A stretch of 64,000 nt of DNA from a bacterium (GTDB lineage: Bacteria; UBA8248; JACPRG01; G963555815): positions 160,001 through 224,000 of the forward strand of contig CBDHDG010000004.1 of NCBI GenBank assembly GCA_965261595.1, in the 5' to 3' direction. Of the stretch, positions 1 through 64,000 are shown piece by piece. The notes under the pieces were generated by a model that saw nothing but the letters and a program-made list of their open reading frames with translations, did not search any database and had not been told where the DNA came from. Every line of letters begins with the position of its first letter. Position 1 is the stretch's first letter. A program made the position numbers and the translations under genes.

Positions 1-2
1 AA

Positions 3-1049
3 ATCTTCGATGAGCTTTTCGACGAGTACTGGGCTATCGAGGACGGGGATGTCCTGCCCGAGGGTGCGGATGGGTGCGGCCCGGAGGGGGAGCCGCCGCC
101 GATGGACCCGGAATCCTGCGGACCGGAAGGCGAGGATCCCGGCCAGGAAGGCGAGCAGGAAGGCGATGAGCAGGAGGGAGAGGGTCAGGGCGAGGGAGAG
201 GAAGAAGAGCAGTTCATGCTGGATGACGAGGATGGACAGGAGGGAGAGGAAGGCGACCCTTCGGGCGATGAAGACAACCTCCCCAGCTACAGCCCCTTTG
301 AGGTGCTCTCGGTCAAGGACTTTGGAAACATCAAAGGCGAGGAGGTGGAAGAAATCCGCAAGCTGATCGCCGAACTGGCCCCCAAGCTGGCCACGCGAAT
401 CAGCCGGCGAAAGACATCCACCCCACGGAAGAAATTCGTGGACATGCGGCGCACCATCCGCAAGAACCTGCGCTACGGCGGGGAAATCGTCAGGCTTTTC
501 CACCGAAAATTGAAGATCAAGAAGAACGACATCGTTCTCCTGTGCGATGTCAGCGGCTCGATGGACGCCTATAGCCAGTTCCTGGTCCAGTTCATCTACG
601 GCCTCCAGAGTGAGATCAAGAACATTCAGACCGCCGTGTTCAGCACGCGCCTGACGATCGCGACCCCCTATCTTCGGGATCGAGACCTTCACAAAGCGCT
701 CAAGCGCTTGGCCGAAAAGGTGCACGACTGGTCCGGCGGAACCAACATCGGCGGCTGTTTGAAGACTTTCAACGAGCGCTGGGGAAGCATGATGGTCTCG
801 AAGCGGACCATCGTCATCATCATCAGCGACGGATGGGACCGGGGCGAGATCGATGTCCTGGATCGGGAGATGAGGCGGCTCAAAAGCCGCGCGCGCCGCG
901 TGATCTGGCTCAACCCGCTTCTGGGAAGTCCCGGGTATAAACCCATCGACCGGGGGATGCGAACCGCCCTGCCCTACCTGGACCAGTTCCTGCCGGCCCA
1001 CAATCTGGGCGTACTGACCGATTTGGCGGAGGCCATCAGTCTCGACTGA
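3..1049 (+). CDS. VWA-domain CoxE-like protein (5' partial)
   Basis: Frame is open from position 3 (IFDELFDEYW...). Acidic linker, DMRRTIRKNLRYGGE, MIDAS LCDVSGSM, WSGGTNIG, IISDGWD and WLNPLLG motifs are typical of CoxE. Confidence 0.85.
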   Translation: MFDELFDEYWAIEDGDVLPEGADGCGPEGEPPPMDPESCGPEGEDPGQEGEQEGDEQEGEGQGEGEEEEQFMLDDEDGQEGEEGDPSGDEDNLPSYSPFEVLSVKDFGNIKGEEVEEIRKLIAELAPKLATRISRRKTSTPRKKFVDMRRTIRKNLRYGGEIVRLFHRKLKIKKNDIVLLCDVSGSMDAYSQFLVQFIYGLQSEIKNIQTAVFSTRLTIATPYLRDRDLHKALKRLAEKVHDWSGGTNIGGCLKTFNERWGSMMVSKRTIVIIISDGWDRGEIDVLDREMRRLKSRARRVIWLNPLLGSPGYKPIDRGMRTALPYLDQFLPAHNLGVLTDLAEAISLD

Positions 1050-1210
1050 TCCCCCGACGGAGCGGACGCCGGTCTCGAAGACACCCTCATTGCGGCGCCC
1101 GCCGGCGGTGCCGGTTGTTCCCTGACCCGGCGGCAATCCTTCACCCGAAGGGACCCCCCGCGGTGGTCGCAACGCTCCTCGATTCAGGACGGGTCGAGAC
1201 TTTGGCCGCG

Positions 1211-2410
1211 GTGACGTTGAACGCCCTTCTCTGTCTCGCCCTGCTCATCCAGCTTTACCTGTTCCTGCACGCCCGCCGGTTTATTCGGCGCCGGAGACAT
1301 CTCTCGCCCGGACAAAGACGCGCCGCGGTCATGGCCCTGGCCGTTTTCTTCGGCTTGATGTCGCTTCCTTACGTGATTCGTCTCCTGTCGGGCAGACCGT
1401 CGGCCATTTCCTCCCCGTGGTTTACGTATGGGGTGCTCTACCCGTTCGGTGTTTGGAGCGTCGGGGCGATGATCCTGTTTTTTTTCCTCGGCTGCGCTTC
1501 TTCGCTTCGATGGATAGCCTCCCGGGTTGCGGGCGGATTCAAGCTCCCCTCCCCTTCCCCGGCGCGGACCAGCCCCGCGATGAGCCGCAGGTCGTTTCTC
1601 CTAGGAGCCGCCGGCGCGACAGCGGCCGCCCCTCTGGTGTTGTCCGCCTATGGGACCGTGTTTGCCCGCACGGATTATGAAACGGTCGAAATGGATATGC
1701 CCATCCGGAACCTTCCGCCCGCGCTCGTCGGCCTCCGCCTCGTTCAGATATCCGACCTCCATGCGGGGCCTTTCACCACCGGGCGGCAGATCGCGGGAAT
1801 CGTCGGCCGGACGAATCTCCTGAGTCCTGACTTGGTGATGATCACCGGGGACGTTGTCCACGCCGCCCGGGATGAGATCGCGCCGTGCATGCGGGCCCTC
1901 TCGCTTCTTCGGGCAAGCTGCGGGGTTTTCGCGTGTCAGGGAAATCACGAGTACTGGGTCGGTCCCGAAGCGGTTCGGCGAGGCGCGGAGGGGGCGGGGA
2001 TCAGGATGCTGGTCAACGAGGGCCGGGTTCTCTCCATCGATGGCGCGAGGCTGAATATCGCCGCCGTGGACGACCTTGGCCTGGGAAAACCGGATCTGCG
2101 CCGTGCCTTGGCGAGGCTGGACCCGGCGGCCCCTACACTCCTTCTCTCCCACCGGCCTGATTTATTTCCCGCCGCCGCCCGGCGCGGCGTGGACCTCACG
2201 CTGGCCGGCCACTACCACGGAGGACAAGTCAAGATCAGGATCCTGGGCGTCCCGCTCTCGCCGTTTCGTCTCGTGACGAAATACCTCGAAGGGCCCTTTC
2301 GGCGGGGGCGCAGCCGGATGTACGTGAGCCGGGGGCTGGGCACGACCGGACCGCCCGTCCGCATCGGCTCGCGTCCGGAGCTGACGCTTTTTCGGCTTAT
2401 CCGCGGTTGA
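1211..2410 (+). CDS. membrane-anchored metallophosphoesterase (YkuE/YaeI-like); start uncertain (1115-1211)
   Basis: N-terminal TM helices, SRRSFL, then SDLH, TGD, GNHE, LSHRP, GHYHGGQ, VSRGLG motifs. Confidence 0.85.
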   Translation: MTLNALLCLALLIQLYLFLHARRFIRRRRHLSPGQRRAAVMALAVFFGLMSLPYVIRLLSGRPSAISSPWFTYGVLYPFGVWSVGAMILFFFLGCASSLRWIASRVAGGFKLPSPSPARTSPAMSRRSFLLGAAGATAAAPLVLSAYGTVFARTDYETVEMDMPIRNLPPALVGLRLVQISDLHAGPFTTGRQIAGIVGRTNLLSPDLVMITGDVVHAARDEIAPCMRALSLLRASCGVFACQGNHEYWVGPEAVRRGAEGAGIRMLVNEGRVLSIDGARLNIAAVDDLGLGKPDLRRALARLDPAAPTLLLSHRPDLFPAAARRGVDLTLAGHYHGGQVKIRILGVPLSPFRLVTKYLEGPFRRGRSRMYVSRGLGTTGPPVRIGSRPELTLFRLIRG

Positions 2411-2435
2411 GAGAAATCGACGGCTCGACGCCCCT

Positions 2436-3104
2436 TCAAACGGGCCACGTCTCCCGACGGAAAGACATCTCCCAGAAAAAATATTCATAGCGGCTGCTGA
2501 GGAGGAAGATCTCGACGCACCGGCGTCTGGAAGACGGCGACGCCTCTTCGCCCAGCCGATTCAGGAGGGAGCAGAGCCAGTCGGCGATGGCCCGGAATTC
2601 TTCCGACGCATACGTTTGGATCCACTCGACGTAGGGGTTGGCCTCCGAGACGTCCCCCTCGCGCGCAAGGCGGCTTCCGATCTCCGCGTAACCCCATTGG
2701 CAGGGCATCAGTCCGGCGGCGATCTCGACAAGGCCTCCCGCATGGGCGATTTCCAACAAGTGCCGCGTATAGGCCCTGGCCGCGGGCGCCAACTCGACGG
2801 CCTCCAGGTCTTCGTTCGTGATTCCGAAACGCGCGGCATACGACCGATGAAGCTCCATTTCCTGATTCAGCGTGGCGTCCAGCAGGCCCGCGAACCTCCC
2901 CATCGCCGTCAGGCCGCCGCCCTTGGAAACGGCCAGCGCCAGAACCCGCGCATATTCGATCAAGAACACATAGTCCTGCCCCATGTAGAACCGGAAGGCC
3001 TCCACGGGCAAGGACCCGTCGGCGATCCCCCGGACAAAGGGGTGCGTGTGGATCTCCCGCCAGATTTCCTCCCCGCTCTTTTTCAGCTCCTCCGAAAATT
3101 TCAC
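2436..3104 (-). CDS. tenA: thiaminase II / TenA
   Basis: HPFVRGIADGSL, FRFYMGQDYVFL, PCQWGY, YVEWIQTY, SRYEYFFW. GTG start at 3104 follows an RBS-like sequence. Confidence 0.9.
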   Translation of the reverse strand: MKFSEELKKSGEEIWREIHTHPFVRGIADGSLPVEAFRFYMGQDYVFLIEYARVLALAVSKGGGLTAMGRFAGLLDATLNQEMELHRSYAARFGITNEDLEAVELAPAARAYTRHLLEIAHAGGLVEIAAGLMPCQWGYAEIGSRLAREGDVSEANPYVEWIQTYASEEFRAIADWLCSLLNRLGEEASPSSRRRCVEIFLLSSRYEYFFWEMSFRRETWPV

Positions 3105-3201
3105 GCCCCCCCCTTCCTCCCCCCGTTCAAGGTCAGCTTGGATTCGTGGTGGCTTCACGCCGCTTGGTCATCCGCTTTTCCTGAATGGAACCCACTCTCC
3201 T

Positions 3202-3942
3202 TTAATAAAAGACCTCCACCAGAAACAATCCATGCGGCGGCGCCGTCGGTCCGGCCTGTTTCCGGTCCCTGGACTCCAGGATCTCCTTCACCCGCCGGGG
3301 CGTGATTTTCATCCTTCCGACGTCCGCCAGCGTCCCCGTGATGTTCCGCACCATGTAACGCAGGAAGCCGTCGGCCCGGACGCGAATCTCCACCGATTCG
3401 CCCGCCTGGGAGATGGTCAGTTGAGCGACGGTCCGAACGGCGTCTCGGGGGTCGTCGCCGTCTCCGCCCCAAAACGCGCTGAAGTCGTGCCTTCCCACGA
3501 GATGTCGGGCCCCTTCCCGCATGGCCGGAACATCAAGCGGAAATCGGACGTGCCAAGTGTAATGCCGGAGAAGGGCGGATGGGAATTCCCGGTTCAGGAT
3601 GACGTATTTGTACTGTTTCCCCACTGTCGAATGCTGGGCGTGAAAATCCGGCGGGACCTTCTTCGCCCGCTTCACGACGATGTCTCGGGGCAAATTGGAA
3701 TTCAGGGCGCGCTGGAGATCATCGGAATCCAAGCGGGTGTCCAGCTCGAAATTAACCACCTGTCCCAGCGCGTGGACGCGGGCGTCCGTACGACCGGAGG
3801 CATAGATCGTGGGTCGGGTCTCGGTCACTCGCTCAATCGCATCCAGGAGGACGCCCTGAACCGTCGATGCGTTCTCCTGGAGCTGCCAGCCGTGATAAGC
3901 GGTCCCGTCATATTCCAGCGTCAGGGCGAAATTGATTGGCAT
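3202..3942 (-). CDS. truA: tRNA pseudouridine(38-40) synthase
   Basis: LEYDGTAYHGWQ, SGRTDARVHA, GFLRYMVR, GPTAPPHGL. Confidence 0.95.
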   Translation of the reverse strand: MPINFALTLEYDGTAYHGWQLQENASTVQGVLLDAIERVTETRPTIYASGRTDARVHALGQVVNFELDTRLDSDDLQRALNSNLPRDIVVKRAKKVPPDFHAQHSTVGKQYKYVILNREFPSALLRHYTWHVRFPLDVPAMREGARHLVGRHDFSAFWGGDGDDPRDAVRTVAQLTISQAGESVEIRVRADGFLRYMVRNITGTLADVGRMKITPRRVKEILESRDRKQAGPTAPPHGLFLVEVFY

Positions 3943-4475
3943 GACACCAGCTCATTGCGTGATTGCACATCGGAAATTCCCGGCGGATGGCAGTATCCCA
4001 GCGCCCCGGGAAATTGTAAAGCGCCGGGGTTCATGAAAGACCTTCTCGGCGGCCGCCCGGTGTTCCAAACCCGAGTGATGCGGGCGGACTCTTCCTCCCT
4101 CCCCCCGACCTTTTCGGCGAGTTCGCGAATTGCGGCGGCCAAGAATTATCCGACGGACAGAATGCTGAGGCATCCCCCATTTCTCCGCGTGAATAAACGA
4201 AGCTCGAAGGATCTTTTGTGACACCGGCCTTGAGGAATGATTTTCTTCACCCGCACAGCCGATGAAAATTGAGGATCACCGGCAAAGAAAGGCTTTGACG
4301 CCGCGTCAAGATTTGATTAGTATTTTTTTTTTGGAATCGTGGCAGATCTCGACAGCCCGGAATGCGTGGGATGGAGGCGGTCCGCCGCGGGGGAGAGCCG
4401 TGCTTCGGAAGGTTCGCCGGAGGCGGTGCGTCAGTAACACGGGGAAGATGGAACAGGGGGAGGTTGAAGGTCGGT

Positions 4476-4682
4476 ATGGGAACGGGGACTGTCAAATGGT
4501 TCAATGAGGCCAAGGGGTTCGGGTTTATCAGTCAAGAAGATGGACCCGATGTGTTTGTCCACTATTCCTCCATCTCGGGGGATGGCTTCAAGACGTTGAA
4601 TGAAGGGGACGCGGTCAATTTCGAGATCGAAGAAGGTCCGAAGGGGTTGAAAGCGATCAACGTTTCCCGCGCAGAGGACTGA
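4476..4682 (+). CDS. cold-shock protein
   Basis: [15 protein letters not shown] (RNP1) and DVFVHYS (RNP2); 68 aa from ATG 4476. Confidence 0.95.
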
Positions 4683-4770
4683 AAGGACATTAAGGAACAG
4701 GCCGCCTCTTTTGTCTTGGGCCCTGGCCTCCCGACGCCGCCCCGGGGAGGAGAGGAGGGGCAACGCTGGT

Positions 4771-6039
4771 TCAATCCAACACCATCCCGGGTGTTATGGT
4801 GAACCGTAGCGCCCGGTGAGCCTTGCGGAGGGATTCCTCCGTCCGCTCGGGGGAAGATCCCCGCGCGAAGATGAAACCGAGATAACTGGACCCTTCGGGC
4901 GGCGGGACGAGGATTTCTCTTGTTTTCGCGGTCAGGGTCACCTCCTCCACGCCGTCGATCCCGCGCGCTTCTTCCAATCCCTCTGCACGATGCAAGATCC
5001 CCCCTTCCGGGATGGGGATCATCATGACGCCCGACGCCCCGTCTTCAAGCGCGTCCGATTCGATCTTGAGCCCGAGTGAATGACGGAGGATGACCTCCTC
5101 CAGCGCGAGACCGCCGGCGAATCTCAAGGCCCGCGAGCAAAGCCCCCCAATGGACCGGGAAGCGACCTCAAGGATCCAAACCCCTTCCGCGTTGACGCGC
5201 ATTTCCGCGTGGACGGGGCCGTGAAGCAGCCCGACGCCGCGGGCCGCTGCTTCCGCCGTTCGAACAATCTCATCCTGAACGGTTTTATCCAACCGCGAGG
5301 GCGTCACATAGAGGGTCTCCTCGAAGAATGGTCCGTCCAGCGGGTCGGGCTTGTCGAACAAGGCCAGCGGCCGCAACCGGCCGCGCTCCATCAGACCCTC
5401 CAGGGCCGCCTCGCGGCCTTCGATGAATCCTTCCACGAGGATCCATTCGTTGGCTTCGTCCCGCATGGCCCGAATCTCGGGCTTGGTCAACAGGGCCGCC
5501 ACCCGGCGGAACGCGGCCTCGAACTCTTCCGGGTCGTTCGCCCGAATCACGCCCCGGCTCGCGCCCAGCGCCAGGGGTTTCAGGACACACGGGTATGGCG
5601 CGCCCCCTCCCGCCTTTTGGGGGTCGGCCGTGATGGGGTGGGAGGAGAACGCCGGCCCCCGGAGACCCGCCGCTTGAAAGGCCCGCCGGGAGCGCAGCTT
5701 GTTTCGGCTTGAGGCTACAGCCCCGGGCGGGTTGTGAACCAGTCCCAGCGCCTGGGCGGCGAGCGCGGCGACCCACGTTGGACGATCCCCGATGGGAACG
5801 ATGGCGTCCAGCGGCGTTTGCTCGGCCGCTTCGATGATTGAGCGGACAGCGGCCTCCGGGTCCTCGAACCGCAGGGGAATCGCGCCGTCCGCCCAGGGAT
5901 CTTCCAGGACGTGGCACCGATCCGTTCCGATCAGGGTTTCAATCTCAAGGCGGCGGGCCGCTTTCAGGAAGTCTTCCGCCTGATAGCCCGTGGTCGTGTA
6001 GAGGAGGAGAACGCGGGGGGGCCGCGTGGATGGGCTCAT
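4771..6039 (-). CDS. ATP-grasp domain protein
   Basis: PCVLKPLALGASRGV, LVEGFIEG, HAEMR, LEVASRSIGG. Confidence 0.85.
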   Translation of the reverse strand: MSPSTRPPRVLLLYTTTGYQAEDFLKAARRLEIETLIGTDRCHVLEDPWADGAIPLRFEDPEAAVRSIIEAAEQTPLDAIVPIGDRPTWVAALAAQALGLVHNPPGAVASSRNKLRSRRAFQAAGLRGPAFSSHPITADPQKAGGGAPYPCVLKPLALGASRGVIRANDPEEFEAAFRRVAALLTKPEIRAMRDEANEWILVEGFIEGREAALEGLMERGRLRPLALFDKPDPLDGPFFEETLYVTPSRLDKTVQDEIVRTAEAAARGVGLLHGPVHAEMRVNAEGVWILEVASRSIGGLCSRALRFAGGLALEEVILRHSLGLKIESDALEDGASGVMMIPIPEGGILHRAEGLEEARGIDGVEEVTLTAKTREILVPPPEGSSYLGFIFARGSSPERTEESLRKAHRALRFTITPGMVLD

Positions 6040-6054
6040 GGATCCTTGCGATGT

Positions 6055-7452
6055 TCAGATGGGAGCCAACTGCTCCTCGAGGGGCTCCGCTCAGCAGTAC
6101 CACGGTTCGGTCAGGAACGGGATGGCCGCTGGGGAGGGCAGGACCGGGAGCGCGGGGACATCTTCATCCGCCATCCCCTCGGCCACATGGACGGCGCGCC
6201 AGACCCGCGCGAAGATTTGCCGGCGGGTTTCCCCCCGGGCTTCGCCGCGTTTCACCAGGTCCAGGACCACGCGCTGGAGCTCGTCGACCCTGGGGTCTTC
6301 ATTCCGCCAGGTGTAGCTCAACGCCTCCTCCTCGAAGCCGTCCACGATTTGCGCCACTTCCGGCAACTCCAACAACCGGGAGCCCGCGGGAATCAGAAGC
6401 CGAATGGCCAGTTGAACCGGCGAGACCCGGTCCACGAGTTCGAGGTCGATGAGAGAAGACAAAAGCGCCCGATACCCTTCTAAAGACGTCCAGGGTGTAA
6501 ACGTCACAAACGTCGGATTGAGATGGAGACCGATTTCCCGGAACAAGCGGACGACCCGAATGAAATCCTCGCGGGTGTGTCCCTTATCGAAAATCCTCAG
6601 CACCCGGTCGTCAATGGACTCCACGGCGCTGGTGACGAACAGGCAGCCCGTCTCGCGGAGCGTGGCCAGGTGCGCGGCGTGTTTCAGCAGGTGCTCCACT
6701 TTGATGGTCACGTCATAGGTCAGGTCCGGATGCTCGGCGTGGAAGGCTTTGACCAGGCGGATGGCATGGCCCACTCCGTTGAAGAAGTCCGGGTCGCCGA
6801 ACGTGATGTGGCGGGCCCCCGCGGCCGTCTGCCGTCGGATGTCCTCCAGGACCACATCGGGTTGAACAACGCGAAACGCGCCCCGATAGACCGGCACGAT
6901 CGGGCAATGGCGGCACAGGTGTTTGCAACCCCGGCTCGCCTCGGTGTACCCGACGGTCCGGACGGGCCCGTTTCCAGGATTCAGTCCGGCGTAACGGGTC
7001 AAGTCCGGAAGCCCCCGCCGGTCCGGCACGACGAATCGCAGTTTCTCCAACGACACGCAGGACTCTTGTCGCGGTGTTTTGTCCCCATTTTCCAGGCCGC
7101 GAACCAAATCGACGAGCCCCTTCTCGAACTCGCCTCCCAGGATGGAGTGAACGCCCAGCCCCCTGAGATACGCCTCGTTGACCGGCGCGTAGAGTCCGTA
7201 AAAGCAGAGGCGGGCGGCCGGGTTGAGGGCTTTCACCCGACCGAGGACGCCCACGGAAATGCGGGTGGCGGTGTGCATCGGAACGTGGAACGCGACCAGG
7301 TCGGCGGCGCGAACGCGCGCCTCGTCCAGTTTATCAACGGCCAAATCCAGGCAGGAGACCTCCGCCCCCGCGCGGCGAAGCCACGCGGCGGGCGAAGCCA
7401 GGCCAAAGGGCTGCCGGCCCAGATCGTATGTTGAAAGGAGGACGACTCTCAT
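6055..7452 (-). CDS. CUAEP-tail B12-binding radical SAM selenoprotein (TGA at 6091-6093 read as Sec)
   Basis: N-terminal B12-binding-like domain and CKHLCRHC motif. After the TGA the frame continues to give ...TEPWYC-U-AEPLEEQLAPI-stop(6055). Confidence 0.85.
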
Positions 7453-7514
7453 GGCGGATCTTCCGGACGGGCCTTTGGAAAGCGGAGGCGCGATTCGCAC
7501 GTTCCCGGGAAAGC

Positions 7515-7796
7515 TCAACCCTTGGTTTGGGGCGGAACAAAGCCTTCCGGCATGGCGCCCCCGTCTCCGAAAAAGAAATCCTCAACGGATTTTGTGAAGA
7601 TCTCATCAGTTGAATCATCCATCAGATTGAGGCGATATTCATTGACGACCATCTTGAAGTACTCGAGAAACATGTTCCAGCCTTCCTCGGAAACGTTCTT
7701 GTAAACCTTTTGGCCGAGCTCTCCCGGGATAGGCGCCTCGGATAGACCCGGCGCCTCCCGTCCCAATTTGACACACTGGACCTGTTGTTCCGCCAT
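7515..7796 (-). CDS. oxidative damage protection / Fe(II) trafficking protein (YggX family)
   Basis: VQCVKLGREAPGL..P.PGELGQKVY.NVS.EGW..F...MVVNEYRL pattern. Confidence 0.85.
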   Translation of the reverse strand: MAEQQVQCVKLGREAPGLSEAPIPGELGQKVYKNVSEEGWNMFLEYFKMVVNEYRLNLMDDSTDEIFTKSVEDFFFGDGGAMPEGFVPPQTKG

Positions 7797-8208
7797 CTTG
7801 ATTCCCCCGGTTCGGCGTTCGGCCGCGTTTGGCTGACTCTATTCAATATATGGACTTCGTGAACCCGCCTTGTCCAGCGGGTCCAGCCGATCCCGCGGCT
7901 TTTTTCAAAGTCGAAGCCGCGCGTGAGAGATTGCCATTCGGGTGTTTTGACCCCCACACGTGAAAAATTATACCATTGGATCCCGATCCGCCGGAACGCG
8001 GTCATCCAACGCGGCCCCTGAGACCCCGGAACCGGACCCTCCGATTGGGTGCGCGCCCTCGTACATGATATTCTCTAGAGAGCGAGAATCGAAAGGTTGG
8101 GGACCCGAAGTCGCTCGGAGGCAGAGACACAGATTCGTACGATGACGTTCTCCCTCATCCGACGCAGGCGTGGATGACCCTGGAACACCCTTCCGGAGAA
8201 AAGATACC

Positions 8209-9225
8209 ATGGCGAAGGATTCGGCGTCACCTGAATCATCCGATTCTTCTGTGATCGGCCGGACGATCCATGTCCGGGGAAGTATTGAGGGGCACGAAGA
8301 CCTGACCTTCTTGGGCTCACTCGAAGGCGAGTTGAACCTCTACGGGCATCATCTGACGATCAGCGAAGGCGCCCGGGTCAACGCCGACGTCCGGGCGCGC
8401 GTGGTCAGCGTTTCGGGCGCCGCAACCGGAAAGATTGAACCGGGCGAGCTCCTTGAGATCCGGGCGCCGGGAAAGGTCTCCGGCGAGGTCTTGACCCCGC
8501 GACTTTCCTGCGAGGCGGGCGCATCGTTGACCGGCCGGTTTTCCGTGGGGCGGACCGGGGAGGGCGGCGCCGCCATCCCCGACTTCGAAAAGCTGCGCCT
8601 GTGGTTGGATCAGGAGCTGAAAGGCCTGACCGACGCCCAGTTGGATTATTCAGCGGAATCCCCGAATTGGGCCCGGTGGAGCATTCGGCGGCAGGTGAGT
8701 CATATGGCCAACAGCGTCATTCTTTGGCTGGTCGGAAGATGGGCGGACATCCTCTGGAAAGACCGCGGCCCCGATCCCGAGTTTCTGGAGATCAGCAAAG
8801 TGGAGCACGGCCACGACCGGATGCTGGACCCGGAAAAATATCGGGACATCAAATCCCTGGCTCAGATCCTTCAACGCGCTTACGACATGATCCGGCAGGT
8901 TGCGGGCCGGGAGAGCATGGAATCCCTGCGCGCGAAGACGCTTGTCCTGAAGCTTCCGGCCGACGCGAAGCTGGGGACTTCGAATGAGGGCGTCCACGAG
9001 ATCTGGGAGCGGTACGGCGCCGCCCACAAAGGCGACATCGTCCGGGACCCCTCGAACGCATACACCTGGAGCTTTACGCTGGAGGCCATGTTGCGCCATC
9101 TGTATTTCGAACACCTGGCGCACATTCGAACGGTGCAGCGCCTCAAGGAGAAGCAGGCCCTGAAGGCGGTCGTCGAATTGCCCCGGGAAGGTTATCTGAA
9201 GTTTGAGGATCACTGGGCGAGCTGA
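8209..9225 (+). CDS. bactofilin (polymer-forming cytoskeletal) domain fused to DinB-like domain
   Basis: N-terminal SVIGRTIHVRGSI...G.LEGE...GARVNADV...V.VSG...GKI...G.VSGE beta-helix pattern. C-terminal WSIRRQVSHMA and RHLYFEHLAH resemble the DinB His motifs. Confidence 0.7.
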   Translation: MAKDSASPESSDSSVIGRTIHVRGSIEGHEDLTFLGSLEGELNLYGHHLTISEGARVNADVRARVVSVSGAATGKIEPGELLEIRAPGKVSGEVLTPRLSCEAGASLTGRFSVGRTGEGGAAIPDFEKLRLWLDQELKGLTDAQLDYSAESPNWARWSIRRQVSHMANSVILWLVGRWADILWKDRGPDPEFLEISKVEHGHDRMLDPEKYRDIKSLAQILQRAYDMIRQVAGRESMESLRAKTLVLKLPADAKLGTSNEGVHEIWERYGAAHKGDIVRDPSNAYTWSFTLEAMLRHLYFEHLAHIRTVQRLKEKQALKAVVELPREGYLKFEDHWAS

Positions 9226-9294
9226 AACCGCGCGGGATCAAAGCCGCCGGCCCCGCCGGCCGCCAATTCGCCCCTGAGAGGAGAGTTCAATCGC

Positions 9295-9684
9295 ATGGCG
9301 AAATTCCATTGTGACCACATCCATTTCCGGGCAACCGATATTCCGCCGGTTATCGAGTTTTTCAAGAAGATGTTCGACGCCGAGGTTTTTTCAGAAGGCG
9401 AGATGCACGGCTATCCCTTCATCCGCATGAAGCTGGGCGATGTCGATCTCACAGTCTCCGGCCCCCCCCAAGGGGTCACGGACCTTCATCCGACGGCGGG
9501 AAAGCTCATGAGCGGGCTCGATCACATCGCCCTTGGCGTGGATGACCTGGATGCGGTCGCGGTGGACTTGAAAGCCAAAGGCGCCAAATTCATCACGGAG
9601 CCCACACAGTCCAATCCAAATCTGAAAATCTCGTTTATCGAAGGACCCGTCGGAATCCGCGTCGAAATCCTCCAACGGATGTAA
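9295..9684 (+). CDS. VOC/glyoxalase family protein
   Basis: DHIHFR, GLDHIALGVDDL, FIEGPVGIRVEILQ. Confidence 0.85.
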   Translation: MAKFHCDHIHFRATDIPPVIEFFKKMFDAEVFSEGEMHGYPFIRMKLGDVDLTVSGPPQGVTDLHPTAGKLMSGLDHIALGVDDLDAVAVDLKAKGAKFITEPTQSNPNLKISFIEGPVGIRVEILQRM

Positions 9685-9726
9685 TCGATCTCCGCCGGGG
9701 CGGGGGCGAGGGGGGGGGGAGCCGGT

Positions 9727-10587
9727 TTGGAACAGATCAGTCCGCACGTTTTCATCTCTTCCGATCACGGCGCGTGCACTGTCGGGGCTGTCCGGACATC
9801 CGAGGGGGTGGTCCTCGTCGATGCACCCAACCGGGCCACGGGGGCGGTGCGCTGGCGCGAGGAGGTCAAGTCTCTCGGCGAGGCCCGCTATCTCATCAAC
9901 ACCGAACACCACGTCGACCACGTCTTCGGAAACCATTTCCTTCCCGGCGTCATCATCGCGAACCACTACACGAAAGAAAACTTCTATCAAGAGGGCTTTC
10001 ACGGGAAAGGCAACGCCGCCGGGCCGAGCCGTCTCCTGGACCCTGTTGGATACACGAAAGATGAGGATCCCGAAGGGATCGGCCTGGTCGCGGACTACCG
10101 GCCCCGGGAGCCGGAAATTGTTTTTCGGGGCGGCCTGACGATTGGGCTTGGCGACTTCGAGATCGAAGTGTTCGAAGCGGCGGGACATATGCCGGCGAAC
10201 ACCGTCGTCTACGTCCGCGAGGATCGCGTCCTGTTCACCGGAGACAACATTTTCAACCGGGTGATGACGTGGTTCCACGAGTGTCTTCCGCGCGAGTGGC
10301 TGAAAACACTGGACCGGCTCAAACAATTTGAAATCGCGGTCGTCGTGCCGGGTCACGGGAAGCCCGGGGGAATGGAAATCATCGATGAGATGCGCCAAGT
10401 GGTCGAGGATGCCATCGGCCGCGTCCAGTCCGCCATCGATTCCGGAATGAGCCGCGAGGAAGCGGCAGGGCGGGTCACGTTCGAAGACCTCCAACCCGTT
10501 CTCGACCGGCTCCGACACCGGCTGCCCGGCCTCCAACGGGTCTTCGTGGGGCGGGTGTACGATCAACTTCAGGGGGAACAGCCGTGA
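9727..10587 (+). CDS. MBL-fold metallo-hydrolase (cyclase-like)
   Basis: TEHHVDHVFGN, GHMP, LFTGD, VPGHG. Confidence 0.85.
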   Translation: MEQISPHVFISSDHGACTVGAVRTSEGVVLVDAPNRATGAVRWREEVKSLGEARYLINTEHHVDHVFGNHFLPGVIIANHYTKENFYQEGFHGKGNAAGPSRLLDPVGYTKDEDPEGIGLVADYRPREPEIVFRGGLTIGLGDFEIEVFEAAGHMPANTVVYVREDRVLFTGDNIFNRVMTWFHECLPREWLKTLDRLKQFEIAVVVPGHGKPGGMEIIDEMRQVVEDAIGRVQSAIDSGMSREEAAGRVTFEDLQPVLDRLRHRLPGLQRVFVGRVYDQLQGEQP

Positions 10588-10594
10588 GGAGATT

Positions 10595-11227
10595 TTGAAG
10601 CGGGCCGAAAAGAGCGCGCTGGACGAGTTCGTGACGGAGGTGTCCAAGGGCCTGGAGAAAGTCAGCGACGCTGACGAGGCCACCCGGGTGGTGCAGAAGG
10701 CCATCCCGAGACTCTTGGGGGATCGCGCGTGGCTTGCGGCCGAGCACCGGAACCCCTCCGCGCGGGAGTTCACCCGCAGCCTCATCTATCGACATCCCGA
10801 CCTGGGCTTCGCGGTCGTGGCGACCGTCTGGAAACCCGGCCAGGGGACCCCCGTTCACGACCACGGAGGCGTCTGGGGCGTCGAGGGGGTGCTCGAAGGC
10901 ACTGTCCGGGTGATCCAATATGACGTAGTGGGAACGGAGCATTCAGATGAGGAGATTCGCATCCGTCAGGGGCGCCGAATCGAGGCGCGGCCGGGGGACA
11001 TCGAGCGTCTGGTCCCGCCGTTCGGACATCACCGAATGGTGAACGTCAGCGATACACCCGCCACCACCATTCACGTATTCGGCGATTACCCGCTCAAACC
11101 GCGAATTTACGAGGACAAGGGCGACGGCACATTCGGACTCGAGATCCAAGGCGAACATTGGGAGGAGATCGAAGCCGCGCGCGAGAAGAGAAAGGCGAAG
11201 CCTTCGCCCGATCAACGGCCGAATTGA
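10595..11227 (+). CDS. cysteine/thiol dioxygenase family cupin
   Basis: WKPGQGTPVHDHG.VWG, HRMVN, TIHVFG. Confidence 0.8.
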   Translation: MKRAEKSALDEFVTEVSKGLEKVSDADEATRVVQKAIPRLLGDRAWLAAEHRNPSAREFTRSLIYRHPDLGFAVVATVWKPGQGTPVHDHGGVWGVEGVLEGTVRVIQYDVVGTEHSDEEIRIRQGRRIEARPGDIERLVPPFGHHRMVNVSDTPATTIHVFGDYPLKPRIYEDKGDGTFGLEIQGEHWEEIEAAREKRKAKPSPDQRPN

Positions 11228-11331
11228 GCCAAAAGAATCTCGGGGGGTGTGTGTGGAAGGAGGCGTAATCCGAACGCGGAAGAAGGTCCGGATAATCCGC
11301 GAGGGCCGATCGATCAGGATGACCCGGAATC

Positions 11332-11535
11332 TCAGAGATTGCCCGTGAAGTAGAGGCCGGCGAATGCCACCACCACAATCAAACCCAGCATGAGCCACAG
11401 AAACTGGTCCATCTCGCCCGCGGAGAAGTATCGGCTATGATGGATATCCATCTGCTGTCGTTCGATTCCGGAAAGCTTCTTCTTGTGCTCTTTGAATCTC
11501 GGCCGCTCCGGAGAGGGGCGCCGCCTGGTCGCCAA
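11332..11535 (-). CDS. small hypothetical protein with C-terminal TM helix
   Basis: 67-aa ORF with a basic N-terminus and hydrophobic C-terminus; no recognised motif. Confidence 0.45.
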   Translation of the reverse strand: MATRRRPSPERPRFKEHKKKLSGIERQQMDIHHSRYFSAGEMDQFLWLMLGLIVVVAFAGLYFTGNL

Positions 11536-11545
11536 GTATTTCGAC

Positions 11546-11622
11546 CGCGATTATATACTTGACCCCTCGACCCACTCATGTAGTAAAACGGACCCAAAAG
11601 GCCGAACCACAAGATGTAGGGG
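11546..11622 (+). repeat. solo, diverged IS1595-type end related to the 14445/15352 ends
   Basis: CGCGATTATATACTTGAC...CCACTCATGTAG...ACCACAAGATGTAGGGG has the same layout as 14445-14521. Confidence 0.6.
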
Positions 11623-11703
11623 TTGACATTCTCCCTATTTCTGCTCGAAACTGAAGCTCCTTAGATCACTAGACTTTGATAGCAGAGATTGCACACAGGT
11701 TCT

Positions 11704-14321
11704 TGGAGTTACCCCGGTTTCGTGGAGAGTTAAGCACTTGGGTTTTCAGGGTGTGCGTTGTTGTCTCCTTTCGTAGTTAACGGGTGACAGGTTGTCGATG
11801 GAGGAGTGCCGACGACGCGGGTTGTAGAAGCCCTCGATGAACCCGAACACCTCCGTGCGCGCCTCGGCCCGGGTGCGGAAACTGTGGCGAGCGAGGAGCT
11901 CGCACTCCAGCGTGGCGAAAAAGCTCTCACACAGCGCGTTGTCGTAGCAGTCCCCGACCGAACCCATGGAGGGACGCACGCCTGGACCGCCCCTGGGTTA
12001 TTGGACACTCGGGTGAGGGTATTCGACCTCATGCGGCCTCCGCAACTTGAGCGAGTTTTTCCTGCCTTGCCTGGGCCGGCGTTCGGTAGCCGTAGCCCTC
12101 GAGAATCCAATGATGGTTGTACAGGTTCTTGAACTCAAGCAGCGCCCACCGCAGTTCCTCTACGGTGGCGAAAGAGCGCACCCACAGGAGATTCTCCTTC
12201 AAGATGCGGATAAACCACTCACAGTAGCCATTTCCCTCGGGCGCCCGCACGAAGCTGGGCGAACTGGTCATGCCCAGGTAGGCGATCTCCCGCTGAAAGT
12301 CATCGGACAGATAGGCGGGGCCGTGGTCGTGACGAACTTTAAGCCCCTCGGCGACGTCCGCCTCCAAGCCGGCGAAGCGCTCGGCGACCCCCTGCCGGAT
12401 CGGCTCCAGGGCCTCGAAGCGGTTGCCGCTCTTGGCCGCATGGATCCCCACGCAGTCCACCGAGCAGTGATCCACCGCCACGAACACCGAGGCCACCCCC
12501 TCCTCGGTGGTCACCGTCGTCGTCATGTGCGTGCCCCACATTCGGTCGGGCCGCTCGGTGCGGATGGTCCCGTTGTGGGCCTTGGGACCTCGGGGTTTGC
12601 CCACCCGGTGGGGGGCCTGAAGCCCCGCCTCCCGCATCAGGCGACGCACCCGCTCCTTGCTGGTGCGGATGCCCGCGAAGCGTAGCCTCGCCCACACCTT
12701 GCGGTAGCCCTCGCCATGGAAGGGAGAGTCCTCCAGGACCTGCCGGATGTGGCCGAGGAGTTCCGCATCGGTGCACGGGCCCACAGGGCCGCGCTTATTG
12801 GGCGTGGGGCGTTCATGAACGGGGACCGCCTCTCGCCGCCGTTGCGCGTAGACCGTGGAGCGCGCCAAGCCCCAAAGGGCGCACACCCGCTTCAGGCCGT
12901 AGGCTCTGCCCGTGGAGGTGAAGCGGGCCTGACTCATCGCCTCCACCTCCTGCCGGCTAAAGGGCGGCCGGCCTCCAGGCGGTCGATCTTCTCCCGCAGG
13001 ACCTCGCCCTCCATCGTGAGTTCGCCCACCTTGGCCTTGAGCCGGGCGTTCTCCTCGGCCCGCTCATCCGCCGGGCGGGCTTTGAGCGCCGCCTCGCCCC
13101 CGCGAAGGAACGCCTCGCGCCAGGCGGAAAGCCGAGCCGCTGTCGTGCCCAACTCGCGGCAGAGCGTCTCCAGGCTCTCGCCCCGCAAAAGACGCAGGAC
13201 CGCCTCCCGCTTGCGCCTGGCAGGAGAACCGACCCCGCTCACTGCGATGCCATGGGGCCTTGGCTCCGTTCGCCCTGCGGGCGCCCTCCGCCAAAGCCCC
13301 CTCTTGCTTTTGTTCGTTCATCGCGACACCCCTTTCTCCATGAATCATGGATCAATCGAGTGTCCAACAAAACCCTAGAGCGGGGGACGCCCGCCTGCCG
13401 GCAGCGCTGCCCAAAGGCGACCGAGGTGTACTGCGTGCCCTGGTCGGAGTGGTGGATGACGGCCCGGGGACGGCGCTTATACAGCGCCATGTCGAGCGCG
13501 TCGAGCACCAACTCGGCCCGCAGGTGTGTGGCCATCGACCACCCCACGATGCGCCGGCTGAACGCATCGGGCGCCACGGCCAGATACAAAAACCCCGCCC
13601 ATGTCGGAACGTAGGTGATGTCGGCCACCCACAGCCGGTCGGGGGCCTCGGCCGTGAAGTTGCGGTCCACCAGATCAGGGGCCGGCCGCGCCTCCTGCCG
13701 GCGCTGCGTCGTGCGCACTCCCTTGCGCCGACTGACGCCCGCAAGTCCCGCCCCACGTATCAGCCTGGCGACGCGCTTGCGGCCCACACGCACTCCCTCA
13801 GCCTCCAGCTCGGCATGGACGCGCGGCACGCCGTAAGTCCCCCGAGAACGCTCGTGGATCGCCTGAATGCGTTTGGTGAGCGCCCGATCGGCACACGAGC
13901 GGGCACACGGCGCGCGCCTGCACCACGCGTAGTAGCCGCTGGAGGAGACGCCCAGCACCCGGCACATGGTGGCGGTCCGATACATGGCCTGGTTCGCCCT
14001 CACGAACCCGTAGATCCGGACGGGATCGAATCGGTATCCCGAGCAAACCAGGCCGCGGCTTTTGCCAGGATCTCCCACTCATCGCTCGTGAGCCCGTCTT
14101 TGCGACGCCCCTCGTCGACGTCGGCTTGATGGGCCCAGGTGCGGATCGTCTGCACCGAGGGCTCGAACTCGCGCGCCAGCGCCTCGGGCGTGCGTCCCGC
14201 CCAGACCAACTCTACCATCTGGCGGCGGAACTCCATTGGATAGCGTGGGTGAGTCTGTGGCATCGTGAACACCTCCTTTACCCCCAAATCATCAGGTGTC
14301 CACCAAACCGGGTCAACTCCA
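11704..14321 (-). mobile_element. IS3-family element (copy 1), interrupted by a nested IS and with an internal orfA deletion
   Basis: Ends TGGAGTTACCCCGGTTT / AAACCGGGTCAACTCCA. Near-identical to 35340-36599. orfB is split at 11983-13387. Confidence 0.9.
11983..13387 (-). mobile_element. 1.4-kb IS3-like element, copy A (orfA frameshifted; orfB 12029-12937)
   Basis: Ends TGGACCGCCCC... / ...GAGCGGGGGA. 4-bp TSD CGCC. rve integrase ORF. Confidence 0.92.
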
Positions 14322-14444
14322 ACCAGAGCCAAAACTCGCGGGTTGCGTAATACCATAGGTGACCAAGATAACAGGTGCTTACACGAGCATTTCAAGAGCA
14401 AAATTCAAACCAAAAGTTGATTATCACGAACCAGAAGAAAAAAA

Positions 14445-15352
14445 CGGAATTATGTACTTGACGCAGACGACCACAACATGTAGATCGTCCCCGCGTCTCG
14501 GCTGACCACAAGATGTAGGGGCATGCTTCAACTCAAGTCATGGTGGAGTTGGATTCGCAATTATGCGCTTGACTCAACCGAAGAGGGATCATACAATGAC
14601 TGAATCATGCTCAATTGGCTTCGCAAAGTCGCCCTCTTTTTGGCGGGTGAATTACTGCGGAGCTGGATATGGCCCATTGCGGTCACGGCGGCTGGCGTCA
14701 TGATCGGTTTTGCGCAACATATCCAGTTGTTCAACCTATATGTTGGAGCGGTCATTCTGTTTTCAGTTTCCTCTATGGGATTGTTGCGATTCAGCGAATG
14801 GCGGTATCGTAATAGAGTTGCGGATATGCTTAACTTTCATAGTGTGAGAACTGACAGAATAATCGACAAAGCTGGTGTAGTAAAATCACTGCGGATTGGT
14901 GCTACGTTTAACAACAAAGCTCTTTTCCCGGTGACATTTGAGGTTGTAAATGTCGTCTCAACATTTGATAAGTTGTACCCGACAAAAGAGCCATATGCCA
15001 AGAATAGCTATACCATCCCTGCAGGAGGGATGGGGTGGTTTGACGATCACTACATATCCTATAGAGCAGAAGAGAAGCGGCGTTTTTGAGGGCGGTCTTG
15101 AATTTGAGTTTAAGTACGGAAGAAAAGGAAAAACCAACAACACATTGCATATAAACAAAAAGTTGTTTTTACACTTCAATGAAAAGGGCGATATTCAGCG
15201 CGTGGATTTTATCGATCAATGAAACCGAACGATCTGATAGAGCGCATCTTCTGGAAACGGATCGATGGAAGCATGCCCCTACATCTTGTGGTCAGCCGAG
15301 ACGCGGGCGCGACCTACATGTTGTGGTCGTCTGTGTCAAGTATATAAATACG
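14445..15352. mobile_element. non-autonomous IS1595-type mobile cassette with passenger gene
   Basis: ~85-bp imperfect terminal inverted repeats (CGGAATTATGTACTTGAC.../CGTATTTATATACTTGAC...). 8-bp direct repeat GAAAAAAA at 14437-14444 and 15353-15360. No transposase inside. Confidence 0.8.
14607..15222 (+). pseudogene. hypothetical membrane-anchored passenger protein, frameshift near 15055
   Basis: ORFs 14607-15089 and 14950-15222 join into ~200 aa with two N-terminal hydrophobic segments; AT-richer than the flanks. Confidence 0.55.
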
Positions 15353-15362
15353 GAAAAAAATG

Positions 15363-15767
15363 ATGGCGGATAAGCCGAAAAGCACGTCCCTTTCCCAACC
15401 CGTTCATCACAAAGACGCGGAATTTCCCGCGATTGAATGCGTCCCCAATCAATATGCGGGGCGAGATTATACTGTTGACCTATCGATCCCCGAGTTTACC
15501 TGTATCTGCCCGGTCACCGGTCAGCCGGATTTCGCAGAGATCCGCGTGAAGTATGTCCCGGGAAAGACGCTGATCGAATTAAAATCCTTGAAGTTCTATA
15601 TCCAGGCCTACCGGAGCGTCGGCATTCACCACGAATCGGGCGTCAACAGGATCCTCGACGATTTGGTCAATGCTTGCGCGCCCCGAAAGATGGAGGTTGT
15701 TGGAGATTTCTCGGTCCGGGGGGGCATCAAGACCGTTGTGCGGACGGCCTACGAAAGCCGGGAATAG
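15363..15767 (+). CDS. queF: NADPH-dependent 7-cyano-7-deazaguanine reductase (preQ1 synthase)
   Basis: PEFTCICPVTGQPDFA, IELKSLKFY, HE, F.VRGGI. Confidence 0.95.
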   Translation: MADKPKSTSLSQPVHHKDAEFPAIECVPNQYAGRDYTVDLSIPEFTCICPVTGQPDFAEIRVKYVPGKTLIELKSLKFYIQAYRSVGIHHESGVNRILDDLVNACAPRKMEVVGDFSVRGGIKTVVRTAYESRE

Positions 15768-15775
15768 CTACGATC

Positions 15776-16444
15776 TCACGGGGTGGACCGCGCATGAAGA
15801 CCCGCGAGAATCGCCCGGGCGCTGAGAACATTGGTGAAACCCGACAGGCCCTTCAGAACCCCCGTGTGGACCTCGGCGTCCCAGGTGGTCATCATGTCGT
15901 GGGCCATCACCACCCGGAAATTCCGTTGGTAGGCGTCGAACGCCGTGGCTTGCACGCAGTAATTCGTATAGACCCCGGTCAGGATCAGCGTTTCGATGTT
16001 CAGCGCGCGCAGTTGCTCTTCCAGATCGGTTCCGAAAAAGCTGCTGAACCGGACCTTGACGATCTCCAGGTCGAAGCCGGAAAACCCCTCCCCTTCCACC
16101 GTCCGCGCGCCCCAGGACCCGGGTCGCAGACCGTCCTCTTTCAGAAAAGGCCGGCTCTCGATGTGCAGCCCCGCCTCGACGGGCGCGCCGTCCGGGCCGC
16201 AGGCGTATTCCGTCCGAACGTTGATGAGCCGCGCGCCGCTCTGTTTGGATGCGGCCAGGAATTCGGCCAACGGACCCATCAGGGCCGAGATGCCGGGACA
16301 TTCCAGCCCGTTGCGGGCATAAATCCCCTCCGGCGCGCAGAAGTCGTTCTGGACGTCGATGAGAAGAACCGCCGTGGATTCGGGCCGAAGCGTGAGGGGA
16401 ATCCGCGGGAAGTCGCCCACCGCCTGACGAAATGAATCGTTCAT
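15776..16444 (-). CDS. isochorismatase-family cysteine hydrolase
   Basis: LLIDVQNDFC, K.RFSSFFGTDL, TGVYTNYCVQATAFDAY. Confidence 0.88.
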   Translation of the reverse strand: MNDSFRQAVGDFPRIPLTLRPESTAVLLIDVQNDFCAPEGIYARNGLECPGISALMGPLAEFLAASKQSGARLINVRTEYACGPDGAPVEAGLHIESRPFLKEDGLRPGSWGARTVEGEGFSGFDLEIVKVRFSSFFGTDLEEQLRALNIETLILTGVYTNYCVQATAFDAYQRNFRVVMAHDMMTTWDAEVHTGVLKGLSGFTNVLSARAILAGLHARSTP

Positions 16445-17376
16445 GTCGCGCCTCCTTTCGCGGCCTCCGCCGGGTTGGGCCGGAGCGCCTGCTCCAGAAT
16501 GTCCATCCCCACCCGTTTGCTGAAGCCCTCGATCAGTTTCATGGTGACCTTCCCGGGGACGGCGCCCCGGAGGGATTGGCCGTTGATGAGTCCGGCGGGC
16601 AGGATGGCGAAACTCGTGGTGCACAAGAAGGCCTCGTCCGCGTTGACCGCTTCGAAGATCGTCATGTCCCCTTCCCGGACAGGAATTCCCGCTTCCCCGG
16701 CGATCTCGAGAATCTCCATCCTCGTAATCCCTTCGAGGACATTCAGCAAACTGGGCGTCAGCAATGTTTCTCCGGACACCACAAAGAAATTGGCGAAACT
16801 GCTCTCTGTGATGAAACCGCGCAAGTCCAGCATCAGGGGATAACAGCGCGATTCCACGAGACGGGCCTGAAGGTTCGCCTGGATGTGGTTGGATTTGTTC
16901 GTGATCTTGGCCCGCGAATCCAGGGCCTCCGGCGGGGTGCGCCGGATCGCGGGCGTCACCAAGTGCGCGCCGCGGTGGAAGTCGCTGGCATAGGCCGTGA
17001 AATCCAGCGGGACGCAGTAAATCGCGACCGTCGCCGGCCCGGATACGCCGTGGGTGGATCGAAGGCTCACGCCCCGGCTGATATTGTGCCAGATTTGATA
17101 ATCCTCTCCCGCGCCCAGAAGATGCCGGTTCCGATTAAGGACCTCGTGGGTCAGCTTCTCCAACTCGTCCAGTGACAGGCCGGGGTCAATCTGCATATAC
17201 CTCATGGAGCTTTCAAGCCGCCGCAGGTGGCGGTCCAGCCGGAAGGGCGCCCCTCCGTACGTCCGGGTCATCTCGTAGACGCCGTCTCCGGCCCTGAACC
17301 CGGCGTCGAAAATCGAGACCTTCGCCTCGGATTCCGGGACGTATTCACCGTTGAGAAAAACCGTTCTCTCGCTCAT
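16441..17376 (-). CDS. class IV aminotransferase (D-amino-acid/branched-chain type)
   Basis: SIFDAGFRAGDGVYE, ITESSFANFF, LEGITR, ADEAFLCTT. Confidence 0.88.
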   Translation of the reverse strand: MSERTVFLNGEYVPESEAKVSIFDAGFRAGDGVYEMTRTYGGAPFRLDRHLRRLESSMRYMQIDPGLSLDELEKLTHEVLNRNRHLLGAGEDYQIWHNISRGVSLRSTHGVSGPATVAIYCVPLDFTAYASDFHRGAHLVTPAIRRTPPEALDSRAKITNKSNHIQANLQARLVESRCYPLMLDLRGFITESSFANFFVVSGETLLTPSLLNVLEGITRMEILEIAGEAGIPVREGDMTIFEAVNADEAFLCTTSFAILPAGLINGQSLRGAVPGKVTMKLIEGFSKRVGMDILEQALRPNPAEAAKGGAT

Positions 17377-17918
17377 CGCTGCCTCCTCGCCGGACATCCG
17401 AATCACCCTGAAGATGGAATTCAATCGGATTCCGGCGGGTGAACTTGGACTTTTTCTATGAACGGAAACCCGATTCTGTCCACGCGTCTATCGAACAGCC
17501 GGTTCCGACTTAACACTGTCGCCCCGATGGACGACGACCAAGGTCCATGTGGCGCTTTGCCCATCCGGCGTCAGTGGGGGACCTCCCCCAGAACAAAAAG
17601 TATCTTATAATACGCTTTATGGGCCGGGAACACGCTCTCCGGCGAGCAAACGCACCCATGTAACACGAAGCGTCCTGAATCAGGGCGATGCGGCGTTGCA
17701 TTGCTTCAACATCTTGCTCGACAGAAGGCCGCACGTTGCGAACCAGACGAACGGGTAGCGGAACGTCTTCCAAAATGCGGAGGCCGATCATGGTTTTCCT
17801 ATCGTTCTGACAGGGGTGAGAAACCGACCGTCCCAAAGACAACACCTTCCGGACCTTTCCGGAAACGGTTCCGGGGGGGGCAATCGGCGCACCCGAAAAT
17901 CCTGAAGGCGAAAAAACC

Positions 17919-20570
17919 ATGCTGAAAATACTCAAAAAGGCCTCGTGGTTGGCGATGGGCATCGCTGTGACGCTTCTTGTCGCGGCGGGGTCAAGCAGTG
18001 CCCAGGTGAAAGGCAACACCATCATTTTCGGGGCGGCCGTTTCGTTCACCGGAAAATACTCGACGGCCGGCAGGCACACCAAGAACGGCTACGAGCTCGC
18101 CGTCAAGCGCATCAACGAGATGGGCGGCGTCAGCGTCGGGGGCAAAAAATATCAAATCAAGTCCCCCGCTCTAGGGTTTTGTTGGACACTCGATTGATCC
18201 ATGATTCATGGAGAAAGGGGTGTCGCGATGAACGAACAAAAGCAAGAGGGGGCTTTGGCGGAGGGCGCCCGTAGGGCGAACGGAGCCAAGGCCCCAGGGC
18301 ATCGCAGTGAGCGGGGTCGGTTCTCCTGCCAGCGCAAGCGGGAGGCGGTCCTGCGTCTTTTGCGGGGCGAGAGCCTGGAGACGCTCTGCCGCGAGTTGGG
18401 CACGACAGCGGCTCGGCTTTCCGCCTGGCGCGAGGCGTTCCTTCGCGGGGGCGAGGCGGCGCTCAAAGCTCGCCCGGCGGATGAGCGGGCCGAGGAGAAC
18501 GCCCGGCTCAAGGCCAAGGTGGGCGAACTCACGATGGAGGGCGAGGTCCTGCGGGAGAAGATCGACCGCCTGGAGGCCGGCCGCCCTTTAGCCGGCAGGA
18601 GGTGGAGGCGATGAGTCAGGCCCGCTTCACCTCCACGGGCAGAGCCTACGGCCTGAAGCGGGTGTGCGCCCTTTGGGGCTTGGCGCGCTCCACGGTCTAC
18701 GCGCAACGGCGGCGAGAGGCGGTCCCCGTTCATGAACGCCCCACGCCCAATAAGCGCGGCCCTGTGGGCCCGTGCACCGATGCGGAACTCCTCGGTCACA
18801 TCCGGCAGGTCCTGGAGGACTCTCCCTTCCATGGCGAGGGCTACCGCAAGGTGTGGGCGAGGCTGCGCTTCGCGGGCATCCGCACCAGCAAGGAGCGGGT
18901 GCGTCGCCTGATGCGGGAGGCGGGGCTTCAGGCCCCCCACCGGGTGGGCAAACCCCGAGGTCCCAAGGCCCACAACGGGACCATCCGCACCGAGCGGCCC
19001 GACCGAATGTGGGGCACGGACATGACGACGACGGTGACCACCGAGGAGGGGATGGCCTCGGTGTTCGTGGCGGTGGATCACTGTTCGGTGGACTGCGTGG
19101 GGATCCATGCGGCCAAGAGCGGCAACCGCTTCGAGGCCCTGGAGCCGATCCGGCAGGGGGTCGCCGAGCGCTTCGCCGGCTTGGAGGCGGACGTCGCCGA
19201 GGGGCTTAAAGTTCGTCACGACCACGGCCCCGCCTATCTGTCCGATGACTTTCAGCGGGAGATCGCCTACCTGGGCATGACCAGTTCGCCCAGCTTCGTG
19301 CGGGCGCCCGAGGGAAATGGCTACTGTGAGTGGTTCATCCGCATCTTGAAGGAGAATCTCCTGTGGGTGCGCTCTTTCGCCACCGTAGAGGAACTGCGGT
19401 GGGCGCTGCTTGAGTTCAAGAACCTGTACAACCATCATTGGATTCTCGAGGGCTACGGCTACCGAACGCCGGCCCAGGCAAGGCAGGAAAAACTCGCTCA
19501 AGTTGCGGAGGCCGCATGAGGTCGAATACCCTCACCCGAGTGTCCAATAACCCAGGGGCGGTCCACAAGGTCAAATATTATGACGATGAATCCACCCCCG
19601 CGCGGGGCGCCCAGCTTGCGGAGCGCCTGATCAAACAAGACGGCGTCAAGTTCATGCTGGGCCCGTACAGCTCGGGTTTGACCAAGGCCATCACGCCGGT
19701 GACCGAGAAATACAAAATCCCGATGGTGGAGGGGAACGGGGCGTCTCGCAGCTTGTTCAACAAGGGCTACAAGTACATCTTCGCCGTGCTCTCGACCTCG
19801 GACTACTACCTGCGGGCGGCGATCAACCTGGCGGCCGAGATGGCGCAGAAGGCCGGCAAGAACCCCAAGACCCTGAAGGTGGCCATCGCCGTTGAGAACG
19901 ATCCGTTCTCCCTGGACGTCCGCGCCAGCGTGCTCGAGGACGCCAAGCGCTGGGGCATGAAGATCGTCATCGACGACAAGCTGCCGCCCGATCTCAACGA
20001 CATGTCGGCGACGCTGACCAAGGCGAGGGTCCTGAAACCGGACGTTTTGGTGGTCTCGGGGCATTCCAAAGGCGCGACCCTGGTCGTCCGCCAGATGTCT
20101 TCCATGAAGGTGGATGTGCCGCTGCTCGCCATCACCCACTGCGAGTCGGCGTCGGTGATCAAGAAATTCGGCGCGGCGGCGGATTACACCCTCTGCGCGG
20201 CCCAGTGGGCGCCTCCCTTGACGTACAAGGACCACTGGTTCGGCTCCGCCACCGACTATGCCAACCGGTTCAAGAAGGAGTACGGCTACGTGCCGCCGTA
20301 TCAGGCCGCGGAGTCGACGGCCTCCGTTCTGGTCTACGTCGACGCCCTGGCGCGGGCGGGTTCCTTCGACACGGAGAAGGTCCGCGACGCCATCGCCGCC
20401 ACAATATTCAGACCTTTTACGGCAACGTAAAATTCGACAAGACGGGTAAGAACATCGCCAAGCCCATGGTCCTCCGCCAAATCCAGAAAGGGAAGTACAA
20501 GGTGGTGGCCCCGACGAAGTGGGCGACATCGAAGCTGATCCACCCGCGGCCCAAGTGGAGCCGGCGCTAA
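17919..20570 (+). pseudogene. branched-chain amino acid ABC substrate-binding protein, split by an IS (18162-19565), plus a frameshift near 20405
   Basis: Removing the IS and one CAAG restores YQIK-VKYYDDE. Signal peptide and LGPYSSG present. C-terminus continues in the 20205-20570 frame. Confidence 0.88.
18162..19565 (+). mobile_element. 1404-bp IS3-like element, copy B (orfA 18228-18614, orfB 18611-19519)
   Basis: TSD CAAG (18158-18161 / 19566-19569). ATGA overlap of orfA/orfB. DDE-type rve domain (WGTDMT, HDHG, GYCE). Confidence 0.95.
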
Positions 20571-20583
20571 TCCTTTCACGCAG

Positions 20584-20618
20584 GCGCCCGCTCCCGCGCG
20601 AACCGCGGGGGCGGGCGC
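20584..20618 (+). terminator. GC-rich intergenic stem-loop after the substrate-binding gene
   Basis: GCGCCCGCTCCCGCG-CGAAC-CGCGGGGGCGGGCGC. Confidence 0.5.
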
Positions 20619-20631
20619 GGTCTTTACGCCC

Positions 20632-21534
20632 ATGCTGAACAACTTTTTCCTGTTGGTGAATGCGCCGATTCTGTCGGTGCAGGTGCTGATAGACGGAATT
20701 CTGATCGGCGCCATTTTCGCCCTGGCGGCGTATGGCATGGCCCTGGTGTGGGGGGTGATGAACGTCATCAACATCTCCCAGGGCGAATTCGTCATGCTGG
20801 GCGGCTATATGACCTATTCCCTCGCCTCCGTCGGCATGCACCCGCTCCTCACCGTGCCCGCGGCGGCGGCGGCGCTTTTCCTGCTCGGCTGGCTCATTTA
20901 CCGGCTGGTCGTGTTCCGCGTTGTCTACAAGGACCTGTTCCTGTCGATCCTGGCCACGTTCGGCATCCGCATTCTGTTGCAGCAGCTGGCCAACGAGGTG
21001 TTCGGCTCGGATGTGCAGACGGCGGAACCCGGACTCGGCACGTTGTTCTTCGCCGACGGCATGTTGGTGGTGCCCGCCATCAAGCTGGTCGCCTTCGCCT
21101 TCGCGCTCATTCTCGGGTCGGTTCTGTTTCTGTTTCTGAAGAAGTCGCGTCTCGGGCAGGCGATCCGGGCCACGGCGCAAAACGCGCGCGCCGCCCGCAT
21201 CATGGGCATCAACACCGACCGGGTTTATTCGACCACCTTTGCACTGAACGCGGCGATCTGCGGCGCCGCCGGCAGCCTGGTGGTGATGACTTGGCTCATC
21301 CACCCGTACCTGGGGCTGTCCTATATGATTCGCTCCTTCATGATCGTCATCCTCGCCGGTCTCGGCAACCTGGTCGGCGTGGTCCTCGCCGGCTTCGGCC
21401 TGGGCGCGGCCGAAAGTTTTGCGGGTTTTTTGTTGGGAACGGAATATCAGGCCGCCTTCGTCTACTCACTTCTGTCGGTGATCCTCGTGTGGCGGAGGTT
21501 TCGTTTGGGCCGCCAACGAAAGTACCTGAAATGA
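20632..21534 (+). CDS. livH: branched-chain amino acid ABC permease (LivH-like)
   Basis: GMALVWGVMNVINISQGEF, GQAIRATAQN..AA.IMGIN. Confidence 0.85.
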   Translation: MLNNFFLLVNAPILSVQVLIDGILIGAIFALAAYGMALVWGVMNVINISQGEFVMLGGYMTYSLASVGMHPLLTVPAAAAALFLLGWLIYRLVVFRVVYKDLFLSILATFGIRILLQQLANEVFGSDVQTAEPGLGTLFFADGMLVVPAIKLVAFAFALILGSVLFLFLKKSRLGQAIRATAQNARAARIMGINTDRVYSTTFALNAAICGAAGSLVVMTWLIHPYLGLSYMIRSFMIVILAGLGNLVGVVLAGFGLGAAESFAGFLLGTEYQAAFVYSLLSVILVWRRFRLGRQRKYLK

Positions 21535-22589
21535 CAGACACCGCCCGGAAAGCCGCGCCTTATGCGCTGATCGGTCTGGCCGGTCTGTTCGCCCCCTACA
21601 TCGCCCCTTCGATCCTCATCCAGCTTTCGTTGCTCTGGTTGATGGTGCTCTTCGCCCTGACTTGGGATCTCGGGGGCGGACAAATGGGCTACAACTCCTT
21701 CGGCAACATCCTGTTCTTCGGCATCGGCTGCTACGTGACCGTGGTGGTGAAGCGGGAGTTGTTTTTCAACATCGAGGAATATAAGAACGTCACCGGCGAA
21801 GGAGCGAGGTCGTTGACGGTGTTGGAATATTTCATGGGATTCTCCCTGGGATCGGCGCTTTCGGCCGTGATCGGTCTCGCCGTGGCGGCAGTGCTGGGCT
21901 CGGGGATCCTGGGTCTGCGGGGGCACTACTTCGCCATCTGCACCCTGGGGATCGGCGTGGCCGCGGGCGAGATCGCCAGCGGATGGGAATACGTCGGGGC
22001 AGGCTCGGGCCTGGTCGCGCCCATCTACCCGGGGGATCCGGATGAACGCGGGATCTTCTTCTACTACCTGTTTTTTGTTCTGGCTGTCATCTGCTTCTTC
22101 ACGCTCAAGCGTCTCTATGCGGGCCGTTTCGGCCTCGCCATCAACGCCATCCGCGACGACGAAGACAAGGCCGAGGCCATGGGCATTCGCACCACCCGCT
22201 ACAAAACCGCCGCCTGGTGCATCTCGGCGTTCTTTCTGTCCCTTGCCGGCGCCGCCTTCGGACATCTGAACAATTTCATCGATCGGGAGGTGGCCTTCCC
22301 CGGCGCCACTTTCGGCGTGTGGATGGTGCTCATGGCGATCCTCGGGGGCAAGGGCACCCTTTGGGGGCCGGTGATCGGCGCGGCCCTTTTTCATGTCGCC
22401 CAGGAGTTGTTCTGGACCTTTTTTCTGGGATGGCAGCGGATCGCCCTGGGACTTCTCATCGTGATCATCGTCGTGTTTTTCCCCCTCGGAATTATGGGGT
22501 GGCTGCGCGTGAGGTGGCCCGAGAAATTCGGCGAAACGGTGGACCTGGAGGTCCGCATCGCGTCCGGGTCCGCCGGGGAACGCCCATGA
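21531..22589 (+). CDS. livM: branched-chain amino acid ABC permease (LivM-like)
   Basis: GYNSFGN, LRGHYFAICTLG, AIRDDEDKAEAMGI, ILGGKGTLWGP. Confidence 0.85.
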   Translation: MTDTARKAAPYALIGLAGLFAPYIAPSILIQLSLLWLMVLFALTWDLGGGQMGYNSFGNILFFGIGCYVTVVVKRELFFNIEEYKNVTGEGARSLTVLEYFMGFSLGSALSAVIGLAVAAVLGSGILGLRGHYFAICTLGIGVAAGEIASGWEYVGAGSGLVAPIYPGDPDERGIFFYYLFFVLAVICFFTLKRLYAGRFGLAINAIRDDEDKAEAMGIRTTRYKTAAWCISAFFLSLAGAAFGHLNNFIDREVAFPGATFGVWMVLMAILGGKGTLWGPVIGAALFHVAQELFWTFFLGWQRIALGLLIVIIVVFFPLGIMGWLRVRWPEKFGETVDLEVRIASGSAGERP

Positions 22590-23329
22590 CGCCCATCCTT
22601 GAAGTGAGCGACGCAACCAAGTCGTTCGGCGGCGTCATCGCCAACCAACGAATCAGTTTGAGCGTCCCCAAGGGCCGCATCATCGGTCTCATCGGTCCCA
22701 ACGGGTCGGGGAAAACAACCCTCTTCAACTCGATTGTCGGCTTTCATCCCGTCGAAAGCGGCTCCATCCGGTTCGAGGGCGCCGAGATTACGCGCCTGCG
22801 CGTGCCGGAGATCGCGCGCCTGGGCCTGTTGCGCACCTTTCAGCAGACCCGCGTCTACTCACGGATGAGCTGCGTAAAGAACATGCAGATCAGCGCGCCC
22901 CACATCCAGGAAGGCCTGCGCGCCATGTTTTCCGAAAACCCGCCGGCGGCGGCGGAGCGGGCGGAAGACCTCCTGGAGTTCGTCGGGCTCTATCCCAAAC
23001 GTCATCTGCTTGCGGGCGAGCTCTCCTTCGGCCAGCAAAAACTCCTGGAATTCGCCATGGCCCTGATGAACGAGCCGAAGTTGCTGCTCCTCGACGAGCC
23101 GACGGCAGGCATCAATCCCACCTTGATTAACAGCTTGATAGAGCGCCTCCAGCGCGTAAACGCCGAGATCGGAATCACCCTGTTCGTCATCGAGCACAAC
23201 ATGCGCGTCATCATGAACCTGGCCGAGCACATCTACTGCCTGGCCCACGGTGAGTTGCTGGCCGACGGTCCGCCCGAGAAGATCCGTTCCGACCCGCGCG
23301 TGATCGACGCCTATCTGGGGGCTAGGTGA
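22586..23329 (+). CDS. livG: ABC ATP-binding protein (LivG-like)
   Basis: GPNGSGKTT, LSFGQQK, LLLDEPTAG, IEHNM, VIDAYLG. Confidence 0.88.
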   Translation: MTPILEVSDATKSFGGVIANQRISLSVPKGRIIGLIGPNGSGKTTLFNSIVGFHPVESGSIRFEGAEITRLRVPEIARLGLLRTFQQTRVYSRMSCVKNMQISAPHIQEGLRAMFSENPPAAAERAEDLLEFVGLYPKRHLLAGELSFGQQKLLEFAMALMNEPKLLLLDEPTAGINPTLINSLIERLQRVNAEIGITLFVIEHNMRVIMNLAEHIYCLAHGELLADGPPEKIRSDPRVIDAYLGAR

Positions 23330-24186
23330 TGGCGGAGCATGCCTCTGGCGAGACGGGGAACACAGGGGCCTTTCCTTCCCTCGAAGGCGAAGCGGGACTG
23401 ACCGTCAACAGGGGTCCCTCGCGTGAGCGCGTCGCCGAGCTGGCCGGGCGGGAACCCTTGATCCAAATCGACGGCCTGGTCGCCGGCTACGGCAAGATGG
23501 AAATCCTTCACGGGGTCGACCTGCAAGTCGGCGCCGGCCAGTCGCTGTGCCTCATCGGCCCCAACGGCGCGGGCAAATCCACAGTGCTGCATTCGATCTA
23601 CGGATTCACCAACATCATGGACGGGGCCATCACGGTTCAGGGAAGCGACATCACCCGGCTCAGTCCTGATGAGAAGCTCAAGACGGCGGGCATCGCCTAT
23701 GTGCTTCAGGATAATTCCATTTTCCCCGACATGTCGGTCGAGGAGAATTTGTGGATGGGCGGCTTTCTGATGGACACCCCAGGGGAGGCCAAAGAGGCGG
23801 CGGAAAGGATTTTCCGGGAATATCCCCGTCTGGCCGAGCGGCGGCGCCTGCGGGCGGGCATCCTGTCGGGCGGCGAGCGGCGGTTGCTTGAAATCGCCCG
23901 GGCCCTGGTCATGGAGCCGCGTATCTTGTTGATCGATGAGCCTTCCCTCGGCCTCGAGCCCCGCTTCATCGACATGGTTTTCGAGATCCTCACCGACCTC
24001 CAGGAGACACACGGCAAGACCATCGTGATGGTCGAGCAAAACGCGAAGAAGGGTCTGGAGTTCGCGGACATCGGGTATGTCCTCGTCTCGGGCGAGATCG
24101 CGATGGCCGAGAGAGGCGACGCCCTCCTCCGAGACCCCGAGGTGGGCCGTCTTTTCCTGGGCGGCGAGCATGCGCCGGCGTCATAG
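23329..24186 (+). CDS. livF: ABC ATP-binding protein (LivF-like)
   Basis: GPNGAGKST, LSGGERR, LIDEPSLGL, VEQNA. Confidence 0.88.
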   Translation: MAEHASGETGNTGAFPSLEGEAGLTVNRGPSRERVAELAGREPLIQIDGLVAGYGKMEILHGVDLQVGAGQSLCLIGPNGAGKSTVLHSIYGFTNIMDGAITVQGSDITRLSPDEKLKTAGIAYVLQDNSIFPDMSVEENLWMGGFLMDTPGEAKEAAERIFREYPRLAERRRLRAGILSGGERRLLEIARALVMEPRILLIDEPSLGLEPRFIDMVFEILTDLQETHGKTIVMVEQNAKKGLEFADIGYVLVSGEIAMAERGDALLRDPEVGRLFLGGEHAPAS

Positions 24187-24456
24187 CGGGCCAGCCCCCA
24201 CCCTCGACACGAAGTTTCCCCTCCCGCCATGAGAAGGGAGTAAACTGCCGGGAAAGCGGTCCGTCCGCCCGGACAGGCTGATGCACCTCTCCATTCAATC
24301 CTTTCTGAAATCCCTCCCCTTCGGGCGCGTTTCCGGATTCGGAAAGAACCTTGTTCTGTTTGAAAGGATTTCACGGATGATACACGATAGAGATTCTGCC
24401 GCCCGACGTCCCGGGCCGCCGGCCTCGGGTCCGCCACCGGCCCGCTGGGACTCTCC

Positions 24457-25353
24457 GTGAGCGCCATCGCGCTCGCCCAGATATTCGCCCTTCTCACCGC
24501 GTTCGGTTTTGCGGCGGGCGATACGGCCGTTCTTTTCGCGCTGCGAACCTCGACCCCCATCACGGGGATTTTGACGCTATCGGCGATCACCCTCCTGATT
24601 TACGGGCCGATTGCGCTCGCCACCTATCCGGTCTCGGAAATCGGGCTTCAGGGTTTCTTTATTTTTCTGGCCGCGGGCATTGCGTCGCCGGGTCTGGCCG
24701 GGACGTTTCTGTACATGAGTTTTCGTCGCATCGGCCTCTCCCGCTCCATCACGATCTCATCCTCCGCGCCGCTGTTCACGATCCTGTTCGCCGTCATCAC
24801 CCTGGGCGAGCGGCCCACGGCCGGGGTTTATCTCGGAACCCTCTTGATCGTGGCCGGCGTGATGGTCTTGGCGCAGGAGCAGCGGTCACATTCCAAAAGC
24901 CTAGCGGAAGGGAAATCCGTGTGGCACGCCTTTATTTTCGTGATCCTGGCCACGATCATGTTTGTGTTGGCCGCGATTTTTCGGAAGATCGGGGTTGCGT
25001 TGATCCCCAGCCTGAGCGTCGGCCTATCCATCTCGGCCATGGGCGGCCTCCTGGTCGTCGCCCTGTGGCATCCCTTTTTACCAAAAGCGGACCGCGTCAG
25101 GATCGCCCGGCCGGCCCTGGGGTTTTTCATCATCAGCGGCATTCTCTCCAGCTCGGGACACCTGGCGTTCTTCGCCGCGCTCCAAAGAGGACCCCTGTCC
25201 ATCGTGGCCCCCCTGGTCTACACGTCGCCCCTTTTCGCCTTGGTTCTGGCCTGGTTGTTGATACGCGAAGAGGAACGCCTGAACGCCCGCGTGGTGTTCG
25301 GCGCGATCCTTATCTGCGCCGGGGCGGCCCTGGTGACGATGTCGCGCGCCTGA
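24457..25353 (+). CDS. DMT/EamA family transporter
   Basis: About ten TM helices in two repeats, LGERP and EEERL motifs. Confidence 0.85.
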   Translation: MSAIALAQIFALLTAFGFAAGDTAVLFALRTSTPITGILTLSAITLLIYGPIALATYPVSEIGLQGFFIFLAAGIASPGLAGTFLYMSFRRIGLSRSITISSSAPLFTILFAVITLGERPTAGVYLGTLLIVAGVMVLAQEQRSHSKSLAEGKSVWHAFIFVILATIMFVLAAIFRKIGVALIPSLSVGLSISAMGGLLVVALWHPFLPKADRVRIARPALGFFIISGILSSSGHLAFFAALQRGPLSIVAPLVYTSPLFALVLAWLLIREEERLNARVVFGAILICAGAALVTMSRA

Positions 25354-25410
25354 GAAAACTCACCCCCTGCGGCGCCGGCGCGCCTCGGTGGGCCCGGAAT
25401 GGAACACGCG

Positions 25411-26661
25411 ATGAAGTATTTCTCATTCGTCAAAACGAACGGCCGGTTCCTCGCGTTCGGGCTGATCATGGCCCTGTTTTCGGGTTTCGGACAGACGTAT
25501 TTCATCGCCCTGTTCAGCGCCGAGCTCCGCGCCGCCTTCGGTCTGACCCACGGCGGTTTCGGCTCCATCTACGCCGCCGCCACGCTGGCCAGCGGGCTTT
25601 GCGTAATCTGGCTGGGCAGAAAGATCGACCAGGTGGACCTGCGGCTTTACGCTGTGCTGGTCTGCGTGGGGTTGATCCTCGGCTGTTTCTTGATGTCGGT
25701 GGTTCCGTCCGTCGCCCTGCTCTATTTCTCGATCTTCGCGATGCGTCTCACGGGCCAGGGGCTCATGAGCCATACGTCCGTCACGAGCATGGTGCGTTAC
25801 TTCGAAGGAGAGCGAGGCAAGGCGGTCAGCATCGCGGCCCTTGGTTTTCCCACGGGGGCGGCCGTGTTTCCGCTGATCGGCGTGGCCTTGAATCGGACCC
25901 TCGGCTGGCGGGGCGCCTGGAGCGCGATTGGCGTTGTTCTGGCCGTGACGCTCATTCCCCTCATCCTCTGGCTGCTTAAAGGGCACGGCGAGCGCCACCG
26001 AAGGTTTTTGAAGCGGGCCATCGGTGCGGGGACCGCCGCCGGCTTGTCGATACGACAATGGACCCGCCGGGAGGTTTTTCGGGATTTACGCTTCTATCTC
26101 ATCCTGCCCTCGGTGGTCGCGCCCTCTTTCATCATGACGGGGTTCTTCTTTCATCAGGTCCACCTCGTAGAGGCCAAGGCCTGGAGCATGACTTGGTTCG
26201 CCGCCTGCTACGTGGCCTTTTCCGCCGCAACGATTGCGACCTCGCTCCTCTCGGGTCCGCTCATCGACCGCGTGGGGGCGTGGCGCCTGATGCCTTTCGT
26301 CTGCCCGCCTATGGGGGTGGCCCTGTGGATTCTCGCGGCCGCCGATTCGCCGATTGTCGCGCTCCTGTTCCTGACGGTTTCCGGCGTCACCTCGGGCGCG
26401 AACTTTACCATCGTCGGCGCGGTCTGGGCGGAGCTTTACGGGGTCGCGCACGTGGGAGCAATCCGAGCTACGGTCGCGGCCTTGATGGTGTTCGCCAGCG
26501 CGCTATCCCCGGTGTCGATGGGCCGGCTGATTGACGGCGGCGTTACGATGGAGACGATCTCCGTCTTGTGTCTCGTCTACGTGGTTGTCGCGACGGCTCT
26601 TGTTTGGGTCGCCGGCCGAGGGGGGCCGAACCCCGCCTCCGTCGAAGTGGGAGGGGAATGA
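25411..26661 (+). CDS. MFS transporter
   Basis: SGFGQTYFIALF, GRKIDQ, GPLIDRVG; about twelve TM helices. Confidence 0.85.
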   Translation: MKYFSFVKTNGRFLAFGLIMALFSGFGQTYFIALFSAELRAAFGLTHGGFGSIYAAATLASGLCVIWLGRKIDQVDLRLYAVLVCVGLILGCFLMSVVPSVALLYFSIFAMRLTGQGLMSHTSVTSMVRYFEGERGKAVSIAALGFPTGAAVFPLIGVALNRTLGWRGAWSAIGVVLAVTLIPLILWLLKGHGERHRRFLKRAIGAGTAAGLSIRQWTRREVFRDLRFYLILPSVVAPSFIMTGFFFHQVHLVEAKAWSMTWFAACYVAFSAATIATSLLSGPLIDRVGAWRLMPFVCPPMGVALWILAAADSPIVALLFLTVSGVTSGANFTIVGAVWAELYGVAHVGAIRATVAALMVFASALSPVSMGRLIDGGVTMETISVLCLVYVVVATALVWVAGRGGPNPASVEVGGE

Positions 26662-26668
26662 AAGCCTC

Positions 26669-27872
26669 TCAATACGCACCGCCGCCCGGTTCCAGCCCCA
26701 GGGCGAAGCGCCCGTACAAAATTCCCGCGGCGTCCCAGTTGTTGGTGATGTGCATCGCCCCCGCGTGGACGTTGCGCCACTCGCGCTGAACGGGGTTATC
26801 GTTGAACATCCCTTTGGCGCCGACGGATTCATACAATCGGTCCACGGCCCGCACGAGAAGCCTGACGGCGAAGGCGTGGTCGCGCCGGTTCCGAAGTCGA
26901 AGATCCAGCCCGAGCCCCGCGCCGCCCGGAGCCATCGCGTCTTGGATGTCCGTGCAGACGCGCAACAGCAGCAAGCGGGCGGCGTCGATGGAATCCGCCG
27001 CTTCGGCGACACGAAGCTGAATCGTCGGAAGCTCCGAGAGGTGCAGGCGGGGGCCGCTGAACGCACCCTGCGTAGTCCGAGCGCGCAGGGCCTCGACGTA
27101 ATGATCCAGCGCGCCCTGGGCCATCCCCAGCAGGGGCGAGCAGAGACAGATCGGGATCGCGGCGAGAAACGGGATCCGGAAGAGCGGCCCCGGATGGACC
27201 GCCGCGCCGGGGGGATTTCTCGAGCCCGCTTGCGCGACGGTCAGGACGCGATGCGCGGGAACGAACGCCTCATCAAGCACTGCCCGTGCCTGAAAGTCCC
27301 AGGACGTGCCAGTTGTCCTCGATCCGGTAGTCCGCCCTCGGGACGAGAAAAAAGCATTGTTGGGGAGAGGCGTCCCCGCTTCCGGGATCGGTCTTTCCGC
27401 CGATGATCGTCCATTGGGTGTTGTCGCACCCGCTCGCAAATCCCCATGCGCCGCTCAGCCTGTATCCCCCTTCGACGGCTTCGACCCCGCCCGATGGCGG
27501 ATAGGACGAGGACGCCAGGGTGTCGGGATCGGATTTCCAAACGTCGTCCTGCGCCTGCTCCGGAAACATGCCGATGTGCCATTGATGCATGGCCGCCACG
27601 CTGTAAACCCACGCGGTCGCCCCACAACCGCGGCCAATCTCATCGATGATACGGACGAAGGCGTCCAGGCCGTATTCGAACCCCCCGTACCGGACGGGCT
27701 GAAGGACGCGAAACAGTCCGGCCTCGCGCAGGTCCTTCATGGTTTCCTCCGACACGCGGCGGTCGCGCTCGGCGGTCTCCGCCCTTTCGCGCAGGACCGG
27801 GATCAATGCCCGGGCGCGGTGGACCAGGTCGTCAGGTTTCAAGTCTCGTTCTCCGAATGCGAGATCGACCAC
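26669..27872 (-). pseudogene. acyl-CoA-dehydrogenase-fold flavin-dependent monooxygenase (HsaA-like), frameshift near 27290
   Basis: AGLFRVLQP.RYGG, LSGAWGFASGC, WHVLGLSGTGS, then NPVQREWRNVHAG..H in the second frame. Confidence 0.8.
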
Positions 27873-28150
27873 CCTAGCCGGGAGCTTCCGTGAAACCGCA
27901 GTTTACCAACTCGCGACCGGCGAAGCGGATTTCTCTCGGTCCGATCCGGTCCTTCCGCGCTTCACAAGCCGTGATGGATTTTCTGTTATTTCTCTTGGGG
28001 AAGAACGCGGACCTTGTCCTGCCGATCTTGATGGTTGCGGGCGCGGGTATGCGCGCATGGTGTGATGGAAAAATGGGTGTCCGCGGGGGGGAAGTGAATC
28101 AAACATTCAGCGTCGCGGACAGGCCCTTGGGCCTGCCCGGCGGAAGCATC

Positions 28151-28594
28151 TTATCCTTCCGCCTCCCCCTTCCACCCCTCCGTCGGCCGGGAAGCGGGCC
28201 ACCGGGGGCCTTCCTGTCTCATCCGGACGAGACGGCCCATCCAGTTGATGACCGCCTTCTTGTACATCCACTTCTCGACCAGGACGAGACGGCCCATATC
28301 GGGCGCGGAAGGGATCATGGCGTCCGTCCAGCGGATCTCCCCGGCCACGAGGCGGCGGACGGTTTCGCGGTCGGTCTCGAAGTGGGTGAAGTCCGGATGA
28401 TTCCGGGTCTCGGGACCGCCGGCCCCTTCGGCGAATGTCAGCGCCCCGCCGGACACCTCGATTCGGAAGGACTCGCCGTCGGCGACGAGGAACCGGACGG
28501 TCTGGTCCAGATCGGACAGGACCGCCCGCGTGTCTTCCCTTTGGTTGAGCCCTTCGAAGAAGGACCGGGCTGACTCCATTGCTTCATCCCTCAT
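28151..28594 (-). CDS. hypothetical protein (SCP2/sterol-carrier-like)
   Basis: Co-oriented ORF within the gene run; V.FLV.DGESF.I.V.GG.L pattern. Confidence 0.5.
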   Translation of the reverse strand: MRDEAMESARSFFEGLNQREDTRAVLSDLDQTVRFLVADGESFRIEVSGGALTFAEGAGGPETRNHPDFTHFETDRETVRRLVAGEIRWTDAMIPSAPDMGRLVLVEKWMYKKAVINWMGRLVRMRQEGPRWPASRPTEGWKGEAEG

Positions 28595-28607
28595 TTCAGG
28601 CGCGCGC

Positions 28608-29690
28608 TCAAGGAACCTCCGCCAGAAGCGCGTCCGGATCTCCGTACTTGGCCGCGACCTCCCGGACCTCCGGGTCGTCCAGGATCAGGAGCCTCCCGGC
28701 GTCGATCACCCTTTGGCCCGCGTGATCCAGCGTGGGCTTCAACCCCCCGCCGTCCCAATGAAAGTCGCTCCAGATCCCCTCGAAGGGCCATAGGCCGAAC
28801 CCGATGTGGTAGACGCCGGCGCGCCGGTAGAGCAGGGTGTCGCAGGCCCGTTGTTTGAGACCTTCCCGGAGGCTGACGACGGGGCTGATCCCCCACGTGA
28901 TCTCGCAGCAATAATCGGCGTTGGGATAGCGCTTCATCATCTCGTTGAACCAGCGGGCCTCTTCGCCTCCCGAGCATTGCACGACCCGCTGTTCTTTGAT
29001 GAGCAGGTCCACCGGCTCGCTCAGGATGCCCGCCGTCCCCTCCCACGTCTCGAAGACGATCCGCCCGTTCACCGGCGGCGCCGGGTAGAGGGCGACGTTT
29101 CCGAAGGGAAAAAAAATCCAGGCCCCGCCCCGCAGCTTCCCGCCGCCCGAAAAGCCCGCCCCGTCCGGCCAGGCCTTGAGCCTCCCGCGGATATCCGTCC
29201 CGGTGGGTTCAGTCATGTGAAACTCGGCGTCCTGAACGAGGCCCGCGGACTTGCGCATGATGGTCCGGGCGATCTCAATCGGGTACCGCGCCCAATCCGA
29301 CGCGAGGAGGGCGCGCGTCGGCGTCATGCAGGCAGTGATTCGCAGGTCGTACTCGAACAGGCATCGCAGGATATGAATGTTGTCGATGGACGCAACGTTC
29401 AGGAGGGGAAGAAGCTGGATGACGCTGTGGCTCGCCTGGAGGGCCGCTTCGGTCGCCGCGCTCATCCGCTCGCCGAGGCGAAACTCGGGCGCCCGGTCCT
29501 GAAGGAGCGTCACTGTGGCACCGGCCTCTTCGGCGGCCTCGATCATCGCCTCCGCGACGCCGGGCTCGGGCGGCTCGTCGCGGTCGATCCAGACGAGGAC
29601 GGTCTCGCCCGGACCGACGCCTGAGTAGTTCAGGACGCAGTTGCGCGCACCTTCCTTTAGATCGGTCTCGTTCACGGTTGGATCGGGCAT
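28608..29690 (-). CDS. M29/leucyl-aminopeptidase-like fold protein (possible NicX-type dioxygenase relative)
   Basis: GVGPGETVLV, TEPTGTDI.G, NGRIVF, CCEITWG, HIGFG, HWD pattern. Confidence 0.55.
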   Translation of the reverse strand: MPDPTVNETDLKEGARNCVLNYSGVGPGETVLVWIDRDEPPEPGVAEAMIEAAEEAGATVTLLQDRAPEFRLGERMSAATEAALQASHSVIQLLPLLNVASIDNIHILRCLFEYDLRITACMTPTRALLASDWARYPIEIARTIMRKSAGLVQDAEFHMTEPTGTDIRGRLKAWPDGAGFSGGGKLRGGAWIFFPFGNVALYPAPPVNGRIVFETWEGTAGILSEPVDLLIKEQRVVQCSGGEEARWFNEMMKRYPNADYCCEITWGISPVVSLREGLKQRACDTLLYRRAGVYHIGFGLWPFEGIWSDFHWDGGGLKPTLDHAGQRVIDAGRLLILDDPEVREVAAKYGDPDALLAEVP

Positions 29691-29777
29691 TTCACGAATT
29701 CCTCGTCAAGACGTCCGGGACGGCGCGCCTTCCGCGCCGCCCCGGACAACCAAAGACCTTTCGCTGGAACATGGGAC

Positions 29778-30816
29778 TTAATACTGGACGTTCATTTTCC
29801 GTTTTGGCACATACTTCACGTGGTACTTCGTGGTGTAGATGGAGCTCAAAGGCGCCTTCCTGGGTAGCTTGAAGTACTTGACCAGGGTGTCCCGCGTGTA
29901 TTCCATCTTTTTTGCGTCCTGAAAACCGATGCCGTTTTTCGTGGCGGTCGGGGTCAGAAGGTGGTCCATGGTCATTTCCCACATGTCCGCGGCGATGCCC
30001 CGGTTGGATTGGGGGTACTTCTTCATGAAGGCGGCGATGGCCGCTTTCGGGTTCTCAACGGCCCAGTTGTGGCCCTTGAGAATCGCCTGCGTCACTTTGC
30101 GGACCATGTTCTCGTTCGACTTGATCACGCTGTGGGTCGCGAAAATGCCGTTGGAGTAAATGTCCACGCCGAAGTCGCTGTAGAGAACCGAGCCGATCCG
30201 CTTGCCGATCTTGGCCGCCCCGCGGGCGAGGATGGGGTAGCTCGCGTTATAGCAGGCCCACACCGTCGATGCTGCCCTTGAGCACGGCCGGGATGCTGAC
30301 GCCGGGACCCATATCCACCCACTTCACCTTACCCAGGTCCACATTGTTGATCGCGGCCAGGGCGGGAAAAATCACGCGCGACCCGTCGCCCGGCGTCGCC
30401 GCGATTGACCGCCCCTCCAAGTCCTTGGGCGTCTTGATGCCTTTGCTCTTCAACGAGAAAATCACGTACATGGATTTGTCGTGAATGACGGCCGTCGACA
30501 TGAGCGGCCTTTCCTGGTTCCGGTCCGCATAGATGATCTGCGCGGCGATGTCGGCGAACCCAATCGGGGCCACGCCCGAGGCGACGTCTTTCACCGTGCG
30601 GCCCGAGCCGAACCCCCGCACAAAGTTGATGTCAATTCCGGACGCCTTGAAGTAGCCCTCACTCAAAGCCCCCGTAAAACCGGCGTGTTTACCGATTGGA
30701 ACCCAATCCAACGGAAACGTGACCTTCTCGGCGGCTTTGGCGGGGCCCAGGTTGAAACAGAACAAGACGGCGGCGATGGCGATCCCAACCGTCAGAAACC
30801 GGTGGATTCTTTTCAT
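29778..30816 (-). pseudogene. NMT1/THI5-type ABC substrate-binding protein, frameshift near 30262
   Basis: Signal peptide, LDWVPIGKHAG, RGFGSG, PKDLEGR; continues YSDFGVDIYSNG in the second frame. Confidence 0.8.
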
Positions 30817-30991
30817 TTCACTCTTCTCCTTTGAACCGATGTCCCGAAAGGCCGCGGAAAGACACAACCTGCCCTTCCTGTCTGAATTTAAAACGGAATT
30901 TCCTATATTAAGACCTTGGCAAACTCTCCCGCTTGGATTATATTTGATCTCGTGAATGAAGATTGGATAACCCAAGCAAGGAGAGAATGTC

Positions 30992-31870
30992 ATGGACATC
31001 ATACAGGTTTTCGAGCAGTTTCCAACCCAAAAATCATGCATCGAACATCTTGAGGCGGCGCGGTGGAGGGGTACGCCGTGCTGTATGTACTGCGGATCCA
31101 TCAAGGTGGCCCGACACATTAAACGGTGGCGGTGCTATGACTGCCGGACCTCCTTCAGCGTTATGGTTGGCACGATCTTTCATCACACGCACCTTCCCCT
31201 TCAGAAATGGTTCCTGGCGATCTCCCTCATCCTGAACGCCAAGAAGGGGCTGTCCGCCCTTCAGCTTTCGCGCGATCTCAAGGTGAACAAGAACACGGCT
31301 TGGCGCATTGCCATGCAGATCCGAAAGTCCATGACGCAGGCCGGGCAACGAGAAATGCTCACCGGGATCGTGGAGATGGACGAAACCTATGTGGGCGGAA
31401 AACCACGGAAGGGAACCGGCAAGAAGGGTGACACATCGAAGCGCGGGCGCGGAACGGACAAGGCCCCCGTGGTCGGCGCTGTGGAGCGAGGCGGCCGGGT
31501 GACGGCCAAGGCCGTGAAGAAGGGGAGCATGAAGGCTAAGCACCTGAGAGCCTTTGTCCGGGAGCGAATCAAGACACATGAATCCGAGTTGATCACGGAT
31601 GAATACAAGGGCTATCTCGGAATGTCGAAAGTTCTCCCCCACAGGGTCATCCGTCACGACAAATGGTATGTGGACGGTGACATCCACACGAATACGATTG
31701 ACGGCTTCTGGGCCTTGCTGAAACGCGGGATGTTCGGCCAGTTCCACAGTGTGAGCCGGAAGCACCTGCAACGTTACGTGGACGAGTTCTGCTTCCGATT
31801 CAACCTGCGCGAGTCCGATCCCATTATGGCGTTCGAGTTTACCATCAACAGGGGTATGGGGGTGGCATGA
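30992..31870 (+). CDS. IS1595-family transposase
   Basis: Zn ribbon CMYCGS/CYDC, VEMDETYVGG, ITDEY, HTNTIDGFW, YVDEFCFRFN. Confidence 0.95.
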   Translation: MDIIQVFEQFPTQKSCIEHLEAARWRGTPCCMYCGSIKVARHIKRWRCYDCRTSFSVMVGTIFHHTHLPLQKWFLAISLILNAKKGLSALQLSRDLKVNKNTAWRIAMQIRKSMTQAGQREMLTGIVEMDETYVGGKPRKGTGKKGDTSKRGRGTDKAPVVGAVERGGRVTAKAVKKGSMKAKHLRAFVRERIKTHESELITDEYKGYLGMSKVLPHRVIRHDKWYVDGDIHTNTIDGFWALLKRGMFGQFHSVSRKHLQRYVDEFCFRFNLRESDPIMAFEFTINRGMGVA

Positions 31871-32769
31871 TGAGGGATAAACCACTGGAAGTCATTGCAG
31901 GCGCGCCGGATAGACCGTTGAGCATCGGGGATATCGAGATTCAATGCTACGTCCTGGAAGACGAGACAAGAGTTTTGTCACAATCCGGGATGTTCGCTGG
32001 ACTTGGACTCGCTCGAAGTGGACTGGTCCAAATCGGCGGCGGGGCGCAAATGCCTCGTTTTGCCACCTCAAAATCTCTCAAGCCCTATATTCCCAATGAA
32101 TTAACGGCGGGTCTAAGTTCTCCAAAAATATTTCAGCCGGTCAGGGGGGGGAGAACGGCGTACGGATTGGTAGCGACCATCTTGGCTGACATTTGCGAAG
32201 CAGTGCTTCTTGCGAGAGGTGCAGGATCATTGACAAATAAACAGGAACGCTTAGCGGACAGATGCGAATTTCTTATGAGAGGATTTGCTCGTGTCGGAAT
32301 CATAGCCCTCGTTGACGAGGCGACTGGCTATCAACGCATTCGGGAAGAACGCGCCCTTGCCAAAATCCTTGAAAGATACATTGCCGATGAACTGCAACCG
32401 TGGACAAAGACATTTCCCTACAACTTTTATGAGGGAATTGTCAAACTGAAACAGTGGCCGTCGATATATGCAATCAAACGCCCTTCCATCATTGGTCGAT
32501 ACACCAACAATATCGTCTACGAGCGCATAGAGGACGGTTTGTATCATGCGCTTAGAAGGAAAAACCCCAAGCTCCCAGCTGGGTACAGGAAGCATAAACA
32601 TCATCAGTGGTTCACGCCTGAGCATGGTCATCCCAAGCTGGAGGAACATATCTCCAATGTCAGCACCCTTATGCGAGTTGCGGCAAATTGGAAGTCGTTT
32701 TATGAGACCTTGCTCCCGAGAGCATTTCCCAAAAAGCGCGAGCAGATACCCTTGGCACTGGATGATTGA
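31870..32769 (+). CDS. P63C-domain protein (passenger)
   Basis: IQCYVLEDETRVLS, FARVGIIALVDEATGYQ, PWTKTFP..FY, KHHQW. Confidence 0.85.
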   Translation: MRDKPLEVIAGAPDRPLSIGDIEIQCYVLEDETRVLSQSGMFAGLGLARSGLVQIGGGAQMPRFATSKSLKPYIPNELTAGLSSPKIFQPVRGGRTAYGLVATILADICEAVLLARGAGSLTNKQERLADRCEFLMRGFARVGIIALVDEATGYQRIREERALAKILERYIADELQPWTKTFPYNFYEGIVKLKQWPSIYAIKRPSIIGRYTNNIVYERIEDGLYHALRRKNPKLPAGYRKHKHHQWFTPEHGHPKLEEHISNVSTLMRVAANWKSFYETLLPRAFPKKREQIPLALDD

Positions 32770-32833
32770 TATGACCGCCCCAAGTTGAGATAACGCTGGC
32801 CTGTCGGGGAACATATTATCATAAGGTCTTAAT

Positions 32834-34067
32834 CTAGGAAATTCCGTAACAAATTTTTTCAGCTTCATCCAGCGGCGTGATCACCTCCCTGCCGCCCAGC
32901 TCGACATAGACCTTCTCCGATTTCGGCGTCCTCCCTGTCAGCCAGTCCGTCAGCCAGTCGGCGGCGTAATCCACATAAGGGGCCTCGATGGAGTGCTTCA
33001 TCCCCTCGAACATCACGAGGCTCTTCGGCTGCCGAATCTTGCCGAAAACCTCCAGCGTTACGTCCATGGGCGACAGGTCTTCGTCCTCTCCGGTCACCAG
33101 CATCAGCGGGCAGGAGATCTTCTCCTCCAGGCCGTCTAGGGAGAGCGTCTCCATGAACCGGTCGAAGGCGTCCTCGTCGTCGTACCCGGACATGTACATG
33201 TAATTGAGCTTGAAGGTGGGCGAGGCCATGTTGAAGATGGTGTCCATCCCGCTCTCCCAGCAGGGGAGCATGAACGCGCAGGCCTTGAGCCGGCTTTCGG
33301 CCGCGGCCACGCGGAATCCCCAGTAGGTCCCCATGCTGAACCCCGCCAGGCCCAGGCGCGTCTCGTCGATGTCGTCCCGGGAGAGCAGATAATCGACGGC
33401 CCCGACCCCCGCTTCGACATAATTGTCCGCGGTCACCCGGATTTTCCGCAAGTTGGAGGCCCCCTGCCCCGGCCCGTCGATGATGAGCGTCGCGACGCCC
33501 GCTCCAGGAACGGATCGCCGTACATGGCGGAATTTTCTTTCACCATATCCATGCCCGGCGTGATGAGGACGGCGGGATGCGGGGGCGCCCCGCACGTGGG
33601 AAGGTGAAGCAGCGCGGGGACGGAGCGCCCCTCGAATGGAATCTCCACCCGCTCGATGAAGTGCGGGGCGTACTGAATGTACTTGTCGTAGCAATGGTCC
33701 TGCAATTCCTGGAGCTCGATGTGTTTCGGGTGATCGTCCTCGAAGAGCGGCCAATGGGCGTTGCAGTAATGCTGGACGGCGATGAAATAGTTCTCGCGCG
33801 CGAGGACGGTGCGGCCCTCCGCTTCGGCCTTCTCCGCCCGCGCCTGCCGTTTCCGGGCCGCCTTGGCGAACTCGCGCCCGATGTCCGCGTACCGCCCTGG
33901 CGGATCAACGTGACGTCGCCGAGGGCCTTGGGGCTGCAATAGTTCAGCACCCGGCTCGTCCGGCCCTGGTCCCAATCCACGCCGACGGCCCGGACGATGT
34001 TGTCCAAGATCCACCGCTGTTCTTTCCAACGGCGTATCACCTTTTCGCGATCCCGGCTGATCTTCAT
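32834..34067 (-). pseudogene. alpha/beta hydrolase (2,6-dihydroxypseudooxynicotine-hydrolase-like), frameshifts near 33895 and 33500
   Basis: Pieces: RWKEQRWILD...GVDWDQGR; ERVEIPFEG, PGMDMVKE; DGPGQG, GFSMG nucleophile motif. Confidence 0.75.
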
Positions 34068-34140
34068 TCATCGTCCTCCGCGGTTATCGTTTCATCCTTT
34101 GAAAAGCTTGATTCGCCGGCGGCTTCCGACGCCTTCCGGA

Positions 34141-34959
34141 TCACCGGGAGAGAAACCGCCGCCAGGCGTTTCGGAACTCCCGGACGGAGCCGGGCGCGTG
34201 TCCGGCGTAGTGGTTGTTGAAATAGACGAACACGTTATGGACCCCCTTGTTCAGAATATCCTGGATGATCGGCGTCCATAGGTCCATGTCCTCGGTTCGG
34301 TCCCAAATGAGCCGATCCCAATCCTGGGTCTCGGCCTCGATTTCATGCCGGTCGCCGATAAACCGGATATAGGAAAAGTCGGCCGTTACGGGGTTCACCC
34401 GTCGGTGGATCTCGTCCACCCGCGTCATCCAGGGGTGGTCGATGAGACAGAAGGCAATCCCCCTTTCGCGAAGCGGTCCGAGGAGCCGCTCGGTCACCCA
34501 GCCCTTGTTCCGCACCTCGACCGCATAACGGCGTCCCTCGGGAAGCGACGCCACGAACCTTTTCAGCCGTTCAATGAATCCGTCCGCATTCGGAAAGGCC
34601 TTCCGGTTGAAATAGGGGAACTGGAACAGGATCGGCCCCAGACGGTCTTCCAGGAGGTCCATCACCCGCAGGAAGGCGCGCACCTCGTCCTCGCAGTCCA
34701 CGAGCACCTTTTCATGCGTGATGACCCGGGGCGCCTTCGCTGCGAAGAGAAACCCGTCCGGGGTCTTTTCTTTCCATCCCTGAACGGTCGCCGGCCGGGG
34801 GGTTCCGTAGAATGTGGAGTCTATCTCAACGGTGTCGAAGACGCGGCTGTATTCGCTGATGTAATTCCCCGCCCGGCATTTGTCCGAGTAGAACACCCCG
34901 CGCCACGACGCCGTCGACCAGCTTGATGTCCCGACGCGCAGGCCGGCGGGCAAGGCCAT
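34141..34959 (-). CDS. DUF72 family protein
   Basis: VGTSSWS, TVEIDSTFY, KAPRVITH, LFQFP, YFNNHYAG. Confidence 0.9.
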   Translation of the reverse strand: MALPAGLRVGTSSWSTASWRGVFYSDKCRAGNYISEYSRVFDTVEIDSTFYGTPRPATVQGWKEKTPDGFLFAAKAPRVITHEKVLVDCEDEVRAFLRVMDLLEDRLGPILFQFPYFNRKAFPNADGFIERLKRFVASLPEGRRYAVEVRNKGWVTERLLGPLRERGIAFCLIDHPWMTRVDEIHRRVNPVTADFSYIRFIGDRHEIEAETQDWDRLIWDRTEDMDLWTPIIQDILNKGVHNVFVYFNNHYAGHAPGSVREFRNAWRRFLSR

Positions 34960-35339
34960 CTGAAATGTCTCCTGCCCGGAAACCATCCGGGCAATATAAC
35001 CGACGGACCGATCCCGATCCATGAAGGAGATTCCTTCCCGCCTCCGTTGCCGGACAGGCCGTTCTCCTTTAGACTTTCCCCCAACCCGCAGCGGAGGACG
35101 CGAAGCGGAAATTCGCGGTTTGCTTCAAAACCTCCCTCCTCGATTCTGGCCCCAGTGGACTCAGAATGAGTGCATTCGCTACAATCAGAATGCCGGTGCC
35201 ATTCATCACTGACGATTCAGGTTAAAGATGGCAGTTGTTTTTCAATTAGGCGAGAGTCCTTGGACCCGTAAAAAAATGTGTGATAAATTACAATTGGATA
35301 GATGTAGCAGTGTGACCGACAGCGGGCATAACCCCAGGT

Positions 35340-36599
35340 TGGACTTACCCCGGTTTCGTGGAGAGTTAAGCACTTGGGTTTTCAGGGTGTGCGTTGTTGT
35401 CTCCTTTCGTAGTTAACGGGTGACAGGTTGTCGATGGAGGAGTGCCGACGATGCGGGTTGTAGAAGCCCTCGATGAACCCGAACACCTCCATGCGCGCCT
35501 CGGCCCGGGTGCGGAAACTGTGGCGAGCGAGGAGCTCGCACTCCAGCGTGGCGAAAAAGCTCTCACACAGCGCGTTGTCGTAGCAGTCCCCGACCGAACC
35601 CATGGAGGGACGCCCGCCCGCCTGCCAGCAGCGCTGCCCAAAGGCGACCGAGGTGTACTGCGTGCCCTGGTCGGAGTGGTGGATGACGGCCCGGGGACGG
35701 CGCTTATACAGCGCCATGTCGAGCGCGTCGAGCACCAACTCGGCCCGCAGGTGTGTGGCCATCGACCACCCCACGATGCGCCGGCTGAACGCATCGAGCG
35801 CCACGGCCAGATACAAAAACCCCGCCCATGTCGGAACGTAGGTGATGTCGGCCACCCACAGCCGGTCGGGGGCCTCGGCCGTGAAGTTGCGGTCCACCAG
35901 ATCAGGGGCCGGCCGCGCCTCCTGCCGGCGCTGCGTCGTGCGCGCTCCCTTGCGCCGACTGACGCCCGCAAGTCCCGCCCCACGCATCAGCCTGGCGACG
36001 CGCTTGCGGCCCACACGCACTCCCTCAGCCTCCAACTCGGCATGGACGCGCGGCACGCCGTAAGTCCCCCGAGAACGCTCGTGGATCGCCTGAATGCGTT
36101 TGGTGAGCGCCCGATCGGCACACGAGCGGGCACACGGCGCGCGCCTGCGCCACGCGTAGTAGCCGCTGGAGGAGACGCCCAGCACCCGGCACATGGTGGC
36201 GGTCCGATACATGGCCTGGTTCGCCCTCACGAACCCGTAGATCCGGACGGGATCGAATCGGTCTCCCGAGCAAACCAGGCCGCGGCTTTTGCTAAGATCT
36301 CCCGCTCCTGGCGGAGCTGTCGGTTCTCGCGGCGAAGTCGGCGCAACTCCTCCCGCTCATCGCTCGTGAGCCCGTCTTTGCGACGCCCCTCGTCAACGTC
36401 GGCTTGATGGGCCCAGGTGCGGATCGTCTGCGCCGAGGGCTCGAACTCGTGCGCCAGCGCCTCGGGCGTGCGTCCCGCCCGGACCAACTCTACCATCTGG
36501 CAGCGGAACTCCATTGGATAGCGTGGGTGAGTCTGTGGCATCGTGAACACCTCCTTTACCCCCAAATCATCAGGTGTCCACCAAACCGGGTCAACTCCA
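35340..36599 (-). mobile_element. IS3-family element (copy 2, intact; orfA 36227-36541, orfB 35382-36230)
   Basis: TG...CA imperfect IRs; WVADITY, HSDQGTQY, YDNALCESFF. Confidence 0.95.
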
Positions 36600-37026
36600 C
36601 CTATCTAAAAACAATTATCGCTTGGCCCGAACGTTGGGCCAGAAACTCAAAGCCGATTTCGTCTTGATCGTTTCCGGCCGGAATGCCTTCCGCTTCACAC
36701 TCGTCGACGTCAAGGGGAAAGCGCCCAATTATTTTATTCATGCGAGTTCGCAGAACCTTCGCGCTCCTTTGTTAACCCAGCGCTTAAAGCACTTGGTCTC
36801 GATAGCTGACATCCATATTGTTACGGCCCTCTTGCAAAAGGTCGTTGCATCCCACAAGACGGGGAAGAAAGCGGCTGCTCCCGCCAAATTTAAACGTCTC
36901 CAGGCACTTGCCGAGGAGGTAAGGGTCGAAGCGAAAACCCGCGCGGAGATAGTGCGTCAAAAAATCAAACGACGGAAGGGAATCTCTGAATTCAGCGTGG
37001 AAGAGGTGCGTAAGAACTCATATTGA
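36600..37026 (+). pseudogene. 3' gene fragment truncated by the IS3 element
   Basis: ORF 36574-37026 begins inside the IS end. Confidence 0.4.
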
Positions 37027-37186
37027 AAATTGAAACACTTGGCAGCAGTGTCCGGACATATTCCTTTTTTGCTAGACCATTGCGGCTCCTTCCTCTCTAT
37101 TTCCTTCCAGGGTGGCTTTGCTAAAATAGATCAACCGAAACCAGCCGCCCGCTCATCGGTCACCTAAACTCTTCAAAGGATTCCGG

Positions 37187-39487
37187 ATGAACCCGTTCAC
37201 CGCAATCGGAAAGCCCACGCCGCTCATCGACGCGCCTCAGAAGGCCTCCGGGACCGCCGGGTTCGTCTCCGATGTCCGCGTGCCGGGCCTGCTTGCGGGG
37301 AAGGTCCTGCGCAGCCCGCACCCGCACGCCCGCATTCTCCACGTCGACGTGGAAGCGGCCCGGAATGCGCCCGGCGTTCACGTCGTCGTCACGGGCGCCG
37401 ACGCCCCCAATCCGCGCTGGGGTTGGACGGCCCTGAAGGACCAGTTCGTCCTGGCGACCGATCGGGTCCGGTTCGCCGGAGAGGAGGTCGCCGCCGTCGC
37501 GGCCAAAGACGAGGCCGCCGCCATCGAGGCCCTCGAGCGCATCCAAGTGGATTACGAACCCCTGGAAGCCGTCTTCGACCCGGAAGAGGCTATGACTGAA
37601 GGGGCGCCGCAGATCCACGGGAAACCCAAGAACATCGCCTACGAAGCCCACGTCGAGCGGGGCGACGTGGAAGCGGCCCTCGGCGCGGCGGACGTCGTCC
37701 ACGAGGCGACTTACTCCACACACTCCCAATACCAGGCGTACATGGAGCCTATGGGGAGCGTCGCGAAGCCCGAGGGAAGGGACCGCTACACCCTTTGGAC
37801 CCCGCTCCAGCACCTATTCCTTTCGCGGGATTTGATCGCCGAGACCCTGGGGCTGAACAAGGAAGACCTCCGCCTGATCCAGCCCTTCGTCGGCGGGGCC
37901 TTCGGGGGAAAGGCGCTCGAGGAGCCCAACGCCTTGATCACCCTGCTCCTGGCCATAAAGTCCGGCCGGCCGGTCCGGCTGTTCAACACCCGGACGGACG
38001 AGTTCACGGCCGCCCGGCCCCGGGTGCCCTCCAAGGTCTGGCTGCGCATGGGCGCCCGCAAAGACGGGAAGCTTCTCTCCAAGGAGGCGCGCATCGTCGC
38101 CGACAACGGGGGCAGCACCGGCCTGGCGGACGCCATCATGCGGACCGCCTGCTACCGCCCGGACAACACATACCGGATCGAAAACATCCGGACCGACGGC
38201 TGCCTCGTCTACACCAACAATCTTCCGTCCGGCGCGTTTCGGGGGTTCGGCAACCCCCAGGGGACCTTTCCCCAGGAAAGCCACCTGGACGCCCTGGCCC
38301 TTGAGCTGGGAATCGATCCCCTCGAGCTTCGCCTGCGGAACACCGTCCAGCCCGGCGACGTGACCGTTCACGGCTGGAAGATCGACTCCTGCGCCCTGGA
38401 CGACTGCATTCGCTCCGCCGCCGAGGCGTCCGGTTGGAAGGAGATCCGCGCCCGGTCCCGGGAAAACGGGAAGATCCGCCGCGGTATCGGATTCGCGTGC
38501 GCCATCCACATCAGCGGAAACCGGATGTTCGCCGACTGGGACGGCTCCAGGGCGATTGTGGAGGTGAACGCCGCGGGCGGCGTCCTGGTCCGAACCGGCG
38601 AGGGGGACATCGGCCAGGGGTCCCGAACCGTGGCCGCCATCGTCGCCGCCGAAGAATTGAAGGTCGGCGTGGACCGCGTTCAGATCTCGGAGACCAATAC
38701 GGAGACCGCACCTTACAGCCTCGGGGCCTATGCGAGCCGCCTGGCCCTGGTGGCCGGGAACGCTGTCCGGCTGGCCGCCGCCGCCGCGCGTGAAAAACTC
38801 CTCCCGGCCGCCGCCGATCTTCTGGAAGTCGCCCCCGCCGACGTGGAATTGCGCCTCGGAGGTTTCTGCGTCCGCGGCGCGCCCGAGCGGTCCGCGCCCT
38901 TCGAGGAGGTCTGCCGCGAGGCCTGCTCCCGAAATGGGGGGGCGCCGGTCGAGGGCGAGGGGGAATACGACCCGCCCACGCAGGCGGCCGACGAGAAAAC
39001 CCTTTTCGGCAACATCGCGCCGGCCTATGAATTCGCCGCCCAGACCGCCGAAGTCGAGGTGGACACCGAGACCGGCCGCGTCCGGGTCGTTCGCGTGACG
39101 GCGGCGGACGACGTGGGACGGGTCCTGAATCCCTTGGCCGCCCACGGCCAGGTCGAGGGCGCGGTCGGCCAGGGGACGGGCTTCGCCCTCCTTGAAGAGG
39201 TAAAATTCGAGGGCGGCCAGGTGATCAACGGGAACTTCGCGGACTACGTCCTGCCCAAGGCCGAATCCATGCCCGCTATCGATTCGATCATGGTCGAGTC
39301 CGACGACCCCCACGGCCCCTACGGCGCCAAAGGCGCCTCGGAAGCGGCCATCGTCCCGACCGCCCCGGCCATCGCCAACGCCATTTTCCACGCGACGGGC
39401 GTCCGGCTCACCTCCCTGCCCATCACCGCCGAAAAGGTGCTCACCGCCTTGAAGGCGCTCGCCGCCTTAAAGGCGCAAGACGCATAG
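37187..39487 (+). CDS. xanthine dehydrogenase-family molybdopterin-binding subunit
   Basis: LRSPHPHARI, VGGAFGGK, AFRGFGNPQ, GDIGQG, GQVEG, GAKGASE. Confidence 0.92.
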   Translation: MNPFTAIGKPTPLIDAPQKASGTAGFVSDVRVPGLLAGKVLRSPHPHARILHVDVEAARNAPGVHVVVTGADAPNPRWGWTALKDQFVLATDRVRFAGEEVAAVAAKDEAAAIEALERIQVDYEPLEAVFDPEEAMTEGAPQIHGKPKNIAYEAHVERGDVEAALGAADVVHEATYSTHSQYQAYMEPMGSVAKPEGRDRYTLWTPLQHLFLSRDLIAETLGLNKEDLRLIQPFVGGAFGGKALEEPNALITLLLAIKSGRPVRLFNTRTDEFTAARPRVPSKVWLRMGARKDGKLLSKEARIVADNGGSTGLADAIMRTACYRPDNTYRIENIRTDGCLVYTNNLPSGAFRGFGNPQGTFPQESHLDALALELGIDPLELRLRNTVQPGDVTVHGWKIDSCALDDCIRSAAEASGWKEIRARSRENGKIRRGIGFACAIHISGNRMFADWDGSRAIVEVNAAGGVLVRTGEGDIGQGSRTVAAIVAAEELKVGVDRVQISETNTETAPYSLGAYASRLALVAGNAVRLAAAAAREKLLPAAADLLEVAPADVELRLGGFCVRGAPERSAPFEEVCREACSRNGGAPVEGEGEYDPPTQAADEKTLFGNIAPAYEFAAQTAEVEVDTETGRVRVVRVTAADDVGRVLNPLAAHGQVEGAVGQGTGFALLEEVKFEGGQVINGNFADYVLPKAESMPAIDSIMVESDDPHGPYGAKGASEAAIVPTAPAIANAIFHATGVRLTSLPITAEKVLTALKALAALKAQDA

Positions 39488-39602
39488 ATATCGAATCCAC
39501 CCGCTCCTTCCCGGCCGGAACGCGGCGAGCCGACTTGAAGTCGTTCCGTGCATGCCGCCGGGCTTTCATTCCTCGATCCCACCCCCGTGTAAAGGAAAAG
39601 CC

Positions 39603-40415
39603 ATGTCCACCATCAAACTCCTGGAAGACGCGGAAATCACCGCCGGACCCGACGGGAAGATAGTCGAGCGGATTCTCCTGCGGGAGAAGAAACTCTTCAA
39701 CGTCGATCATCTCTCGAACGTCTGGAAGGCCCAGGCCCACCTCCCTGGCTACATCGAGGCCAGCTGGAACCGGTCCCGCGCGACGATGCAGCGGGGAGAT
39801 GTTCCGCCCATCATCAAGGAGCTGACCGCTTCCGCCGTCTCGATCATCAATGTCTGTCATTACTGAATCGACTCCCACATCGCCGCGGTCATGCGGCTTG
39901 GACTGGATGAAACGGGCGTGACGGAGCTGATGGCCATCGTGGACCACGTCCGCGGCTTGAACAAGGTGGCGGATGGCCTCTTCCTGGAAGACGACCGGGG
40001 CGCCGAAGAACCGCTGATTCCCTTTCCCAAAGAAGGCGATTTGGACAATCGGACATGTCAGATCCTGAATGCAGCCGCCGAGGCCGAAGAGAAGCGCCTA
40101 GGCCGCGTCGGCGTCCCGAAGATCTGGAAGGCCCTCTCCCGAAACTTCCACTACCTCGAGGCCACGTGGGCGAAGCACCGGCTCCTCTTCGACCGTCCGG
40201 GGATCGACCCCCTGGGAAAGCTCGCCGTGGGCCTGGGCGTCAGCGTGACGAACGGCAGCCGATACTTCATCCGCTATTTCACCCGGGCGCTGACCCACGC
40301 CGGGTGGGATGAAGGCCGGATCCTCGAAATCTTCGGCGTGGTGGACCACTACAGCAGCTTCAACACCATCACTTCCGGCATGCAGGTCGAGTCCGACATC
40401 CGGCCGGAAGGTTGA
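39603..40415 (+). CDS. tandem AhpD/carboxymuconolactone-decarboxylase-domain selenoprotein (CxxU; TGA 39864-39866)
   Basis: VSIINVCHY-TGA-IDSH is in frame with the 39891-40415 ORF; SECIS-like hairpin at 39882-39897. Confidence 0.85.
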
Positions 40416-40418
40416 GCG

Positions 40419-41233
40419 GTGAGCATTCCCATTCACCAGGTCGACGCCTTCACCGATAAGCCCTTTCGGGGAAACCCCGCGGCGGTTTGTCTCCTTCAAG
40501 ACCCGGCCGATGAAGACTGGATGCGGGCCGTCGCCCGCGAGATGAACCTGTCCGAAACCTCTTTTCTCTACCGGGATGGCGGCGGTTTCAACCTGCGCTG
40601 GTTCACCCCGGCCGTGGAGGTGGACCTCTGCGGCCACGCCACATTGGCGGCCGCCCACGTTCTTTGGGAAACGGGCGAGCTGGGCCGGGACGAGCGGGCG
40701 GTCTTTTACACACGCGGCGGCATTCTCACGGCCGGGCTTCAAGGAGGGAGGGATTGGATCGGGCTGGATTTTCCCGCCGCGCCCGAGCGCCCGATGACCG
40801 GTGAAACCCCGGATTCCGCGTTGGTGGCGGCCCTGGGCGTCAAGCCGAAATACATTGGAATGAACCGGTTCGACTACCTGGTTGAAGTGGATTTTGAAGA
40901 AACCCTTAAAACCCCCAAGCCGAATATGAAGTCCCTGGCGGAGCTGCCGGTTCGGGGAGTCATCGTCACGTGCGCGTCGGCTTCGAGCGAGTTCGACTTC
41001 GTCTCACGGTTCTTTGCCCCCGGGGCGGGAATCGACGAGGACCCGGTGACCGGGTCGGGCCACTGTTTCCTCGGCCCGCATTGGAAAAAGCGCCTCGGGA
41101 AAGACGAATTCACCGCATATCAGGCGTCCGAGCGGGGCGGCGTTGTCCGGGTGCGGGTTGCGAGGGAACGGGTCATTCTCAGCGGAAAGGCGTGACTATC
41201 TCAGCGGGACTCCTTAAAGTAACAGATTTATAA
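40419..41233 (+). CDS. PhzF-family isomerase (probable 1-nt frameshift near 41190)
   Basis: VDAFTDKPFRGNPAAV, NLSETSF, EVDLCGHATLA, EDPVTGSGH, QASERGG. Confidence 0.9.
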
Positions 41234-41348
41234 AATGTGTTATCTTATTGAAATAGCATACTGATATTTAATTCTATATTTCGAAACATGATATGGAACT
41301 GGGTCCTGCATTGACTAATTCGTTGAATATATCAATGACCGTCCACCG

Positions 41349-41371
41349 GTAGGGCGGGCATCCTGCCCGCC
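41349..41371 (+). repeat. GTAG-type REP-like palindrome
   Basis: GTAG-GGCGGGCA-TCC-TGCCCGCC. Confidence 0.4.
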
Positions 41372-41578
41372 CCGCTTTGACATTTATGTGTGGCCCCCAA
41401 AGAAACCTTGATATCCGTGGTACAATGTGGACCTAGACAAGAACATTTAGGAAACTGGCAGTGTCAAAGCCCAGGGCAATTGGGCATTCTCGTCGTAGAC
41501 TGTCGCATGGCTCCATTCTGAAGGGACATCTTGATGCCCTTTGGGAGCCGGAGGCTCTCTCCATTGGAGGATTCACCG

Positions 41579-42622
41579 ATGAAACGAACCGCAAGGTGTT
41601 TTTCACTCTTTGTCCTTGCAGCAATGATGTTTCTCTTCAGTTCCTTCGCCACACCGGAAATGGGGGAGGCGGCGACCAAGGTTCGGGTCGCGATGAGCTG
41701 GGTTTTGGCGGGGGATTCCGTCCCGGAATTTGTCGCCTTGGAAAAGGGGTTTTTTGCGGCCGAAGGGATTGAGACGACCATCCAGCGAGGTCATGGCGCA
41801 GTTGACACCCTAAAAAGAGTTGCGGCCGGAGACCTCGACCTCGGGAGCTCGGTCCTGGTGAGCGTTGCACTGGGCCGTGCGTCGGGGACAAAGGCAAAGA
41901 TCATCAAGATTTCGATGCACACCTCCCCCTATGGGCTGGCCTACATGAAAGGAATCGGGATAAATAAGCCCAAGGACCTGGAAGGCAAGAAGGTGGCTAT
42001 TCCCATTTATTCCTCGGTTCTTCAATTCTGGCCGGCCTTTGCCAAGGTGAACGGGATTGACCGATCAACGGTAGAGATGATCAATCTCAAGGGCTCCCTT
42101 CTAGGGACCAGTCTCGCCTCAGGCATGGTCCACGCCGTGGACAGTTGGATGACCTCTTTCCCCCCAAAAGCGGCCGCCGCGAAGAAGATGGGCAAGGAGG
42201 CCGGGTTTTTCCTCTGGTCGGATTACGGACTGTCGGACATGTACGGGGCCGCGTTTGTAGCGAGAGAAGACACCATCGCCAACAAGCCCGAGATGCTCCA
42301 AAAATTCCTCAACGCTAACATTCGGGGAATGGTCTATGCCCACCAGCATCCCAAAGAGAGCGTGGAGATCTTCCTGAAACACAACGCGGCTGCCAGCCGG
42401 TCCCTGACTGCTCAACAGTGGAAAGCCATGAAGCACCTGTCGACGGATGAAAACTTCAAGAAGGATGGATTCGGCTACGTCAACGCGGGCAAAATGGAAC
42501 GGGCCATGAAGCTGATTCGAACCTACGTCGGCTTGAAAAACCCCGTTGCGACCAAAGACACTTACACTAACCAATTCATCGAGCGGGTTCCCAAGAAATA
42601 TCGCTTCCCCAAGCTCCCGTAG
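41579..42622 (+). CDS. NMT1/THI5-type ABC substrate-binding protein
   Basis: Signal peptide, VALEKGFFAAEGI, RGHGA, PKDLEGKK, WSDYGL. Confidence 0.85.
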   Translation: MKRTARCFSLFVLAAMMFLFSSFATPEMGEAATKVRVAMSWVLAGDSVPEFVALEKGFFAAEGIETTIQRGHGAVDTLKRVAAGDLDLGSSVLVSVALGRASGTKAKIIKISMHTSPYGLAYMKGIGINKPKDLEGKKVAIPIYSSVLQFWPAFAKVNGIDRSTVEMINLKGSLLGTSLASGMVHAVDSWMTSFPPKAAAAKKMGKEAGFFLWSDYGLSDMYGAAFVAREDTIANKPEMLQKFLNANIRGMVYAHQHPKESVEIFLKHNAAASRSLTAQQWKAMKHLSTDENFKKDGFGYVNAGKMERAMKLIRTYVGLKNPVATKDTYTNQFIERVPKKYRFPKLP

Positions 42623-42713
42623 AGCGGGTGAAACGCGCTGGGGTTCTACCCAGTGTTTGAATAAGCAACGGCAGTGCCCATTTTATCCAAAACTTCGAAA
42701 GCCACTGAAATAC

Positions 42714-42753
42714 AGGGGCGGGGCAAGAGTCGGCTGACTCTTGCCCCGCCCCT
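42714..42753. repeat. perfect 18-bp hairpin
   Basis: AGGGGCGGGGCAAGAGTC-GGCT-GACTCTTGCCCCGCCCCT. Confidence 0.8.
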
Positions 42754-42861
42754 CGCGTTTGAAAGTGAAGCATATGGGGATTGAGTCGATCGTGTATTAT
42801 TACCTCCGATGAATCTTCGTGAAAAATACAGGCTGACACTAGTCGAAACTGGGTGCAAAGC

Positions 42862-44250
42862 ATGAATCATACGCGCGACCTTCGGGGTTTCATCGAGTTT
42901 CTGGAAAAGCACCATCCGCACGAAGTGATTCGGATTCGCAAAGAAGTCGACCCGAAGTTCGGTGTTTCGGGAATCCTTGCCCAATTGGAAAAAGACGACA
43001 GGTTCCCTCTTGTCATCTTTGAAAAGGTGAAGGGTTCGGACATCCCCCTGGTCGCCAACACGCACGCCAGTATCAGCCGCCTCTGCCTGGCCTTGGGGCT
43101 CGAAGACGCGGATGTAGGGGAATTCTTGAAAGAATACGCCAGGCGGGAGGCGAATCCGCTCGAACCCCAGCACGTCGAGACCGGGCCCGTCAAGCAGGTG
43201 ATTCTCAAAGGGGACGACGTAGACGTGACCCGCCTGCCCATCTGCACCTACCATGAAAAAGACGCCGGACCGTACGTCACGGCATCCCTGGATGTCATGA
43301 AAGACCCCGAGACCGGCATCAACAACGTCGGCATCTACCGCCTGATGCTCAAGGACAAGAACACGTTCGGAATCCAGATCTCTGAGACCTCCCACGGCCA
43401 CCTGATCTGGAAACAGTACGAGAAACGCGGCGAACCCACGCCGATGGCCGCAGTCATCGGACACCACCCGGCCTTTTTCCTGGGCGCCCTGAGCTACACA
43501 CCGCTGGATATCGATGAATTCCGCATCGCCGGCGGCATGATGCGCCGGCCGGTCCGGTTGACGCCTTGCGAGACGATTCCCCTCCAAGTCCCGGCGGACG
43601 CCGAGATCGTGTTGGAGTGCGAGATCCTGCCTCATCTCCGCGAGCCGGAGGCGCCTTTCGGAGAATATCCCGGGACGTACGGTCCCGAGCGGATGAATCC
43701 CATCGTGAAGGTCAAGGCCATCACGATGCGCGAAAATCCCCTTTACCAGAACGCGTTTTGCTCGCATGCCGATGATTTTCTCCTCGGCGGCTTCACGCAA
43801 ACCGCCGCCATCGAGAATACGGTCAGGATCGCCTGTCCAACCGTCAAAGCGGTTTTTCTCCCCCCGTCCGGTTTGTGCCGATTCACCTGCTACATCGCCA
43901 TCGAGAAAATGATCGAGGGGGAGGCGAAGCAGGCGGCCATGGCGGCCTTTGTGGCCGACGCCTATCTGAAATTCGTCGTCGTGGTGGATGAGGACGTGGA
44001 CGTGACCAGCGACAAAGAGGTCCTGCGCGCCATTGCGACGCGGGTGCGCGCCGACCGGGACATCTTCATGATCACGCATGCCAAAGGCTCCCCGCTCGAC
44101 CCCGCCTCCTATAACCCGGCGGAGGGCTCCCACCTCGTCACAAAAACGGGAATCGACGCGACCCGAAAAGCCAATTACCCCGAGGAGGTCTCGGTTCCGG
44201 GGGTGGACGGAATTGATCTAAGGGAGTTCATCGAAGACTACGAGGCGTAG
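42862..44250 (+). CDS. UbiD-family (de)carboxylase
   Basis: HEKDAGPY, NVGIYRL, EAPFGEYPG, VVDEDVD, SPLDPAS, GIDAT. Confidence 0.92.
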   Translation: MNHTRDLRGFIEFLEKHHPHEVIRIRKEVDPKFGVSGILAQLEKDDRFPLVIFEKVKGSDIPLVANTHASISRLCLALGLEDADVGEFLKEYARREANPLEPQHVETGPVKQVILKGDDVDVTRLPICTYHEKDAGPYVTASLDVMKDPETGINNVGIYRLMLKDKNTFGIQISETSHGHLIWKQYEKRGEPTPMAAVIGHHPAFFLGALSYTPLDIDEFRIAGGMMRRPVRLTPCETIPLQVPADAEIVLECEILPHLREPEAPFGEYPGTYGPERMNPIVKVKAITMRENPLYQNAFCSHADDFLLGGFTQTAAIENTVRIACPTVKAVFLPPSGLCRFTCYIAIEKMIEGEAKQAAMAAFVADAYLKFVVVVDEDVDVTSDKEVLRAIATRVRADRDIFMITHAKGSPLDPASYNPAEGSHLVTKTGIDATRKANYPEEVSVPGVDGIDLREFIEDYEA

Positions 44251-44419
44251 GATCAACAGAATCTTCTGAAAGCGGCCCGGCCCTTTCTCCCTTCGAACGG
44301 GCTTTTCCTGTCGAAAAGCGCGGTCTTCAGACCTATCTTTTAAAAATTGCTGTTTCGATGGGAAGGTCCCGGTGTTTGGGATTTTTTCGGATGACCGGCT
44401 CGTTACCCAAGGAATCGTG

Positions 44420-46059
44420 ATGAAAGCATCCGACCTGTTTATCCGCTCACTTGAACAGGAGGGAGTTGAATACATCTTCGGCGTTCCGGGGGAGGAGACC
44501 CTCGACTTTCTCGAATCCTTGAGGGAGTCCCGGATCCGGTTCATTTTGACCCGGCATGAGCAATGCGCGGGGTTCATGGCGGCCACGTACGGGCGTTTGA
44601 CCGGCAAGGTCGGCGTGTGCCTCGCCACCCTCGGCCCGGGCGCGACCAACCTGGTCACCGCCGCCGCTTACGCCCAACTGGGCGCCCTGCCGATCCTGAT
44701 GATCACCGGCCAGAAGCCGGTCAAGAAAAGCAAGCAGGGCCGGTTTCAGATTGTGGACGTCGTCGAGATGATGCGGCCCATCACAAAATTCACAAAACAG
44801 ATCGTCACTGGAGACAGCATCCCCGTTCTTGTCCGGGAGGCGGTGCGACTCGCGCAGGAGGAACGCCCCGGGGCCGTCCACCTGGAGCTGCCCGAAGACA
44901 TCGCCACCGAGACGACCACCGCAGCTCCCTTTGAGGTCAGCGCCGCAAGAAGGCCGAGCGCGAACGAGCGCGTGATCGATGAAGCGGTGGAGATGCTGAA
45001 GGCCGCCAAGATGCCGCTTGTCCTGATCGGCGCCGCCGCCAACCGGAACCGACGAGCGTCGCCCTGGCCGAATTGATCGAGAAAACGGGCATCTATTTTT
45101 TCAACACCCAGATGGGCAAAGGGGTCGTCGATGAACGACATCCCCTGTTTCTTGGAACGGCCGCCCTTTCCACCGAGGACTACCTGCATCGCGCCATCGA
45201 GGCCGCGGACCTGATTGTCAACGTCGGTCATGACGTGATCGAAAAACCGCCTTTCTTTATGGAGCCTCAGGGGGCGCGGGTTATTCACATCAATCATTTT
45301 TCGGCGAACGTGGATGAGGTGTATTTTCCGCAATTGGAGATCGTCGGCGACATTGCCACGACCGTCGAGCGTCTCACCGGGCGTCTCAAGGACGGCGGGC
45401 CTTGGGCGTGCGGCTACTTCGACCGGGTGAAAGAGGAAATCGAAGGCCACATCCGCGAGAAAAGCCGGGATTCCAGATTTCCCGTCATTCCGCAGCATCT
45501 GGTCGCGGCCGTCCGCGAGGTCATGCCGGATAACGGGATCATCGCGCTGGACAACGGCGTCTACAAGATCTGGTTCGCCAGAAACTACAAGGCCTACCAA
45601 CCCAATACGGTTTTGCTCGACAACGCCCTGGCGACGATGGGCGCCGGCCTTCCTTCCGCCATGTGCGCGAAGCTCGTCCACCCTGATCGGAAGGTGATGG
45701 CGGTATGCGGGGACGGGGGGTTCCTGATGAACTCCCAGGACCTCGAAACGGCCGTCCGGCTGGGCCTGGATTTGGTGATCCTCATTCTCCGGGACGACGC
45801 CTATGGGATGATTCGCTGGAAACAGGCGGGGATGGGATTCCAGGACTTCGGCCTGACGTACGGCAACCCCGATTTCGTGAAGTACGCGGAGAGCTACGGG
45901 GCGGCCGGACACCGCGTTTCATCGACAGACCGGCTGACGACCCTCCTCAAAGAGCAATTGGACAGCCCCGGCGTCCACATTGTGGAAGTTCCCGTGGATT
46001 ACTCCGAAAACGAAAGGGTCCTGATTGAGGAGCTTCAGTCGAAGACATGGACCTTGTAG
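44420..46059 (+). pseudogene. acetolactate synthase large subunit, frameshift near 45060
   Basis: FGVPGEE, TRHEQ, TLGPGATN in the first frame; LDNALATMG, GDGGFLMN in the second. Confidence 0.88.
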
Positions 46060-46268
46060 GGGAGAGCGATGCCGGGTCGGCTTTTCAGGAAGGGCGAATC
46101 GATACACCGATAATTTAGATTAATTAGATATATATAACATATTGATTAAAGAAGGAATAAATCTTCAATCCATGAAACCGTCCTGGTTGCGCTGGGACCA
46201 AAATCCTCCAAAACCGTTCTTCTCGAAGGGACGGCCCCTCAACCTCGCGGTTCGTTAGGGGGGGGGCG

Positions 46269-47609
46269 CTATTGTCCATACCGATCCTTATAGAAATCCA
46301 GGAGCTGTTGAATCTGGTCCTTCGTCATTCCTTTTCGCCAGGCGTGCATCTTCCCTTTGACGTGTCTGGCCGATATGCCCGGCATCAGCGCCTCCGCCTC
46401 GGGCAGGAACTTGAAGTAGAAGTGCTTGGCCACCTCGTAGAACCCGTGCCACTGGGTGTAATCTGGGCCTTGCATCGAGACCCCCATCCGCGCGCGGCGG
46501 CCCTCGTGATGCCAGAGCTCGAAAAAGGTCCACTCGATCTTATCGTCGAAGGGCGTCGGCGTGATCTTTCCCGCCGCCTTGAGCTCCTTCATAACGGCCT
46601 GCGCCGGCCTGGCGAACTTGTCGTTGTAGAGAATGACCGCATTGTCGAACTGCTTGTAGAACCCGTCGATGAACGCGGGGCCGTGACACGCCACGCAGAC
46701 CTGTTTCATGTCTTTCCGCCTCGCTTCCCAATTCTCAAGCTTCGTCGAGATGACCGGCCGAAGCGTCCAACTGATCCGCTTGCCGACGTCATGCGTGACC
46801 GGCAGGTTCTTGGTGGCGCTCATGTGGCACGTCGCGCACGTCGGCGCGGCTGAGTAGTCCTTGCCCACGATCCAGGACTTGCTCTCCAGGTTTATCTCAT
46901 TGATTCGGGCGCGAAAGACGATGCCGTGCTTCGATTCGTTGTAGATCTCGATCTGCGGATGATCGGGTCCCATGTGGCACTTCCCGCAGTTTTCCGGCTG
47001 CCGGGCCTGGGCGCGGGCGAACACGTGGCGGGCGTGGCAGGCGGAGCAAGCCCCGTTGCTTCCGTCGGGATTGATCCGCCCAATTCCTGTGTTGGGCCAG
47101 GTGGCGGGGTCCAGCTTGCCGTTTGCCATCACCTTGACGATGCTGCCGTGGCATTTCTGGCAACCGGTGATGGCGGCGGGGTTGCCCTCGACGACCACGC
47201 CGAGGAAGTTGTCCAGGGAGCCGATGAACTGCGTGGCCTTGGCGTGGTGGCTCGCCTGGAACTCCGTGACCTGCGGCTGGTGGCACTTGGCGCAATCCTT
47301 GGGCGATACGATGGTGGCGACGAGACTGCCTTCATGCTCCCAGGCGTCCGGGTCGCCCTTGTTTGCGGCGTGGCAATCGGCGCAGCCTACGCCCAGCGTC
47401 GCGTGGGTGCTGTCCTCCCATTGCTTCACGATCCCAGGCGTTTTTTCGCCGTGGCAGGTGACGCACGCCTCGTTTTTCGCCGTGACGACCGGCTTGGCTT
47501 TTTTGTCCGGCAGAAGCCGGTCGCTCTCGATCCAACCCACAATGAGGAGAGAGGCCAGAAAGAACAGACTCAGAATCGCGACGATCCACTGCTTCACCCT
47601 AAAATCCAA
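46269..47609 (-). CDS. octaheme c-type cytochrome, hydroxylamine-oxidoreductase family
   Basis: Eight CxxCH motifs (CVTCH, CADCH, CAKCH, CQKCH, CSACH, CGKCH, CATCH, CVACH); WPNTGIGRINPDGS, GPDHPQ, WHHEGRRARMG, GPDYTQWHG. Confidence 0.9.
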   Translation of the reverse strand: MDFRVKQWIVAILSLFFLASLLIVGWIESDRLLPDKKAKPVVTAKNEACVTCHGEKTPGIVKQWEDSTHATLGVGCADCHAANKGDPDAWEHEGSLVATIVSPKDCAKCHQPQVTEFQASHHAKATQFIGSLDNFLGVVVEGNPAAITGCQKCHGSIVKVMANGKLDPATWPNTGIGRINPDGSNGACSACHARHVFARAQARQPENCGKCHMGPDHPQIEIYNESKHGIVFRARINEINLESKSWIVGKDYSAAPTCATCHMSATKNLPVTHDVGKRISWTLRPVISTKLENWEARRKDMKQVCVACHGPAFIDGFYKQFDNAVILYNDKFARPAQAVMKELKAAGKITPTPFDDKIEWTFFELWHHEGRRARMGVSMQGPDYTQWHGFYEVAKHFYFKFLPEAEALMPGISARHVKGKMHAWRKGMTKDQIQQLLDFYKDRYGQ

Positions 47610-47637
47610 CCGACCATCCTCCCAGCCGGGCCTCGTC

Positions 47638-48699
47638 TTATGATGCGAGGCCTTCCCAAAGCATGAGGCCCGTCAACAGCAGGACCGCGGCGATTCCCAC
47701 GTAGATGCTGATTTCCAATCCGGGCGCTTTCTTATCAATGCCGGCGTCGATCCAGGGCCACAGGACCATGACCCCGACGCCCAGCAGAGCGCTCAACAGC
47801 CCGACCTGGAAAGAGAAGAGTTTCAACCAACGGAAGACCGGGTAGAAATACCACTCCGGCTTGATGTGCTCGGGCGTCACGGCGGGGTCCGCGGGTTCTC
47901 CCAGAGCGGCCGGAAAGATGAGGGCCAACTGGCTCAGGAGAAACATGAGAAAAACCGCGATGATCATCTCCGTCAGGATGTGGTCCGGAAAAAACGGAAA
48001 AAACCGCTCTTTCTCACCCGTCCCGCCCGCGCCCCCTTCGCGGCGGATTTCCGTCACGCCGTGGGCCCGGATCAGAAACACGTGCGCGGCGATCAGCAGA
48101 AACGCCAGTGTGGGCAGAACGCCGATGTGAAAGATGTAAAAGCGCGTGAGCGTGTTCGGCCCCACCGCGGGTCCGCCCCGTATGAACCCGGCGATGTAGC
48201 TCCCGACGAACGGCACGGCCTCGGAGATGTTCGTCCCCACCACCGCCGCCCAGTAGGAAATCTGGCTGTATTGCAGTGAATACCCCGTGAACCCGAAGCT
48301 CATGATGACGAGCAGAAGCCCGAAGCCGACGACCCAGTTCAACTCTCTCGGTTTCCGGTACGCGCCGGTGAAAAACACCCGCATCATGTGAAGGATGACC
48401 GAGACGACCATCAGGTGTCCCGCCCAGACGTGGATGCTTCTCAGGTACCAGCCGAAGGGCACAACCTCGGAGATGTGGCGCACCGAGTCATAGGCCCTGT
48501 CGGCTTGCGGGACGTAGTAGAAGGTCAGCGCGATGCCGGTCGTGACCTGGATGAAGAAGAGGTAGAGGGGCGTGCCGCCCAGACAGAACCACCACGACTT
48601 GAGGTGCCGGGGGATGGGCTCGCTGCTGAGGTGCCTGAGGTTGTCCCAATCGATGGGGACGCGTGTGTTGAGCCAGTCGATGACGCTGGACTTCGCCAT
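47638..48699 (-). CDS. cytochrome b (b6 plus subunit IV-like)
   Basis: WFCLGG, RSIHVW.GH, YRKPRELNW, FYIFH, IKPEWYF. Confidence 0.92.
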   Translation of the reverse strand: MAKSSVIDWLNTRVPIDWDNLRHLSSEPIPRHLKSWWFCLGGTPLYLFFIQVTTGIALTFYYVPQADRAYDSVRHISEVVPFGWYLRSIHVWAGHLMVVSVILHMMRVFFTGAYRKPRELNWVVGFGLLLVIMSFGFTGYSLQYSQISYWAAVVGTNISEAVPFVGSYIAGFIRGGPAVGPNTLTRFYIFHIGVLPTLAFLLIAAHVFLIRAHGVTEIRREGGAGGTGEKERFFPFFPDHILTEMIIAVFLMFLLSQLALIFPAALGEPADPAVTPEHIKPEWYFYPVFRWLKLFSFQVGLLSALLGVGVMVLWPWIDAGIDKKAPGLEISIYVGIAAVLLLTGLMLWEGLAS

Positions 48700-48703
48700 T
48701 GAA

Positions 48704-49162
48704 TCAGCCCCCCCCCCTCGCCATTTCGACGAAGACGCTTCTGCCCCGGACCTGAACCGGAATCTGCCGCAACGGCGTCGGGGGCGGTCCGGCAATCGGC
48801 CTGCCTTCGGCGTCGAAGTAGCCATCGTGGCACGGGCAGTGGAACTTTTTCTGCTCCGGCCGCCAGAAGACCTGGCACCCCAGGTGGGTGCACCGTGTGT
48901 CGAAGGCCTGGATCCGGTCCCCGGAATTGACCAGGACGAACTTCCGCCCCGCCAAGTCCTTGTACGTTCTGCTGGAGCCCGTGGGGATGTCGCCGATGGA
49001 CGCGACCAGAATGTTTAAGACGGGCGGGCGGCTCTGTCTGCCGAACAGGTACCGCAGACCATAGACGGCCGCGGTCCCGAAGCTCAAGAGCAGGCCGGCG
49101 GCCATGAACACCGTTGCGATGAACCCGCGCCTGTCGAGCTTCCGATCGACCTCTGAAACCAA
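48704..49162 (-). CDS. Rieske 2Fe-2S protein
   Basis: Tat motif DRRGFI, CTHLGC, CPCHDG, GPPPTPL. Confidence 0.92.
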   Translation of the reverse strand: MVSEVDRKLDRRGFIATVFMAAGLLLSFGTAAVYGLRYLFGRQSRPPVLNILVASIGDIPTGSSRTYKDLAGRKFVLVNSGDRIQAFDTRCTHLGCQVFWRPEQKKFHCPCHDGYFDAEGRPIAGPPPTPLRQIPVQVRGRSVFVEMARGGG

Positions 49163-49390
49163 CTTGCCTCCCCCCTCCCCCCCCGTGGACAACGACTACG
49201 CAATCGGGACAGCACCGGAGACAAGAACCATCCTTTGGGCATTTCCCAAAAGGCAGCCACATCATCAAACAATTTTCGCAAACAAACAAGGAAAACGCGC
49301 CGGCTTTTCTCAAATCCCTTCGGTTCGCCGCCGATGGCGGGCCGGCGGGCGGGGATTCCTCAAAATACCAGAGGCGCTCACGACTCTTCC

Positions 49391-50341
49391 TCACCCCCCC
49401 ACCTTCGGGATGACCTCCTCGGCCAGCATCTCCACCTGGTCGGGATGATACTTGTAGGGAATCAGGACGATTCGATTCACGCCGACGTCCGCGTGCCGCC
49501 GGAGCTGCTCCGCGCAGTGATCGGCCGATCCGATGATCGCGCTCTCCTTCGTGGATTCGCTCCACGAGGCGTAGTCCCACTCGGTCGTGAGCCACTCCTC
49601 CATGTCCGCCCGCTCCCGGTCGGACTGGGTGACCATGATGGGGATCTGATTCAGGCTTTCCAGCTCGTTCGGGTCCCGGCCGGCTTCCTCGGCGTAGCCC
49701 TTGATCTTGTCCATGGACCGCGTGAACGCCTCCGGGGTGTAGAAATACGTCAGCCAGCCGTCCCCCTTTGTCGCCGTCCGCTTCAACACCCGGTCGGCGT
49801 ATCCGCCGATCAGGATCGGTGGGCGCGGATTCTGAAAGGGCTTAGGCTGGAGCACGGCGCTGCGCAGGTTATGGGGAGGGTACTCGCCGCTCACCTTGTC
49901 TTCGGTCCAGAGTCGGGTGAGGATCTCCAGATTCCGGTCGAACAGGTCGCCGCGTTTTTTGAACGGGATGCCGACGGCGTCGAACTCCCGGGCGTACCAG
50001 CCGCTGGCCAGGCCGAGGATGAGCCGCCCTTTCGAGATGATGTCGAGCGTCGCCGTCTCCTTGGCCAGAATCGCCGGGTTTCTCAATGGGAGGACGAGGA
50101 CGCCCGTCCCCAGCTTGATCGTCGTTGTGTGACACGCGATGGCCGTCAGAAGGGTCAGCGAGTCCAGGATCGGGAAGCAGGGCTCCACGCCGAGGAAGAT
50201 GTGGTCCCACACCCAGACGGAATCGTACTCCAACTCCTCCGCGCGCTGGCAAAAGGCGATGAGGTCATCCGGATCGGGCATCTCCGGATAGGCCGTAAAG
50301 CTCCTGACGCCCAGGCCAAACGTCACACCGTTCCCAGTCAT
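49391..50341 (-). CDS. LLM-class flavin-dependent oxidoreductase
   Basis: SVWVWDH, LGTGVLVLPLRNP, TLDIISKGRLILGL, PPILIGG. Confidence 0.9.
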   Translation of the reverse strand: MTGNGVTFGLGVRSFTAYPEMPDPDDLIAFCQRAEELEYDSVWVWDHIFLGVEPCFPILDSLTLLTAIACHTTTIKLGTGVLVLPLRNPAILAKETATLDIISKGRLILGLASGWYAREFDAVGIPFKKRGDLFDRNLEILTRLWTEDKVSGEYPPHNLRSAVLQPKPFQNPRPPILIGGYADRVLKRTATKGDGWLTYFYTPEAFTRSMDKIKGYAEEAGRDPNELESLNQIPIMVTQSDRERADMEEWLTTEWDYASWSESTKESAIIGSADHCAEQLRRHADVGVNRIVLIPYKYHPDQVEMLAEEVIPKVGG

Positions 50342-50720
50342 CTTTTTCTCCTCTCAACCATGGTCTCCTGTGGAGACCGAATGAATCCACCGGAGCACTG
50401 GCTTGTCTCAACATCCGGATGTGCCCGGGGAACCGCACATGCCCTTTCCCCGTGCGGGGGCGTGCGCGAAGATTTCCAGCACTGGATTAGACCGAATCCT
50501 CGGCTTCCTGGCAAGTCGTCGATAGAAAGGGGGGAGACAATTCTAATGGTTGTGCAAAGAGACCTTATCTCTGATAACATGATGGGCCATGTCAAACGAG
50601 GATAAGATTAGGATGCCGAAAGGTTGTATCTGGAAAATTCCGGATGAACTCTATGAGAGGCGTCAATCTCTTCTTCATTTCTCCCTGAGGCCGTTTGGCA
50701 TCCATTTTTAGAGGTTTCCA

Positions 50721-52388
50721 CCGGAATTTCCCATATCAACTTGCTTGGGTGGTTTCCGGTCCCCTTTCCCGATGAAAACCAGTTGATCCCCTTCCGATGG
50801 GTTTGTCAAGAGCCTTCCAACCCTCCGCAACAAGGTGCTGACGGCCATCGACTGCCCCAAAAGGCGGACCCTCGCCCTTCGGTCCCCTTTATTCGCGGTT
50901 CAACCCGTTAACCAATCACCTCATGCTGCCGGGAACCCTCTGCACAAGGTTAGACCGGCACCGGCCGTAATCGGTTGATTCGGTCCAGGATGATGGCGAA
51001 CTCTTCCCTGGACACCGCTACTTCGGCCAATTGAAAGATGATCTGCCGGGCGTGCCGCACAATCCTCCCGCCCATTTTGATGAGCTTGACCTGGAGGCTT
51101 CGCAGCGACCAGTGCTTGAGCCCCCTGGGCAAGGCTAGCCTGCGCAGGAAATTGCCCAGGTTGTACGCCAGGACGAAGAGAAGGAGCCGCACCTGGTTGC
51201 ACACGAACCGGTGACAGGAAAGGCGTGTCCAGTTCATGGCGTACTTGCCTTCCTTGATCCATTGCTCGGCTGTGCCTCGCTGGTTGTAGAAGTGCACGAC
51301 CCCCTCGGGTCGAGCCGTCAGGTTCGTGACAATGAATCCGACGCGAGGGAAGAGTTCGCCTGAGTGCCATTCCACCTTCGCCACGACCCGCCGGGAACGG
51401 TCCCAGCTTCCAGCCTGATACCGGAAGTCGTAATAGAAGATGATGGGTCTCTTGGGCGGGCGACCGACCGGGCGGGTGAGGAGGAAGTCGATCTCTCGCT
51501 GCACCACGTCGTTGGCGGGAAGGCGGATGGCGTAAAGGAAGCTGTGCGCTTCCAGGCACTCATAGACCTCCGGGCGCGCAAAGGCGGCATCGGCTCGGAA
51601 GTAACGGCGAACACCCGCCCGCTCATACCGGGCCGCGATGGGCGAAAGCAACTCGCGCCAGCCATCGGCGCTGTGCACGTTGCCGGGGCGCAACATCGCC
51701 CCTTCGCAGTCCCCGAACTGGTTAAAGCAAAAAAGAGGGTGATAACAGGTGCAACGAAAGTGGCCGTTGTAGGCCGTACCTTCCTGCTCCCCATGGACGG
51801 GGCTTTCCGAGCTGTCCATGTCCAGGATGATTCGCTGATGGGGTGAGTGTGCCATGGCCCGGTCCACCCACTCCCGGTTCAGCTCGCTCCGGCCCCTTGA
51901 GATTCTCCTCCCTGGTGAGAACCTCGGTCTCGAACCGGCTCAGGGTGTTGGCGCCCGCCGCCTGCTTCTCAAGCGCTCGGCGGCCGACCACGGCTTGCAT
52001 CGCGGGGTCCTGGGCCAACCGCTCGGCATCGTTGGTGTCTTCATACCCTGCCAAGCGGCTATAGACCGACTGGCGCAATAGCGGCGCCAACTCATGCTGG
52101 ATGTTCCGGCCATGACGGATCTCTTGCAATTGCACTGGCGCTCTCACCGTCAAACCCAGCGCATCATCCAGCTCCCGGCAGGCCAGCAATCCCGCATCCG
52201 AAGTGATTCTGGTTCCGTGAAACTCAAGCCTCAGCCGACGGTCAAAACGGATCTTCAAAGCCCCCTTCTTCGCTTCACCCATTGGGTCCCCTCGCAAGAT
52301 GATGGCAGGGAGAGGCCAACACCTTGATCTTACACGAGAAAACGGCATTCGGTCCGACAAAACTTATGATCCATATGGGAAATGCGGG
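50721..52388 (-). mobile_element. IS1380-family element, copy 1 (frameshifted transposase)
   Basis: IRs CCGGAATTTCCCATAT / CCCGCATTTCCCATAT; TSDAGL, LDMDSS, RADAAF, YNQRGTAEQWIKEGK. Confidence 0.92.
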
Positions 52389-52818
52389 TTAAGGTCTTTC
52401 TGATTTGTGATTTCTTGGTTCCCGGATTCGGCGTTCAAGCTGACCGTGTGGTTTGCATCGAAAAACCCGTTGGCGGCAAGGCTCTTCGCTATTTGGGCGG
52501 CGTTGTAGTAGTCAAACGTTCCTCTTTTGAAGTATGTCGACCCGGCCAGAAGCTCGTTGTACCGAATGATATAGTTCTCAATGGCGCTCTTTAAGTCTTT
52601 CGTATTTAGGGCAGACAACACCTTGTCATTAAATACCTTATCGTACTCGAACGAAGAAAATAGGTTGTCCTTTTGCTCTTCCACTTCCCTCTTTATACGA
52701 ATTAGTGCGGCATCTAACTCGACGCTAGTGGGCATGATCGCAGACGATATCTCAACCTCCAGATCTTTCTTGGAGCCCGATTGAATCTTAATTGCGCTGA
52801 GAAGCGCTGCCTTGGCTG

Positions 52819-54222
52819 TGGACCGCCCCTGGGTTATTGGACACTCGGGTGAGGGTATTCGACCTCATGCGGCCTCCGCAACTTGAGCGAGTTTTTCCTG
52901 CCTTGCCTGGGCCGGCGTTCGGTAGCCGTAGCCCTCGAGAATCCAATGATGGTTGTACAGGTTCTTGAACTCAAGCAGCGCCCACCGCAGTTCCTCTACG
53001 GTGGCGAAAGAGCGCACCCACAGGAGATTCTCCTTCAAGATGCGGATGAACCACTCACAGTAGCCATTTCCCTCGGGCGCCCGCACGAAGCTGGGCGAAC
53101 TGGTCATGCCCAGGTAGGCGATCTCCCGCTGAAAGTCATCGGACAGATAGGCGGGGCCGTGGTCGTGACGAACTTTAAGCCCCTCGGCGACGTCCGCCTC
53201 CAAGCCGGCGAAGCGCTCGGCGACCCCCTGCCGGATCGGCTCCAGGGCCTCGAAGCGGTTGCCGCTCTTGGCCGCATGGATCCCCACGCAGTCCACCGAA
53301 CAGTGATCCACCGCCACGAACACCGAGGCCACCCCCTCCTCGGTGGTCACCGTCGTCGTCATGTCCGTGCCCCACATTCGGTCGGGCCGCTCGGTGCGGA
53401 TGGTCCCGTTGTGGGCCTTGGGACCTCGGGGTTTGCCCACCCGGTGGGGGGCCTGAAGCCCCGCCTCCCGCATCAGGCGACGCACCCGCTCCTTGCTGGT
53501 GCGGATGCCCGCGAAGCGCAGCCTCGCCCACACCTTGCGGTAGCCCTCGCCATGGAAGGGAGAGTCCTCCAGGACCTGCCGGATGTGACCGAGGAGTTCC
53601 GCATCGGTGCACGGGCCCACAGGGCCGCGCTTATTGGGCGTGGGGCGTTCATGAACGGGGACCGCCTCTCGCCGCCGTTGCGCGTAGACCGTGGAGCGCG
53701 CCAAGCCCCAAAGGGCGCACACCCGCTTCAGGCCGTAGGCTCTGCCCGTGGAGGTGAAGCGGGCCTGACTCATCGCCTCCACCTCCTGCCGGCTAAAGGG
53801 CGGCCGGCCTCCAGGCGGTCGATCTTCTCCCGCAGGACCTCGCCCTCCATCGTGAGTTCGCCCACCTTGGCCTTGAGCCGGGCGTTCTCCTCGGCCCGCT
53901 CATCCGCCGGGCGAGCTTTGAGCGCCGCCTCGCCCCCGCGAAGGAACGCCTCGCGCCAGGCGGAAAGCCGAGCCGCTGTCGTGCCCAACTCGCGGCAGAG
54001 CGTCTCCAGGCTCTCGCCCCGCAAAAGACGCAGGACCGCCTCCCGCTTGCGCTGGCAGGAGAACCGACCCCGCTCACTGCGATGCCCTGGGGCCTTGGCT
54101 CCGTTCGCCCTACGGGCGCCCTCCGCCAAAGCCCCCTCTTGCTTTTGTTCGTTCATCGCGACACCCCTTTCTCCATGAATCATGGATCAATCGAGTGTCC
54201 AACAAAACCCTAGAGCGGGGGA
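52819..54222 (-). mobile_element. 1404-bp IS3-like element, copy C
   Basis: Near-identical to copy B; TSD GCTG. Confidence 0.95.
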
Positions 54223-54545
54223 GCTGCTTCAGTAGCACGGAGCAAGTCGTCAAATTCCTTTTTCAGTTTTGGTTCCAGAAGCAAAGTAGATGTTTGTTCC
54301 GTGAGGCCGAGCTGCTCGTCGTAAGGGGTCACCACCAGTATTCGCCGCCCGCTCACATCTTCGCCAGCCTCATCGGTGATCTTCCTTACAGTTTTGCGTT
54401 TCGTGAAGATACGATCTTCAGAATCCTTGTCATCGGCGGCGTCTTGGAATGTCTGGGCCAAAGACGATTTCATCACACCGTTGGGTGCATATAGCGCATA
54501 GGCCTGCGTGTTCGAAAAATCGAAATCTCTCTGGAGACCCTTAAT

Positions 54546-57500
54546 CCCGCATTTCCCATATGGATCATAAGTTTTGTCGGACCGAATGCCGTTTTCTCGT
54601 GTAAGATCAAGGTGTTGGCCTCTCCCTGCCATCATCTTGCGAGGGGACCCAATGGGTGAAGCGAAGAAGGGGGCTTTGAAGATCCGTTTTGACCGTCGGC
54701 TGAGGCTTGAGTTTCACGGAACCAGAATCACTTCGGATGCGGGATTGCTGGCCTGCCGGGAGCTGGATGATGCGCTGGGTTTGACGGTGAGAGCGCCAGT
54801 GCAATTGCAAGAGATCCGTCATGGCCGGAACATCCAGCATGAGTTGGCGCCGCTATTGCGCCAGTCGGTCTATAGCCGCTTGGCAGGGTATGAAGACACC
54901 AACGATGCCGAGCGGTTGGCCCAGGACCCCGCGATGCAAGCCGTGGTCGGCCGCCGAGCGCTTGAGAAGCAGGCGGCGGGCGCCAACACCCTGAGCCGGT
55001 TCGAGACCGAGGTTCTCACCAGGGAGGAGAATCTCAAGGGGCCGGAGCGAGCTGAACCGGGAGTGGGTGGACCGGGCCATGGCACACTCACCCCATCAGC
55101 GAATCATCCTGGACATGGACAGCTCGGAAAGCCCCGTCCATGGGGAGCAGGAAGGTACGGCCTACAACGGCCACTTTCGTTGCACCTGTTATCACCCTCT
55201 TTTTTGCTTTAACCAGTTCGGGGACTGCGAAGGGGCGATGTTGCGCCCCGGCAACGTGCACAGCGCCGATGGCTGGCGCGAGTTGCTTTCGCCCATCGCG
55301 GCCCGGTATGAGCGGGCGGGTGTTCGCCGTTACTTCCGAGCCGATGCCGCCTTTGCGCGCCCGGAGGTTTATGAGTGCCTGGAAGCGCACAGCTTCCATT
55401 ACGCCATCCGCCTTCCCGCCAACGACGTGGTGCAGCGAGAGATCGACTTCCTCCTCACCCGCCCGGTCGGTCGCCCGCCCAAGAGACCCATCATCTTCTA
55501 TTACGACTTCCGGTATCAGGCTGGAAGCTGGGACCGTTCCCGGCGGGTCGTGGCGAAGGTGGAATGGCACTCAGGCGAACTCTTCCCTCGCGTCGGATTC
55601 ATTGTCACGAACCTGACGGCTCGACCCGAGGGGGTCGTGCACTTCTACAACCAGCGAGGCACAGCCGAGCAATGGATCAAGGAAGGCAAGTACGCCCTGA
55701 ACTGGACACGCCTTTCCTGTCACCGGTTCGTGTGCAACCAGGTGCGGCTCCTTCTCTTCGTCCTGGCGTACAACCTGGGCAATTTCCTGCGCAGGCTAGC
55801 CTTGCCCAGGGGGCTCAAGCACTGGTCGCTCCGAAGCCTCCAGGTCAAGCTCATCAAAATGGGCGGGAGGATTGTGCGGCACGCCCGGCAGATCATCTTT
55901 CAATTGGCCGAAGTAGCGGTGTCCAGGGAAGAGTTCGCCATCATCCTGGACCGAATCAACCGATTACGGCCGGTGCCGGTCTAACCTTGTGCAGAGGGTT
56001 CCCGGCAGCATGAGGTTCCCCCGCTCTAGGGTTTTGTTGGACACTCGATTGATCCATGATTCATGGAGAAAGGGGTGTCGCGATGAACGAACAAAAGCAA
56101 GAGGGGGCTTTGGCGGAGGGCGCCCGCAGGGCGAACGGAGCCAAGGCCCCAGGGCATCGCAGTGAGCGGGGTCGGTTCTCCTGCCAGCGCAAGCGGGAGG
56201 CGGTCCTGCGTCTTTTGCGGGGCGAGAGCCTGGAGACGCTCTGCCGCGAGTTGGGCACGACAGCGGCTCGGCTTTCCGCCTGGCGCGAGGCGTTCCTTCG
56301 CGGGGGCGAGGCGGCGCTCAAAGCCCGCCCGGCTCAAGGCCAAGGTGGGCGAACTCACGATGGAGGGCGAGGTCCTGCGGGAGAAGATCGACCGCCTGGA
56401 GGCCGGCCGCCCTTTAGCCGGCAGGAGGTGGAGGCGATGAGTCAGGCCCGCTTCACCTCCACGGGCAGAGCCTACGGCCTGAAGCGGGTGTGCGCCCTTT
56501 GGGGCTTGGCGCGCTCCACGGTCTACGCGCAACGGCGGCGAGAGGCGGTCCCCGTTCATGAACGCCCCACGCCCAATAAGCGCGGCCCTGTGGGCCCGTG
56601 CACCGATGCGGAACTCCTCGGCCACATCCGGCAGGTCCTGGAGGACTCTCCCTTCCATGGCGCGAGGGCTACCGCAAGGTGTGGGCGAGGCTGCGCTTCG
56701 CGGGCATCCGCACCAGCAAGGAGCGGATGCGTCGCCTGATGCGGGAGGCGGGGCTTCAGGCCCCCCACCGGGTGGGCAAACCCCGAGGTCCCAAGGCCCA
56801 CAACGGGACCATCCGCACCGAGCGGCCCGACCGAATGTGGGGCACGGACATGACGACGACGGTGACCACCGAGGAGGGGATGGCCTCGGTGTTCGTGGCG
56901 GTGGATCACTGCTCGGTGGACTGCGTGGGGATCCATGCGGCCAAGAGCGGCAACCGCTTCGAGGCCCTGGAGCCGATCCGGCAGGGGGTCGCCGAGCGCT
57001 TCGCCGGCTTGGAGGCGGACGTCGCCGAGGGGCTTAAAGTTCGTCACGACCACGGCCCCGCCTATCTGTCCGATGACTTTCAGCGGGAGATCGCCTACCT
57101 GGGCATGACCAGTTCGCCCAGCTTCGTGCGGGCGCCCGAGGGAAATGGCTACTGTGAGTGGTTTATCCGCATCTTGAAGGAGAATCTCCTGTGGGTGCGC
57201 TCTTTCGCCACCGTAGAGGAACTGCGGTGGGCGCTGCTTGAGTTCAAGAACCTGTATAACCATCATTGGATTCTCGAGGGCTACGGCTACCGAACGCCGG
57301 CCCAGGCAAGGCAGGAAAAACTCGCTCAAGTTGCGGAGGCCGCATGAGGTCGAATACCCTCACCCGAGTGTCCAATAACCCAGGGGCGGTCCAAGGTGAT
57401 TGGTTAACGGGTTGAACCGCGAATAAAGGGGACCGAAGGGCGAGGGTCCGCCTTTTGGGGCAGTCGATGGCCGTCAGCACCTTGTTGCGGAGGGTTGGAA

Positions 57501-57594
57501 GGCTCTTGACAAACCCATCGGAAGGGGATCAACTGGTTTTCATCGGGAAAGGGGACCGGAAACCACCCAAGCAAGTTGATATGGGAAATTCCGG
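54546..57594 (+). mobile_element. IS1380-family element, copy 2 (frameshifted transposase 54652-55984), carrying a nested IS
   Basis: Same IRs as copy 1, inverted orientation. Confidence 0.92.
56017..57393 (+). mobile_element. IS3-like element, copy D (orfA deletion, orfB frameshift)
   Basis: TSD AGGT; the empty site CATGAGGTGATTGG is present in IS1380 copy 1. Confidence 0.92.
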
Positions 57595-57951
57595 TTAAAA
57601 CAAGCATGAAGGGTATGCCTTTTCTCTAAATGGACTGAAAGACATCAAGGAACGGAGATGTTTGGACCTGGACCGCTATTTGTGCGGATACCAAACTCGT
57701 TCCCTCGTGGATGGCCGGTTATCGGACCCTGAAACACGCAAAAATCTTCTTTGGCGATTTGGTGGCTCGGTTAGCGAACCGTGTTCAACTGACAACCGAT
57801 GGTCACCGCTCCCATCTTCAGGCTGTTGAAGAAACCTTTGGGGCTGATATCGACTACGCTCAGTGGGTCAAGATCTACGGCCCTGAGCCTGAGGGTGAGT
57901 CGCGGTACAGCCCTGGGAAGTGCAACGGAGCGGAGAGACACAAGATTCAGG
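57595..57951 (+). pseudogene. captured internal fragment of an IS1-like transposase
   Basis: RVQLTTDGH...AVEETFGADIDYAQ.VKIY...RYSP..C.G. Confidence 0.7.
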
Positions 57952-58296
57952 TTAATGCCGTAACAGTTTTCGAAATCGATTCTGACGTGATCCATGATAA
58001 ATCCCCTGCCGCTCGCGGGGGTACCCCGCAGAACCTCATGGGCCGTATCATGCCGCAAATTTGTTGTTTAGTCAAGGTGATATACCCCCTATTCACCGGG
58101 TAACCCGGCAATACAGCCGAAATCCCGACAGATGTTGGCTTGAGAGAAGTCTAGGTCAGGGTGATGGGAGAGTCAATGAGATTGGCAATCTTATTTGTGG
58201 CAGTGTCGTCACATTAACCCAAATATATAAGTCCCATATTTTTCCCTCACCGGTTGAACCTACGGGAAGGATCACCGAAGGGCGGGACCCCGCGTC

Positions 58297-59970
58297 TTGA
58301 GCCATGGCGGCCGGCGAGGCAGCGCCCGTTTGGGGCTTCAAGAAGCCCTTGACAGGGCCATTGGAGGGGAGTCTGATCTTTTAGGGGGCCGGACATCGAC
58401 GGATATTGAAATGGAAAAAACCCGTGAAAAGGCTGAAGGAGTCATTTTAAGTGGTCTTCGCGGTAAAAAAAGGGATGGTCTTGTTTCCAGGCGCTTCAAC
58501 AGGCCCCTGTCCATTCGGCTGTCTCGATATCTGGCTCGATATCCTATTACGCCCAACCAGATATCATTTAGGCGATTGTAAAAGACATGACACCGGATTA
58601 GGCTGGTGTCGTGGACCTGAAGAGCTTTGAAGTCCTTGTAAAATCGGAAGCTACAGCGAGACGCCATCTGCTCATGGCGTGTCAGAAAAACGGGCGTAAA
58701 ATCTGCCCTCGTTGTGAGGGTCGAAAACGCTACGTTTTGGGCACGCGGGGGCGCTTTCGCTGCGCTGGGTGTCGGTACACCTTCGGGCCGTTCACGGGCC
58801 GCTGGCTGGGCCAACTTCGCCTCTCGGCCCGGCAGTGGCTTTGGGTGGTGAAGCTCTTTGAGCTGGAGGTCTCGGCCCGCAAGATGGCCCAGCAACTCGC
58901 CGTGAGCTATCCGACAGCGCTGCGGGCCGTGACGGCGCTCAGGCGCAGTCTTGTGGCCGGCACGCCGGGGGGACAGGAGCTTCTTCGAGGGGAGGTGGAG
59001 GCGGACGAGGCCTACTTCGGGGGCAAGCGCAAGGGCAAGAGAGGCCGAGGCGCAGCGGGTAAAGTCCCTGTTTTCGGCATATTGGAGCGGGGCGGCCGGG
59101 TGAAGGTGGAGGCGGTCGGCAACGTCAAGGCCCAGACCCTTTTGGCCTCCACCGTGAAGTTGGTCCGTCGGGGCAGCGTGGTCTATACCGACCGCTACCG
59201 GGTCTATGACGCCCTGATGTTCTGCGGCTATCGCCACTTGCGGGTGGATCATGATCGGCGCTTCAGTCGGGGCAAAGTGCACATCAACGGCCTGGAAGGC
59301 TTTTGGGCCTACGCCAAGGAGAGGCTCATCAAACATCATGGGGTGTCCAAAGAGCGGTTCCCCCTCTACCTGAAGGAGATGGAATTCCGTTACAATCACC
59401 GACACCAGGATCTCTTTCCCCTGGTGGTCCAACATCTCACTCAATTGGTGTCAAAACCTTTATAATCCCCATCATTTATATCTTTCCTGCTTTGCATCCT
59501 TGCCGCCGTGCTTTTTGCTACGGGGGGGTATGTAACACTTCTGTTGGGAGGGATACTTGCCCAATTCGCATCCATTGTTGACGGTTGCGACGGGGAGATT
59601 GCCCGGCTTAAATTTCAGAAAAGCGCCTATGGGGGTTGGTTTGATGCTGTTTTGGATCGATATGCCGATGCGTTTCTGCTCTTCGGCCTTACCTGGCATG
59701 CTTACACGACAGATACGCAACCTTTAGCGCTTTTTGCCGGATTCATGGCCATCCTTGGTTCATTTATGGTGAGCTACACGGCGGATAAGTATGACGCCCT
59801 CATGGCTAGCAAGATAAAGGGTAAGATTCGCATAGGGAGGGATATCAGGATCTATTTAATATTCTTTGGCGCTTTGCTCAATCAGGCTTTTTGGGTGTTA
59901 GTCTTTATCGCGGCCATTATGAATGCAGAAACCATAAGAAGGATATTGGTCTGTAGACCAATGAATAATC
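58297..59970 (+). pseudogene. CDP-alcohol phosphotransferase (IPCT/DIPPS-like C-terminal half), split by IS1595
   Basis: DGLVSRRFNRPLS...ITPNQISF|ISFLL...DGCDGEIARLK...GGWFDAVLDRYAD. Confidence 0.8.
58571..59470 (+). mobile_element. 900-bp IS1595-family element (transposase 58611-59465)
   Basis: IRs GGCGATTGTAAAAG..TGACACC / GGGGATTATAAAGG..TGACACC; 8-bp TSD ATCATTTA; VEADEAYFGG, HINGLEGFW, YLKEMEFRYN. Confidence 0.95.
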
Positions 59971-60515
59971 TAAAGCGCTTAAAAGATGAGATAAGAAGCA
60001 TTATATCAAGATCAAAAGTGCCTGAAGATCCTGTGCACGCTCAAAATACGTTGGAATGGCTGTTGAAATTCCAACCGGGTGCGGATGAAACATTGCTGAT
60101 TGCGGCCCTTGGACATGACATTGAGCGTGCGATGGAAGACAAAAAGGTGAGGCATGATCAATATGATGATTTTGATGATTTCAAGGCTGCCCATGCAGAA
60201 AACAGCGCGCGGATTCTAAAGAAGATCATGGAGGGTTTTGAAGTGGAAAAGGATCTTATAGAAGAGGTTTTCCGGATCGTATGTCATCACGAGACCGGAG
60301 GTGATCCCCGTTCCGACCTGATCCGGGATGCGGATGCTCTTTCGTTTTTTGAGGTCAATCTCCCGATGTATCTTGAGCGGGAAGGAGCGGAAAAGGCTTT
60401 AGAGCGGTGTCGATGGGGATATGAACGGTTATCCACGAAATACAAAGGCAAGATTAAAGAATTCAATTATGATAACCAGGAGATTCATCGTCTATTAAGA
60501 ATTCTAATCGTGTGA
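59961..60515 (+). CDS. HD-domain protein (DUF4202-like), in frame with the upstream phosphotransferase
   Basis: EDPVHAQNTLEW, AALGHDIER, KAAHAENSA, HHE, DADALSFF. Confidence 0.75.
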   Translation: MNNLKRLKDEIRSIISRSKVPEDPVHAQNTLEWLLKFQPGADETLLIAALGHDIERAMEDKKVRHDQYDDFDDFKAAHAENSARILKKIMEGFEVEKDLIEEVFRIVCHHETGGDPRSDLIRDADALSFFEVNLPMYLEREGAEKALERCRWGYERLSTKYKGKIKEFNYDNQEIHRLLRILIV

Positions 60516-61044
60516 AACGGTCATGTCAATCTACGAGTATCCGCATCTGAAAAAGACCTCTTAGAGATGAAAGACCTTTGAAGTTATCCTGTCGTTTTAC
60601 AATAATCCCCACATTTTATTGAGATTCGAAGGCCGGATATTTTTAATCTGTAACTTTAAATATATCTTGATAACAAATTGATGTAAAAGAGTTATTACTT
60701 GCATAAGATATTTTCATTTTCATGGATCACTCGAAGTTTTCCACAGGATGTTCAGGCGGACGCGCTTCGGCCTCTCCTTCGCCCCAATCCGAGACCGTTA
60801 AAGAAAACCACGAAGATCCGGGTTGTTTTCGAGAAAATTCTTGAAATGCGGCGCATTCATTGACTCGAAACTTCGGTTTGGTGCATCATTCGGGTGTATT
60901 TCCGAGTATAGGGGGAGTCTCGCGGTCATTGAAATGCCGCGCCCACCCCCCCCATCGGATCCGGGCGGACTGGCGAAGCAACCGGCCCTTGCTCCCCCTT
61001 TCCTCCTTCCCTCTCCCCCCTCTTCCCCATTCCAGAGGATTCGC

Positions 61045-61998
61045 ATGCCTCAATCCTACGAAACCCTTCGCAGATCCATCGAGGCCAAAGACCGGGGCAT
61101 GCGGGAGAAGGTCCACTCGCTGGAGGAGGCCGTTGACCTCATCCCAGAGGGCGCGCATGTGGCCGTCGGGGGGTGCCACTATTCCCGGACCCCCATGGCG
61201 CTTCTCTGGGAGATCATCCGCAAGCGGCGCAAAAACCTCTCCTTCTCCCGAAGCATCACCAGCACGGAAGGGGACCTCCTCCTCGCCGGTGACGTGACCC
61301 GGAACATCATGACCTCCTGGTTCAGCGCGGGCGTCACGTGGGGCGTATCCCGCGTCATGAGAGAATACATCCAGAGCGGAAGGGCGCGCTACGAGGAGTG
61401 GAGCCACCTGAGCATGGGTCTCCGCTACCGAGCCGGCGGCATGGGCGTCCCCTTCCTCCCGTCCCGCTCGATGATGGGAAGCGGCATCGCCGAAAGGCTG
61501 CCCGAGCTGAAAACCATCGAGTGTCCTTACACGGGCGAAACCCTGGCGCTGATCCCCGCCCTGAACCCCGATGTGGCCCTGATACACGTCCACCGGGCCG
61601 ACGCCTACGGCAACGCCCAGATCGACGGCCTGCCTTTCATGGACGCCGACATCGCCCTGGCGGCCGATAAGGTCATCCTTTCAACGGAGCGAATCGTCGA
61701 CAACGACCAGATCCGCCGATCGGCCGACCGGACGTTCATCTCCTTTCTATGCGTCGATGCCGTCGTCGAGGTCCCATTCGGGAGCATGCCCCACGAATGT
61801 TACGGCCTTTACGAGCCCGCGTTCAGCCATATCGACGCGTACTGCAAGCGAATCGCCGCCGATGGCGCGAAGGGAGCGAAGGCCTACCTGAAAACCCACT
61901 GTTACAGCCGGAACACCTGGGAGGACTTTCTGGAGAAAATCGGGACAAAGGCCCTCCTGGCCGCCTCCAAGGCCGGGCGGGAGCTGGATCATGGCTGA
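61045..61998 (+). CDS. CoA-transferase subunit A (glutaconate/3-oxoacid type)
   Basis: VGG.HYSRTPMAL, AGGMGVPFLP, PALNPDVALIHVHRAD.YGN. Confidence 0.88.
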   Translation: MPQSYETLRRSIEAKDRGMREKVHSLEEAVDLIPEGAHVAVGGCHYSRTPMALLWEIIRKRRKNLSFSRSITSTEGDLLLAGDVTRNIMTSWFSAGVTWGVSRVMREYIQSGRARYEEWSHLSMGLRYRAGGMGVPFLPSRSMMGSGIAERLPELKTIECPYTGETLALIPALNPDVALIHVHRADAYGNAQIDGLPFMDADIALAADKVILSTERIVDNDQIRRSADRTFISFLCVDAVVEVPFGSMPHECYGLYEPAFSHIDAYCKRIAADGAKGAKAYLKTHCYSRNTWEDFLEKIGTKALLAASKAGRELDHG

Positions 61999-62776
61999 TC
62001 AAGACACCCGAACCGGTTACAACGCCTCCGAGCTCATTTGCGTCATGAGCGCCCGGGCGCTCATGGACGGCGACGTGGTCTTCGGCGGGGCGGGCCTGCC
62101 GCTCGTCTCGGCCATCCTGGCGCAGAACACCCACGCCCCCCGGCTGACCATCCTCTTCGAAGGCGGCGTCATCGGCCCCCGGGTGATTCCTGGCAGGCTC
62201 CCCCCCTCCACGAACGAGGCCCGGTGCGCCTGGGGCGCCAGCAAGCTGCTCTCCATCACGGACGTCCTCCTGCTGATGCAGCGGGGCTATGTGGATTACG
62301 GATTCCTGGGCGGCGCGCAAATCGACCGGCACGGCAACCTGAACAGCTCGTTCATCGGCGACCCGGACAGCCCGAAGGTCCGCCTGCCGGGGACCGGCGG
62401 GGCGAACGACATCGCCAGCATGACGAAGGTAATCGTCGCCATGCGTCACGAGAAGCGGAGGTTCGTTGAAGACGTCGATTTTATTACGAGTCCCGGCTAT
62501 CTCAAGGGCGGCCGGTCACGGCAGGACGCCGGGCTTCCTGCCGGGGGGGTGCACTTGGTCATCACCCACTTGGGGCTCCTCGATTTCGACCGGAGACAGG
62601 GACGGATGCGCCTCAAATCCCTTCATCCGGGCGTAGATCCGCAGGAAATGCGCGAAAACACCGGATTCGAGCTCGTGATGCCCAAAAAGGTCCCCAAAAC
62701 GAAGCCGCCGACCGCGAAAGAGCTTTCGAGCCTCCGCGCCCTAGACCCCGACGGGCGGTACACCCGCCGCGATTAA
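61991..62776 (+). CDS. CoA-transferase subunit B
   Basis: ILFEGG, FLGGAQIDRHGNLNS, RLPGTGGANDI, FVEDVDFITSPG. Confidence 0.9.
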   Translation: MADQDTRTGYNASELICVMSARALMDGDVVFGGAGLPLVSAILAQNTHAPRLTILFEGGVIGPRVIPGRLPPSTNEARCAWGASKLLSITDVLLLMQRGYVDYGFLGGAQIDRHGNLNSSFIGDPDSPKVRLPGTGGANDIASMTKVIVAMRHEKRRFVEDVDFITSPGYLKGGRSRQDAGLPAGGVHLVITHLGLLDFDRRQGRMRLKSLHPGVDPQEMRENTGFELVMPKKVPKTKPPTAKELSSLRALDPDGRYTRRD

Positions 62777-63045
62777 CGGAAATTTTCATAACCACCTTGG
62801 TATTTCAGGCGAAACCGGATCCGCCGCCGCGAATTTCTCACCCCGGCCGGGATGACAGCGCCTGGCCGGCCCGCCTCCTTCCGCCGGAACGATGATTTAC
62901 ATTCCGCCTTTCCCTCCCCTCCTTTTGACCCGGGCGCCCTCCGCATTACGCCTTGAATCACCAAGCTCCATTTTTTCAAAAATTCCGGTCTTTTTCTCTA
63001 TAGCCCATAGGGGGATTGACCGATAAGGAATTGTGAGGCCAGAAG

Positions 63046-64000
63046 GAGTTACTGTCAAATCTGGTGTATGGGCGTCCTGAATCAAGCGGCTTCCCTGCCC
63101 ATCTCTCTCTCGTCAATCCCATCGATGAACTTCACGTCGGCGACCACGCCGGCCAGATGACGGAAGCCGCGTAGCCGACGCCAGCGTTTCTGGGCGCTCA
63201 TGGCGAGTTGATGCACGAGGCTCAACGCCGTCTTCTCGCTCAGGCAGTTCCTGGTCTTCACCGTTCGCAGCCGTATGGTCGCGAAGGTCGATTCGATGGG
63301 GTTGGTAGTCCGCAGGTGCTGCCAGTGAGCCGCCGGGAAGTCGTAGAAGGACAGAAGCGTCTCCCGATCCCTGGCCAGGCAGTCGGCGGCCTTGGGGTAT
63401 TTGGCTTCGTAGGTGGCGACGAAGCGCTTGAACGCCTCCTCCGCTCTCGCCCGTGTATCCGCCCGCCAGATCTCATGCAACATCGACTTCGCGCTGCCCT
63501 GAAGGCGTTTGGGAAGCTTGTCGAGCACGTTCGCCGTCTTGTGCACCCAGCAGCGCTGCGCCCGGGTTTCTGGGTACACCTCGGCCAGGGCCGACCAGAA
63601 CCCGAGCCCTCCGTCGCCCACCGCCAGTTTCGCCGCCTTCACCCCGCGGTCGCGCAGGCTCAACAGCACCGCCTTCCAGCTCTCCTTCGATTCCCGGAAC
63701 CCCGCATCCAGGGCCAGGAAGTGCTTGCAACCACGCACGTCGCAACCCACCACCACCAACAGACAACGCCGCTCCTCGCTGCGCACGTTCACGTATATCC
63801 CGTCCGCCCACAGATACACGAACTCCTCGCCTCCCCAGTCACGCTCCCGCCATTGGGCGTACTCGACCTCCCAGCCGCCCTTGAGACGTGCGACACTCGC
63901 CGCAGACAAACCCTTCACCGATTCGCCGAACAACGCTTGCAAGGCTTCCTCGAAGTCATTCGTCGATACCCCCTTCAGGTACAGCCACGGCACAACCGCT
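63046..64000 (-). mobile_element. IS256-family element (partial; transposase ends at 63082; left boundary approximate)
   Basis: YLWADGIY, VGDGGLGFW, QRCWVHK, LRTTNPIESTF. Confidence 0.92.

Follow-up and report, generated by a model that had tools for sequence, protein, structure and literature searches.

The work of De Palmenaer et al. from 2004 is said to be the source for mobile insertion cassettes such as MIC231, and the transporter insertion sequences (IS) of the IS1595 family were reportedly treated by Siguier, Gagnevin and Chandler in 2009; a target-site duplication of 8 bp is reportedly the value that Siguier (2009) and ISfinder give for this family. In the passage of PMC3129680 that deals with them, mobile insertion cassettes consist of IS-type ends around a passenger, without a transposase, and their activation is presumed to take place via a cognate transposase. 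Parts of the same article and of PMC11891212 also describe IS that carry passengers, ISNha5 (IS1595 family) being named as an example.

The 908-bp element analyzed here occupies positions 14445-15352 of the window, i.e., of the whole 64,000-nucleotide stretch of DNA that was analyzed, and lies directly before queF. It resembles MIC231 (derived from IS231 of the Bacillus cereus group) in having IS ends around a passenger, no transposase, target duplications and a presumed activation in trans. However, its parent family is IS1595 and not IS4, each of its 85-nt ends contains three conserved blocks, and what it carries as cargo module is a shortened IS from a second IS1595 lineage, with the gene broken in 10 of the 11 copies. 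The relatives found in this work are similar to the IS1595-family transporter IS, with a zinc ribbon and an ISXO2-like DDE transposase, short terminal repeats, 8-bp duplications and at least one passenger, whereas the window element carries no transposase. The likeness to MITEs is also clear (non-autonomous, multi-copy, with terminal inverted repeats and target duplications at AT-rich intergenic sites), but the element is larger (908 bp) and contains a promoter-like site and a protein-coding passenger, so that it is not purely non-coding. The element can be classed among the mobile insertion cassettes, here derived from the IS1595 family, a kind already known, and is very probably a non-autonomous derivative, with transposon ends and a passenger but no transposase, that is mobilised in trans. 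Three aspects of it are of moderate interest: it is a chimera of two IS1595 lineages, its ends are long and tripartite, and its passenger belongs to an unnamed protein family found repeatedly as cargo of IS1595 elements. Within the portions of the literature covered by a limited search, neither an IS1595-derived mobile insertion cassette nor the passenger family was found described. The features of the element are as follows (window positions).

14437..14444, no strand: left copy of the target duplication GAAAAAAA, 8 bp
14445..14529, + strand: left terminal inverted repeat, 85 nt, three conserved blocks
14445..14462, + strand: terminus block of the left repeat, followed by ACCACAAnATGTAG sub-repeats at 14470-14483 and 14505-14518
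14556..14573, + strand: inner complete terminus of a second IS1595 lineage (L052 type), nested in the cassette
14569..14597, + strand: promoter-like site TTGACT-17-TACAAT, a consensus match only
14607..15222, + strand: passenger gene, 204 aa when intact, frameshifted in the window copy
15226..15267, no strand: 42-nt linker of unassigned source (the match to L052 ends before it, at element position 781)
15268..15352, - strand: right terminal inverted repeat, 85 nt, sub-repeats at 15279-15292 and 15314-15327
15353..15360, no strand: right copy of the target duplication GAAAAAAA, whose final A also starts the first ATG of queF

The two 85-nt repeats are 92% complementary, with their arms 738 nt apart, and were the only inverted pair detected when the region 13500-16500 was searched for repeats. 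The G+C content of the interior is 40-52%, compared to 62-64% across the seven contigs of the genome, and no transposase ORF was found inside the 908 bp in the ORF list or with Pfam and NCBIfam. Inverted repeats of about 85 bp, an 8-bp direct repeat on both sides, an AT-richer gene inside and a non-autonomous nature had all been proposed in the original prediction, and each of them was recovered here; its central inference, a non-autonomous cassette of IS1595 type, was right. Since the 908-bp element is devoid of the DDE transposase with zinc ribbon and ISXO2-like domain, it has to be considered a derivative of IS1595 and not an IS.

A BLAST search with the 908 bp against the whole genome (G000, 6.17 Mb in seven contigs) retrieved 11 full-length copies at 99.8-100% identity, spread over four contigs (six on C7, three on C6, one on C3 and, on C4, the copy of the window). 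The recurrence of the whole 908 bp 11 times at such identity excludes chance as the source of the structure, and the multi-copy nature anticipated by the original prediction was thus found, together with its 8-bp duplications. The latter were perfect, and always AT-rich, in 6 of the 11 copies: ATTGAAAT (twice), AATCATTT, ATTTTTTT, TTAAAAAT and, in the window, GAAAAAAA. Duplications of 8 bp were also found in two autonomous relatives that will be described below, G012 and L052. The other five copies had no matching duplication, and their flanks were equal to those of other copies. Two of them form a reciprocal pair, in which the copy at C7:906512 is preceded by AGGATGAT and followed by GAAAAAAC and the one at C6:1668178 has them the opposite way round, and three more (C7:8746, C7:30300 and C3:130268) form a chain with GTCGAAAT and ATTTGATT in common and two unpaired 8-mers. 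These exchanged flanks are explained as the pattern expected from recombination between copies, which at a 908-bp repeat is indistinguishable from assembly mis-joins. From the point of view of annotation, units of 908 bp with 85-nt ends and exchanged flanks explain repeat-mediated rearrangements in an IS-rich genome. The load of IS1595-family transposases in G000 is very high, with dozens of tblastn matches on six of the seven contigs and several of the genes present in at least three identical copies; the genome measures 6.17 Mb, and the draft of G001, from the same genus, 3.7 Mb.

The ends of the cassette belong to a recognizable type. When ten ends from G000 and from G006 (another genus of the same family) were aligned, three conserved blocks separated by variable spacers became apparent, namely the terminus CGnnnTTATnnnCTTGAC, followed by CCACnAcATGTAG and ACCACAAGATGTAG, all of them invariant or nearly so across ends from the two genera. 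This tripartite pattern had 30 occurrences in G000, four in G006 and none in the remaining 49 genomes of the class; a reversed control gave no match, and there were no matches in metagenome contigs either. The terminus pattern is common to other IS1595 elements, i.e., C6:703413-705505, G012 and G014. Ends of the ISNha5 subgroup of IS1595 follow the consensus CGGnnTT; the left end of the cassette begins with CGGAATT and the right one with CGTATTT. The terminal block and the two copies of ACCACAAnATGTAG in each 85-nt end are putative binding sites for the transposase. An element of 840 bp without transposase and with the same tripartite ends, about 74% identical, was found in G006 (C1:384261-385100, equivalent to L055:2001-2840). 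Inside it, ARAGORN identified a 79-nt tRNA-Ser(GCT)-like gene (L055:2392-2470) that may be a tRNA-like remnant, as 79 nt is short for a tRNA-Ser. Another element, of 765 bp (L057:3309-4073), is similar to it.

We have found in the same genome an autonomous IS1595-family element with the same kind of ends, as the original prediction had suggested should be sought. It is 4133 bp long (C6:352755-356887) and has an intact transposase beside one of its ends (L002:3987-4922, - strand), with matches to PF12762 (E 1e-39), PF12760 (E 2.5e-9) and, over all 215 positions of the model, NF033547 (E 1.4e-60), so that the zinc ribbon and ISXO2-like DDE enzyme absent from the 908-bp element is present here. 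Over 72 nt, the transposase-proximal end shares 95.8% identity with the right repeat of the cassette, and over 77 nt it shares 90.9% with the left one; related ends of 72-77 nt occur elsewhere in the genome. Its passengers are three, a 539-aa GmrSD_N and HNH protein and two ORFs without assignment, and in this way the same ends were also found associated to a different cargo, as had been predicted too. The opposite end of this element has diverged much more than the transposase-proximal one, and the flanks of the element have 7 nt in common, in an offset arrangement that defines no clean 8-bp duplication. Compared to those carried by plasmids, which are annotated only as “IS1595 family transposase”, the enzyme is at most 53% identical. 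Four other sequences are related to the 4133-bp element or have these ends.

C7:1038945-1040149: 1215-bp internal-deletion derivative of the 4133-bp element, containing its positions 1-1065 and 3984-4133
C6:1190943 onward: copy of the 1215-bp derivative, interrupted by an IS3 element
C7:790727-793347: 2.6-kb element with these ends, duplication CTTGGATT and an IS1380 insertion inside
11546..11703 of the window, + strand: far-end fragment of the 4133-bp element, 98.1% identical over 158 nt to its positions 1-158

More diverged long ends (72-81% identical) bound C5:447437-450659 (L071), which has no transposase and carries as cargo an N6_N4 DNA methylase fused to a Mrr-like endonuclease domain, the gene being split by an IS3-family insertion; this methylase-Mrr relative is a further case of such ends with different cargo. 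Another IS1595-family element, of 2.1 kb (C6:703413-705505, L004), has a 296-aa transposase and a convergent 260-aa passenger that was assigned by PADLOC to the candidate defence family PDC-S42 (E 1.3e-40), its match to DUF7946 being weak and below the Pfam cutoff. An ORF at L003:2853-3191 gave only a sub-threshold match to IS6.

We propose that the cassette would be moved by DDE transposition of the cut-and-paste or copy-and-paste type, with the enzyme supplied in trans, and would insert into AT-rich 8-mers that become duplicated in the process. The likeliest helper would be the transposase of C6:352755-356887, a candidate picked by the similarity of the ends alone. It is also conceivable that a different IS1595-family transposase, present or already lost, mobilises the cassette and that the similarity of its ends to those of the 4133-bp element reflects shared ancestry only. 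The genome offers many candidates, several of them multi-copy by tblastn, the 4133-bp element has a single complete copy (the second copy of its transposase gene, on C5, is without both ends), and the interior of the cassette derives from another lineage, with a transposase that shares 74% identity with the enzyme encoded at C6:703616-704506. However, the ends of the other elements in the genome reach at most about 80% identity to the 85-nt repeats, and the inner L052-type terminus has no partner opposite, so that an enzyme of the inner lineage would find one end only. For these reasons we regard such a substitute enzyme as unlikely, although it is an alternative to be taken seriously, and we keep the 4133-bp element as the probable source of the transposase.

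The interior provides evidence about how the cassette originated. Element positions 117-781 have 89% DNA identity to L052, an autonomous IS with transposase and cargo found in a gammaproteobacterial MAG. The match extends from an intact L052-type terminus (14556-14573) to just beyond the stop codon of the cargo gene, at which point L052 enters its transposase gene, and a 21-nt inverted match to the inner terminus is located at the far end of the L052 element. These limits of the homology give the layout of the cassette: a long end, 26 nt, the left end of the second lineage with the passenger, 42 nt and the other long end. The cassette is a chimera of two IS1595 lineages, seen fused into a single unit. 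The left end of the second lineage and its passenger would have become trapped between two long ends of the first, with deletion of the second-lineage transposase.

The passenger appears in the window copy as two overlapping ORFs in different frames, 14607-15089 (160 aa) and 14950-15222 (90 aa), the former corresponding to the beginning of a 204-aa gene whose frame is interrupted by an additional T at 15057. In the copy C7:234873-235779 (907 bp) that T is missing and there is a single ORF of 204 aa, the frameshift being present in the other 10 of the 11 copies. Outside the assembly, a contig of the public run X1 is without the T at 15057 and one of the run X10 has the window form. The 204-aa form is the norm of the family, given that most of the phmmer matches were 200-220 aa long and aligned from end to end; against 1.84 billion representatives this search gave 299 matches at E <= 1e-3, 146 of them at E <= 1e-10. 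The family is unnamed as well as widespread. Pfam, NCBIfam and PADLOC gave no family for the protein, none of the nine matches in a search of 5.8 billion proteins had a name, and in Atlas the matches were only to unnamed “hypothetical protein” clusters. A tblastn search against plasmids produced no match, among 400 genomes of the class of G051 the family was found only in G051 itself, and loci of the family were found three times in genome contigs and never in metagenome contigs. The AlphaFold model (pLDDT 95.3) consists of two long N-terminal helices (residues 2-36 and 41-69) followed by an eight-strand beta-sandwich, and the helices, judging by their hydrophobic sequence, are read as a membrane hairpin. 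Leads to a function obtained with Foldseek against the PDB were discarded, all of them being generic beta-sandwiches (ApaG, a TRAP subunit and the luminal domain of TMEM106B) with query TM-scores of at most 0.38. The promoter-like site matches the consensus at 10 of 12 positions and was the best of four such sites, where shuffled sequences led us to expect 1.8 +/- 1.2; it ends 10 nt before the ATG of the passenger, and the inner IS terminus supplies its first hexamer.

Outside this genome, homologues of the passenger adjoin an IS1595 transposase at all five loci found, and at four of them both genes share one IS1595 element bounded by inverted repeats.

G012: 1825 bp, 38-nt inverted repeats, duplication AAAAGATG, transposase and cargo convergent
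G014: 1762 bp, 25-nt inverted repeats, transposase and cargo within the repeats
L052 (Gammaproteobacteria MAG): about 1.75 kb, duplication CTAAGATA, cargo protein 83% identical
L054: 3271 bp, 25-nt perfect inverted repeats, cargo and transposase both within
L053: no repeats detected, frameshifted transposase at a distance of 169 bp

The last of these, at 3501-5151 of L053 (a Candidatus Oxydemutatoraceae MAG), contains a cargo homologue with one in-frame TAG next to the frameshifted transposase, and looks like a decaying copy. This constant association, together with the failure of Pfam, NCBIfam and PADLOC to assign a function, would fit a protein with a mobility function of its own (a new transposase or an essential cofactor), in which case the element would be autonomous. 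Such a role is highly improbable, considering that the 10 frameshifted copies are 99.9-100% identical, and thus it was the broken form that was amplified, that the model, a helical hairpin plus beta-sandwich, has no nuclease-like match, and that every autonomous relative has a standard IS1595 transposase. One may speculate that the hairpin/beta-sandwich protein is a dedicated companion of IS1595 with a role in the life of the element itself, for instance as a regulator anchored in the membrane or in exclusion or defence, and that the lineage with long tripartite ends is a platform for defence cargo that often sheds its transposase, a broad reading that we advance very tentatively and think rather improbable. 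The cargo to be counted for such a platform comprises the GmrSD-HNH protein, the methylase-Mrr fusion and the 204-aa membrane protein, with a short-ended IS1595 carrying the PDC-S42 candidate. In any case, marking an unnamed and widespread family as a recurrent IS1595 passenger provides a handle on its function.

The insertion site in the window deserves a separate description, for which two further features and the retained native region are needed.

12029..14319, - strand: IS3-family insertions, right boundary approximate (NF033516, E 5.2e-44 and 1.9e-74)
14320..14436, + strand: native upstream region of queF, kept to the left of the insertion and recognized by matches to G001 and to contigs of runs X13 and X14
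15360..15767, + strand: queF, coding for preQ1 synthase (TIGR03139, E 4.8e-44; PF14489, E 1.7e-29)

This is the sole queF copy found in the genome, and it has two adjacent ATG codons, at 15360 and 15363. The original prediction had placed the end of the duplication 2 nt before the queF ATG, which is correct with respect to the second ATG but not to the first, overlapped by the last A of the repeat. It had also held that the element replaced the upstream region of queF, and on this point it has to be amended. The sequence 14320-14444 is native (14321-14423 is 80.6% identical to G001, and 14320-14436 is identical in X13 and X14), and thus the region was retained and the element simply sits between it and the ATG. 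The insertion puts 908 bp between the native upstream region and the start of the gene, so the only queF gene is cut off from its native ribosome-binding region. The window copy would be a very recent insertion at that ribosome-binding region, between the native upstream DNA and the ATG. The passenger gene and queF have the same orientation, and nothing resembling a terminator was detected on the + strand from one to the other; queF mRNA would most likely come by read-through from either the internal promoter-like site of the cassette or the native promoter. Only small shares of the sampled sequence words were present in RNA runs. Given the separation of queF from its ribosome-binding region, strains that are identical in other respects may express queuosine biosynthesis differently. 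No Rfam family, riboswitches included, was found in the region upstream of queF in the window or in G001, the scan giving one chance miRNA match (E 0.95) that was rejected.

Further upstream there is a pile-up of IS (11543-14319), formed by a 158-nt IS1595 fragment and then two sets of IS3-family transposase ORFs (12029-13242 and 13239-14401), and IS3 of these types also interrupt several other elements in the genome. The IS3-family insertions part native upstream DNA at 11275-11542 from that beginning at 14320. In G001 just 81 bp lie between the blocks homologous to either side of the pile-up.

Empty sites were found for all three of the copies that were examined in this respect. At queF, the element is absent from G001, of the same genus, which matches the window at 94% from three bases beyond the end of the element; upstream of queF it has the homology to 14321-14423 mentioned above and then a single A-rich target directly before ATGATGG. 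Also in G001, the site of the copy C7:234873-235779 is empty, both flanks being 96% identical with an overlap of 10 nt, and in G006 that of C7:465435-466342, with flanks at 95% and 89% and an overlap of 8 nt. The empty site before queF that the original prediction expected in relatives is thus present in G001, and it was also detected in public data. In Logan contigs of the runs X1, X13 and X14, which come from three studies, position 14436 is joined straight to 15352, with the element absent and 0 differences over the 117-122 nt to the left of the junction; the contigs continue through queF up to 15800 (X1), 15798 (X13) and 15533 (X14, where the contig ends). The contigs of X13 and X14 have, before 14320, native sequence like that of G001 at the place where the window has the IS3-family insertion. 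The empty allele skips 915 nt rather than 916, and has therefore one G more than would result from a clean loss of the element and one copy of the repeat; this extra G may be polymorphic or may come from a miscall in a short run of G. The run X10, on the other hand, contains a 798-nt contig of the element identical to the window; the queF flanks have no coverage in this run, which does not speak for their absence. These empty public contigs indicate that the insertion at queF is a strain-level polymorphism and is recent. With several copies, target duplications and empty sites, past mobility is well documented, and the element is a clean and recently active example of an IS family that loses its transposase yet spreads, with the queF site still polymorphic in public data.

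The fallback of the original prediction, an invertible or site-specific recombination switch before queF with a coincidental A-rich direct repeat, might be suggested by long inverted repeats around a promoter-bearing segment directly upstream of a gene. The scatter of 11 copies through the genome, whose 8-bp duplications differ, and the empty sites in relatives and public contigs refute it, and it is also at odds with the absence of a recombinase gene in the element (the adjacent ORFs scanned were IS3-family transposases) and with ends that are common to transposase-bearing IS1595 elements.

The comparison with G006 showed one additional peculiarity. The flanks of one of the copies (C7:464099-467680, L024) are 89-95% identical to C1:2654860-2658088 of G006 across genera, while elsewhere, at the queF and rplT sides, the flanks of the two genomes are 68-74% identical. 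The region C7:464099-467680 has itself probably been shared horizontally, and its counterpart in G006 is followed by a tandemly repeated segment.
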